DNA of 64,000 bases from Catajapyx aquilonaris (lineage: Eukaryota). The notes under the pieces were generated by a model. The model saw nothing but the letters and a program-made list of their open reading frames with translations. It was not told where the DNA came from and searched no databases. The position numbers and the translations under genes are program-made. Location: contig JYFJ02001330.1 of assembly GCA_000934665.2 (NCBI GenBank), positions 1-64,000 on the forward strand, in the 5' to 3' direction. This document shows positions 1-64,000 of the stretch, piece after piece (position 1 is the first letter of the stretch; every line of letters begins with the position of its first letter).

Positions 1-1394
1 ACACTCGCCCGTCGCCAAAAAAAAGCTGGGAAAAATCTCCATGAGGTACAGCTACACCATGAATGTTGCTAAAAGCTATTTATATTTAACCACATGAGTG
101 AAATGTGGAGATTTAACATGATCTTATTGGCTCTAGAATCACACTGGACGTATCAATAATTTATTGCAAGGTAACCATATTGGTAGACTTACTTCCATAA
201 ATGATAACACCATTTTTCCAAGAATGTCGTACATACGTAATTATACTACAGTAAATACCGGCATTCATTTTAATACCTTTCAGACGCAACCTGACCTGGC
301 AGTGAACTCTCCTGGCAAATGGATTCTTGTTCTCTCTCATTCCCACTTCACTATATTCGAATGTAATAAGTATAATTTTTCTGATTATCAAGAGTAACAC
401 CAATAAAAAACCAATTATTGAACACAATACATTGTAATTTAATTAATTACAGGATAGTCTCCTTCCTTTCTTGGCGTTTGCATTTGCAGCATCCCGCTTC
501 ACCATTCAGAATAATATGATATTGATGTGCTTAGAACAGTGGGTATAAGAAGAGTAAAGGTTTTGATGGTTACCATAAAATAAAACCATCTGTACTCAAT
601 CATACAACTCTTACATGAGTCATTTTCAAAATTCAATAATTCTCACTACATGATAATTCATATATTATTGTGTTACCATTGTATACTTTGCAATTGCTAT
701 TATTACATACGTACAGTACATACTGCATAAAGCAAGCATGTAATGTACACAGAGAATATCAGAAACAATAGGCTATTATTTGACATTAATATTCTTAAAA
801 TGAATTTGATATAATTATGTGATCAATCCTCATAATACTGTAGTTTATATTATGCTGCACTGTCTGTACGCATAATGGATTTCCGTATTTTCCATTCTGT
901 GCGATTTCCATGGTGTTTCCTGGGATCCTGCATAGTGAAGCACGGCATACTCACAGCCATTTTCTTTTTGTGATAACCCTTATCACGCAGCATTTATCAT
1001 TGTCTCTTCTGGGATAATTGGTTATCACAGCAGCATGCTTGATTTTTCTATTCACAGTGCAGATTGGCATAGGTTTATTCGGGATTTCTTGTTGCAGCAT
1101 ATGCAGCAGGCCTATATATCAGATCATTTTCATACATTATATTGTGTATTAATAGTAGCCTGCATTATAAATGTTACATTTACTTGCTCAGACAATATTT
1201 TAAAATGGTCTTGACATGATTGATATATGCAATCATTCGGTCTGCTGGCGTCGTGCTTTTCAGGTATTTTGTTTACCTTTGTCGAGATTTTCGGATGACT
1301 TAACGCCACAAGTGCTGTTTCTGCCTGGCTCGGAATGTTGGCCAATCATCTGACCTCTAAAATGAATTGTTGGGTGGCAAGTAAAGTGACCGAC

Positions 1395-1401
1395 TATAAA
1401 A
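1395..1401 (+). promoter_or_regulatory. TATA box of Gly/Tyr-rich gene A
   Basis: cgacTATAAAAgg about 90 bp upstream of ATG 1486; the same context (cgacTATAAAAgg) precedes inverted paralog C. Confidence 0.7.
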
Positions 1402-1485
1402 GGCTTCGTCGCCTTGCACACTGCAGTCCATCACTTCCAGCTCAACTCTCAGCACAGAGGAACTGAAAGGTTCTCACACCTCACA

Positions 1486-1990
1486 ATGGCAGTCAAGGTA
1501 TGGCACATAAATCGCAAAATATTTCTGCGTTTGTAATAGTCTTATATTGCATTCGTGATCGTAATATCTTGTCGTTTGGAAGGTTCTGGTTGTAGTGGCA
1601 GCCATGTTGTGCTGTGCACATGCCATAGGAACCCAGACCAAGTACGGGTACGCCATAGTAGGCCCGTACGGAGCTTCCCAGGTGGAGTCTTCTGCAGATG
1701 ACCATGCCTACGGGTACCAGGTCAACAACAAGCACAAGACGGGGGTCAGCTACATCAAGCAGAGTGGACCCAACCATCATGGCTACGGATATGGCGGGTA
1801 TGGGTTGGGGCTGTACGGAGGGGGTGCTGGGTACGGTCTTGGAGGGTACGGAGGGGGTGCTGGGTACGGACTTGGGGGGTACGGCGGGTACGGTCTTGAT
1901 GGGTACGGTGGTTACGGTCTGGGGTATGGAGGCCTCGGATTGGGTGGTCTTGCTGGAGGATACGGTCTGGGATATGGAGGACTCTACTGA
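1486..1990 (+). CDS. Secreted Gly/Tyr-rich cuticular-type protein A, join(1486..1497,1583..1990), 139 aa
   Basis: MAVK|gtatgg...aag|VLVVVAAMLCCAHA signal peptide; conserved core IGTQTKYGYAIVGPYGASQVESSADDHAYGYQVNN; GGYGLG-repeat tail. Confidence 0.85.
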
Positions 1991-3499
1991 ATAATATTAA
2001 CACAGTGGAATAATGATTCAACAATGTAATTACATCGGGTCCATAACTTATATAGACTTGCCAGTGTGGTGGATTGTAATAATATTTTGAAAAAAGTTTT
2101 GTACTTGTAATTATTATTGTTGTTCTTGTTCCTGGCAGCTACAGGAGAACAATACATGTCATGCTGTATGTGGTGTAAAATAAAGTGAATGTTGCATATT
2201 AGTAACTTGCCCTTCTTTTCATTATTATGAAACCAAACATGAAACAAACATTTTAGGTCTATACATAAGTTACTTCGATAAGTAGTCTACACGTGCAGGT
2301 GACATTGCCTGTTCCGCAGTGCAAAGTTGAAGGATATACTATAAACCTCCAGTATGTGACAACCAAATAAAGTATGGCGGTCAATAATTGCACAAGGTTA
2401 TCGTTAGGAGACATTTTATGTAATGATTTGCCAGGGGTATTTTCTGCTCGTCAGGGCAAGTCAGGATAAAGAGGACAAGTGTTTGGGCTATATCTCTTCG
2501 GAGTCACTCAAGTGGAATCAAGTTAACACTGAAGCTCTGACGTAAATCAGATGATAGCTGACACTTTTGGAGGTAATTAGACTTTAGAGAATGGTATCGC
2601 AAAATAAGCACTTTAGGGGAGGCGTCGGGCGATGTTGATTGAATTAGCAAGTTATGAGTTCGCGGTCTATATACCGATAGAGTTTGTTTGTCACTTGTTC
2701 TTTTATGATGAACATTGCAGGTGTACGGATCATAAAGTATTATATTATCATAATTTAATTGATTTTTTTGCTTTGAAAAACCTTTAAAGAACATGCAAAA
2801 CAGTTAAAATAACTTTCTGCCACCTGATTGTGAATCTCTTCCTGATGTGTCATTAATTTTGATCAGTTTACAGAAAAACAATGTTCCTGTTGAATGCCCT
2901 TCTGGTCATTGCGGGGTCATTGGTTATTCTTATTCCCAAGGCTGACCTTTATAGTGTATAACTTCACGTGATGCTAAATTTCTCGTTAAACATTCTACCA
3001 CAACTTATAAGCAATAAAAATGTCCTTAGGGTTAAGACGACTTTGTGTCTCATGATTATGAAATTTGAAGTAAGACAACAAGTTTATAATCTATCTAACG
3101 AAGTTGTCTATATCAATCCCTGCTATTGGGCTCCGGCCATAATATTATTCCACAAGGACCTACAATACTAATTGCGTAAAATGAAGTTATCAAAACAGGA
3201 AATAATCTGCGGGGAAATTCTACACCGGAAAAAAGAAAAGTAATCAGCACCAGCCTAATCTGGACACTTGACCACACTTGACATTATGTGCATTGCAAAA
3301 GACGCACGTTCAGTTATCGGTTGATGGTCAGATGACCCTCCTCGAGGTCTTTGGAAATCCGTAGGTATATAATCCCCTGGCCTGTGTCGAACCCACATCA
3401 GAGCTGCACTCATCCAGAGCCATACAGCAACATTACCCATCAGCACATCCACCTCTCTCTCTCTTTCTGCCTCGACAGCCCCATCAGTTGTACGTAAGC

Positions 3500-3784
3500 A
3501 TGAATCGCCACCTGATGTCCCTCCTGGTCCTGTCCTGCCTGGTGTCCGTGGCCCTGTCCACCGACTGCGGAGGGGGCATGTCCTGCCCAGGGAGCGACAC
3601 CTGCTGCCCCACCGCCGGGGGCATCGGGTGCTGCCCACAGCCAAACGCAGTCTGCTGCTCAGATGGGGTCCACTGCTGTCCCCACGGGTACTACTGCAAC
3701 TACTCCGCTGGGGGATGCAGCCAGGCCAACGGAGAAGCCTGGTCCAAGGGAGGACTCATGGACTGGATGGTGGTCAAGAAGTAA
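3500..3784 (+). CDS. Secreted single-domain granulin-like protein, 94 aa
   Basis: Signal peptide [20 protein letters not shown], then the 12-Cys granulin pattern C-C-CC-CC-CC-CC-C-C with CCxDxxHCCP; TATATAA near 3366; probable 3'UTR intron (gtaagt 3801 to tttcag about 4107). Confidence 0.9.
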
Positions 3785-4755
3785 TGAGCCTTACACTCTG
3801 GTAAGTAGGTATTAGCTAAAGTCAAAAGTCGAAGAGGTCAACTCGTTCGATTTTTAAACCGGTCTGAAGCTAAGTCCTTTATTATAGGACCCAAAATTGA
3901 TACCAGCAGTTCATAAATTCTGGAAAATAGCAATATTTAGATGAGCCTTATTATATGCATGCCCATGTTTTGTGATGTGGTATTCCGTCATGCGTATGGC
4001 AAGGACTGAATTTGTTTCGACCTCAAGTTCTAGACAGTAATACTAATAGCATAAAGTTTTAGAGATTCATTTTTGGATAGAGTTATTCACGTTAATATCG
4101 TTTCAGATGACCTTCGGCCCTGTTATGGAACACTGCTACGCCCATGGATTCGTGATGATGTACTGCAGACATCAAAAATGGTTCCTTCAAATTATGACAG
4201 TCCTTGAAGATCTTGTTGCAACTATGATTTTAAATTACTACAGTGTTATGCTATTGTTGATTCAATTGTGATTATAGCTTGTGCGCTATTCTTCATGATT
4301 TCTGTTACACTCACAGAGATATAACTGTTTCTGTAATTTATTTACATAAATATAACTCTATTGTGATTATACATTTTGCATGTATATTATTCAGGGAAAT
4401 ATAACTACCTCTGTCCATATAGATAATGTTTAATAATATCAGTCACTGAGTTGATCTCAAATGTATAGTCCTACAAGAACAGTAGGCTATAATTTAGACA
4501 TATCCTTCGGGTCAGAGGTCAGTAGGTAAGTTACATACTATACAAAGAAGGGTGAATAGCTAATATGCAACATTCACTTTATTTTGCACAATACTTCAGG
4601 ACATATTTTGTTCTCCCGTAGCTTCCAGAAACAATTACAAGTCCACATATTACAGTAGTTCAAAATAATTACGATCCACCACACTAGCAGGTCTCGATAT
4701 TGACACGATGTAGGCTAATTACATTGTTCCATCATTATTCCACAGCGTTAATTAC

Positions 4756-5204
4756 TCAGTAGAGTCCTCCATATCCCAGACCGTATCCTGCAAGACCACC
4801 CAATCCGAGGCCTCCATACCCCAGGCCGTAACCGCCGTACCCCCCAAGTCCGTACCCAGCACCCCCTCCGTACAGCCCCAACCCATACCCGCCATATCCG
4901 TAGCCATGATGGTTGGGTCCACTCTGCTTGATGTAGCTGACCCCCGTCTTGTGCTTGTTGTTGACCTGGTACCCGTAGGCATGGTCATCTGCAGAAGACT
5001 CCACCTGGGAAGCTCCGTACGGGCCTGCTATGGCGTACCCGTACTTGGTCTGGGTGCCTATGGCATGTGCACAGCACAACACGGCTCCAATAATGATCAA
5101 CAGCTTGGAAACAGAAGTACACATGAGTTAAAAATACTCTTTTGCAAAATGTAAAGTGAAAAAAGCAAGTTGAAGTATTCCACCCTCTCTACCTTGACTG
5201 CCAT
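4756..5204 (-). CDS. Secreted Gly/Tyr-rich cuticular-type protein C, complement(join(4756..5103,5193..5204)), 119 aa
   Basis: MAVK|gtagag...ccaag|LLIIIGAVLCCAHA; core nearly identical to gene A; TATAAAA on the minus strand at 5281..5275. Confidence 0.88.
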
Positions 5205-5635
5205 TTGGGACTGTAAAGACTGCTGCTCAGAAGGCTGAAGTGGAAGTGATAATAGTTCGCTGATCAACGAGACCTTTTATAGTCGTATAATAGACTATTT
5301 CTATTCATTTCAAGATCACGTGAATGACCAAGAATTCCGTGCGAAATCATGCGAAATGTCATATTCTATAGCATTGTACAATGTAATACTCATTAGTATC
5401 AGTATTTACCAATATGGGTGCTCTTGTTGTTCACTCGTCGTGCCATATGCCCGTACCCTTGACTTCATTTTCACACCAAGTAAATCTTTTCCAGCCTGCC
5501 TCAATGTTGTGCAACTAATGACCTGGAAATACAAAAGATTCGACTCAGTATAAAAAGACAGCCGCGGAACACAATCTATCATTCCGAACACAAGTTCCAT
5601 CCACCATCAAACAACTTCTAAAACCACAGCTAAAA

Positions 5636-6033
5636 ATGGAAACCAAGGTAAGGCATATCTATGCTACTATTTTCCAATTTATTTTCTGTTTGTTTGTTTG
5701 TTTGTTTGTTTGTTTGTTTGTGGATAATAATGGCATTGGTTCCAGGTTGTGTTGGCTCTGATATTTGCTACCGTGGCCTGCGTCCAAGCAATTGGGACGC
5801 AGAGCCAGTATGGGTACCAAATTATTGGTCCGTATGGCGCGGCGCAAGTGCATGCTGCAGCAGATGAACATGCCTATGGGTACCAGGTCAACAATCAGCA
5901 TAAGACAGGGGTCAGCTACATCAAGCAGAGTGGACCCAACTATCATGGCATTGGATATGGGTTGGGCGGATATGGACTGGGCTACGGCCTTGGCTTGGGT
6001 GGCGTAGGGCTCTATGGGGGCGGAATCTATTAG
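5636..6033 (+). CDS. Secreted Gly/Tyr-rich cuticular-type protein D, join(5636..5647,5746..6033), 99 aa
   Basis: METK|gtaagg...ccag|VVLALIFATVACVQA; paralogous core IGTQSQYGYQIIGPYGAAQVHAAADEHAYGYQVNN; TATAAAA 5549..5555; AATAAA about 6129. Confidence 0.88.
5687..5720. repeat. (TGTT)n microsatellite in intron of gene D
   Basis: About 8 perfect TGTT units. Confidence 0.9.
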
Positions 6034-6646
6034 AGTCTATTTCTATTTACCACTCTTGTACAGCAAGTAAATAATGTCGAGGGATTATTATCGAGGGATA
6101 TGAATGTAATAGTGTAATCTATGATATCAATAAAGTGTTACTTCTGCTGCATTTAACGTCTATAACTATCAAACCTGTTGTTACTCTTCCTCATCATTAG
6201 GCCATTATTGTTACCATAGTTGACTCATGGTTGCGAAAATCAAACATTTGGTACAAAAAATTTATTGTGTATCACAATAGCATACATATAATTACAGTAC
6301 TCCAAGTTTTTAAAAACTACAAATGGTACAGTAATGCATGTAGCTGGCAAGTCCACATACTAATTACATTTAGTGTTTCATACCAAAGATTACAATATCA
6401 GACTTTAAATTTTCAGCAGTAATTAGTAATCAATTTTATTTCCAACAAATGAGCAAAATTACAGTTACAAAAGTGGTACCTACTGAGTGTTACATATTCA
6501 TAAAAATGATTCTGGGAAAAAGTTGGCCATGAAACCAGTAAAGGTCACTAATGGGTTCTATTTTGATCCAGGTGTGTTGGTACGCCCATCAACATATTAC
6601 GTAAGATGCGGAGCATCGGATGAGGGCCTTCGACGAGACATGAAGA

Positions 6647-7763
6647 TCAATTGGAATTAACCTTGACAGACACGTATCCGGTGGTGTCCTTATACGTATT
6701 TTGGCCTGGAAGGGCGTAGGCATAGGAGTAGGAGTACTTGGCCCCACCCGTGTCTTTTCGAGCCCATATGTCCACTGGGGGTACGACGTAAACAGCTGGC
6801 TCCTTATGGTGGACAGGTACAGGTACTGGTACGGGATGCAGGTACTTCCCGTGCCTGTTGCCCGTTCCTTTGTCTCTCGAATCGGATATGATCTTGAGGA
6901 TTCTGGCCAGCTCATCTGGAGTGACCGGGTTGGGGTAGTTGGGTGACCCTGCCCCATGACCCGCAGTGGCCGACACCTGAGGAGTGGTGATGGCCACAGC
7001 ACCCGGACCCACAATGGCCGTCACTGATGGGCTGGCCACGGCCGAATCACCCGGACCAAAGTGTCCTCTGCCTTGACCCCCATCTGCCAAGTACAGAACG
7101 GTCACCATGTTTACAGGCTACTGTTTACATTGGAGTTACCTGGATGGAAAACTGCAACGTCTGGTTCAGGAATGACCACTTCCTTCTCGGTGTAAAGCAC
7201 TTCGGTTTTTGGTCGGTAGCCGTTCTTGTCGGCGAAGTAGTGCACCTTGATGGGGACTCCGTCTGGTCTAATATGGAGGGTTTCGCCTTCGACCAGACCA
7301 TCTCTGGTGCGCAGCTCAGTGTGGTAACGTCTGTCTCCAATGTATGCAAATCTGCAGTAAAGGTCAGGTTAGGTTAGGTTAGGTTAGGTTAGGAAGTACA
7401 CATTAGCCGATGCATTGTATTAACGTAAATAGAGCCTACTTGTATGAACCGTCACGAAATAGTTCGCTATAATGATGGTCCGACACCGATGGGAGTGAAC
7501 GAGTCTTTCTTCTCGTCTTCTTCTTTTTCTTCTTAGCATCTTCAGCATCCCCAGTCACAATGAGTACCAACAGAAACAATGCTACCTGTAATAATCGGCA
7601 AAAGGCTGGGGTGATGCACTCTGGGGTCACGTATAAAACAGGTTTTACACCATATCACCTTCACTCAAACGGTTCCGTTATGTTTCTAAACGTGAATTCT
7701 GCCACATGTAAGATTGTTTGCCAAGACCATTTGCATATCTCTAAGACTTACCGCCCACCGCAT
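6647..7763 (-). CDS. R&R (Chitin_bind_4) cuticular protein E, complement(join(6647..7083,7140..7351,7440..7585,7752..7763)), 268 aa
   Basis: MRWA|VALFLLVLIVTG signal; DGSYKFAY...DGLVEGETLHIRPDGVPIKVHYFADKNGYRP fits the R&R consensus; all introns GT-AG and frame consistent. Confidence 0.8.
7367..7393. repeat. Interstitial (TTAGG)n
   Basis: About 5 TTAGG units inside intron 2 of gene E. Confidence 0.8.
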
Positions 7764-8593
7764 GCCTTTGTCGCTTCTTGGCGTTTCCGACGCTTGATCT
7801 TGAAACGACCACTGGCTAACTGGCTCTGCAAGGTCCACTCCAAATATCCCGAGTCTTCTTCATCCTGCCCTTGGCATCCAATCACGGTCGTTGTCCGCCC
7901 ATTTGCTTTTTTTTCCAAGCATTTCTGCCACTTTGGTGGGCAGGGGCCGTCACGTGTGCCCCCAATGTTTTCCTCATTTCCCACGCAATTAATTTCACTT
8001 TCAACAAAATATTATGATACATTAGTAAAACAGTTTTAATATGCAAATTTGAATTTTATAGCCACATTATATTGGTGTCTATAAAATATTGTGCTGTACT
8101 TATGTACTTATAGTATAAATGTTTTTAATTGTAAAATCCGATATGCAGTGTGTGTATGTGATGTAGGCTGCCCAGTACAAGCTTCTTGACTTTCAGTGCC
8201 CTCAAGTGTTGTTTGCAGAATGTTACACAGCCAGGAAGGTAGCACCCCCTTTCGCCAAGTGGCGAAACCTGTCAAACAAGATTTGCAAAACTAAGTTCAT
8301 AGAGCCAACACTAGGAGCAAAGTCACACCCAATGGATAAATAAGGCAATATCAATGGTCTCAATGTCATTTATTATCGCATGATGAATTGCACAGATTTC
8401 ATAAATGTATACAACAATAAACAAATCATTGTCAATAAGAAATGAATGCAGCACATTATCTTCCATTTTATTTAAAATATCAATCGCAAAAACATAATCA
8501 ATAATATTTTTTACAGCAGCATAACACAGTTATTACACAAGTAATTATTTGATAATTTGATTCACAAAGCATAATTTCGCAACCTGAGCGACT

Positions 8594-9514
8594 TTAATGA
8601 TGAACATACCCACCCTCTTTAACAGCATATGAGAAACCGCCTGCACCTCGAGTAACATGAGTAGCAGAGTACGACGCTGAGGGTAGAGCATGCACATGGG
8701 CAGTTGGAACGTGATGGTGCGAGGTATCAACATGGACAGCATGATCAGCACTTGAAACCACGGTTGCTGCACCATGACCTTCGTGCACTGAATACGCAAA
8801 GGTCTTGTGTGGAACAGTGACCGCGTGTGGAACGGCTACAACAGCGGGAACTATCTTCACTGGAGGCACGTTATGCACGGTATATCCATAACTGGTGCCA
8901 CTGTGGTGGTCAGCAGCAGCCACAGAAGTGGTTCCGAAACCACCAGCTTCATTCGTCGAATATGCAAATGACGAAGCTGGAACATGGGCATGAACCACAG
9001 GAGCAACCACTACAGCCGGGGCTACCACTTCAGGTGCCTTCACTTCAGTAACAACAGGTGCTGGAGCCACATCTACATGTGCAGGCTCTGCAGGAGCCAC
9101 AGGAGCTGGTGGAGGTGCAGGAGCTACAGGAGCCACAGTGTGTACTGCAGGTGCAACAGCGTAGTATGTGGGTACGTTGTGTACAGTATATCCATATCCG
9201 GTGTGGCTGAAGTGGTCTGAAGCTTCGACTGATGTGGTGGCTGCACCGTGACCTTCGCTGACAGAGTAAGCAAAAGATGACTTTGGTATCACAGTGTGCA
9301 CCACTGGAGCATGATACACCGCTTTGACCACATCGGTGTGCACCACTGGTGCTGAAGAGTAATGCACTGCACTGGTTGCCACAGGATAATGCGCCAGATG
9401 ATGCTGACCACCCATACAGGTGGATACCACCAGCGACAATACGACCTGCCAAATATCAAGCTGTTACTTATTGAAAAGAAAATTTGTCTGAGGACTTACC
9501 AGGGTCTTGTCCAT
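8594..9514 (-). CDS. Secreted His/Val/Ala/Pro-rich cuticular-type repeat protein F, complement(join(8594..9445,9500..9514)), 288 aa
   Basis: MDKTL|gtaagt...ggcag|VVLSLVVSTCMG signal; 2-3 internal repeats [ST]FAYS..E..G....ADH....YGYTVHNVP separated by APV(V) linkers; TATAAA minus strand about 9571..9566. Confidence 0.85.
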
Positions 9515-9999
9515 CTTGGAAGTTCAGCAAGCTACTGCAGCCAGAGATCCCCCAGTCGACCTTTATTTATACCTCAACAGCAGTGGTCCAAATACCGGAT
9601 TTTCATACCCGGTATTTCAATGTCGGGGACCTTGTTTGCGATGTGGACCCCTCTTCGACCCCTCCCTTCGGCCACACCCATCCCAAGGCCCTCAAAGTCC
9701 ATCCACTAACATTTCATGTGGCAGCTTCCCTTGAGGAACAGATATTTTCGAATTTGGATCATGATGACCTCCACCATCGAAACACTGTCCGAAGAGTTGA
9801 ATAATATCGCCATATAATATCTGCCCAACTTTTTTGCTTAATAAGGAAGTACACTATAAATGCAGAGGACACTGTTTTCACGCATGGGTATTTACGGAAA
9901 GGTCAACTTGTTGACATCAACATCTATGCCACTTACAGTGACCAATTTAGAGGTAGTGAAGATTTGTTACAACTTACAATGGTTGAAATAAACAGCCAC

Positions 10000-10072
10000 T
10001 TAGGTTGGTTAGGTTAGGTTAGGTTAGGTTAGGTTAGGTTAGGTTAGGTTAGGTTAGGTTAGGTTAGGTTAG
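10000..10072. repeat. Interstitial telomeric-type (TTAGG)n array
   Basis: About 13 near-perfect TTAGG units, the common arthropod telomere motif. Confidence 0.9.
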
Positions 10073-10428
10073 AGGTAACAAATTCGTAACTTTTAAGTCC
10101 AATATAGTAATTAATTAAAATCATTCTACTAAACGAACAACAGTTTCCTGAACTTATATGCCTTAATACGGACACTGCCTACAGGTATCCTTGAAGATTA
10201 AATCACTGCATAACTCGACACTTTTTTTTGTGTGTTTCAGAGATGCCAACTGCTATTGGCGTGCATTGCATTAGAATTTTCACAATTATAATACAAAATG
10301 CATTGCCTCGGAGGCAATACGTCCGGGAAAATCATGCCGAAAAAACAGGAGTCCAGACAACGTGGTTGGATTCATGGTCGATTCCTAATAGGCAATAGGA
10401 ACGAGAGCAAAAATTATTGGTAGCCCTG

Positions 10429-10458
10429 TGACGTCAGCTGTCAGAGAGGGGTATATAA
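10429..10458 (+). promoter_or_regulatory. CRE (TGACGTCA) plus TATA promoter of gene G
   Basis: TGACGTCA 10429..10436; TATATAA 10452..10458; ATG at 10547. Confidence 0.55.
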
Positions 10459-10546
10459 GGAAAAAGGTGGGGCAAATCTCCGACGGAGTTAGTTCGACCT
10501 TCACTCGTTTGAAATATTATAGACGGGTAACTTGTCCCTTCTGATC

Positions 10547-10991
10547 ATGAAATTGGTAAGTACACTGTTCGGTGTTTATGACACCCTCTACATTTGGATA
10601 TTTTTGTAGGCACTTCTCTTCTTGGTGGTGGTCGCAGCCGCTTGTGCTGTGTACGTGCCTATTCAGTACACTCATGTAAGTACAGTTGCTTTCAATGGTT
10701 GATACGAAGGTAACATTAACCACCTTGGTACAGGTCAGCCCTTTCTACCAGTACTTGCACCATACAGTACCAGTCCTGATTCCTCTGGCCACTAATGAAA
10801 CCAAGCCTGAGGAAACCGATAAGAAGAGCGATGATGACAAGGATGGTGAGAATACGGTGTTGACTCATGTGCCTCTGGCTTACTACCCAAGTTACTACGG
10901 ATACCCTCATTACCCTACTGTGTACTACACCTATCCATATCTGCTGGTGAAGCCTCAGAACGAAACCACAACTGATGAAAAGAAGGAGTAA
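10547..10991 (+). CDS. Secreted Tyr/Pro-rich protein G with acidic segment, join(10547..10555,10610..10675,10734..10991), 110 aa
   Basis: MKL|ALLFLVVVAAACA signal; canonical gtaagt/ag phase-0 introns; EETDKKSDDDKDGE acidic block and YYPSYYGYPHYPTVYYTYPY block; AATAAA about 11017. Confidence 0.82.
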
Positions 10992-11813
10992 TATGCCACA
11001 TATTTGACCAAAACGCAATAAAATCGGCGCTTTTTATGCCCATTTTCAAATTTGTTTCCGAAAATACAATAAACACGGCTTTGTACGATTGTTGAAGTTT
11101 TTATTTGCGAAATAGGATTTGGCGATAAAGACAGGTATGACCGAAGGTCAACAGGAGGAAGCCTTGGCCGAGGGGCGTCTTCCTTCTACACCAGTTCTTC
11201 CTTGGGAGGCATCCAAGACAGTCCCCACCCTGGTTTACGTCACTTTTTAAAATGGTCGTCAAAAATATCACGGAATAAATCACCCCTCGATGGTATTGTT
11301 TGTCCTCACTTCAAAATGTGATGTGCCACAAAAATATTGTGTTCTGCAATTTTTACAGGAAACAATACGCAATTGGTAATGACTCCATGGCATTGAAATG
11401 GTGCCAACACTCTTTCACCTTGAATTGGAAAGCCAAAAAAAAATCATTAATAATTTAGATGACTTTTAGAAGTCATAATTATTAACAATGTGCACTTTCC
11501 AACTCAGCAAGTTGGATCTTGAATAATTGTTTCCCATTGTTGTACCTGTAGAGAAAAGGGGACCAATAACAAAGTTTGATAATTAACTATGCATTTTATT
11601 CTTTATAAAATCGTTGGTACATAACGGCCGGTCTGCCAAAGTATTATAAACGGTATGTATGTACATATGTGCCCATCACCATATCGGTGCAGCCCATATT
11701 TTTTTATTAATTTTATGTCATGCTGCTACCATGCAAGAGGCGTGATTTATGTATACTTGACATATGCGTGGGGAAAGCATACTAAAGAGATCCATCGAGC
11801 ATACATGTCCGCC

Positions 11814-14259
11814 TTATGAGGTAAAGATATACCCATACTTGTGGTTCGAAGAAACGGGCAAGAATTTCTGCGCTCCAGCCACTGGCACGCCTGCTGATCC
11901 TCCAAAAGGACCTGGCCCTGGAGCGGCTGAGTATGGGGCTAGCCCAGGGGCAGGAGCAGGGGCAGAAGGAGCAGGAGGGGCCTTGGGTATGTCCGCGCCG
12001 GTGGCCACATAACCCGTGGCAGAACCGGCCTTGTAGTCAATGGAATGGGTCTGTCCGTCGAGGCCAATGTACGAGTAAGACCCCTTCACGTTTCCGGTAG
12101 GGTCAGACATCTCCTTACGGTTGTACGAGGTAGTGTCGAATGAGAAGTCGTACGATGCGTCTTGTGTCCGGGAAGGAGATGGAGCGGAGTAGGTGGAAGG
12201 ACCGGATGAGTAAGGAGCAGGGGCTGCCCCGGGGCCATCTGGCACGCCGCCTGGGGTGTCAAATGAGTAGGAGTAGGCTGCTGGGCTGTTGGCCCTCACA
12301 CTGGCCGTACCGCTGGATGGTCCGGCATTGATGTTGTATGATGTAGCAGGCGATGAGAAGCTGGACATCAGCGTGCCTGAACCGGACGGGGCACCGTTTG
12401 CTCCCCTGAATGACGGAGCACCGTTGGTGGTGTCGAAATTGTACGATGAGGAAGGTGACATAAATCGGAGGCTGCCTGCAGGTCCTGACCCTCCATTGGC
12501 AGAGTATGTCGATACAGGTGATGGTGCACCAGGCAGCTCCATCTTAGGTATGTCCGCCGATTCGGCCACGAAGCCCTTCTCAGCACCGGACATGAAGGTC
12601 AGACTATGCGATTTGCCGTCATTGCCCAGGTAGGAGTAGCTGCCCTGGATGTTTCCCTTGGGGTCAGACGTCTCCTGTCGGTTGTACGTAGGGGTGTCGA
12701 AGGTGAAAGTGTATGAGGCATCGGCGTTGGGGTCAGCCAGAGGGTCGTTAAAGCCGTTGGAAGATGGTGCAGAGTAGGGTGCTGCTGCGTATGGCTGGAC
12801 AGGTGCTGGTGCTGGAGGTGATTTGGGCAGGTGGTCACCTCTGGGTTGGAACCCTCCTGTTCCGGCGGTGTAGTCCAGCTGCACTGTGTATCCGCTGGGG
12901 TCCTTGTAACCATACGACCCTGCGACCTCGCCACCACTGCCGCCTTCAGCCTTATGGTAGCTACCATCTCCGGTATCATACCCAAAGACAAAAGCACCAT
13001 CGGGCTTCTGCAGACTATACTGCTCTCGTCTGCTGGCCGGTAAAGACGGTACATGTTGGAAAGCACCCATAGCCTGGTTAACCAGCAGGAACAGCACAAT
13101 CTGAAAATAGGCGCAGTTACATAAAGGGCTATAAAAAGGTGCTCCTAATTGGTGTTTTCCTTTAGGACAAACGTCTGCCTGAGGGTGTAACATGCAATTG
13201 AACATTAGGGGAGGGATGGAAGAACACTTAGCAAACAAGCCGTCACTATCTTTTGATAGCGATTGCAGGCTACATCCTCATTGTTCGGATGGGGGTTTCT
13301 CAGTAGGTGCACATAATGTGAAGCTCCACCCATTCGCACGAAGGACACGCACACGTGTATGGAGACTATTGGAGGTGGGGACCTGAACCCTCCTGTATCG
13401 TTACTCATTCGCAAGATACGCGTTTCTGTACTTGACCTTTGCTTGGAAGGCTACGTTGCCATAAATATTTTGCTGTCTTGTTGGGACCAAGACTAGTGCG
13501 TCATAGTCAAAATAATACTGAACTTGGGCAATAAATGCGGTTATTTTGTTATTTTCCAGAGGCACAAACCCGCGGGTCCTATAAAATGTCTTTGAATGCA
13601 ACCGAATTAAAAGCAATCTTTCTAACCCAATTTTTAAAGTCCAAATGACATTACCTTTGTTGTCATTGATATTGCGATTGCTTTGCAATAACAACAATGG
13701 CCACGTCCCGTAAGACCTTTAAAATCGGAGTAAGGATAGAAAATTAATATTGTAACACACATTGCAATGAAGAATTATAAAGAAATTTTAATTTTGACTT
13801 TAAACGCGTTAATACCATAGATTCCTGAATTATGCAAATGGGTTAGGGCGTTTTTAGAACAAACCCTTGCAATTAAGTAATGTAATTACGAGAGAAATTC
13901 CAATTCTGGCCATGAGTAATTTTACGGTAGTATTTATAAAATTTAAGTTGCATCCAAAATATTTTTGCAGAAACTGAACTATCCAAAAAATAGAGAAAAT
14001 TATAGATGTGTCAGTTGCTTGAGCTTGCACATGCAAATAATGTGTTACAAATTCTGACATAAAAACTTGAACGCCCCATGTTCTTAGAACAATGGATATT
14101 ATTTTCCGACGCAATAAATTTTTTGATTATTTTAACCAAAAAAATGTAGTGACTATAACAGCAAAGTAAGTAATATACTGATGGTAAAGACAATAGTTAT
14201 AATGCTGAATAAAACTATAAGTACAATATATTAGAACCAACCTTGTTGAGGTAGCCCAT
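11814..14259 (-). CDS. Cuticular protein H with three R&R chitin-binding domains, complement(join(11814..13100,14242..14259)), 434 aa
   Basis: TATAAAA 14341..14335; MGYLNK|gttggt...tttcag|IVLFLLVNQAMG; three G.V.GSY.Y...DG-type domains separated by Pro/Ala/Ser/Gly linkers. Confidence 0.85.
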
Positions 14260-14619
14260 GGTGCTCGCAGATCACACCCAGATGCCTCAACCACAAGTTG
14301 GGTTGTTGGACAATGAAGCCCAACATCCGATTGCTTTTATATCCGAGCTCTTGGCATTGATATGAGATCTGGATAAGCAGAGCGCCAATGAGGATCCCAG
14401 GAAGCATCGGCGGAGAGAGATTCCTCCTCCTCATCTTCAAGGTTGCTTACTCGCTACTTGACCTGGTCGAACGACAGGCTACTTCTTCATTCAACCCTTC
14501 AAGTCCCAGCCACTTTGTGGTTCAACAACTCTATAGTGCCAAAGGACACATTCTGGTGCAATGCTGTCAAGACTGGACAATAATTATGTGAATTTTTAAT
14601 AAAATATATTACTTCCACA

Positions 14620-14800
14620 TATTATATTACCTTATTATTACCTTATGTATTACCTTATAATATGTATTACCTTATAATATGTATTACCTTATATGTGTAT
14701 TACCTTATATATTACCTTATATGTGCGTATTGCCTTATATATATTGCCTTATATATGTGTATTACCTTATATATTACGTTATATATATTACCTTATAATA
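14620..14800. repeat. AT-rich degenerate tandem repeat (TATTACCTTATA-like unit)
   Basis: About 10 variant copies of tattacctta(ta). Confidence 0.75.
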
Positions 14801-17579
14801 TCGTATTATTTTTCTAATATTGGTGGTTCTAATGGTTATAAGATTAGCCTTTTATTTTTCATCATTAGAATGAAATGTTAGCAATAAATGTTTATTATCC
14901 TTCTGACAGGCCTATTACATGTGTACAGTGCATAGATTCATGGAAAACAGCTTTGCAAGAAAAGAAAAAAAACTAGTTCAGTGCTGCACTATCAGTAGTA
15001 TACATGCAATCCTTCTTTTAAATGAAGATTTACAACATCTTACATGACGCACATTGATCTGCACAAAACTTTTAATTAGCTCTGAGACTAACAAAGACCG
15101 CAGAAAACCTAACATGCATCGAGGACAACTGCATTGACGAATAATGGACATTTGAACCAGATTAACATCAGAATTCGCACGCCTTGTGTACTTTTTCGTC
15201 GTTTTTCATGGTCCGACCATAACGTTATTTCCACCGGAATGACTCGGATTCCAGTTTTCGTTATAATTAGAGTAGGCCCCATGTAGCTTTATCTGAACAA
15301 GATAATCCTGACTTGTCGAATAAAAAAGCTCCAAGGTCCATAACTTGCACTCGTTTTTCCCAACCGAGCACAATAAAGAGGTGTCCGGACAACGTGATTG
15401 GTAACGCCAGCATCAAAGGATGGGCACCTCATTAGCAAACCGTCCGGACCTGGTGCAGACAGTTATGTTTTCATGTGACTTCAAACTATTAGACAAGGTG
15501 CTCCTGTTTTCTTGCTCTCACACTACTCAGGGACACATCGGAGGTCATTAATTTTTAGAACAATTCAATAGAACGGTATCAAAACTGAAATTTTCCACGG
15601 TTATTCGTAGGTGTAATTGATGGTCTCATTACCGTACAGTTGCTGTCAATGGCCAAAATAATTGCTTGCAGATTATAGGGTCGATTAGAGAGGGTGTGGC
15701 AGCCCGTGTCAAGATTTGCAGATATGATGAATACATTAGCCTTTTTCAATTTCAGGCTTGCAGTTAGCAACAAGGTACCATAAATTCGGTAAATATATTT
15801 TCCCCAAGATTTGGCAGGTGTATGTAAATTAGTGCATCACATACCCCGACTATAGTCACATCAGGGCATTTGTCCATCCCGATGTCCTTGCACTGAAAGT
15901 TTCTGGAATGTTCACAGGGAAGGGCTTGATATGTGTGGGGAAAAAGATATGGGTGGAGATATGACCAGCATCCTCCTCCCATTCCTCCTCCTCTACCACA
16001 CCATACCCATCTGCTAAGCTATCAGAAGGACACTTGGTTGGCACCGAGTAACGGGTCACAGAGAGGAGGCTGGGCACTCCTAGATTCGTAAGAAAAATAC
16101 ATGATCTGTTCGGGGCATCATTTTCGCGACTCTAATGACAGGCAGGTGAGGGCCTTGCCAATTCGACAGTCGTTTGTCGGGTTGGAAATGACAATTGGAG
16201 GCAGAGCTGTTGTCATCTTCGGAGGTGATTATCGTTGGGTGATAAGGAACGCCGAAATGAAATTAAAATTGTAACAAAACATTAACATAATTTTGATAGC
16301 AACTTGACCTTACATTAAAATAGTTTAAAAATAATTTCGCCTGAAATTCCATGGCTATGATGTAATCGGTATCCGCTTGCTGCTACTTTGCACATTAACG
16401 CAATATGAATGACAGTGCAAAGCATAAGATTTTTGCATACAGTGGAGGGCGTGATATGTTTTTCTCGCCTCTTAGTATTTGTGCGCAAGGTTGACAAATA
16501 AGGTCGGTGTCAAAATTTACGACCATCTCACAGACAGGAGCACAGGCGACACGGAAGCTTCTACCGCATTTATATTGAACACAAATAGTTACCTTTTGTT
16601 TGTACGAATATGTAACATAAGAATATGTCGCGGATTAAAGATCATGTCAATCATACTTCTATAGTAGTACGTGGATTACTATGTGATGCTATATGCAGAC
16701 TAATGGTCGGATTCATAGAAAAAAAGGGTGTGGGATCATCTGCTACCGTTATCTGAGTGAAGAAGGTCGTTGGGCTGCTGCTGGGCTGGTGAGATCAACC
16801 TTACTAGTCGATGGTGCTCCACATTCCTCCAAACTGGATTGGAGCAAGGTGAGGATTAATAAGGGGGCGATTTGTATATGTATCATTTCCGTATCTGGCG
16901 AATCCATACATTATAGTCATGCGTGACATCACATTATGATTGTAGGTTTCCTACTGTCATTAGGAATAAGTGGCGGAAAATTGATTTTTCACTCAAATAT
17001 AAATGGCGACAATAATTGCGAGTAGTTACAGGATATTAACTTGCATGTAAGAATGTAAAGATCTCAATAACGTCGTCATTTGACGTCCAAATGACATCAC
17101 CATAGTTGTCAGCAATTTACAATAACAATGGAAAGGTGACATCATTCGATACTTTTACAAATGAGGTTTATTCACACAATTACACAACTTAGCATTTTAT
17201 TACAATTTTTTATTGATACTTTCACAAAACTATACAATGGTCTTTGCAATATTTTAGTAGCTGCTCAATATCTGAGGTAACTACCATAGTGCTTAGACCA
17301 CAATATTCAAATACAATAACTCATTTCTTGTCTTTTTTTTTGTTAACATCCGTAGGACTAGAGTGTACATAATTACGATGTAACATATAAAATATCAACT
17401 GTCAACAAGATATAACAAACGATATCACTCGGTTAAGTCCATAACAATAAAAAATGTGCTTTACCTTACCAAAGTAAAGCAAACTGCAATTTACTTTCTA
17501 CGAAGCGCGCTTTTTTTTTGTAAAGAAATGCAGCTTCCCATGTGAATGAGGTCTTTCATTTTTTCAATCCGGATTAATA

Positions 17580-20500
17580 TTATTCACTCCTGGGGAATTT
17601 CCCAAAGTTTCCTTCTGCATGGAAACCGCCCTTGGGATGGGCGTGGTAGTTCACCACCTGCAGCTTTCCTTGCTTATCGTAAAAACCATATTGTCCTTTG
17701 ACCTGACCATGATTGTCCCTCTCTTCGAATCGGAACTGCCTGTGCTTACTGCAATGAAAAATTTAAAAAAAACATATAAGTACATGCATATTTGTACATT
17801 AAATTAATTTTTCACTCATCTTCAGTTGAAGAGTATGAATTTATCACAAGAATTAGCATATGACCACTAATAAAAATATTTGCTGATTTAATTGCCACCC
17901 TGCAGACATATTGTTTAATATAAAGTGCAAAGTCATCAATGGAGCAGGTAGTGAAGGTGTGGCATGTTTGATGGTGATTTCTGCAACCTAAAGGTGTGTG
18001 CCCTCATTCTGTTCTATCTCAAGTAACCTCTCCCTTCACCGTTTCGTTCTAAGCTTTTCCTGTGCCCATTTCTTTTTTTTTTTAGCCATGTCCAGATGTT
18101 GTTACTTGACACTTTCTTTACGTTTGTTCCGTTTCGCGGTACTTTCCTCTCTCGCTTGCTCGCTAATTCAAGAACGTGTGATTGGCAATTTGCGTTGAAA
18201 GTAAGGTACAATGTCAGTGTCAAGAGCGAGGAGGAGTGCGTGAGAAAGTAAGTTTTTTTTATGACAAGTCATGCAAGATTTTTACTGCTACGTTGTAATG
18301 TGAGGTAAATTATTCTTTTATAAGGTGCATCAAGCTGAAAATCAGGTAAAATTCTGGTGTCATCATGCGACAATTTTAACTCAAAAAAATGAAACAATAT
18401 TTAACTCTAAAAAAGGCAGTGTAGAGAAATTTTGAATTGCTGTGTCTAAAATCATGTGGCCATTAATGTGAAAGCAACAGTACCGGTAACTATAAAACTT
18501 AATTCTCACCAAATGACTTATCAATGCAGAGTCATAAAGTGTCTTATTTTATTAGCCACTTGTCTCAACAAAGTAACTATTGAAACTCCACGAAAGGTTG
18601 CATCAACTTGGTTCATTCACCTTATAATTTACCTTTCTCTAATCCCAGCACTTGCATGAGTACGATCAAACCGATTGCAATATTTTCTGCACCATGAAAA
18701 AAATTACAACCATGAAATTACAGACCGTTTATCTGCATTGCCTGTTGACTCCACAAATGCAGTGTAATGTACAGTACGTCAAGTATAAAACGTCATGGTT
18801 GTGCAATTGTGCATATGACGTCAAGTCACATCGAAAAACATGAAATTCATTTCTATGATTTACAAGATATGTCCTCCATAAAACATCTGAACCGTAGAGA
18901 TATACAATCAGCATGTAAACAAGAGAAACAGCTGAACTTTCAGCGCTTTCTACATTTTTCAACTGTTTCTCAAAAAAGGCCTGAAAAATGAAATGCCAGC
19001 TTGCTCCAGGTGCTTGGCATTTAATGAGACAAACGAATTGAGAGCAAGTCCAATGAGATTGCAAAAAAAAAGGTTGTGTCCATTCATGCATACGAGTCGT
19101 GACAAAATCCTGGCACGATTTTTGGCAGCAAAAAAAATTAGTGCCCTTGCGTTGAGGCTCCTAGTGGTACCTTTTTGACTCACCCTTTTCCGGTGTCGTA
19201 TCCGAATTTGTACGAATGAGGTCCATTGTGACCACTCACATGATAGAGGATTCTACCAGGTTCGTGACCCTGTTCTACATGACCATGTTCACCTCCATGA
19301 CCTTCGTAGCCTCCGCCGTATTCGTCTCCACCACCGCCAGATCCGAAGAAACCAGAGGCTGATATCTGTTATTAACATAAATTCATTAAAATATGACCCA
19401 AACACATATTAGGGACATTATGAAGATCTAATCATTTTTAAGTAACTGACACAGTATTGCACCGTACAGTACGGAAGCAGAGTGTCGTAACATTGTGAAT
19501 CAGGGCATCAAAATTGCTGACTGTCAAAAGGTACGGTAATTGGTCATGTGACACTGCCTGCCAAATGTACGCCATAGCTTATGAAAATAATTTCAACTCG
19601 CTAAATCGCTTGATTAGTAATCAGGCTAAAATTGCACAATATTTGTGCCTAATTGGCATGTCTGTTCCTATTTTCACGTTAGAAATGAAATGGTACACTC
19701 TTAACCATTTACCTTCTCTAGAGAGGGTAAGAAAGTGGCCATTTTTTACCTTACATTGTAGGGTAAATATTCTTGGGTAAATTGATTCTAAGGTAAATTT
19801 TGCATGTATTACCTTAGAAAATAGAGGGTAAAAAAGGGCCTCTTTTTTACCCTCTCTAGAGAAGGTAAATGGTTAAGAGTGTATGTAGCCCAGCTACGAA
19901 CAATACATCACTGCTTAATTGACGTCACGTCAAGACTGACACATCGTTAACTAGCAATTTGACGCATCACCTGAGGAGAATGATATGTTTCTTCAGTATC
20001 CTCCGGCTCATATTTGACAGGCTTAGGCTTCTTGTGGATCGTCTTGTAACTGGCGTCCACCAAATAGGGTTTCTCAGGAATCCTCACCTTCTTCACCCTT
20101 TTGGGCAACCTGAACTCGATCTTTCCCTTAGGTGGAAAGTAATTTTCAGACCTTATCTTAGGCGATTTGTGTTCCCTTATGGACAGTGTGGACGGCGTGA
20201 TGTGCTGTGAAGGTGTCGGCCTGTCAATTTGGTATGCTGGAGAGTAATCCTCAAAGTCATCATGTGTTTGATGAGTCGTGGTCTCCTGAAGATGATGTGT
20301 TGGAGAGTCTATCTGAGCCTTTAGTTTTGTGTAGGTGAAAGGGTTTGTGTCTGGCGGAGACGGCCTGAACATCAATGGTGGTTTGGACCGTTGTTCTCTA
20401 GGAGCTGGAACAAACCGATGAGGATTCGGAGGTGGAAACAGTGGGAAATGGCTCCGAGGCTTTGAGGTGTGGACAACGCTGATCAGCAACGATGCCCAGA

Positions 20501-21665
20501 TCTGCCGAAGAGAAAGGGAAAATTTCATGACCCACATTTTATCCTTTGGTACCATAAGAACAGGGAGGTTAGGGGGACATGTACACCCCCCAGTTTGCTC
20601 CTTCGTTTCGCGCATTTGTTAGCTCCTCTAGAAGACAATTGTGTGAATTGGGCGGATGAAGGTTCGTTAGGAAGTTCTCTCACTTTATCTCCGGTTGGAA
20701 GAAGCCGGTTTTTCTGGGGTGCTGCAACAATGGCAGTTTGTCGCTATCTGTTTCATCTGCACAGGAAGATGTGACACTGCGAAGTGCTCCCATAAAATAT
20801 TCCGAGCTTCCTGATTTACCATCACGAATATGAAAACTATGTTATGCGGCTGTAGTTGCCGCCACGGAAATAAGAACGTGGAACCAGGTGTAAAGTTCAG
20901 ATGAACTTTGCTGGATGCATATGCACGTAACAATATACAATACAATCGGGAACGGAAGTATGGGCTTAATATTAATCACGCATGCACGATGGCGATTTAA
21001 AATAAAATCGGATCTAAACTTATGGACCACATATTAGGTGTAGGAACAGGCACTTAACACGTTACTCTAAAATAATTGCTAAATATTATTTTTAAAATGT
21101 TGTACTACTGTTGCATTTATGTATTATTTAAAATTACTGTATTATTGTGAAAGTTACACAAATTATTCTGTAATCGCTATTAAGGCTCGCAATAATAAAA
21201 TTGCTAAATTGGGTCTCTGTGGTACAAATTCAATTTAATGACATTTTAAATCAGTTTGTAGTAAAGATCATTTTAGCAGCCTATTTATATGCTCCTTTAT
21301 ATGCTTACACACTACCTAAAGAGTTTGGATTAGTCTACTTAGTATCACCACACAAAAAAGTCCGAGACACACAATAGTCCAATCAATTAACATGCAGCAA
21401 GCCGGTAATCCGATCAGCAAAACCTGCTCTTTACATACCGGTATCCTTTAGCACGTAAACGCAAACAATATTAAACCAACACGCGTCCAAGGTTCCCAAC
21501 AAAAAAATGTGATGTTTCTAGTTCACCTTCGTGTCAACTACTACATTACGCTAAATAAAGCTATCATCAGCATCCCAAAAAAATTTGCACAAAATCATCA
21601 ATCCTTTTTGGTAACACTCGCACACTATGTACCGGCACACGTACCACAGCTGTAGCAACCCGCAT
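17580..21665 (-). CDS. Cuticular protein I with C-terminal R&R domain, complement(join(17580..17748,19184..19365,19971..20501,21645..21665)), 300 aa
   Basis: TATAAAA 21748..21742; MRVATAV|IWASLLISVVHT signal; Pro/Lys-rich region; HNGPHSYKFGYDTGKG|KHRQFRFEERDNHGQVKGQYGFYDKQGKLQVVNYHAHPKGGFHAEG R&R domain split by a phase-2 intron. Confidence 0.85.
19696..19881. mobile_element. 186-bp MITE with CACTC termini, flanked by TA
   Basis: TA-CACTCTTAACCATTTACCTTCTCTAGAGAGGGTAA...TTACCCTCTCTAGAGAAGGTAAATGGTTAAGAGTG-TA; 35-bp perfect TIR; lies in intron 2 of gene I. Confidence 0.8.
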
Positions 21666-21741
21666 CTTGTCCGGCACCACAAGAACCACTGTTACTAGAT
21701 GACCTCCTTTGGCCTGTGCCATACAACAGACCTCTCCTCTC

Positions 21742-21770
21742 TTTTATAAAGAGTTGCCCCACTGACGTCA
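21742..21770 (-). promoter_or_regulatory. CRE (TGACGTCA) plus TATA promoter of gene I
   Basis: TGACGTCA 21763..21770 lies 14 nt upstream of the minus-strand TATAAAA. Confidence 0.55.
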
Positions 21771-24700
21771 CGAGAGACACACGTTCGGGATCACTCGGTC
21801 GTAAAAAGGGGAAAGTTAAAAAAGCCAGTGAAGACAAGATAGAAACAACAACTCAAAAAAAAAAAGAGATGTAAACGTGTGTGTTGTATGGTACGAAGGA
21901 AATATGACTTCATGACCCGTAGGCATTTTTTTTGTTTTCTTTTTTGGTTCCGCTTCAGGTAGCACCCAGTGTGTTGCCCACCCGCAGAGTATGGTTTCAC
22001 TCTTGTCTTTCGTGATGGGTGACCATATTGAATTCGAGGTTTCCCTGACACTGGACGTGTACGTGCGTGTACTTGGTGACAATGACCGTTACGTGAAAAT
22101 TGTGCATGGTATCGCACACTGCAATTATCGTCGCAAAAATGACTAGCAGATGCCTCCCCGGTGTGTTGTAATGGTAATGAGGTTATCTTGATGATATCTA
22201 CATTATTGTAGGAAGTTTGTTACGTTCCATACACTCGATATGCCTTAAAACTACCATTGAAAACAATAATAAGTCAAAGTTTTTTTTTCATTGCCTCATC
22301 TGGGGAGGACAATCATGCCTCGGTTAGCGGAATCGAAATAATATGCTGATTGGATGTGTAATAAGATGACTGCGGATAGAATGCGGATTGAATTTTAATT
22401 GTAAGGTAATTGGCTGTAAGGTAAGGCGGGGCTGCTTATAGTAGTTTTGACTCAAAAAAATAATATACAGTAGGCTATAATGCGACATAATAATTATATG
22501 AGTTATAGCACAATCACCATTACTTGGGTTACCTGGATACTTCACCCTGTAACAATAAGGTATAAGGTGGAGTCTCATGAAGGAGTCATTAGGCTATGAT
22601 ATTAGAGAGTGTAATTAGTGGACATTGAGATTGAGATTGTTACAATAACTTGTCATAATGCGTTTTTTCTCACTTGCGTAATGTACAGTAGAAAATGTGA
22701 AAGTGGGTTTAACAATGGAGTGTTACAGTGTCACTTGAAGTCTCAGCTCAGGAGACATTAGGAAGTACATGATTTTAATGTGATTTCATGCAACAACCAG
22801 GCATTAGAAATCGGCAGAAAAATTTATCAAGATTTAATGTACAAAAATATTGTTGTAGCAGCAGTTTGGATATTGTAACGAACGTTATAGTGTAATGCAT
22901 GGTGCTGCAAGTTTACCACTTTGCCAATTTGACAAACATATTATTAGGAAGAAAATTATTGGGAAAGAAATCTCAGGATTTGAAAAGTCGGGTCCTATTA
23001 ACAAGGTTTTCTCTTGCCATTAAACCGAGAGTGACACATTTTTTAAAAAAATTTGGAATTCATGATGGAGCAAATTGAGCTTAAACAGAGCAGCGGTTTC
23101 TCTCAGTATAATAAACTGCTAACAACTGTTGAGCTTTTTAGAGCTCTACAGACACCCAGTTTATTACCAAGAGAAAAACAAGGTGTGTGAGCACGATCTG
23201 TTATATCCGGATTTGCTCTCTATTTTCATTCCTATAATACACCTGTCATAATTATCAAACGCATTGTACACTGACGCATCAGTAATATTGAAGCAACTTT
23301 GTTATAGGCCATTCACACATGCATTTTTTCACATGATAGTTCAGTGATGAGTGTAGTTCATCTGGCCTTGTACAGTACTGTACAGCACTTACTAGTGCGT
23401 GTACGAAAATGTGAGTTATGTGTTTTATGACAGGTCCCGCGATGAAAAGTATGAACGGTATTTTTACACCCTAAGCATGCCATGTTTCTGCATGTAAACT
23501 ATACAATCTCAGTTCGCAGTATTTTTTTTAACGACTTTCCATATTGATTTCTCTCACTGAGATACAGTTAATCTCTCCACATGATACCGTATACACTGAC
23601 AGTTACTTCAAATTGTCCAAAAAATATATTCAAAAATATTTTTAAGAACCAAAAACCTCTATCCTTACCCTATCCTTGTTTCCTTGCACCGGAGAGAGAA
23701 GAAAAGTTGCAAAAACACTCAAAACTGATGGTGGTATGCCACCCCCTATAACGGCTTACAATGTTGAAAACTTTGTGGCAGTAAACCTCATGATGATATT
23801 ATGTTATATACAGTAGGCTATTATATTGTATACTAATTTTGTAAATTGGCAAGTGTGATATCATTTTTGCACTCCCGTTTAATTCTCAGATGTCCATCAT
23901 TTGTATCATTATTCTAGTGAATATGAAAAGTTAGTCCTCATTGTTACTTTTCATGAAAGTAGGTCTATGGATTGTTATCTACTTAGTGTTATTTTTCCAC
24001 ATCTTGTCTCTTTTTCTTGCCACCAAAAACTACGCATGTGTAATACAAACATGCAACATTATATTTTCAAGTGTGAATATCCTCCACACTTCTCTTTTAT
24101 GCCTAAAAGTCCCGCTTAACGAGCAAGTAAGACCGTGACGGTGTAAATACAGCAATAACTTATAATTTACAGTTAATGTTCTAAATTGATATTAAATACT
24201 TGCAAAACGGTATACAGCAGCATTAAAAACTGTCGACCCACTTACACCCACTTTTCCCAAAACATCTCAGAAAAAAATTGGTAACATCTTCAGTTGTAAT
24301 TTTCTACCAACAATGGTATTATTGTACAGACTCAATCACGTGCAAACACAATATAACTCATCTTCCATTTAATCCACACATTCATTGAAACATCGTCTCA
24401 TATTACAACTCTTCCGTATCATCTCTTTTTTTTTGTTTTCAACATTGTTACATTGTTCTGTTACTTTCTCTTTGTTAGTTAGCTGTCACTTCCTGGCACC
24501 CGACAGAAGCATCTAACAATGCTTGTTCCTCGCTTCAATAACAATATTTTTTACCCAGAAAAATATTGTACATTTCCATAGATCACGTACCGAATGTGAT
24601 CATTGTTTCGCAATGGTTGAATAATACTTTCTCTGTTCAAAAAATCCAGTTTTTTTTTTGTCAGGAGCGGAAACCACAATTGCAACCAGTGCTTCCTTTT

Positions 24701-25441
24701 TTCTCGCTTCAAATGGTAGTAGTTACAGCTGCTGCGCTAACGATGGACGTGCATCGGGTGACCCTTGACTTGTCGTGACGACGCGGTGTTTATTCTTGCG
24801 AGAAACATTATTAATAACCCATATGCCAACTTTCTTCTATCACTTTCTAGCACTCGGTTTGAGCTTAGCTGTGGGCTAATAGAAAGTCATCAATGATGGA
24901 AAGGAACTATTAATTATTCATACACCAAGAGTGTAGGAGGGCACTAATTTTACTGCCACAAGCACGGAAGGGCAATTGTTGAGAAAGGGAACGGTGATAA
25001 GTTGTTTGGTTGTAGTGCTTGGGAAGTAATTTTGGAAGTAATAATAAATTAGTCGTTGCACATGTCTGACCTTATATGGTTTTCTGCAATTAACAAGTTG
25101 GTTTTTAAAAAATGTGAAAATATATCATTGACATATCAGTTCAAATAATGAAAATTGCACAATATTTCAAGTATCATCAGCCGCTAGTTGATTCTACATC
25201 TCTAGGGAAACTACACCATTAAACGATTGAAGCATAAAATTCCCATGATATTTATCAAAAGTAAAACCATTTCCTCCAACTAGACCTTGACCTACTCTAC
25301 AAATGTTCACCTGGGTAAGCACAACTGCCTTCCAGCAAGGTCAATGGCACCGTATTGTCCACGAGGCCCCTCCCAAATGCAAACAAAATAGAGACAAAAC
25401 ATGGTATCCATTTATTTTAATACTTTTCACACACATCAGTT

Positions 25442-25867
25442 TTAAAACTTGGATGGATTGGCCACAATTTCTTCCACCAACTTCTCTTCCACTTTCTGCA
25501 AAAGGATCACATCATTCGAAGAAAAGTTGTAGCTGAGAAACACCTGCTTGTTCAGTCTTTTACTGAGTCTGGTGGCCATAAAGGTGGACACGTCCGGGTC
25601 CCCTCCTCCTCCTCCTCCTCCTCCCATGATGTGACAACTCAGGTGTGAGCCGTCTTTGGAAGGGCGGGAGTTCCGCATGGCCACAGATAGGTCATCAAAC
25701 CTGGCCTTGTCTTCAGGTCCAATCCAGATAAACACACTGTCCTGCAGCTTAAGAACCTGGTAGCAAGCTGTAACATTGTCCGACAACCGACTTGTGAACT
25801 GGTGAACCTGTATTGTGCATGGTTGAGGTGGAGCCTCTTTCAAGTCCTTTGGCTCGGTTTCCATCAT
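25442..25867 (-). CDS. PSMG4: Proteasome assembly chaperone 4 (PAC4)
   Basis: HQF...QVLKLQDSVFIWIG, DLSVAM, S..MATRLSKRLNKQVFLSYN and VEEKL..E....P.KF match PAC4; an acceptor just before the ATG implies a 5'UTR intron. Confidence 0.88.
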   Translation of the reverse strand: MMETEPKDLKEAPPQPCTIQVHQFTSRLSDNVTACYQVLKLQDSVFIWIGPEDKARFDDLSVAMRNSRPSKDGSHLSCHIMGGGGGGGGDPDVSTFMATRLSKRLNKQVFLSYNFSSNDVILLQKVEEKLVEEIVANPSKF

Positions 25868-26231
25868 TTCTGTAGGAGGAAATCATATCAAATAGTACCA
25901 TAATGGAAATAGTCAGTAATATGGTTCCATAATCCACATGCACTTGTTGCTGCTGTTTATTTCTGACACACTTTATAGCTGGAGTGTAATATTGGCTCCT
26001 ATGCCAAGCATTGCAGTGTTATACTCTCACCTAGTACTGAAATAAGGGTGCACTGTAGTCCTTCAGCAAATGGACTTTTGTCTTAGAAATAAAGCACCTG
26101 CAACTGTGGGGAGCAGCAGATTCGCCCCACAGCCAGACAATTTAATGCAGCTGCAATAAACAATAAGGCATTCATTATTCCTTTAAAAGCTATATTATTA
26201 AAATCCTTGGGGGAGTTGGCCGAGCCCTCTG

Positions 26232-26325
26232 ATTGGTCCGTCCCCATTTTGTTGCCGCCACCGCTTCCTATTGGTCTCCGTCCATTGTTACTACGACGTA
26301 TTGTTACCATGACGCCTCTGATTGG
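26232..26325 (-). promoter_or_regulatory. Three CCAAT boxes (NF-Y-type)
   Basis: ATTGG at 26232, 26270 and 26321, upstream of a candidate PSMG4 5'UTR donor (ctag|gtgaga about 26030). Confidence 0.4.
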
Positions 26326-27633
26326 CCCCCGTTCTGAGCATGCATAATGGGTGGAATACCGCCACAGTCGCTTGCTGGATGTCGACGAGGACACATCGCC
26401 TCTCCCGCGAAGACCCCTCCACCCTTCCACCTTCCTCCACCCATGTCTTCACGGTGACCTCACAACAGGGGAGGGGGAGAGGAGGGGGGAAGGAGGAATG
26501 GTCGAATTGGAACGTCGTAAACATACCGGACATAGGCTAGGTCGGGATGTTGTTTATCAGTAGTGCCAACTCCATGGACACTGAGCCCGGGGATAGGTCG
26601 AGAACGTCAAAAGAAAGTGTCGGGCAGAATGAAACCAGTGTTTTGATCATCTCATACAAACACTGCAGAGTTCCGTGGACATTTATAATGGGGGGGGGGA
26701 GTTATGAGCAGTTAGAAAAACGTGGTCAGAAAGTGTGCATATAATTTAGACAAATGTGTGCGAGTGCATACGAGTAGAAGCGGTAGAGGTTGTGAATTTC
26801 TGTTCATACAATAATTGGGGTTTTTAAAAATTCAAAAGGTATGCTGAGGTGGGAAAAATGCATATTTCCCAGCCAATGCAAAGCAAAGGTGGGATTGCAG
26901 ATGGGTCGCAGGGTACCGAATCACGGGTATGTGAATGCACGGAGGAACGGTGGGTGGGGGTGTATGCATATGATTGGGGGATGGGCATCATCATTGGCTA
27001 TAAAGCCGAAGCGATTAAAAATATGGCAGGCACTGCAGACCATAGGCCTAAAAAAAAGCAAGCGAAGTGAGTGGTTTTCTACGCCTGCACCATAAAAAAT
27101 GCGAGCGTATCGAGGGTATTTCTAGTAGGATAACACTAGCTGCGGAACCTGTTCTTCGCACGGCCCGTTTCCATGATAACCACCAACAAAAACCCATTCC
27201 CATGGCCAAGAAAACTTTGCCTTATAAGTATACTAGCTGCAATGGTCTAAACTTCTGCCACGACAACTGTATAAGAAAATGGTGTCATGCAGTTGCAGTA
27301 TGACTTTGCACTGCATGACAAAGCAATGAACACATTCCCAATACATTTCAGAACCCCTGGAATCTTCCCCACAACCCTGAAATGAAACATCTCACCTCCA
27401 AATCCCTTCAAAATCATCTCAGAATGTCTCCCGAATGTCCCGATGATGTCTCAAAAAGACGTCAACGTAAAGCGGCCATCTTGGAATCCATGTAGCTGCT
27501 TATTCTCGGGGTAGCCGTTGTGCTGCATTCGGCCCTCCCGTAGCAGCCGGTAAATCCAAGATGGCGCCCACCTGAAGCAGACTGAGAGAAGCACCTCCTA
27601 GTCCCTCTCTCTGTCCAGGGAACAGCTCCGACC

Positions 27634-30600
27634 ATGGGGGAGATGCTGGACAATATTCCAGGCCAGTTCCTGGACGACTTTCAGTACGAGCCGGATAAGC
27701 TGAGCAAGCCAATCAAGGCGGTCAAGGTATGGGTTGTAAGCACGTGCGTCGGTTGGTGTGCCTTTATTTAATTTGCTGTGTTGCGTTTGCAGGAGAAGTG
27801 GAAGCTGCTTCCGGCCTTTCTGAAGGTGAAGGGACTGGTGAAGCAGCACATAGACTCATTCAACTACTTTGTCAACGAGGACATCAAGCAGATTGTCAGC
27901 GCCAATGACAGGGTCACCAGCGATGCGGATCCCATGTTTTATGTCAAGTGAGGAACTTATCATTTGTTGGGCTGTGTTGAGTACACTTGAGGAAAAGAGT
28001 ATCAAAGCATGTGGATTTTTTTGAAAAGAAAGCTGACAATCGCACAGAGGGAGATAGTCACTTGGATCCACAAAATTTTCCTTACTGGGCAGATTTCTGT
28101 TAGATGTGGCAAAGTTATAATGAAAAACAATCAAGGCTGATAATTACTCTCATGCTCCACACTAATGTCTGTGGTTGGAACAGTTTGGGATAATTTTATT
28201 AGCCATGCAGTTAATTTCATTGAAATTTTCAGGTACTTGAATGTGTACGTTGACATGCCGAATGTTGAAGAAGGCTTTAACATTACCAAATCTACAACAC
28301 CACATGAGTGTCGACTTCGAGATATCACATACTCGGCCCCAATCACCGTGGATATTGAATACACCAGGGGTACGCAGAGGGTGGTTAGGAATGGCCTTCC
28401 CATTGGACGGTACGTATACGAGAGTGTCTTATTTTTTGTTAGACACTCATTGCTAAGCTCGGCTAGTTGCAATACCTGCTGTCTTGTTCATTCATTTCAG
28501 GATGCCTATAATGTTGCGCAGTGCAAAGTGTGTCCTGGCAGACAAGTCCCAGTCTGAACTGGCCCACATGTACGAGTGTCCGTACGATCCAGGTGGCTAT
28601 TTTGTGGTGAAGGGTGTTGAGAAAGTGATTCTCATCCAGGAGCAACTGTCCAAGAACAGGATGATTGTTGAACAAGATCGCAAGGGAGAGGTGGGATGTC
28701 AGGTCCTAAGTGTAACACACGAGAGGAAGTCCCGCACCAACATACTCACCAAGCATGGAAAGTATTATCTGAAGCACAACAATCTGCAGGACGTGAGTAT
28801 TTTGCCAGCATATAATTGGACTTCACATATTAAGTTCTTTCGCTTCTTTTCACAGATGATTCCAATTGGAATAATGTTCAAGGGCATGGGCATTGAGTGT
28901 GACCAGGAGATGGTCCAGTTGATTGGCACAGAGGAGTACATAATGTCTGCGTTTTCCCCATCGTTAGAGGAGTGTCACCGGCAGGGTATCTTCACACAGA
29001 AGCAGGCTTTGCGCTATATTGGTGGGAAAGTGCGCCAGAACCGCCTCTTCGGTGGTCAGAGAAAGACCCCTGTGGACGAAGGACGGGACTTTCTGGCCAA
29101 CACTGTCCTTTGCCATGTTGTGGTGGAAAACTTTAATTTCAAGCTCAAGGCGACGTACACTGCCCTTATGGTGCGCAGAGTCATCCAGGCCCAAGGTGAC
29201 GAGGGTGTGGTTGACGATCGCGATTACTACGGAAACAAGCGCCTGGAACTGGCAGGGTCTCTTCTGTCTCTCCTCTTTGAGGATCTGTTCAAGAAGTTTA
29301 ATTGGGAGCTGAAGATGATAGCAGACAAAAACATTCCCAAGATCAAAGCAGCTCAGTTTGACATCGTGAAGCACATGCGACAAGACCAGATTAGCTTCGG
29401 ACTGGAAAATGCCATCTCCTCAGGGAACTGGACCATCAAGCGGTTTAAGATGCATCGTCTGGGAGTCACTCAGGTAATTGGAACTCGCTGGTGAATAATG
29501 TACGGTACCCAAAAATTATCAACAAGCTGTTACCATTTTTATAAATTATGTTTCTGAGCACATGAAAGTAATGTTCTTTGGCTCTGACGTATTGGTAGTA
29601 GCAGTATCCTAATATCCCATTTTCTGTCCCAACAGGTTTTGTCCCGCCTGTCATACATTTCCGCCCTAGGCATGATGACCCGTGTGAATTCACAATTTGA
29701 GAAGACCCGCAAGGTATCTGGGCCACGTTCCCTGCAGCCATCTCAGTGGGGGGTGATGTGTCCATCAGACACACCTGAGGGTGAAGCTTGCGGACTGGTG
29801 AAGAACTTGGCTCTGATGACCCATATAACCACCGAGGTGGACGAGGCCCCCATTGCACGGCTTGCATACAACATGGGTGTAGAGACTGTGGGGATTCTCT
29901 GCGGAGAGGAGTTCTCGGACCCAAAAACATACCTTGTCTTCCTCAACGGAAATATCCTGGGTGTGGTGAGAAACCATCTGAAGCTAATTCGGACATTCCG
30001 GATGCTCAGGCGGAGTGGATGCGTCTCAGGATTTGTGTCCATATACCCACAACATAGTCATCGATGTGTGTACATCAGCTCAGATGGAGGGAGGCTATGC
30101 AGACCGTACATTGTAGTACAAAACGGGCGATCAGCGGTATGTTTTGGAGAGAACGCTCGATGTTACATTGTTAGTAAACATCTTTCCCCATTTCAGGTGC
30201 AAGATTCCCATATGAATGAACTTCATCGAGGCATGCGGAATTTTGAGGATTTTCTGCAGCGAGGTCTTGTTGAATATTTGGATGTGAATGAAGAAAGTGA
30301 CTCTCAAATTGCACTGTATGAAGTTGATATTACCCGTAACACAACCCACCTTGAGATAGAGCCTTTCACTATTCTGGGGGTTTGCGCAGGGCTTATTCCT
30401 TATCCGCACCATAACCAGAGCCCTCGTAACACCTACCAGTGTGCTATGGGAAAGCAGGCCATGGGCACTATTGGATACAACCAGCGCAATCGTATAGACA
30501 CCCTCATGTACAACCTAGTCTACCCGCAGCGGCCCCTAGTGAAGTCTCGGACAATAGAACTCATTCATTTTGAGAAGCTACCAGCTGGACAAAATGCAAC

Positions 30601-32212
30601 TGTGGCAGTCATGTCATACAGTGGGTATGACATAGAAGATGCTCTGGTACTGAATAAGGCCTCAGTGGATCGTGGTTATGGCCGGTGCTTAGTATACCGC
30701 AATGCCAAATGTGTGCTGAAGAAGTATGCTAACCAGACCTACGACCGAGTTATGGGCCCACTCATTGACTCAGAGTCTCGCAAGCCCATCTGGAAGCATG
30801 AAGTTCTGGATGCTGATGGGATTGCAGCCCCTGGGGAGAGGGTGGAGTCCAAGCAGGTGCTGGTCAACAAGTCGATGCCCACTGTCACCCTGAATCCACT
30901 CAACAGGCTTCCTGGACAGGCGCCTGTACAGCCAGAATACAAAGACGTGCCCATCATGTTAGTGTCTAGCTAATGCGTAACAGATTCTAATGATACAGAT
31001 AAATGGGCTTTTGCGATATTGATAATTTGCTACTACTACATTTCTATTTCCCTTGGCAGGTACAAAGGTGCGGCTCCGTCTTTTGTGGAGAAAGCAATGA
31101 TATCTTCAAACAGCGAAGACGCCCATCTGATTAAGCTCCTACTGCGTCAGACCCGCCGCCCTGAGCTAGGTGACAAGTTCAGCAGTCGTCATGGCCAGAA
31201 GGGAGTGACTGGACTGATTGCAGAACAAGAGGACATGCCGTTCAGTGACCAAGGAATATGTCCTGACATGATCATGAACCCTCATGGATTTCCATCTCGA
31301 ATGACTGTGGGCAAATTGATGGAACTATTGGCGGGAAAAGCAGGTGTTCTGGATGGGAAGTTGCACTACGGGACAGCCTTTGGCGGATCAAAGATGAAGG
31401 ATGTGTGTGAGGATCTGATCCGACATGGGTTCAACTACCAGGGAAAGGACTGTTTGTACTCAGGAATGACAGGGGAGCCATTGGAAGCGTACATATACTT
31501 TGGACCAGTCTACTACCAAAAGCTGAAGCATATGGTATTGGACAAGATGCATGCAAGGGCGCGTGGCCCCAGGGCTGTACTGACCAGGCAACCGCTGGAA
31601 GGGAGGGCCAAGGAGGGTGGCCTCCGTCTGGGCGAGATGGAGAGGGACTGCCTCATCGGTTACGGAGCAAGCATGCTGCTACTTGAAAGGCTCATGATAT
31701 CCAGTGATGCTTTCAAGGTGGACGTTTGTGACAAGTGCGGACTCATGGGCTATTCGGGATGGTAAGTTCACTGACTCGTCTTTTAAAGTTACAAATGTGA
31801 CAAGTGCACATCATGGCTCAAGGGAAATCCGTTTTTTTTTTCCTCATTCTAGCACTGTACAATACATTACAACCAATCACATTGTACATATTGTATGGTA
31901 CAGTACAGAGTGAGGAGAAAATGGTTGTTTTTTTTCGCTCTCTCACCAGTACCAACCTGAGGATATTGAAAGTCGTTATTTTTGCTGGTTTCTTGCCAAA
32001 AACATGGCAGCATTGTTACTGTTTGTGTGCTGACAGTACATGTCCACACTGAAACGTAATTTTCCATACTGAATTATTTCAGGTGTCATTACTGCCGCTC
32101 CAGTGAGAACGTGGCGTCCATTCAAGTTCCTTATGCCTGCAAGCTTCTGTTCCAGGAGTTGCAATCAATGAACATTACCCCGAGGCTCAAGCTGGACAAT
32201 TACTGCAGTTAA
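27634..32212 (+). CDS. POLR3B: RNA polymerase III subunit RPC2, join(27634..27726,27793..27947,28233..28409,28501..28792,28856..29473,29636..30136,30197..30957,31060..31761,32083..32212), 1142 aa
   Basis: [59 protein letters not shown] and [16 protein letters not shown] motifs; nine exons in frame with GT-AG introns. Confidence 0.97.
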
Positions 32213-32398
32213 TGTATAATTGTAATAATAAATCCTTGCATGAAAATGAGCTATTCTTGAATCTCTCGTTATTCTTGTACGTACCCATGTGTTGTGGAAA
32301 TTTAATTTCTTTACTTATGATGGGACAATAAATAAAAATTGTAAGTTACGAAAATGGAATGTTATGGGTGTGAATGCAATTTTTTTAAAAAAAGGAAG

Positions 32399-32470
32399 TT
32401 CCGGTACCGGGAATCGAACCCGGGCCTCCCGGGTGAGAGCCGGGTATCCTAACCACTAGACCATACCGGA
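32399..32470 (-). tRNA. tRNA-Glu(CTC)
   Basis: TCCGGTATGGTCTAGTGGTTAGGATACCCGGCTCTCACCCGGGAGGCCCGGGTTCGATTCCCGGTACCGGAA: full cloverleaf, anticodon CTC, oligo-T terminator downstream. Confidence 0.96.
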
Positions 32471-33404
32471 GACGTTGGAATGACTCGCTTCGGAGGTGCT
32501 ACTTGCACTGCACACTCATCGATCGTCTCCACAATTCGCTGGTTGTCATGTATCAATAACAATATTTTTTTACAACAATTCATAGTAACAATGCAAAAAA
32601 ATTTAATTTCAGGAAACGACTTGTGCGGTCATGACCTACACGTCACCTTTTTGGCTCTCTCTATAATATATTATAAAGAGCGCCTGTCACATAGGATAAA
32701 TCGCCTTCTTTTGTGCAATGCCGTTACAATGTTTCGCTCTTACCGCGCACTTATCAAACCTTCAGATCGTGCCCATTTTTTTTTTTCATCATCGTCTCCT
32801 AAAGCGCAGGTGTGTACCCAACAAACGCTAATTCGTTTCGACCGTGATTGCACGGTGCACAATTGGCCCGATCCGTCAGTTAAATTTATTCATAGCAAGA
32901 GGTACCGTATAAGTCCAAGTTATAACACCCCATAACGAAACGTCCAGACACATAAATAAGATGGGGGGGAAGTGTACGCTGGGGAAAACCCCCTGCCAAA
33001 CTGGTATGTGATGCGTAGTACACGCAGCACAAGTCTTGACACGTACCACGCAAAACTTATATAATTTGTACGCGACAAAACAAACCGGTTCTTGACGCCT
33101 CCCACGAAGGTCGTCGGATGAACCCTGGTGTAAAGTCCGGTTTCCCCCACCCAGCCCACACCCATCATTCCCAAAAGTGGTCCTTCCAAACATATCCCTC
33201 ACGCCACACATTCCTCTGGTTCTATTATCAAATTGCGTGGGGGGTGTTGTGATGAGCAGGTACAAGGTTGTAAAATTATTCCGGGATTTCCCTACGTTTC
33301 AGTTTTTATTACTTGTTGGAATGTGCTGTAAGTCACACTTCATTTTATGGCAACGAAATACTTAGGGCCAGGGTATAATTATGGGAGGAAAAACGGAATT
33401 TTAA

Positions 33405-33770
33405 TATAAGTATGTAAATAAATAAATATGCATAAATGTGTAAATAAATTTGTATGCATAAATGTGTAAATAAATAAATATGCATAAATGTGTAAATAAA
33501 TTTGTATGCATAAATTTGTAAAAAAATTAATATGCATAAATGTGTAAATAAATTAGTATGCATAAATGTGTAAATAAATCAGTATGCATAAATTTGTAAA
33601 TAAATTAATAAATGTTCATAAATTTGTACACAAATTAATATTCATAAATTTGTAAATGCACTAAATAAATGTACATAATTTGTAAATAAGTATATGACAT
33701 AATTTGTAAATAAGTATATGACATAATTTGTAAATAAGTATATGACATAATTTGTAAATAAATAAATTAC
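33405..33770. repeat. AT-rich minisatellite (ATGCATAAATGTGTAAATAAA-like and TAAGTATATGACATAATTTGTAAA units)
   Basis: Multiple tandem, related 24-30-bp units. Confidence 0.85.
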
Positions 33771-35469
33771 ACATTTCTATATATAAAGCAGAAAACTTGT
33801 CTGCATGTCCGGGCTACCTAACCCACTTTTAGACTGCTGAGAGTTCTGAAACTTGGCACGTGTAAATAAAATAAATGCAACTAAATATAAATAAATAATT
33901 GCAGATGAATGCAAATAAATAAAATATAAATGTATATTTATATAAAATAAAATATGATGCTGGGCTGGAGTACAAACTGCATTCTACATGAATATTACAA
34001 GTGTAATTAACCTATTGTTGCAACGCCCTGTGATAATAATCATGTTGAAAGGTTTGTGTTGTCATGTTTTTATACACCCATATCTATACAGGATACATTT
34101 TTTTCACGCTAAGCTCAAGTTAGTATTAATATCAAGCCGACTTATCACAGACTTGTCGTCACCCCCCCCCCCCCACACAAAAAAAACGAAACTGCCTATA
34201 ACTTAGTTATAATTAGAGGACTTGAAACACGAACAACGAAACCAATAAAACTGACCTCTCAAAAAACCAGTTCCAAACATGCATTCTCTATAATAAACCT
34301 GAATATCTTCCGGCTATTATTTCAGTACATCTCTCGCGGCATCTGTACAAAAGGCTGAAAATTGGCAAACATTAGTTGAAAAACCGTCAGTCGTAAACAC
34401 TGGGAGAAAAATCCTTCCAAGTTCCCGTTATTACATGGGCAACTATGATTACTATCTGTAATTATTGGGGGTTGTCCTGCATTCGCCCATATCGCCAAAA
34501 TGTGCCCTGAGGATACAGAAAAAATGGTCAGCTGACCTTGCTGACCATGTTCATTCAAAAGCGTGTCATAAAGGTGTTGATAACTGGGTCGTAAAGTGAC
34601 TCAAATGTAAACATCAGACTGCATCTATCGCTCATTAGGAGGGCTATAAAACGGGCGCCTATCATCTCAAGGTGTCACGGGTCTAGGTGCAATAGACTAT
34701 ATGAATATTACTTGCTTTCCAAGAGTGGTTCGAACTGGAATTACCCGATGGGGACATGCCTTTTTAGCATAATGGCGTGCAGGGATTATTGTTGCCTTAG
34801 GTGTGATTGCAATTTTTTTTCGGGTGCCAATCATTTAGATTTTTTGGGATTGGCGGAGGCTAGCTGCTTTCTATAACGGATCATTTGCTATAGGCGTAAA
34901 CCTGCAGGCCTGCGTGACATGGCCAGGATGTCATTATTATTTTTAAAATTTTAAGAAAAAAATGAATTATCCCCTTTGTATAGCCTACACTATACTTTTG
35001 CTTGCAATGAACTTGTCCTGAAACTGGTTTCTATTGTCGCAAATTGTTTTACAATAGGAAATGCAGTTCCATTGTTAGGGGCACACTGGGCAGGATTTAT
35101 AGAGTACCATGATGACCTAAGAGGAAATATTCTGTCTTATTCCTTATAGAGTACCGTACGTGCAACGTATAGGGTGGCAGAGTTATTGTCAAAAATGTTT
35201 CATATATCCATAAGGTGACAGAAGGAAACCACATTCCAATCTGTAAAATCGCACATAATTTATTCATCTTTTTTTCTTATGTATAGCTACAGCATTGTTC
35301 ACAAATTGGACAAAACGGAACATCATCACCCACTGAAATGTCTTTGGGTAGCTCCCACGGTTTGGCACCCGATCAAACCAAGTGACGTAACGGGCACATC
35401 ACTCTGCCAATGACCTTAGATGTACAGGGTGTATAATAAAAGTCGCTTCCCCATCATTGTAACCATTGG

Positions 35470-38400
35470 TTACTGTTGGAAAGCAGCGGCCGCCGCTGCA
35501 GCAGCCGCCTCTTCCCTTTGTATATGAAGCACCGGCGATTCCTTGGAGTTGTGGAAGACGCTGAAGACAAAGTGGGGTTGGGTTGACTGAACTATACCTG
35601 CGGGCAGCACCGGCCCCAGGGCGTGGTCTCTGCTGCCCAGGTCGTTGGGCACCAGCAGCACCGGAGGAGTGGCGATCTCCTTCGGGAAGCTGGGGATCTG
35701 TATCAGAGGTGGCTCGAAGGCAAAGGTCGGAGGAGGCACCACCGACACACCCTTCTCACCATCTAAGGGCTTGTGGTCCACCTGCGGACAAAAGGAGCCA
35801 TATTCAAGTGTGGGCTTAGGTGTCGTACGCCGAAAGTGCCGAGGTGTCGATGTCTATCGGATTGATGATGCGGGTCGGTCAAGGACCTTAAAAAAAACCC
35901 GAAGCTAATAGGCTAATAGCGAGAAAATCCTCCGTACCTTCATTTCACGCCCTTCAGTTCCAAGTTGACGCGAAAATTACATACAAAACTGCTTGAAGAT
36001 ATTTCTCAGCACTATTTTGTAGCTATAGCTGCACGCGAAGCACTGTGCTAAAAATCACACGCTCATTTGCATATCAAAATGGATGTGGCTATGATCGTTC
36101 TGAGTTATCTTCTTATTAATACCCGGCCAAAAAATTACAATGGCACAGTGACCTATATGCAAATAAAATTATTTTACATATCCTGCGACATGTGCTGTGC
36201 AGAGGTTATGACCCCCCCAACTATTTGATGCCGGATCCCGCCAAGTGCCGTACAGGTAGTTACCCTCGTAAGTCACGCACGCCCTACGTTTAACCCTCGA
36301 GCAAGGCCTTTTGATCCTTCCGAGATACCAAAGAACCATCGAATTAGAATGAGTTGCAAGAAAAAAAAATTAGCGTGCGATGAAAGGTCATCCAGGCGAA
36401 AGGTATTGCAGCTGCATTTTTCTCATTCCTTCTTCCTGCATGGGAACGATTATCGGAAGGCCATTGTCTTCAAAGGCATACTGTTGTGTCATGTTCGTCC
36501 TCTGAGGCTTATCTTATAGGCATTCCAGTATACCTTAGGTGGTTGTGCAGGTATCGGATGTGGTGGAGGAGCCACCGGAACACCAATGGTGTTGGGCAAC
36601 GCCGGAAGAACAAAGAACGTGGTGATCCTCAACGGCGTCGAGGGTGTGAACGGTACGCCAACAGGTATGGGCGCCACTACCGCCCTAACATCGAGTGGGA
36701 ACAGGTACCCATGCCTGAGGACCGTGAAATGTGCCGGCGCCATCACGCTCTTCTGATGCACACTTGTCAGCAAAAGCGGCCTCTGCAACCGGACCTGCAC
36801 TGCTGGCATGGCCGCATGTGACACTCCTCTATCGTACGAGGGTGCATACACAGGGTACGGACTCCCATGGTACACCTGTAGGTTGGACTGCGGCACCAGC
36901 AGCAAGGGCACCCTGACCATCGCCTTCTCCATCGACACCGCCTCGTCCACCTCCACTTTGAGGACATTGGTTTGCAATGGGACGTGGGGCAGTCGTGGTC
37001 GGAGGCGGTAGAAGGGGGAGTACGCCAAGGGGTGCTGATAAGGAAGGGTGTGGTGGAGGGTGTTCTGATGGTGGAGGGTGGGCAGAGCTGATGGGATGTA
37101 TCCGGCAGAGGAGGCCGTGATGGCCACGAGCATCGGCACTAGGATCTGAAATGGAGAAGAAGTCATGCTTCATTCCTTCCTGGTTTTTGCTTCTTGGGGG
37201 GAGTCACCCACGCAACCCATTCGATACAGGCATGTCCACTCACGCTTATCAGAAACAGAAAAAAATGTCCAAAAAACTGAACAAAGACTGAAGATGACTA
37301 TTGAATACCACCTGCTGCGAACCTGACCATCGTTGTTTGCAAACATCAGCAGTTGTTGGCTGTAAAAATTCACCTTCAGTCGCTTCAGATCCGGGTGTAC
37401 GATCCAGTCTTTGATCCGGAAACACACAGGGTTCCTCCCAAGGGAATCGAGTCTCAATCATTAATCTGAGGTCATCATGACACCCCGTAGAGTGTTTATA
37501 GACCCAACTCTATGGGTGGTATCGGCTGGGGGTTTATGGCGGTAGCAATTGACTAGATTATTCAAATTGGTTGGCCGTGAGAGTCGCCTAGGAAGTACTG
37601 GCTACTGAGTTTCATACTGGTGGTATGCCTGGTATTTATAACATCGGTATGTTGCATAGTCATTAAGGCTTAGGCACCACATGGTCCATTTTGGCCCTAG
37701 CCTTACCTGGCCACTTTTTGCACCCTGGAATGCTGGTAGATTGAGACCTCGTAGCACACTCCCAGTTTTTTACCCACTATAAAATATTAGGTAATTATTC
37801 TAATTGGCATGTAGCTCAAAATCAATTCCAGTAATTGGTATGCTGGTTATGGAAATTATTGGACCAAGTTGGGTTGCAACAATCGGCTATACTGCCACAT
37901 AATGTGCATATTACACATGTGGCACAGTCATGGACATTGCACGTATGGCACAGTCGTGGACATTGCACGTGTGGCACAGTCGTGGACATTGCACGTGTGG
38001 CACAGTCATATCACATTACGCAACACAATTATTTTCTGCAGTAACGTTACTGCTCTGTAAAATTCCAGAGTTGAGCAGCCACCTGCTCTCTAAAAGCCTT
38101 GACAAGGCCGATCTTGAGGGCAAAGGAAACCGACGTGAACAACCTGTGGCTATGCTCTCGTTCCCTGGCCTCCTCAAGGTCGAGGTCGGTTTCTTCACCA
38201 CACATTCTGGCATGCTGGACCACCAAGCCCTCACTATCATCATCATCATCCATCCAACAAGATTGGCCTTGCTGCTCAACAATTCCTGCGGCTCCCTTTC
38301 ACTCTCATTAACCATGGCTGGCCCCTCAGGAGCATACGGTCCGGAGGTCATTGGTCATTCCGGAGCATTGTTGCAACCGACGTAATAGCAAAGCTGGGGA

Positions 38401-39143
38401 GCAACGACCAGGATATCATCACACTTCCCACTTCTGCCCACCAATTACTTCACATGGTGCTAGTTTAATAACTCTGCACAAATATGGAGAGTCCGGTTTT
38501 TTCTTAGGTCGTAAACTAAGCGTAACTGTGCTAATTAGAGTGCAGGCAAATTTTTTGGATGATTTATGCCAGTTAAGATTGCATATATAATTTTTTTTTG
38601 AAGTGGCACGCAGCAGGTGTCTGGCCTTCCCAGGGTCGTGTCAGACATGTGCGAATTGTGTGGGACGTGATATATACCTGGGCTTAAAATAGTTCTGGAT
38701 GCGTGCCTTGTAACAACTCTTTGAGAGAATATGCATAGTGTGGTGGGTTGCAAGCCGCCTCAGGATACGCTTGTAAAACAGGTTGCTCTCCAAGTTACAC
38801 ACCTCCGCAGGAGCTTCTCCTGCATGTTGAGATAACATTCAAATTCACTTGGTCGAAATTTTTTTGAGTTACCGTATACTATGACTAACGCAAATTTTTT
38901 AAAATATGAAAATGCTGTTAACACACCTCTTGAACAAAAAAAAAACACGTTTGATGAGCCAAAAATTTACATGGCATGTTTCCTCAGCTAGAAAAATTAC
39001 AATAATTGGCAACCAAATCACCACACGCATTCTAAACACTGACGTCAAAACAGCGACTTTTTGAGTCAGATCAGTGTAAAAAAGTTCAAGGGGAAATTCC
39101 TAACACTTGACCTATCTGAAATGCGTGTACTCACCAAGATCAT
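35470..39143 (-). CDS. Secreted Pro/Val/His-rich low-complexity protein J (probably cuticular), complement(join(35470..35781,36534..37145,39135..39143)), 310 aa
   Basis: TATAAAAA 39230..39223; MIL|gtgagt...tttcag|ILVPMLVAITASSA signal; phase-0 junction PPK|VDHK; no recognisable domain. Confidence 0.72.
37915..38008. repeat. 26-bp tandem repeat, about 3.5 copies
   Basis: GTGGCACAGTC(A/G)TGGACATTGCACGT units in intron 1 of gene J. Confidence 0.85.
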
Positions 39144-40186
39144 GGTGACACACTCTCACTTGAGATCCTCTTGCCAGACCGACATGCACAGATGCAATGG
39201 GCCAGAGGCCGATGCATTCACCTTTTTATACGCACAAATCAGCTGCTTTGGCAAGGTGGGGGAAAAAAAAGTGTTGGCAAGAAAAGGCAGGTCTTTTTGC
39301 GTATGGTAGTGGTAGAGTGGTGGTGGTGGTTTCAGAGGCAGCAAGCTAAGAAGGAGTGGTCCTCAGGTCCAACCCTCCCACCTTTTGTGACGCCCTCCAA
39401 TCCGTTAGGAGAGGGTACGTGGGTATAAGGATGCTGTCAAATTTTTTTTCTTCACTATTTTACTTTAGTGGGTAGGGACATATTGGTTTTTATGAGTAGA
39501 AAAAGTGAGTTCAATGCTAGTAGCCCACATGTTCCGCCTGTTGAATATTGATATCATGGGTGTTGTATACCAGCGCATCCTTATATGATTTACTTATACT
39601 GTAAGACGCCTACTAGTTAGTACTACAACATGATACAGTATATCTTTACAAAATATCAACAACATTGTTTGCAATATGTAGTGATCTTGATTATTTCATG
39701 GCTAACCACTACTCAGCAAAAAATTGCTCCAAAACGTCGATACCAATCACTCTGCGTTTTAAATATATTATTATAACAAATGGGCCAGTTATTCTGTTTG
39801 TTGCGCAATAATCCGACCTCCGGCTGTAAATTAGGAGATAAATCGGCTCCGAACACATTACACATTCGCATGCTGCACTTACCGAACGAACACAGAATGC
39901 ACGTGTCTCCTCCACCCTCTTCCGAACCGGCTTGGCATCAGGTTTTTGGGCAAACCTTTTTTGAATAATTTCTCATCAGCTTTCACCTTTACTATCGAAC
40001 TTGTTCGATCCTTCTCGCCATTTGCCATAAAGCGTAACAATGTGACGCAATATCTGTATGAATCTGTATATGAACATTTAGAAACACCACTGCAAGGAAA
40101 GTAGTTCCACATAGCACGAGGGCATTATGTATGAACACATATGGATACTTCTGATATTAATGTGAATTCATGGAGCCTGTCCTTTG

Positions 40187-40320
40187 AACTTCAAACCTCA
40201 ATGAAATCCAAAGAAAACTATGGAAATTCCCTATACGTTTTCAGAGACATAATGTGACTCTGAAAACATATAGGGAATTTCCCTATAGTTTTCTTGAGAT
40301 TTTCTTTACGTTTGAGAGTT
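40187..40320. repeat. Long imperfect inverted repeat (hairpin)
   Basis: AAGAAAACTATGGAAATTCCCTATACGTTTTCAGAG-loop-CTCTGAAAACATATAGGGAATTTCCCTATAGTTTTCTT, with further pairing outward. Confidence 0.75.
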
Positions 40321-43271
40321 ACTACAGTTACTTAAGATGTTGGGAACAGTTCTAACACAGACTATAGCGTGATAGTTGCCGTTTCAGTCGTGGGAGCGTG
40401 CCCAATCCCATGTTGAGGATTGTGACGCAATAGGTACAGTCTATATGGGAAGCATGTCGACTATAAAAATTCGTATACAACACGGGAGGTCCCCCCAAAA
40501 ACTTTTCCTTTTTAACCTCCTCCAAAAACCCATCCCTTTGTTCGTTACTGGCCATCTTAGCACGGTCAAGGTGAGCCGGATTGACCTTTTCGCAACAAGT
40601 TGGTTGAGTTTTCCAACAGAAAAGGCCGATTTCTGGTCCCCTACTTTGCTATTCACCTTCTGGGATTTCGCCATTATATGGACGAGGGGCCTGCCGAAAT
40701 GCGATCGCCACCAATGAGCTTTTTAATTACCGAGAGAGGGCACCTTCTCTCTAAGATTCAGACCGATGCACTGTTTCCAAGGACAAAGGAGTTTCGGGTT
40801 TCTCTGGCCTCCAGCTACATGAGAGCACATTTTCTCAACTTGGGTTTTATGGACGAACCATAGGCGATTCTAAGTAGGGAGATAAAGCGTTCTTATACTT
40901 GCAAAGAATGGTGACCTCAACAGGTTCTGTAAGGGTTTTGTGTCCAGCATCAATCCAAATGCTAGAAGACATGACAGTAGATAAGTTGGGAAGTAATTAA
41001 ATGTCCGGGGCAACACGTTTTAAAAGGGTGTTCATTAAGCCCTAGGCTTAATGTTGTGTTTGTGTGATTGATTGCTAAGAGAGGGTTTAGAAAAGTAAAA
41101 CGGAATTTAAAACGTGATTCATTAATTTCTCACGTCAGCATAATAATCCAGACCCTGATGGCCTTAGTTTCTTATTTCCTACACTTGGTCAAGGTTAAAC
41201 CACATGCTTCACTAAAAATTGTTTTGAACAATAACTTGACATCCTTTGTCCCTCAAAAAAATTCTCAAATTTTGCAGCCGGGTTTTAAAAACCGATGCTA
41301 TCAAAAGATAGGTGGAAGAAACGTCACAAAAAGACGTATCCTTGAGACGCGGTCTCATGTTTTTCCCAAGTGATTCAGAATCATGAAAAACAGGCATAGC
41401 AAGGACTAATTTACCTTTCCTTGCCTTATACATGCAGTCTTATTATGCAGAACCCACAAAAAAACATTTGGCCAAGTCGGGATTCGCTAATTTGTCCTGC
41501 CTGTCCTCAAGAGATGATATCAGAATCGTCTGGGAATTTTAACAACTCTAATCAACAATCGGACATTTTCCGCGCTTACAAAGCTATTAATTCAGCACTT
41601 GCAATTGCACAAAAAATGTGCAATTAGTCCGGAAGTTCTTCCAAGGCCAATATTTTACTACCACGATACAAATCCGCGTTATCTGAGACAGATATACTGC
41701 CCACGACAAACTAACCGGATTGCAATCTTGACCCTCCACAGCCAATGTCACTTGTCGAATAGCAAAAAAAAAAAGAGAGCGTAGTTTTTGCAAAAATGTT
41801 CTGTTGAGCAATATGACGGAGGGGGCAGGTTCAGAAAAGAAGGTGAAGGTCAGTCGCATGTTGTAATCCGATACGTGCCCACCTGTCACGTTTTTCGGTA
41901 CGTCCGACCGGGACATGTGGACTTAGAGATGGTGGGTGTGGACATATGTCGAAATCGGCTTTCTAGTCGCAAAAATTATCTTCAGCTACTTTCTACTTGG
42001 TAATCTGTAGCACACCCGCACTTTAGGTGAGCACGGGTCACCCATTTTGAAATGTCGCAATTTCGTGCATTGTCTTTGATAACATCATCACACCTTAGTA
42101 CGCTTCACTGAGTTCACCCACACTCATATTCAGTCGCCTACATTCGACTAGTAGCCCCCAGCATTTCTTTTCCCCCGCCCTGAATATGCATTAATTTTCA
42201 AAACGATGATGGGTAAGGTCAGCATCGTGTTTAATTAATAGTTGAGTACAAAACACCTTCTTGAAATATTTTATACTCATTACGACTACACCTTAAAAAT
42301 TGCAAGGACACCTTATCACATGAAACATCATTTTGCGTACAAATGTTATTCAATGAATTCAACCCAATCCTTTAAGGTATAGGATGTGGAAACAGGTGTG
42401 GGTCCAGTGACCCTCGCCCCTTGCTGGATCCCAGGTGTGGGCCGATACATCAAAGGCCTAAATTGACCTTCGAGGTGCTGGCTAATCACCGTCTGATTCC
42501 TCGTGGTGCGCACGAGGAAACGGAAGGAATAATGGTGAGCCCAAGAATGCCAACTCCTCCCTGACATCCTTCGCGAGCCTTATTACCAAAGCGTTTGGTT
42601 TGCTGGTGGTGGATGACCTCCGCGAGATGAAACAGTGACCTCGTTGATGTTTTACTGAGAAATAAAATAAACGGCTAGGGTGACGAAGTGTACCGGCGCG
42701 AGAAAGAACCTGTTATAAAGGTATAGAGAGCCATCAGGGTCGTCGGAAGACAGAAAAGTCCTCCAAGTTTGACCGGGCTCATTTCCGCGTGATTTCTTGG
42801 GTGCTGTTGACCAGTAGCATATAAGTGGGGGCCTTACAAATCGACAGTTATCTTTAGAATCAGATAGCGGGTTCGCTTCCTGCTGCTGCGATTTATGGGC
42901 TCAATAGCTTTGATGTGTCATTCATGTAGGTTTCATGAGTGACGTCAAACTTGCATACCATTTGATAATATCATTTGGATACCAAATTTAATTATTGCAC
43001 TTCTCACTTGCAATTTACCAATCACAATAATTATAATTATTGTGATTGGTAAATTGCAAGTAACTTACGTCGTTTCTTTGATATGCATTCACACTGGCTG
43101 CAAAGGAAAATAGTGGCATGATTCCACAACAATACTGATAACTTAATAAAACACTGACACTTTTAAATGCGGAGTAGCGTTTTATTATAAATATCATGTA
43201 ACAGTGATTTTTTGTTTGATGCCAGTGTAAAGAGAGTAAGGGGCTGCTCTGGCTTTCAATCCTGCTTCTCT

Positions 43272-46200
43272 TCACTGAGCCAGTTTTTTAGGTGGGATGA
43301 CTTCATACTTTTCGTTGCTTCCACCCTGAAACATGAGATCCTCAAGAAGGCTCCACACTCCCACCTTCTTGGAAATCACCAAATACCGATCCGTGCCCTT
43401 CCCAAGGCTCTGGCTCTTCAGTCCTAGTTCGTGGGCAATTCTAAAAGAAAAGGCATGAAAAAGCCACTACAATAATACAGTATACTGTAGTTATAACAAT
43501 GTGTGTCATGTTACTTACTTGTGCATCACTGCTCTTTCCTCGTTGGTAAACTCGGTAGTAAAAGTGAGATCAGTACATCCAGTGTCATTCACCTTGAATT
43601 CTCGCAACTTCTGCTTCACCTTCAGTCGGAAGTCTTTGGTTGAGGTCACTTCCAAGCCCAGACCAGCACGACTTACAGTGGAATTTACCCTAATAACAGT
43701 AGCAGTGTAATTAGTAGTACAGTATAATAAACAAGAACTCCACCCAAGGTGTTTCAAAATTGGTGCACTTCTCCTTGGATGGAAGTTCCTTGTGATTTGT
43801 TGTTCACAAAAGTACACCGAGCAATTTAGGCTTCGTAATAATGGCAATAATTGGCAAGCCCAAGTTAAGGTTAATTTTGTAACACCTCTTGCAATAGGGT
43901 GAGGCAATCCATTTGTCATGGGTGGTTGTGTGGTTGCTGATGTTCAGGATGACCCCGGTTATGAGGAATGGGTGAAGAAAATTTAACTCAAGATTATCAA
44001 CAGTACTAATTGAAGCTCAATCATCAAACTCAAATAGGGGCAATAATATATTGTTGTTTTTCCTTTCCCAGTCTGGGTTCTTCACAAATGATCAAATCAC
44101 CCAGTCCATGATCAATCCCAAACCAGCAGATCTCAAACATTTTTTCAACTTACCACAGATTACAATCAGATTGTTATTGATCAGTATATCAAATAATGTT
44201 TTATTTACTTTATGCCATGCACTCCCCATGCCCAGAAAATAATTTGATATCTCCCTGAGATTATTATTGCCAGGAAATGTGAATGAGTAATTCCTTCTTC
44301 ATAATAGTTACAAGCAATTCAAAGTGACTTACACATAACTAGATGACAATCGCAAATAATGAGTTAATGACTCTATGTTATGCATATATACTGTGGCATG
44401 TGGTAAAAATTGAGCTGATCAGATTTTTAAAAATGTACATCTCTTGGATGTACTGTCAAGTTGGTGGCAAGGTGTGTCAATGCAGTAAAAGGTTTTATCT
44501 ATATTCTACCTGCAAAGTAAAAACCTCTTGTCTATGTCACAGAATGAATGATAGATCTTCACCTCCATTCCTCTGTCAGTGTCGACCAGTCAGTAATGTC
44601 TGGGCATGCTCCTATAAATCACTTGCCAACTTTCACAATAAAACACAACCTCCTTGCAACCATGTCCTTTAACTTCTAAGCTCTAGGGGTCAAAGGTGGC
44701 CTGAGTTATGTCCGGCTTCTGGCATTGAGGTTTTCACCCCTCCTCCCCACACTTTGAACTAAATGTGCAGCTCTCATTTATTCCCCTACCCAAGCAGGCA
44801 AGATTTGGTTGCAAAACATGCACTGTAAAGAATCAGGAAGCACTGAGATATGAAACCTCATGAAAAATAATATCACCAAATTTAATACAGGTCAACCGCC
44901 TCCCTTAGAGTATATCGGCTCCATGGTCAACCTTGTTTATACTGTCGTACCACAGTAGATGCGGTAATACAATGGATTGTCTGCCTGTCCTTAAAAGGCA
45001 CCTCCTAGCATCCACCACCTGCTCTGAATCCCACCCATTCCAGCTCACCCATCAAGATAACTCATGGTGCCTTTAGGGTCAGGAAGGCAAGGCATTGTCG
45101 TATTATGTCATTCGTGCGATCATTTCTGAAGTAGTACAGCTGTGTAAAAATGTAATCTTCGTAAGAGTTATTGCACATCAGCATTGTTTTAAAGCATTTG
45201 CCTTCGGACACTATCACTTACTTTCATGCCTAAATGTCACTCTCCTCTGATGCAAATTATGTCAGGTCTAAAACAGTGGTGTTGTCACCTAAAAGACAAT
45301 AAATGGCAATGGGTTGGTGGGGTTGGCTGAAGACTGACCGAAGATGCAAGTATAGTCGTTTTCAATGTCCTGGATGAATGCAGTTCTCCCACATGTCTCT
45401 CACATGTCAGGTCAGCAATTCTCGACTCGAAGGTTGAACAATTTTCTTGGTAGGCTGGCTGTCAACATTGCATGACACAACAGTTCTCTTCACCTCCAAC
45501 CACACGATTTCTGCAGTGGGATGGGGGAAGGCATACCACAATATGCCAATAATGTTGCAAGGCCATCTTATCCACTGCACACTCCTTTTGGCAGGAGCAG
45601 GATGTCATTTTGAGAAACAATGTGTTCTTTCTTCTCCATTACATATTTGGTCTTGCTCACAATCTGGCTGCCATGGATAGCGCCATCCATTACAATGACT
45701 GACGATTCCTGCAGCCTCGGTAAGTACAGCAACCATTCTTTAAGGATTGCAGAAAGATTTATTCTTGTGCTCTAGTGTATGTTGCGCATTTGCAGTGACA
45801 TATTTTTACATAGCTGTACTACTTCAGAAATTTTCCTATCATTGACATGTATGTCATATATGACAAAGGCGTGACTTCCCAAGCATCGCTACTCCCTCAA
45901 TTATCCCAGTGGGCGACCTGGAGTGGGTGGGATTCAGGTAATGGTACGGATGGGATGAGCTTTTTAAAGGAAAATTGATAATATTTACCCACTCTCTACA
46001 AAATATTTTGAGTCAGAAATCAAAACGTGAGTAAAACCTCAAGTTGGAAAGTGGCTGCTACAGAGCGTTATTCTCCTATAATTTACAACTAGCCATTCAG
46101 GTTAAAAAAATAATAATTACATGGAACTGCCCATTAAGTAATAATCCACAATAATGACACTTACTGAACCGGCTCTTGTATTCCCTGACCACTCTTTCCC

Positions 46201-48191
46201 AGCCCTCCTCCAGTCCAGCCCATCAGCCTCATCAGTCTATTACCCAGGTTGTCGCTCCCTAGCGCACCGTCTGCCTGCTGACTCCCATCTTTTGACAGCA
46301 TGTCCTCCTTCCCAACTTGCGAGTATGCAATCACCTGCTTCTTCACCTGAAAAAAAAATTACCATTCCAATCAAGGCCCTCTGGTTTTGAGAGAGAGGAA
46401 AATCTTACCTTAATAGTGTAACAAATCTGACGCAGGATTTCAAGCGCTTGATCTTGTGCTTTGTCTCTAGCCTCTCGCTTGGTCCGAGCAGTGCAGGAAG
46501 CTACGACATGTCCCCCCATCTCAATTGTACACCTGCAACAGACCATTTGAAATCAAAAGGGTCTCACAAAAATGATAATGTGAAGTGAAGGATGGCCAAT
46601 ATGACCCGAAGTCACAAGGTGAAATGTTGGTGGTATCATTCAGGATACAAAATGTTGCAATTTCACAATAAATGAATTTAAAAGGCTGATAAGTCTTATT
46701 AAACTGTTGCATTGTTGATGGATATAATTCTATAATGTAAGCTCCCTATTCTTAAATTTTGACCCAAACATTGGCGAGGATGAGGATGTTCAGCATATTT
46801 TGGACCAAATGTTCAGACACCAGTTTTTATTTCATGTGGCCTTCAAGGTCGGCATGTGGATGACACGCTTCAGTAAAAAGTATAAGATATTTTTAGCTGC
46901 CTGATGTTATGTAACTAAATAACTCGAGTGACGAGACACTGGCACGGAATTCACCAAGTGAATGTCAGGATAGGGTTGCTTCTGGGGGAATGATACGTTT
47001 ATCTCTTTTAATCTCTTTTAAACAATAAACTATTCACATTTGGTGCCAGTGACCCGTGGCCTACAAAGTTGGATGCATATTTTACCAGAGAATACCTGAA
47101 ATAGTCATGCACACATACACACAAAAAAACTCAATTGGAAAATGCAACACATATATTTTCCTCAAATAACGATTACAAAAACCACACGCTTTGGGTCAAG
47201 GATCACCTTTCACTTCACATTCATGCCCACTTTTTTCTCTCAACTTACTGAATTCCATCGGATGAATCAGAATACTTCAGATTTAATGGCATATTGCTTG
47301 CCGATCCTGACCGCTGCAATACGCAGTTTGCCCCATCTTCCTGGTACCCATGTTCAAGTAAAACCACCCCTTCAAGTGGGTCAGAGTCCGGCTTAAGAGC
47401 TGACTTCTGCCCAATGTTAAGCCGCTTGGGGATGGCCCCAGTGTTGGAAGCAGCAGCTCCATCATTCCCATTTTTGGCAGGGCATCGTGGCTGGTACTTT
47501 GAAATGGATCCAGGCAGCGGTTGCGTGATGGGTGGTATAGGGATTGTTGGGTCGTATGGAGTCGGTTGGGTCGAATAGTTAGAGATCACACGAGGAGGTT
47601 CAGATTCATCCGAAGGGGTCTCCGCCGGACGCTTTGTGCCTAAAATGAAATTAAGGAGGGTTAGGCAGGTTAGGAATCGTGTGCTGGGAGGGTTTTGAGG
47701 ATATCAGGCTAGGTAGGGGAGCTACAGTTAGTCACCTTCAGCACCTCAATTAACACAGTTCGTTATCCAGGAAAATAGTGTCAGGAAATTCCCATTTTTT
47801 CGGATCTGAACTTAGAAATTGGCATCATTACGCTTTTAAGCGGCATCGTGTGGCATGCATCCCCTTGAATGAATGAATTAGTACCTCTCTGCTGCTTGGC
47901 CTCAGCAGCATCCGAGGCCTTGACAAAGGTCCTCTTCAGCTTGTCCTTCCTCTTCTCCCGAAACGGCTCCACAACCCCCTTGGACAGCTCCGCCACTTGC
48001 TTCATAACATCTGGGTGGTAACGACACCCAAGAAACTCCACATTGGCAAACACCTGAGCCAAGCAGACCAAGCGATCCTCGGGGAACTTGTCCTTGTGTG
48101 CGTCTATCAACCGACGCTTCAGCTCCCAGTGGTCATCCGTCTCCCCGCGGCCCCTGTACTTCTCCGGGTCCCAAGATGTATCCAGAGACAT
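43272..48191 (-). CDS. NKRF: NKRF-like protein (XTBD, dsRBD-like, G-patch, R3H), complement(join(43272..43440,43519..43689,46165..46346,46409..46532,47249..47639,47885..48191)), 447 aa
   Basis: XTBD YR...E.DDHWELKRR.I......F..DRLVCLAQVF.N..FLGCRY; G-patch NLGNRLMRLMGWTGGGLGKSGQGIQEPV...RAGLG; R3H F...FTNEERAVMHKIAHELGLKSQSLGKG..R.L.I. Confidence 0.88.
44989..45970 (-). mobile_element. Degenerate IS630/Tc1/mariner-type (DDE_3-like) element relic in NKRF intron
   Basis: Frameshifted minus-strand peptide VDKMALQHYWHIVVCLPPSHC / EIVWLEVKRTVVSCN (about 45465-45580) resembles H.VLRLPPYHC.LNPIE.IWA.VK..V...N; degenerate inverted repeats at about 44989..45062 and 45898..45970. Confidence 0.55.
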
Positions 48192-48428
48192 GATTTGGAG
48201 TCCCGTACGTATCAAAACGTATGGAAAATGTTGCAGGCCTAGAATATTAAATATGCAATTACAACCATGCAGTATTGGTAATGCACACGCTCTCTGTACA
48301 CTCCAATTAAACCCGTACTCCACCTGTACGCAGCTCCGATCAATTCCACTTGCTAATTTCTCATCCGTTCGATCCGGTTCGATTGTTGTCTAATTGCTAC
48401 GGCTTCAGAGCGCTTCAGAACCTACTGC

Positions 48429-48666
48429 CAGGGTGACCAGGTGACGCAGAAGCCATGCGCAGAAGGAACTACCCGATCCCACGGTTGGAAATACCCTACC
48501 AGTATGGGAAATCGAAGCAAAACTTAAAATACCTGTAAAATACCCTCCTTTTACCCCCACAAACTTAATTACCCTGTGATTTACCCTACACCGTATTTTG
48601 AGATACATAATAGTACCCTACGGGTAGGGTAATTACCGGGTAATTACCCTACACCTGGTCACCCTG
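48429..48666. mobile_element. 238-bp hAT-like MITE
   Basis: Perfect 15-bp TIR CAGGGTGACCAGGTG / CACCTGGTCACCCTG; 8-bp flanks CCTACTGC / CCTACTAC (7 of 8 identical, TSD-like); internal TTACCC subrepeats. Confidence 0.75.
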
Positions 48667-48861
48667 CCTACTACCCAAAGGGATGCACTGTGCCTACTAC
48701 CTGTGCGACGTTGCCATTTGCATCCAAATGACGCCCCGCCAAAACCTGCATGAAATTTCAGTCTTCAATATATTGTCGCAATGATTCAAACTTGGATTGT
48801 TGACAATGAGAATGGAATTCCGGATAGGCAGGCATGTCTTGGCCCCGGATTGTTCGCCGAA

Positions 48862-48934
48862 GTTTCCGTAGTGTAGTGGTTATCACGTGCGCCTCACACG
48901 CGCAAGGTCCCCGGTTCGATCCCGGGCGGGAACA
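48862..48934 (+). tRNA. tRNA-Val(CAC)
   Basis: GTTTCCGTAGTGTAGTGGTTATCACGTGCGCCTCACACGCGCAAGGTCCCCGGTTCGATCCCGGGCGGGAACA; anticodon CAC; TTTTT terminator at about 48942. Confidence 0.95.
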
Positions 48935-49091
48935 CTTCACATTTTTAACGATTTTCACCACTTTTTTATTCACATTTTATGAGAGTGCGGTTATGCAACT
49001 TGTAATTATGACATCTGCCAATTTTTTATTTTGGCTAATATCCAGCTGGATCAACTATCGGGGAGATAACTATCGTTGATAGGAGGGCAAC

Positions 49092-50467
49092 ATGGGGGTT
49101 GCTGGACCCACCAACAAGAGGATAGATTTGGGCAAGTTATTTTGGTTGTTGCAGGCGGCAGTGGGGTACAATGCAGCTTTGTTGCAGATCTGGGTTGGCT
49201 GAACAGCGTGAGGGTGAACCTGCCTGGCGTGAAGCAGAGGGTTCAGGCCATATCCACGAAGCGGGCCCTGAAGAAGCAGTGGCAGGCCGCATGGCTTCTG
49301 CGGGCCGTCACCTGCATTGATCTAACCACGCTTGCTGGTCTGTAAATTGATTGCGATTGATGTAACATCGCTGGCTGAACCGGATTGTATTGCAGGAGAC
49401 GACACGGAAGTAAATGTGCAGCGGCTTTGTTGCAAGGCTGCACATCCGGTTCAGACTGACCTGCTGAAGGCTATGGGCATGCAGGATGTCAGGGTGACTA
49501 CTGCAGCCGTGTGTGTCTATCCTGCCATGGTGAAAGACGCTGCCAGTTGGATTGAGAAGAGCGGGACTAAAATTCCAGTTGCTGCAGGTGGATTTGCATA
49601 CATTTTCATTAAAATCTGTCTTGTAACAGTTGCTCCATTCCAGAAACATTACAGCAAAAGAACAAACGAATTGCCTCGACATAATTCCACACAGTATATG
49701 ACAAGTCCACTAATTGTTACAAACAGGTTTTACTTTACAACTGGCAACACACCAGTTCTCTCATTTAGGAAGAAAAAATTCTGGCATGCTAATCATGATG
49801 ATTAAAACTCTCGGACTCATTTGCTTTTAGTTGCGACTGGATTTCCAAGTGGACAGTACAACCTGCAGACGCGGCTGGGAGAGATAACAGCAGCTGTTGA
49901 AGACGGTGCGTCAGAGATTGACATTGTCATAAATCGGCGACATGCCCTGGCGCATGATTGGAAAGCTCTGTATGACGAGCTGTGCCAAATGAAAGAGGCT
50001 TGCGGACAGGCTCACATGAAGGCTATTTTGGCTGTGGGAGAGCTGGGTTCTATGAAAAATGTGTACAAGGCTTCTCTGGTGGCCATGATGGCAGGAGCAG
50101 ACTTTATCAAGACCTCTACAGGGAAGGAGGCTGTCAACGCCACTCTTCCTGTAGGCTTGGTGATGTGCAGAGCTATTCGGGATTACAGGAAAAAAACTGG
50201 TTTCAACGTAAGGTTCTTTTGCTAGCTGCACTGGTAGCCGTCACAACTGTTTTCTTAAAGGTTGGATTCAAGCCTGCAGGCGGTATTCGCACTGCTAAGG
50301 ATGCGCTGAACTGGTTGATATTAATGAAGGAAGAGCTGGGGAACGAGTGGGTCAAACCAGGCCTGTTCAGAATCGGTGCCTCGGGGCTCCTGACAGACAT
50401 CGAGAGACAACTCTATCACTACGTCACTGGGAAGTACGCTGCTGGACACGAATTCCCAATGGCATAG
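49092..50467 (+). CDS. DERA: Deoxyribose-phosphate aldolase, join(49092..49131,49188..49337,49396..49587,49831..50207,50261..50467), 321 aa
   Basis: WQAAWLLRAVTCIDLTTLAGDDT, ATGFPSGQ, DFIKTSTGKE, GFKPAGGIR and FRIGAS motifs; the first intron is inferred to be GC-AG. Confidence 0.93.
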
Positions 50468-50788
50468 ACTGAGCAATCCATGTAACGAGCCCCAAATTAG
50501 ATACAATAAACATATATTTTTGTCCACACTGCTGAAACAGTGAAAGAAATAGTCGTTGATAAAATAAAATGAAGGTAAAATAAAGCTCTATTTTATTCAT
50601 TCAACAACCTTCCCATTAATTTCCATTGCACCTGGATTGCACCTCATCTTTTGTTAAGTACCAGCCTGTAACCAATCCGATCCACACACTGCAAATACCA
50701 TGTGTAATACCAAAGCTTTGTACTGAGGGACTAAAAATTTTCAAATTGCAACAATGTGACTAGATAACGCCCTAATTTCCCCCCCTCA

Positions 50789-52480
50789 CTAACTCTTCTT
50801 CCCTTCCCATGCGGCCCAATACTCAGGTGTTTGCATCTCAGATAGTCTCGAGACAGTACGATCAAAGGCAAACATCTCTTCTTCGCCGGTGAAAATGCTG
50901 GCCGAGGCGTTTTCTGTCCCAAGGGAGATGTTAAGGTCATCCATGAGTGCTCGGTGCTCATCCATGTTCTGCTCCTGGTTCCGGCTGAACAGCTCTCGAT
51001 GTCCATAGTCAGCAGAGACGACTACCCTCACCCTGTTGTCATACAGGGTGTCAATTAAGGTTATGAAGCGGCGAGCTTCTGACTTGTTCTTGAGGCCCAG
51101 CTGCGGCACATCACGGATGAACACAGTGTGGAAGGCCTGTGAAAGCTGGAGGTAATCACCAGAACCCAAGGGTCGCTCGCAGAGCTCCTTGAAGGTCAGG
51201 TCCGCCACTCCTCCACAAGTGCGGCTGAACTGGACATTACGACCCCGGATGGTCAGAGTCCGAGGGCGCACCACATCATTCTCACGGGAGCACAGCCATT
51301 TGAACAGGGAGTTCATTTCGTCGTCTACGTCACCCTGGGATTTTCTGCAACAATTGTTACGTTTAAGTGGCTACATTGCGGTATGTCAGCACAATATATT
51401 AGGATCACTCACATGAAATACAGCTTTTGCCCTCCTTGTTGCGAGATCTTCTGACGATAATCGACCCCTGAGTCAAGTTTGGTCACATCACATCTGTCTT
51501 TAAGCACCTGTATAAATGGAACAAAGTTTGCCCTCTGCAGTCCACGCTTGTACAGATCATCAGGGTGCCTGTTGGATGTGGCCACCACGACTACCCCTCG
51601 ATCAAATAGCTCTTCAAACAGCCTCTTAAGAATCATGGCATCTCCGATGTCGGTGACCTGGAACTCATCGAAGCAGAGCAACCAGGCCTGCTGGGAGATA
51701 TCGTCTGCGACTGGAGGGATGGGGTCAAAAGGAGAAGGCTTGTTGGATTCCTTTCGTGTGCCTCCCATGGCCTTCTTCAGCTCGTGAATGCGGACATGCA
51801 CCTCTTGCATGAACGAGTTGAAGTGGACGCGGCGTTTGTGGCCCCCAGAGCAGCAGCTGAAGAAGAGGTCCATCAACATTGTCTTGCCACCACCAACTGC
51901 CCCATACACGTAAAGGCCTGGAATAATTTATGGTCACACAATTGGCCAAGCAAATTGGGCACATATGCTTATGGAAGTACATTGCAGTAATGATATATTT
52001 GCATACTGTAAGTAACATGCTCCATAAAACAGAAGCGTCTGACAAATTACTGTGCACGTCAGATGAATTATGAAGGTTATCTAATTGCACTTGGCCGTAC
52101 GACATTCAAACGAGGATATGTGCAACTACAATCATGTGATGTCAAGTGACATCATTTTTGTAATATTTAACGCACTTGACCTGCTTACCCTTGGGATTCT
52201 CAGAAGGTGTAGTTTTATGCTTCTTCTTAAGCAATTTCTCGATGAAGGTTTTCTGAGGAGGCGTGTAGCTAGATATCTTAACGTATATTTTGTCCAGCTG
52301 CTCCATCACTTTCATTTGGTGATCATCGTTCATCAACTCTCCACCGGACACCTTGTTCTTGTAAGCCTGAAGCGGGCTGGTCCCTGTGACCGTGGCGGTG
52401 CAGTACGTGAGCCTCGTCATTATGGATGCTGCAGGGAGAAATTTGGGTCCCAGACGGAGGCCTACTATAAATACGCCCAT
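50789..52480 (-). CDS. AFG1L: AFG1-like mitochondrial ATPase (LACE1), complement(join(50789..51344,51413..51917,52189..52480)), 450 aa
   Basis: PKGLYVYGAVGGGKTMLMDLF (Walker A), LLCFDEFQVTDIGDAMIL (Walker B), ATSNR.PDDLY..GLQR, ARRFITLID.LYD and FAFDRTVSRL.EMQ; the exact start codon is less certain. Confidence 0.93.
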
Positions 52481-53668
52481 TGTAGGCCCTGAAATCAGAC
52501 ACAATATCACGTTAGAATATCGGGGCTGAATACGCAACTTATTTCCATAAGTGATTTCGAAATACCACCGTAGGAAACAACATTTTGTAAATTAAAATTA
52601 TCTATGATTAATATACGTAGAAAAAGATGACAGAAATAGTGTTAACCAAAATCATTTAAATAGCTATTCTGCTGACGTCAAGTGGAATTAATATCTTAAC
52701 GCATCTTTTAGGTCAGCTGGGTCGCATCCCCAGATTAGATACCAAGAGTGAATGACATTCAAGCGTTTAATTAATATGGAATTGTCACATTTCAGTGTAC
52801 ATAGCAATGGAGTAATTAATGTATTGCCAAGAAATAATGATCATTAATTACATGTCATAAACATCTCCAGCAATGGTTGATATAATCATAATTACGGTCA
52901 CTTTTGGACATTACTTGTAATGCTCTCAAGGTCACCGTAATTGATTTGGTAATGCATTACTTTAATAATGCAAAACATGTCCCCGGCACCTCATTATCCA
53001 CATGCCAAGTGCTTGACTTCCTCTGCAATATCGACGGACAACACATTATTTCAAAAGGCAACAAACCGTACATCAAATTGATCAGCCAATTACTTTGGCT
53101 GATCTTCAATATTTCCTACATGTGTATTCCACTGTACTGGCACCTGGACTTACCCCCCTGAGAGTGGACACTCCTTCACGAGACAGCAAACTGCATTGTA
53201 TGAAATATTGAGTACTACTCTGCACTACACTGATTATTACAACATTTTTCTTGCCCAGTTATTACATCATCAACGTTGAGGAGGCGGAAGGGGTGGGTGG
53301 GTGCGGGGGAAGGACTCGTGCGAATTATTAGCAAACCTGTAAATTTTGAGAAGGACTAGTGCAGTCGAATTTAAATTTAAAAAAAAATTGGGTCGAAAAA
53401 AAAAAAAAAAAAGGAATGATCGAACGGGAGAGAAGCCATTTCAGTTGGAAGTTGGGAGGGAAAGTTTAAATGGAAAATAGTTGCTTTTCTTTTCAGATGG
53501 ATGCTGGGGTGGACAACTTGTGTTATTGCAAAATTGGCTTGACTGCATGACTGAAAACCAAGGGATAAAGTGCAACTTATCAAATGATTTTATTCCAAGA
53601 AAAACACTTTATTGCAACAATGGAGCAGGGTCCAGCGCCATATGGGCTCCGTACAAAAAAAAATAATC

Positions 53669-55619
53669 CTACAGCAGTCTAGGCTTCTTATTCTCAGGCT
53701 CAGTAGTTTGGTTCCCATTCTCAGCCTCATTTTCACGGTTGGAGCCGCTTGCTCCAGCCATTTCATCATCGGCTACCTGTGCGTCCATGTTACATTCACC
53801 ATCTTTACCCTCATCCTCCACCCTTTTCACCACAGCATCTGGCTTATCCTCATGATGGCCACTGTTCCCAAATTCACCTGTGGCAAGAAATGGTTTGTCC
53901 TTGCAATGCAAATTCTTGGGTGCGATGAAGTCGACAAGCTTCCCATAATCCTCCTTCTGAATCTCACTGAATGTGTAAACAGCACCACCTTTGGTCTTCA
54001 CTTGAAAAGAGGAGTAAGTGTTCTTTTCACTATTAGAAAGGATGATATTGATGATATCTTGAACGTGCGTATGAATACATGGCTTGTGCAAGAAGATTAA
54101 CCCACGATCAAGGAGGTACAGGTAACCAGCTTGTTCCTTGTAGGTACATTTAATGGCTGGGCCGCCAGAGTGATTCAAGAACTGCTGGGCAGGTCGCGTG
54201 ATCTCCTGGTTTACCATCACCTCCATTATTTGGCCGATGACATCACACTTGGGGCCAGACAGCTTCTTTGTCAGACGGCCTGCATATTTTGTCTTCAGCT
54301 CCTCTCTGTGGTAAAAGAAATGGTCGGTTGTGCATTTCCCAAGCAGGCGTGCAGTATATTACAAGTGGCTGGTTTCTTTTCAACCAAATGTATGCAGGTG
54401 CATCCTATAGTTATTTTGAAAATTTTAAGGAATGTTACCAATAATGTCCTTACAGCTATTCTGGACAACAACAAATATTGAATGGCACAAGCTAGTCGGC
54501 TATCATGCTCATGCTATAAATGCAACAGTGGTGATTCTATACTCACTCAGACAAGGGCAGCTCAATTGACACCACTTCCTCCTGACCAAAAAAGAACACC
54601 AGAAAATTGTAGTAAGTTAGCCCTAGGTAATTGATAGGGTGACCCAGCGAGATGACGAAATAGGTGTGGCTTCCATCATTGTGCGGCAGAAGGTGCAGGC
54701 AACATACATTGGACATGAGGATTTTGTAGTAAAAGGTGTCTCCATGAAGCTGGAAGAAGGTCTGGAACACCTTGATGTCACATATTCCTCCAAGGCCGAA
54801 GCATCGCACCTTCCAAAAGACAGCAATGGCATCTTCAGTGGCACCACACCTCTTGGCCTTTTCCAGCACCGTCATCTGAGGCGACTGAGGATCAGTAATG
54901 TCACAGGCAGATTTCCTCCGAGGAAAGCATGGTACCAATCTCAGCTCCTCGAATGGCACATCATCAATCTGTAACAATAAAGGCAGTGCCTGTCAATACA
55001 AAAATACATCCAATATATTGACTTTACCAGCAACTCACCAGATGAAACAGAAGGTTAATCTTGTCCTTTGCAACAGTGCACTGTGACAAATTCTGCAGCG
55101 GCACATCTACTGGAATTAAATTATCCATGTCCAATGGAATGAAGTTCTTTGCATCCGATGCAGTGATTTTCCCCACTTGACACGGTTCCTCTTCATCATG
55201 AGGCAATTCGGTGCTGAACATGGCTGTGTCCCATTTCAAGCCTTCCTGTGGGGTCCCAACCATCAGGTCAGTCCTGCAGTGCTGCGTCAAGAGATGGACC
55301 AGCTTCTCCTTCTGGGTCTCGTCATTCAATTTCCGACCATAGTTGCAGAGGGTGTCTTTATCCATAATCATGACCAGCCCTTGCCCATCAGGCAGGGGGA
55401 TCCATTCAGGCTGATTCATATCCTTGGCATCGATCACCTCCAGCTTCCCAGTGTCTCTGCTCTTGACCACTGACATCTTCTCAGTCAGCCTCGTCACACG
55501 ACCAGTGCTCTGAAAAGTCACATTATTGAAGCAGCAACACATTTTCATGCATCGAGGTCATTTTGTACCTGAGTCTGGTCCGAAGACTCCAGGGAAACTG
55601 TTGCTGGCCCCTCTGCCAT
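53669..55619 (-). CDS. Divergent SSRP1/Pob3-like protein, copy 1 (no HMG box), complement(join(53669..54305,54547..54968,55039..55509,55569..55619)), 526 aa
   Basis: Collinear with recalled SSRP1: VPLQNLSQCTVAK, TEDAIAVF, DIKVFQTFFQLHGDTFYYKI, LLPH.D...YFVISL..PI..G.T.Y.FL...F, IKCTYK...GYLY.LDRG.IFLHKP, VKTK.G.VYTFS.I.KEDYGKL.DF; the ORF is intact across four exons. Confidence 0.85.
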
Positions 55620-56122
55620 TAGGCCAACCGATGGCCCCTGTAATAAATTAGACCTAAAACCACACACAAGCAGCAATAAGATCAGTACAATGAGGCTCTT
55701 CAGACCAGCATGGCTTGGCAAGCTGCAGGGTGGCCAGATCAAACCCTCCTTTCATTTTACTGTGGCTGGCAACACTGATTAAGCAGTATGCAACAAAACA
55801 ATAAAACCATAATTATTCTGAATGGCTAATTGTGTTTACACCATGATGGTAAATATGGTCAAAAAAGACAAAAAAAAAGGACAGAGCCCATAGAGGTGAG
55901 AAAATGGCAACGGGATAGTAATGAATACGCCTAAATTATGTGATGTCAAGAGTCTCTTGCCTGATCTACTGGTATTCGAAAATGGCGTCAGATCAAGGGA
56001 TAAGGTGCAACTTAACAAATGAGTCAGTTTTTTATTCCAAGAAAACCACTTTATTGCACGAATGACCATGCACATCCATGAAACCTACGCCTGGCTATGG
56101 CTTCCATACAAGAATGATTTTC

Positions 56123-58056
56123 CTACAACAGCTTACGCTTCTTAGCCTCAATATTCCGCTTCTTCTTCTTCTTCCTCCTCCTCTTCTTCTCTGCCCTTCC
56201 ACCATCTTTACCTTCATCCTCCTCCCTCGTCTTCCCCTTGGCCAAGTTAGCATCTGGCTTACCCTTACGGTCTCTCTTCCCAAATTCATATGCAGCCACC
56301 AATGGCTTGTCTACCTTGCCCTGCTTCTTCACTGGCACATTCCTGCTTTTGATGAATTCCAAAACTTTCCCACAACCCCCCTTCCGAATCCTACTGAATG
56401 AGTGAACAACACCAGTCTTGGTCTTCACTTCAAAAGAGCGGCGTGCACGAGAAAAAATGACATTGCTGATATCTCTATAGTGCAAAAGAATGCATGGCGC
56501 ATACAGGTAGATGAGCCCATAATCAAGAAGGTACAGGTAACCATCAACTTGTTCCATGTAGGAACATTCAATTGCTGGGTTGCCAGGGTGACTCAAGAAC
56601 TGCTGAGCAGGTCCAGTGATCTTGCGGTTTGCCATCACAGATATTAGTTTGCTAATGACATCGCCCTTGGGACCAGACAGCTTCTTTGTCAGGCAGCCTT
56701 TATATTTTGTCTTCAGCTCCTCCCTATGGTAAGAGAAATGGTCAGCTGCATATTTCCAAGCAGCGTGCAATTGTCGGTGGCTGGTTTCTATCAACACAAT
56801 TTGTGCAGGTGCATTCTAGTTAGAGATTGCTTAAATTTTTTAAAAAATTGAGGAACGTTAGCAATGCTCATAGAGCTATTATGAAGCCCAAAGCTCTGTG
56901 AAGCTCCGTGAAGCATTGTAGGATGGATCTTTGGAATAGAGTAATGAAATCTCAGCATACTTAATGCTCCTGATATAAACAACAGTGATGCTACTCACTC
57001 AGACATGGGCAGCTCCATTAACACCTCCTCCTCCTGCCCAAAAAGGAACACCAGACAACGGTAGTAAGTTGGGCCTAGGTTGATGGGTTGGCTCAGTGAG
57101 ATGATGAAATAGGTGTGGCGTCCATCCTTGTGCGGCAGAAGGAGCAGGAAACGTACACTGGACATGAGAATTTTGTAGTAATAGATATCTCCATGAAGCT
57201 GGAAGAAGGTCCGGAACACCTTGATGTCACATGTTCCTCCAGGTCTGAAGCATTCCACCCTCGAGAAGACAGCAATGGCATCTTCAGTGGTACCACAGGT
57301 CTTGACCTCTCCAAGTATCTTCATCTGGGCAGACTGAGAAGGATCAATGTCACCACCAGATTTGCTCTGAGGGAAGTGGGGTACCATTTGTATCAGCTTG
57401 AACGGCAGATTATCAATCTGTAACAAAAGTGTGTGTCAATACAAAAATACATCCAACACTGACTTGACCAACCCACCTGATGGAGCTGAAGGTCAAGCTC
57501 CTCCTTCCACACAGTGCACTGCGTCAAATTCTGATGAGGCACCTCAAACAGAACCAATTTATCCATGTCCAGTGGAGCCAAGTTCTCCGTTTCAGCTGGA
57601 ACGACTTGCCCCACTTGACCCTGTTCCTCTTCAGGAGGCACTGGGCTGAACATGGCTGCGTCCCATTTCAAGCCTTCCAGTGGGGTCCCAACCAACAGGT
57701 CAGTCCTGCAGTGCTGCGTCAAGACATGGACCAGCTTCTCCTTCTTGGTCTCATTCAATTTCCGGCCACAATCGCAGATCTTGTCTATATCCGAGAACAT
57801 GAACAGTCCTGGCCGATCAGGCAGGGGGATCCAATCAGGCTGATTGATTGCATCCTTGGCATCCATCAGCTCCAGCTGCCCAGTCTTTCTGCTCTTGACT
57901 AGTGTCATCTGCGCAGTCAGCCTCATCAGACGACCAGTGCTCTGAAAAGCCACACAAATTTTTATGCATCATCATTTTGGGACTTTGGCTTTTACCACGC
58001 ACCTGAGCCCCCTTGTCCGAAGACGCCAGGGAAACTGTTGCTGGCCCCTCTGCCAT
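56123..58056 (-). CDS. Divergent SSRP1/Pob3-like protein, copy 2 (no HMG box), complement(join(56123..56723,56999..57417,57477..57941,58003..58056)), 512 aa
   Basis: Same four-exon structure and intron phases as copy 1; LFEVPHQNLTQCT, LLLPHKDGRHTYFIISL, NRKITGP..F.SH.G..AI.CSY and FEVKTKTG motifs; basic C-terminal tail. Confidence 0.85.
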
Positions 58057-59188
58057 TAGTCCAACTGATGAACCTTGTAAATTAGACTTAGAACCAACTG
58101 TAGACGCAGCCTACTCAGCACAATGGGCCTCATTAGACCGGCATGGCATGGCTTCCTCTGCAGGGTGGCCAGATCCAACCCGCATTATTCCTTATTGTCC
58201 CTGGCAACACTGATTAATTGGGCAAAAATGGCAGTTTGAATCGAAATTATTTTCACTTGCTCCAGGTAGGGATCCATTTATTCCTCCTTGTTATGGTCAA
58301 TATAATGAAATGCAATTGTGCAAAATAAAAATCCATTTATTTCAACATTTTCATAATGCAACAAAACCATGTGAATGGTTGTGTTTACACTATGAGAGGA
58401 AATACGGGCAAAAGAGACAACCGTGAGAGATAAGGACAGAAAATGGACACGGAACAGTCACCAAGTGGCACTTCCTTCCTTGCCGAAAGGTCTCATACTC
58501 GGAAACAATGACGAAAAATGGGAACTGGCATGTTATGCCAAGCTTTCATTTTTACTGGACCCAGCAGACTATTACTGCTTCTGCAATCATCTCTCGTGGT
58601 TCTTCCTCTCAATCGTTTTCCACACACAGTCTAAACCCTCTATTATAAAAATAATTCAACAGCTAAAGCGCCTTGCAAACCAGAGTTCGCAGAAGCTAAC
58701 AAATAAAGTAAAGTTCTTCCCGGATAAGCTTAGTAGCTCAACTTACTGATAAAAAATTAATATACCATATTATCTGCATATAATATCCACTCATTACTCT
58801 CGTAGGTAAATTACTGACAATTACCTCGAAACATTTCAAACACAACTGCTTATTATTTAGCAGGCATAAATTTTCTGCACATTAAATTTTTTACTTAGAA
58901 AATAATAAAGGCCTTAACATGTAATGTTCAGATAATTATGCAGTGCCTAAGCGCTAAGCAGGTTGTATAACCTACATATATATTTACTGGATGATACTAG
59001 ATCAGATTATTGTTCAACACTAAAAAAGACTGGATCAAATTAAAGTAAGCCACCCATGAGCAAGATTGCAAATACATGTGGGCTGTAAAATGTTAAGACT
59101 CAGGATGGCTCACTGACCACCTAGAGCGAGCCATACACATCCCAGCGATTCACATCCTTTCGCTTATTTGCAACTACGATGGGACATA

Positions 59189-59509
59189 CAGTAGAACCCC
59201 GATTATCCGACGCCTCGGTTTATCTGACAGTCCCTCTCCGGGAATAAATCTGCTTCCTCATGAAATACTGTAATGTATTACGCATTTCTTTGTTTTCCCT
59301 TAGTTAAATTGTAAATAGGCCTCCAGTACAGTAGTGTGTGCGCAAGAGAAATACTTCACTATTATTTCTTAAAAAACCATAATATTTTACATTATTTCAT
59401 GTTTTTTGTTGTGTTTTATTAAAGTTTTTTACTCCTCGGATTATCCGACCTTTTCAGTTATCCGTCGATGCCCCAGGCCCGTGGGTGACGGATAATAGGG
59501 GTTCTACTG
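59189..59509. mobile_element. 321-bp pogo/Tigger-like MITE
   Basis: TA-CAGTAGAACCCCGATTATCCG...CGGATAATAGGGGTTCTACTG-TA: 21-bp TIR with 1 mismatch, TA TSD; internal TTATCCG subrepeats. Confidence 0.85.
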
Positions 59510-59597
59510 TAGTTGAATCCCTCACATTCATTTGATCCAGCCGTGTACTTAAGACCTAATTAAATCTCAGAGATCACAGTTGAAGTAAGCGCTTGTA

Positions 59598-60134
59598 CAA
59601 GGGGCGTTATGAAAGTCTTTCCAATTTTTTTTGCCGCAAATACAGGGCCCATGAAGGTCAGCAGATAGGTACACATTATGGATAGAACCCTCCTGGAGAC
59701 AAATGCACTGGCACCATGGGTGTGGCAGCATGTTCAGGCCCTCCAGGAACCACTTTTTGGACAACTGCTTCCTGTTCAACAATGTCCTCGAAATGACATC
59801 GGCAAATGAGTTTTTTCAAGGCTCTGAATAGGTAAAAGTCGCTGGCAGCCAGGCCAGGGGAGTGCTGCAGGTGTGGAAGCACCCTAACACAGATCCTCGA
59901 AAAAATCCCTTCGCCTACCCCATTTGTTGACAGTTGTTGACTAATAGCAGTTGTCTGGCAGAGGGTGCGACGCACCACCAAAAAATGGTTCCTGTGGGTC
60001 TGGAGAAGTTGCCACACCCGACAGTGCATTCAGCTCCAGGAGGGTTCAATAATGTGTGTCTGTCTGCCAATCTGTAAGAGCCTTGTATTTGGGGCAAAAA
60101 AAATAAAGTGTAAAGACATTCCTAACCCCCCTCG
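59598..60134 (-). mobile_element. Degenerate mariner-derived element (transposase C-terminal relic with inverted duplicated 3' end)
   Basis: VLPHLQHSPGLAASDFYLFRALKK resembles mariner LPHPPYSPDLAPSDF.LF..LK; termini TA-CAAGGGG and CCCCTCG-TG; 59600-59760 mirrors 59975-60134. Confidence 0.7.
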
Positions 60135-61258
60135 TGTTTCTCTCTCTAAATGAAAACTAACTGCTACGAGCACAACTGCTTTAAAAACCCTCCTTGCGCA
60201 ACCGATTTTTCTGAATATGCCCTTGTGTTTCATGTGAATAATCTGAATATCAATAGCCAAACTGCTGTATGGGATAACATCTTCCTCAATGAAATAGCCT
60301 CCTTGTGCTGTATAAAAATATACCATTAATTTGGCAATGAACACTTCAAGACTGACCGCTCACACAAATTATCACACTTAGAAAACAAAAACTAACCAAA
60401 CACCACAAATATTAACTTGACCTAAATAGACCCTAGGTTACCAACACTTGAGACACTTTTGGACATTAGGGATACAGTCGCAAACTTGAATTCTCCTATT
60501 CCATATCACTCATATTAATAGGGCTAGTCATACCAACACATACTAAATTCTTCAATTATGTACGAGTATGTACTCTGAATACCTACACATAATTGGAGAG
60601 TTTCAATACTTTGCTTTCGTACAGTTGGCCCTTACAATGCTTCACCTCATTTCAAAATTTTAAATGAATAGTTCTGAGACTCTTCCTAACACTATGAGCA
60701 AAAATCAAGCCATTCTGAATAACAAAGAACTTATGCACAGTGGAATGCATTGAATTTGATTAACCCAAGGATATCACCACTAATCAGTACATTTCTGGTT
60801 TTCATCATCTCCATAACGACACCTGTCACAGACGACGCACAATTCAATATGGGTTCAAGCTTGGTTCAAGGCATTAGTCTGAATGACACCTTCGGAACTT
60901 CTGAGGTACATCTGACTTTGGCATTATAGCTCGCAGTGGGTTTACTGAGAAGCCTCTCGACACAAGTGGCAAGAGAGGTCATGATTGTAAAAAAAATGTT
61001 AATTGCACATTTACTCCGGACTTGAGCAGCCTTATGAATCTTCAACAAATGGAGAGAAATTCTCTGATCATGTACAGTTAATACCCACACATAACCGAAA
61101 ACATTTTCCCCTTATTTTGCTCTCATAGACCACTACACATCTGGAACTCACAATTCACACTATTTCTCACTAATTTAAACACTTCTGAATAATAAAAAGA
61201 AAAAAGAAAACTAACAAAATAATGTAAACATCCCCTCCTCCCCAAATAAGGCACACAT

Positions 61259-61789
61259 TCAAGAAAAGATATTCTTGACAACACGTTCTATCCTGTCCCT
61301 GCATATAGGGCACCGCTGTCCCGACTTCCACAATTTTTTTGCACATGAGTAGCAGTAGACTTGATGCCCGAGCTTCCCATGAACAATGCAAGCATCTCTG
61401 GGTTGGTCCTGACACATCTTGCAGAGGCCAACCCTTGGAGGGTCGTCCACGTCCTGAGATGCCTTCATTGCAGACGACGAATGAGGAGAGTTGGACACTA
61501 CAGATGCCTGCGAGGACATTTTGACCAGGCTGGTGCCGTCAGGGACGTCTTCACTTTTCACCTGAGAAGGCTGCGGTTCTGCCCATGAGCAGGATGGCAT
61601 TGGCTCTTCTTGGGTTCCTGGAAAATTTTCTTGTGAAGACATCCCCACTCCAGAATCAGTGGTTGCAGAGGATATGTCTTTCTTGAGGGTAGGGTTGCAG
61701 GGGAGGTGCTCCAAGCCAGTCAACTTGGTTTTGGGGCGACGAGGGCGGCGTCGAGGCTTCCGCCGCTCAGGAAGCCAATTCTTGCGGAC
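61259..61789 (-). CDS. MDM2/MDM4-like E3 ligase, terminal coding exon (partial)
   Basis: Acceptor aattcag|VRKNWLPE (the motif following the MDM2 RanBP2 zinc finger); C-terminal C2H2C4 RING CKMC...RDACIVHGKLGHQVYCYSCAKKLWK....CPICR..I..VVKNIFS; upstream exons not found in the window. Confidence 0.85.
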   Translation of the reverse strand, partial: VRKNWLPERRKPRRRPRRPKTKLTGLEHLPCNPTLKKDISSATTDSGVGMSSQENFPGTQEEPMPSCSWAEPQPSQVKSEDVPDGTSLVKMSSQASVVSNSPHSSSAMKASQDVDDPPRVGLCKMCQDQPRDACIVHGKLGHQVYCYSCAKKLWKSGQRCPICRDRIERVVKNIFS

Positions 61790-64000
61790 CTGAATTAAAT
61801 TCATGACATTAATATTTTGGGATTATATTTACCAAGTTGGCTTAGGCGGCACTTGTCACACTACTCCTCTTTGTACTTCTTTTCTAATAAATCTGCCCTC
61901 TGTCCTGTTCCTTCTGCAACTACCGCGAGGTATTGAAACAGACTAATCCAAAAAAGCAGACCTGGATGTGAAATAAAAATTCATTAAATGGTAGACTGAC
62001 TTCTAAGCCCTCGTTGACGACATCTCTGTGCAAAGATCTTATGCATTAGTTGTGTGCAATCTCTTGATTCATATGTATTCGACTCCAGATATAACAGATT
62101 TCAAAGGACGATTAATGGAACACAAGGGCTCTCTCAACCTGTCAACTGCAACAACCTGTTACATGAATCAAGTAAGGCCTATTAATTTTTCATCATTTTA
62201 CTAGTGGCCCACAGCCAAAAACTGCAAGACATTAAACTTATATTGAATTAATTAATCGGAGAGACAGCAGCTCAGTTCAGTTCAGAAATTGCAGAGTCCG
62301 CAAGAAGCAAAAGATGTTGAATTGCCTCCTGGTCTGCCAACTCATTCCCGACAATCCCAATGTGAGCTTTGACCCAACAGATCTCCATGGTCCCTCAACA
62401 TGCCCACAGTATACGTACATTGGGCAGGGACAGATGTTGGAACTGCTGAACGGGGATTAGTGATGGTCTGCAGGGCTAAATGACAATCAGACACCACCCA
62501 AACTGTGGCTCCAGACAGCAGCATCCAGGATATCACTCACTGCAATGCCCGTTCCACCATGGACAGCTCAATGTGGCAGAGAGCAGACATCAGAATGTAA
62601 GAGATGCAGTCCATGGCCAGGATCTCCCCACGACTGCCAATGCAAATGACGCCCCGCTGGAACCATCGCATGTTACTGATCCGTCGGTAAAGAACAAGAT
62701 GTCCATGTCTTCCAGAAACCTTGTCGAGGTGAGGATGACTGGTAGATCCCATTCCCCACAGGGGTGACAGGTCCCGAGAACCGCAGGGATGCGATGAAAC
62801 CCTCATCTGCCGAAGATATACATCACAAGACTCCCAGATGGTCCAGGCCTGCAACTTCTGTGAGGAATTACAGGAGGTTGTTGGGGGTAGTCATATAACA
62901 TGGGTCGAAATATTTGAATACGAAGGAGCAACTTGCAAAATATTGTTATCTGCACTCCAAACTGAGCCTTGGAGTGCAAAGTTTGCACTTCGGTTGGTAC
63001 AGCTGTTTTTTTTTTATCATGGCTAAACCCAGTAATTTAAAAAATAAGCACTCCGAATAATTCGCACTTCATATTGAAGATTATATTGCAAACTTTGCAC
63101 CTGGACAAAAAATTAAAGATTTGACCCCTAATGTACGCTCTTGTGGCAGCCAGAGAGAAGAGCAGCAGAGCTGCCTGGAGGCAAGAGCGGATTGCCAAAT
63201 GCCTCGCACAGTGATCCAAAATCTTGGCCCCGAAACGGAGCATGGGAAGAATGGCAGCTGACAGGGTTCTATGTGCTTTGCAGAAAAAGTGCCCAGTTAA
63301 GTCCAGCGACCGGCTATACTCTAGACTTCAAAGGACTGGGGAAACTGGTAGGCTCAAACCGAGCTTTCCTACATCCAAATACACAGGCTACATATAGAAG
63401 AATGGCTTTTCGAGTCTGCTGTAACCCAGGGTTGCTCATAGCCGAGGCTCTTATATCCGAGTCTACTGTGTTAGTCAGTTTAGAAATTTCCCACTATGAG
63501 CAGCTATACATCATTGCTTTTGGTACATGGTCACAAATTCTGCTCTTGGTTTGTGTTTCAAAGGGATGGCTTTCCTAGCATATATGGGCATATCTGCTGG
63601 GTTTACACTTTCCTAGCTTGATTTCTGGCAAAATTACCATACTTCCAACTCGATGACATAACTTGTAACTGATAAACCTGCCTTACGATACAAAACTAAA
63701 GAATTTTCCCCATGCTACAGTTGTAAGGTTCTACCCTGCATTCACGAATAAAACTGTGAGATGCTGATTGACCTGCTCCTGCCAAGTCCCTGCCGGAAAA
63801 ACCACAAGTCAGGGGAAGAGCAGATCTGGCACATTCAACAACCAACATAGCAACTGATGAAGCGCAAGACATGTTTTATGGGTTGCAGCTTCAAACTGGC
63901 CACTGCGGCATAGCACCAGCTCTTCCCACCTCTTGAGCTGGAAGAACTGGCGGAGAGCTGCTTTCTCTCCATATTTTGTGGCCCAAAAGGAGTGATACCA

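Follow-up and report, generated by a model that had tools for sequence, protein, structure and literature searches.

Here, we analysed a window of 64,000 nucleotides from Catajapyx aquilonaris (GCA_000934665.2, contig JYFJ02001330.1, positions 1-64,000), and we found that it carries two tandem SSRP1 genes on the minus strand, copies A and B, which have four exons each and encode 526 aa and 512 aa, respectively. The exon models were predicted from the sequence. All six introns have GT-AG boundaries, with phases 0, 0, and 2 in each copy, and the two units repeat at a spacing of 2.40-2.55 kb, both flanks included, in agreement with the initial annotation of this locus as direct tandem duplicates with four exons, the same phases, and open reading frames. 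The intron-1 donor of copy A (GTACAA) is weak and apparently lies ~15 nt upstream of the canonical donor. Exon 1 is the most conserved exon, with 3 differences in 51 nt between A and B. The two copies are 61% identical, on which ground an assembly artefact was rejected.

Table 1. Coordinates of the tandem SSRP1 copies and their flanking elements in the window
Feature	Position	Strand	Remark
Copy A exon 1	55619-55569	-	17 codons; new upstream ATG
Copy A exon 2	55509-55039	-	N-terminal PH and most of dimerisation PH
Copy A 21-aa insertion, exon 2	about 55150-55212	-	
Copy A exon 3	54968-54547	-	End of dimerisation domain and first middle-domain PH
Copy A exon 4	54305-53669	-	Second middle-domain PH and 58-aa tail
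Copy A candidate poly(A) site	53588-53622	-	AATAAA then GT-rich element, ~50 nt past stop
Copy A inverted promoter-like motif pair	55726-55777	.	Upstream of copy A
Copy B exon 1	58056-58003	-	18 codons
Copy B exon 2	57941-57477	-	N-terminal PH and most of dimerisation PH
Copy B 19-aa insertion, exon 2	about 57588-57644	-	
Copy B exon 3	57417-56999	-	Human R211, R213, K228 equivalents are G, T, D
Copy B exon 4	56723-56123	-	Second middle-domain PH and 45-aa tail
Copy B candidate poly(A) site	56030-56064	-	Counterpart of the copy A site
Copy B inverted promoter-like motif pair	58161-58212	.	Upstream of copy B
Short element at junction of the two units	55830-55881	.	Repeat families D10, D13

The inserted segment in exon 2, estimated at roughly 20-25 aa in the initial annotation, measures 21 aa in A and 19 aa in B, and the motif replacements listed there (TPRGRY by GLGGIC or RPGGTC, KGWNWG by EGLKWD) are seen in both copies. 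The tail of copy A is mildly acidic and ends in KKPRLL, its stop coinciding with the old intron-4 donor, while the tail of copy B is basic (21 K/R, 8 D/E) and ends in KKRKLL; the pI values of the two proteins, 5.3 for A and 9.3 for B, show a strong charge difference. A promoter-like motif pair is present upstream of the canonical SSRP1 as well, with 15 nt identical in the canonical gene, A, and B, and the candidate poly(A) sites of the copies are 91% identical (repeat family D15). The junction element, which has look-alikes at 53385-53415 and 58379-58420, is a candidate substrate of the unequal crossover behind the tandem pair.

Both copies contain the tandem-PH middle domain (PF21103 and PF08512), since Pfam PH1_SSRP1-like (71.7 bits in A, 85.3 bits in B) and Rttp106-like_middle (60.5 and 42.3 bits) score above their cut-offs. 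Of the other Pfam domains proposed for checking, POB3_N and SSrecog (PF17292, PF03531) fall below the cut-off in A and B, yet these segments can be aligned to the canonical exon; for example, POB3_N scores 16.3 bits on exon 2 of copy A versus 79.9 bits on the canonical exon. The model of the N-terminal PH domain of copy B, folded with an alignment of SSRP1 relatives, matches human SSRP1-N (PDB 5umr, E 1.9e-5). In the structure prediction for exon 2 of copy B (mean pLDDT 59, residues 88-133 below 50), the insertion could not be placed because only the first PH domain is confident. Neither copy has the C-terminal HMG box of metazoan SSRP1, as had been claimed, and tblastn found no HMG exon in the window (best E 9.4). 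The SSRP1 HMG exon gave 9 matches in the genome, a single one of which exceeds 40% identity, and the two best others are HMGB-type genes; a downstream exon supplying the HMG box was rejected on these grounds.

The genome encodes one canonical, HMG-containing SSRP1 of 722 aa (G000:C1552), which the initial annotation had suggested looking for, together with at least four further truncated SSRP1 copies. It has only one SPT16 locus, and therefore no co-duplicated partner was found for the SSRP1 copies. A tree was built from 5 host rows and 16 of 149 relatives, namely the closest ones with good coverage. In it, A and B group with the host canonical SSRP1 (support 100/99), to which they are 48% identical, and the paralog lineage has a branch of ~1 substitution per site, while the canonical tip measures 0.003. 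The copies share with the canonical gene the positions of introns 2 and 3 and of the intron-1 acceptor, and the sequences of all three introns are homologous to their canonical counterparts. These results support the proposal that A and B are lineage-specific SSRP1 duplicates, made at the DNA level, and the retained introns reject a retrocopy, as had been argued. A HMMER search returned 603 relatives and, with none of the best 150 above 52% identity, revealed no ortholog of the paralogs; a word-index protein search with exon 4 of copy A gave no match among longer proteins.

A second paralog group in the genome lacks the dimerisation domain altogether, and its frames are still open. One relative, at C2446, differs from its sister by 7% and already contains a stop as well as a 2-nt insertion. 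Shared changes such as K228D suggested that the two paralog groups might have exchanged sequence by gene conversion; this was dismissed, as informative sites show no tract. Copies A and B may have originated as a whole-gene duplicate with an internal deletion or as a partial duplicate; the sequence following copy A bears a weak resemblance to the canonical 3' UTR (its score was reached in 9/200 shuffles), and no such remnant follows copy B.

The copies are fast-evolving and intact, as first described. In our codon models, which were custom scripts rather than PAML, dN/dS between A and B is 1.07 (profile interval 0.8-1.5) and amounts to 0.90, 1.03, and 1.11 on the three branches; omega on the canonical SSRP1 branch is 0.04. 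The divergence between A and B is 0.25, 0.20, and 0.21 at the three codon positions, 0.165 at four-fold sites, and 0.19 in introns, and overall the differences do not track family conservation (Spearman -0.04, p 0.45). A dN/dS near 1, named in the initial annotation, together with missing spliced transcripts, as a mark of young pseudogenes, was thus found, but the copies are not taken as pseudogenes because the constraints on stops, frame, and fold are strong; stops, frameshifts, and broken splice sites do not accumulate at the neutral rate. If the genes were dispensable, about 5-6 stops should have arisen in each copy since the two diverged, and neutral simulations left both frames open in 1/20,000 runs since the split and in 0/20,000 over the whole clade. 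Coding indels in the core are multiples of three in 10/10 cases, compared with 8/22 non-coding ones (P about 4e-5), a count from which two gaps in the tail, one of 52 nt and one of 1 nt (net 51), are excluded. Large hydrophobic sites (n=141) stay hydrophobic in 89-90% of cases versus 75% expected, which none of 2,000 simulations matched. Family-conserved structural residues are kept at 34/48 positions in A and 36/48 in B, whereas conserved charged or polar residues are kept at 10/24 and 7/24, respectively (Fisher p 0.022 and 0.0003). The open frame, splice sites, hydrophobic core, and promoter motifs have been kept over ~0.5 synonymous changes per site, the length of the clade. A model in which 28% of codons fall into a class with omega of about 3.6 improves on the fit of the neutral model (2dL 15.7). 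This statistic was reached in 0/27 equal-rate null runs but in 3/26 when the null allowed for rate variation and doublet mutations, and positive selection on A and B is therefore hinted at and not robust.

Canonical metazoan SSRP1 (human PDB 6upk and 9eh2, and the host gene) shares its four PH domains and their order with A and B; the copies differ by the absence of the HMG box, C-terminal region, acidic anchor, and basic patch, and by the 19-21-aa insertion. The H2A-H2B anchor, DEDF at 486 in the canonical protein (human D479-F482), is deleted in both copies, and neither tail contains a (D/E)xx(F/Y) motif. Of the DNA-binding patch (human R211, R213, K228, K346, K364), A keeps 2/5 residues, its equivalents of the first three being G, I, and D, and B keeps 0/5, with M and A for K346 and K364; at the position of Q265, the copies carry Y or L. 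Retention of K/R in the first middle PH domain is 0.41 versus 0.72 expected (2/1,000 simulations, one of 20 domain-by-statistic tests).

The SPT16-binding (dimerisation) PH domain is the most diverged, with 29-35% identity to the canonical one and a rate about 1.5 times that of the whole gene, and its hydrophobic retention (0.74 versus 0.68, 203/1,000 simulations) is not significant. In both copies it carries the insertion as well as N107K, G109D, R163V, and F164P, which argues against SPT16 binding. Copy B keeps W108, F128, L159, and M162 of the presumed interface; by motif mapping, the interface residues named in PMC6028955 are kept at 4/6 in B and 1/6 in A. The SPT16 contact of copy A is probably lost, and occupation of SPT16 is more plausible for copy B, in which most of the presumed-interface hydrophobics are kept and the tail is very basic. 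A complex prediction of exon 2 and the start of exon 3 of copy B with one SPT16 exon, run without alignments and with both domains incomplete, scored 0.00, which speaks neither for nor against binding.

Several HMG-less or duplicated SSRP1 proteins are available for comparison. C. elegans HMG-3 and HMG-4 each retain an HMG box, as their names imply. They are likewise SSRP1 duplicates beside one functional SPT16 and are specialised by tissue, HMG-3 in the germline and HMG-4 in the soma, although both are described as functional FACT subunits (PMC8132116). Paramecium Pob3-1 and an Oxytricha SSRP1 paralog are described as divergent (64% identity), HMG-less, and specific to developmental stages, and may not form FACT (PMC7402521, PMC5312943); Pob3-1 differs in that its histone-binding domains are reported as present, with a matching SPT16-1 paralog (PMC7402521), whereas only one SPT16 locus is found here. 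Yeast Pob3 and Dictyostelium SSRP1 resemble A and B in size (about 510-550 aa), in their four PH domains, and in lacking the HMG box, and are described as working subunits with SPT16 binding and an H2A-H2B-binding acidic tail (PMC7708052, PMC6028955, PMC8639466); in contrast, A and B are extra genes minus the anchor and the DNA patch.

The last comparison bears on the initial view of the copies as Pob3-like. As working FACT subunits they would pair with SPT16 and chaperone histones with the help of a separate HMG protein, and all four PH domains, the HMGB-type genes, and descriptions of a functional HMG-less SSRP1 in yeast and Dictyostelium and of H3-H4 binding by an SSRP1 core devoid of the HMG box (PMC7708052, PMC6028955) would fit this role. 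We consider it very unlikely, given the deleted anchor, the lost DNA patch, the substituted Q265 equivalent, and the dimerisation domain below the Pfam cut-off, all of them features that Pob3 preserves, and the label Pob3-like is not supported because Pob3 retains an acidic cap-and-anchor H2A-H2B motif and a DNA-binding middle domain (described in PMC7708052, PMC8639466, PMC4685450), while A and B have lost the acidic anchor and most of the middle-domain DNA patch. It is also unlikely that the copies are weakly constrained or recently dead, either as harmless folded proteins at low expression or as genes functional until lately and now decaying; the similar values of dN, dS, and intron divergence and the damaged relative at C2446 point this way, and the missing stops and the preserved frame, splice sites, core, and promoter motifs point against it, although a single copy that died recently would escape these sequence statistics. 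A and B are very probably alive, folded, and disarmed, and they probably do another job than the normal subunit because the parts that grip DNA and histones are lost while the folded shape is apparently kept.

Which job this would be is less certain. Our preferred reading, held tentatively and at somewhat under even chances, is that A and B are folded nuclear four-PH proteins without nucleosome-binding surfaces that act as decoys or modulators of FACT partners. A single SSRP1 gene would have been duplicated at the DNA level and lost everything past exon 4, with a short deletion shifting the frame and the old intron-4 donor supplying the stop; the truncated duplicate would then have moved to the present locus and been duplicated in tandem. 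Since then, the copies would have been constrained to keep an open frame and a four-PH scaffold able to fold, but not the chromatin-gripping surfaces, namely the HMG box, the H2A-H2B anchor, and the basic middle-domain patch, which are lost. The products, most likely nuclear judging from their basic NLS-like ends, would be incapable of histone chaperoning and would still meet FACT-pathway partners via the PH domains, presumably dampening or redirecting FACT in one particular type of cell, for example in the germline, which is suggested by analogy. A FACT-independent role is possible though not likely: the four-PH scaffold could have been recruited for new partners, perhaps in transposon or virus conflict. 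To a similarly limited degree, it is conceivable that giving up the contacts with DNA, histones, and SPT16 was advantageous, as copies without them do not poison normal FACT. The rapid dimerisation domain, the second paralog group, the high-omega site class, and the charge difference between A and B favour such a role, but copy B retains most presumed interface residues, the selection signal was matched in some null runs, and our literature search gave no link of SSRP1 to transposon or virus conflict. A stronger version of the decoy reading, which we regard as improbable, is that the SSRP1 copies form a natural family of FACT antagonists, in which the HMG box was lost twice by different deletions, the DNA and histone surfaces were shed under selection, and at least copy B would take SPT16 from canonical SSRP1 to chromatin via its basic tail, with the effect of fine-tuning FACT either in the germline or in selfish-element conflict.

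SSRP1 is normally near-invariant, and live, fold-keeping copies minus every known nucleosome contact would, if confirmed, be natural separation-of-function variants, with which the role of the four PH domains without DNA and H2A-H2B binding, as well as the regulation of FACT by decoy subunits in animals, could be tested. Tissue-specific SSRP1 paralogs are already known in nematodes and ciliates, and by analogy the expression of A and B, if any, may be restricted to the germline. Our literature search found no report of disarmed SSRP1 paralogs in arthropods. Insect gene models from Bemisia tabaci (XP_018911819.1) and Diabrotica (XP_050508610.1, with three middle-domain units) likewise show SSRP1 units that are truncated or repeated and give no HMG match; both are automatic annotations and possibly model errors. 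Unlike A and B, the two retain the TPRGRY patch, and in Bemisia the acidic anchor is retained as well.

The gene models that the initial annotation proposed for the two SSRP1 paralogs were reproduced in this animal genome (286 Mb in 20,583 contigs): copies A and B each have four exons, with open frames of 526 and 512 aa. All introns are GT-AG, with phases 0, 0 and 2 in each gene, and the direct repeat units carrying the copies are spaced 2.40-2.55 kb apart. Middle-domain Pfam models scored above their cut-offs in both copies, and N-terminal models below.

We found one canonical SSRP1 elsewhere in the genome (G000:C1552), with seven exons, 722 aa and an HMG box; its nearest relatives are sequences from arthropods, with 78% for a daphniid entry. 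Its HMG exon has no match within the window and one close match in the whole genome, which confirms that the box is missing from A and B; SPT16 also matched one locus, such genome-wide counts being lower bounds given the fragmented assembly. A and B are each 48% identical to the canonical protein and 61% to each other. Both retain canonical introns 2 and 3, as well as the intron-1 acceptor, and arose by DNA duplication rather than as retrocopies. Their start codon and intron-1 donor show an apparent in-frame shift, and both stop at the former intron-4 donor, where GTAAGT has become a stop, the last codons being in a different frame because of a short deletion. The pair adjoins genes for an AFG1-like ATPase, a DeoC aldolase and a RING-finger protein, the last with what we take to be an MDM2-type RING pattern; since the ORFs around canonical SSRP1 differ from these by eye, the unit probably moved away from that locus. 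In a tree of the host SSRP1 sequences and 16 relatives, chosen from 149 as the closest with good coverage, the four modelled paralogs cluster with host SSRP1 (support 100/99). The branches to A and B measure 0.71 plus about 0.28 changes per site versus 0.003 for the canonical tip, as expected of the fast evolution first proposed.

Features of the window in and around the SSRP1 pair
Feature	Position	Strand	Remarks
DeoC aldolase and AFG1-like ATPase genes	49806-52591	+ and -	tail to tail, directly downstream of copy A
Two direct repeat units	53,400-58,420		
Copy A	53669-55619	-	
Copy B	56123-58056	-	
First 30 coding nt of A and of B	55590-55619, 58027-58056	-	identical, synonymous sites included
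MITE-like small element	59187-59511		terminal inverted repeats of 28 nt
Second inverted-repeat element	59624-60104		decayed ORF, mariner-like by eye
RING-finger gene	61259-63300	-	RING finger (PF13920) at its end; possible SWIB-like exon near 62800-63030

Along with the HMG box, A and B have lost the H2A-H2B anchor and the DNA-binding patch. The patch comprises R211, R213, K346 and K364, and K228 shares their face (PMC4685450, in excerpt); in this order, K228 last, A has G/I/K/K/D and B has G/T/M/A/D (host numbering is human minus one across 152-430, from gap-free alignments). In the patch PH domain, lysines and arginines were lost faster than chance while the core was retained, in one of 20 such tests. 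The anchor lies at D479-F482, a conserved motif (PMC8639466, in excerpt); its host equivalent is deleted from both copies, and neither has any (D/E)xx(F/Y) left. The tail of A is mildly acidic, and that of B is basic, with 21 K/R in 45 aa. Conserved structural residues were largely kept (34/48 in A, 36/48 in B), versus 10/24 and 7/24 of the conserved charged or polar residues.

SPT16 is bound by the second PH domain of SSRP1, according to the available portions of PMC8639466 and PMC6028955. This domain is the most diverged part of A and B, holding the insertion and several conserved-site changes, and its core retention was not significant. In Dictyostelium, six residues of the interface were mutated (PMC6028955, in excerpt); matched on motif and spacing alone, their host counterparts are W106, N107, W108, F128, L159 and M162. 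B has L/K/W/F/L/M and A has L/K/W/V/E/L. Because most of these six residues are kept in B and altered in A, B may still bind SPT16, whereas A probably does not.

Between A and B, dN/dS is 1.07 (interval 0.8-1.5; dN 0.25, dS 0.24; 446 codons), and by branch it is 0.90 on the stem, 1.03 for A, 1.11 for B and 0.04 for canonical SSRP1. Divergence in introns (0.19) and at four-fold sites (0.165) does not exceed that at codon positions 1 and 2. A ratio near 1, taken at the outset as a pseudogene sign if spliced transcripts were also absent, would alone suggest decay, but the frame, indel and fold data oppose it. Neutral simulation since the A/B split gave 5-6 stops per copy, and both frames stayed open in 1 of 20,000 runs (across the entire clade, in 0 of 20,000). 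In the core coding sequence all 10 indels have lengths divisible by three, compared with 8 of 22 non-coding ones; this count sets aside two gaps in the tail, one of 52 nt and one of 1 nt, with a net length of 51. Under a null that forbids stops only, 75% of large hydrophobic sites stayed hydrophobic versus 89-90% observed, and the observed replacements were more conservative (0 of 2,000 runs in each case). A 15-nt promoter motif is identical across canonical SSRP1, A and B, and A and B share 91% identity over an AATAAA plus GT-rich element. These data show that selection retained frame and fold while the remainder changed at a neutral or faster rate, and that the copies are intact, as originally annotated; the lack of overall correlation between A-B differences and family conservation (p 0.45) counts against this reading. 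That A and B are weakly constrained or lately dead is accordingly a doubtful alternative. Positive selection is suggested: a site model with an omega 3.6 class fits better than the neutral model (2dL 15.7), a value reached by 0 of 27 equal-rate null runs but by 3 of 26 with rate variation and doublets.

The HMG-less pair had also been read as a Pob3-like FACT variant, and a working subunit of this kind is quite improbable: the acidic tail of Pob3 carries the H2A-H2B anchor motif (PMC7708052, as excerpted), unlike the tails of A and B. Instead, A and B would be translated into nuclear four-PH proteins, presumably unable to chaperone nucleosomes in Pob3's manner. Our leading, still tentative, reading is that, within a restricted tissue, they act on FACT partners as decoys or modulators; an unrelated new role is somewhat unlikely, though less so than decay. 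By analogy with C. elegans HMG-3 (PMC8132116, in part) and the stage-specific ciliate paralogs (PMC7402521 and PMC5312943, both in part), the decoys or modulators may be expressed in the germline.

Exon 1 differs between A and B at 3 of 51 sites, and the identity of its first 30 coding nt may reflect a regulatory element that overlaps the coding sequence, or gene conversion. A CAAGATGGC(G/A)GC element, presumably resembling a YY1 site, precedes the canonical gene (L009:4734-4748) and also lies upstream of a second group of paralogs; it reads as a four-codon upstream ORF. A and B have lost it and kept their two other promoter motifs.

This second group comprises further shortened SSRP1 copies on C7563 (L010), C2446 (L013), C7664 (L012) and C5660 (L011). 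The C5660 copy probably extends into C10222 or C10211 (L027, L028); these two contigs differ at 7 of 640 nt and are either alleles or a recent duplicate. What remains in the group after in-frame deletions of either the dimerisation domain or the two N-terminal domains are Rtt106-like middle-domain proteins whose tails are acidic. Traces of exon 6 or exon 7 were seen in the group, and HMG exon 5 had no match in it; the H2A-H2B anchor and most of the DNA-binding patch are also lost. The C2446 copy is broken by one stop and a 2-nt insertion, and omega on two tips of the group is 0.51 and 0.63.

Both SSRP1 paralogs and HMG-less SSRP1 are already known, and an HMG match was absent in 9 of the 17 database relatives scanned, some of these being fragments. 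Among the open-licence papers listed by our searches we found no report of an animal family of intact SSRP1 copies without any known nucleosome contact. In the P0006/P0008 pair of models, that from Diabrotica fuses three SSRP1 middle-domain units to C2H2 fingers, and the SSRP1-like one from Bemisia is without the N-terminal PH and HMG box. The host genome also has a pair of HMGB-type genes that closely resemble each other, each with tandem HMG boxes and each on its own contig (L018, G000:C1635; L019, G000:C7524).
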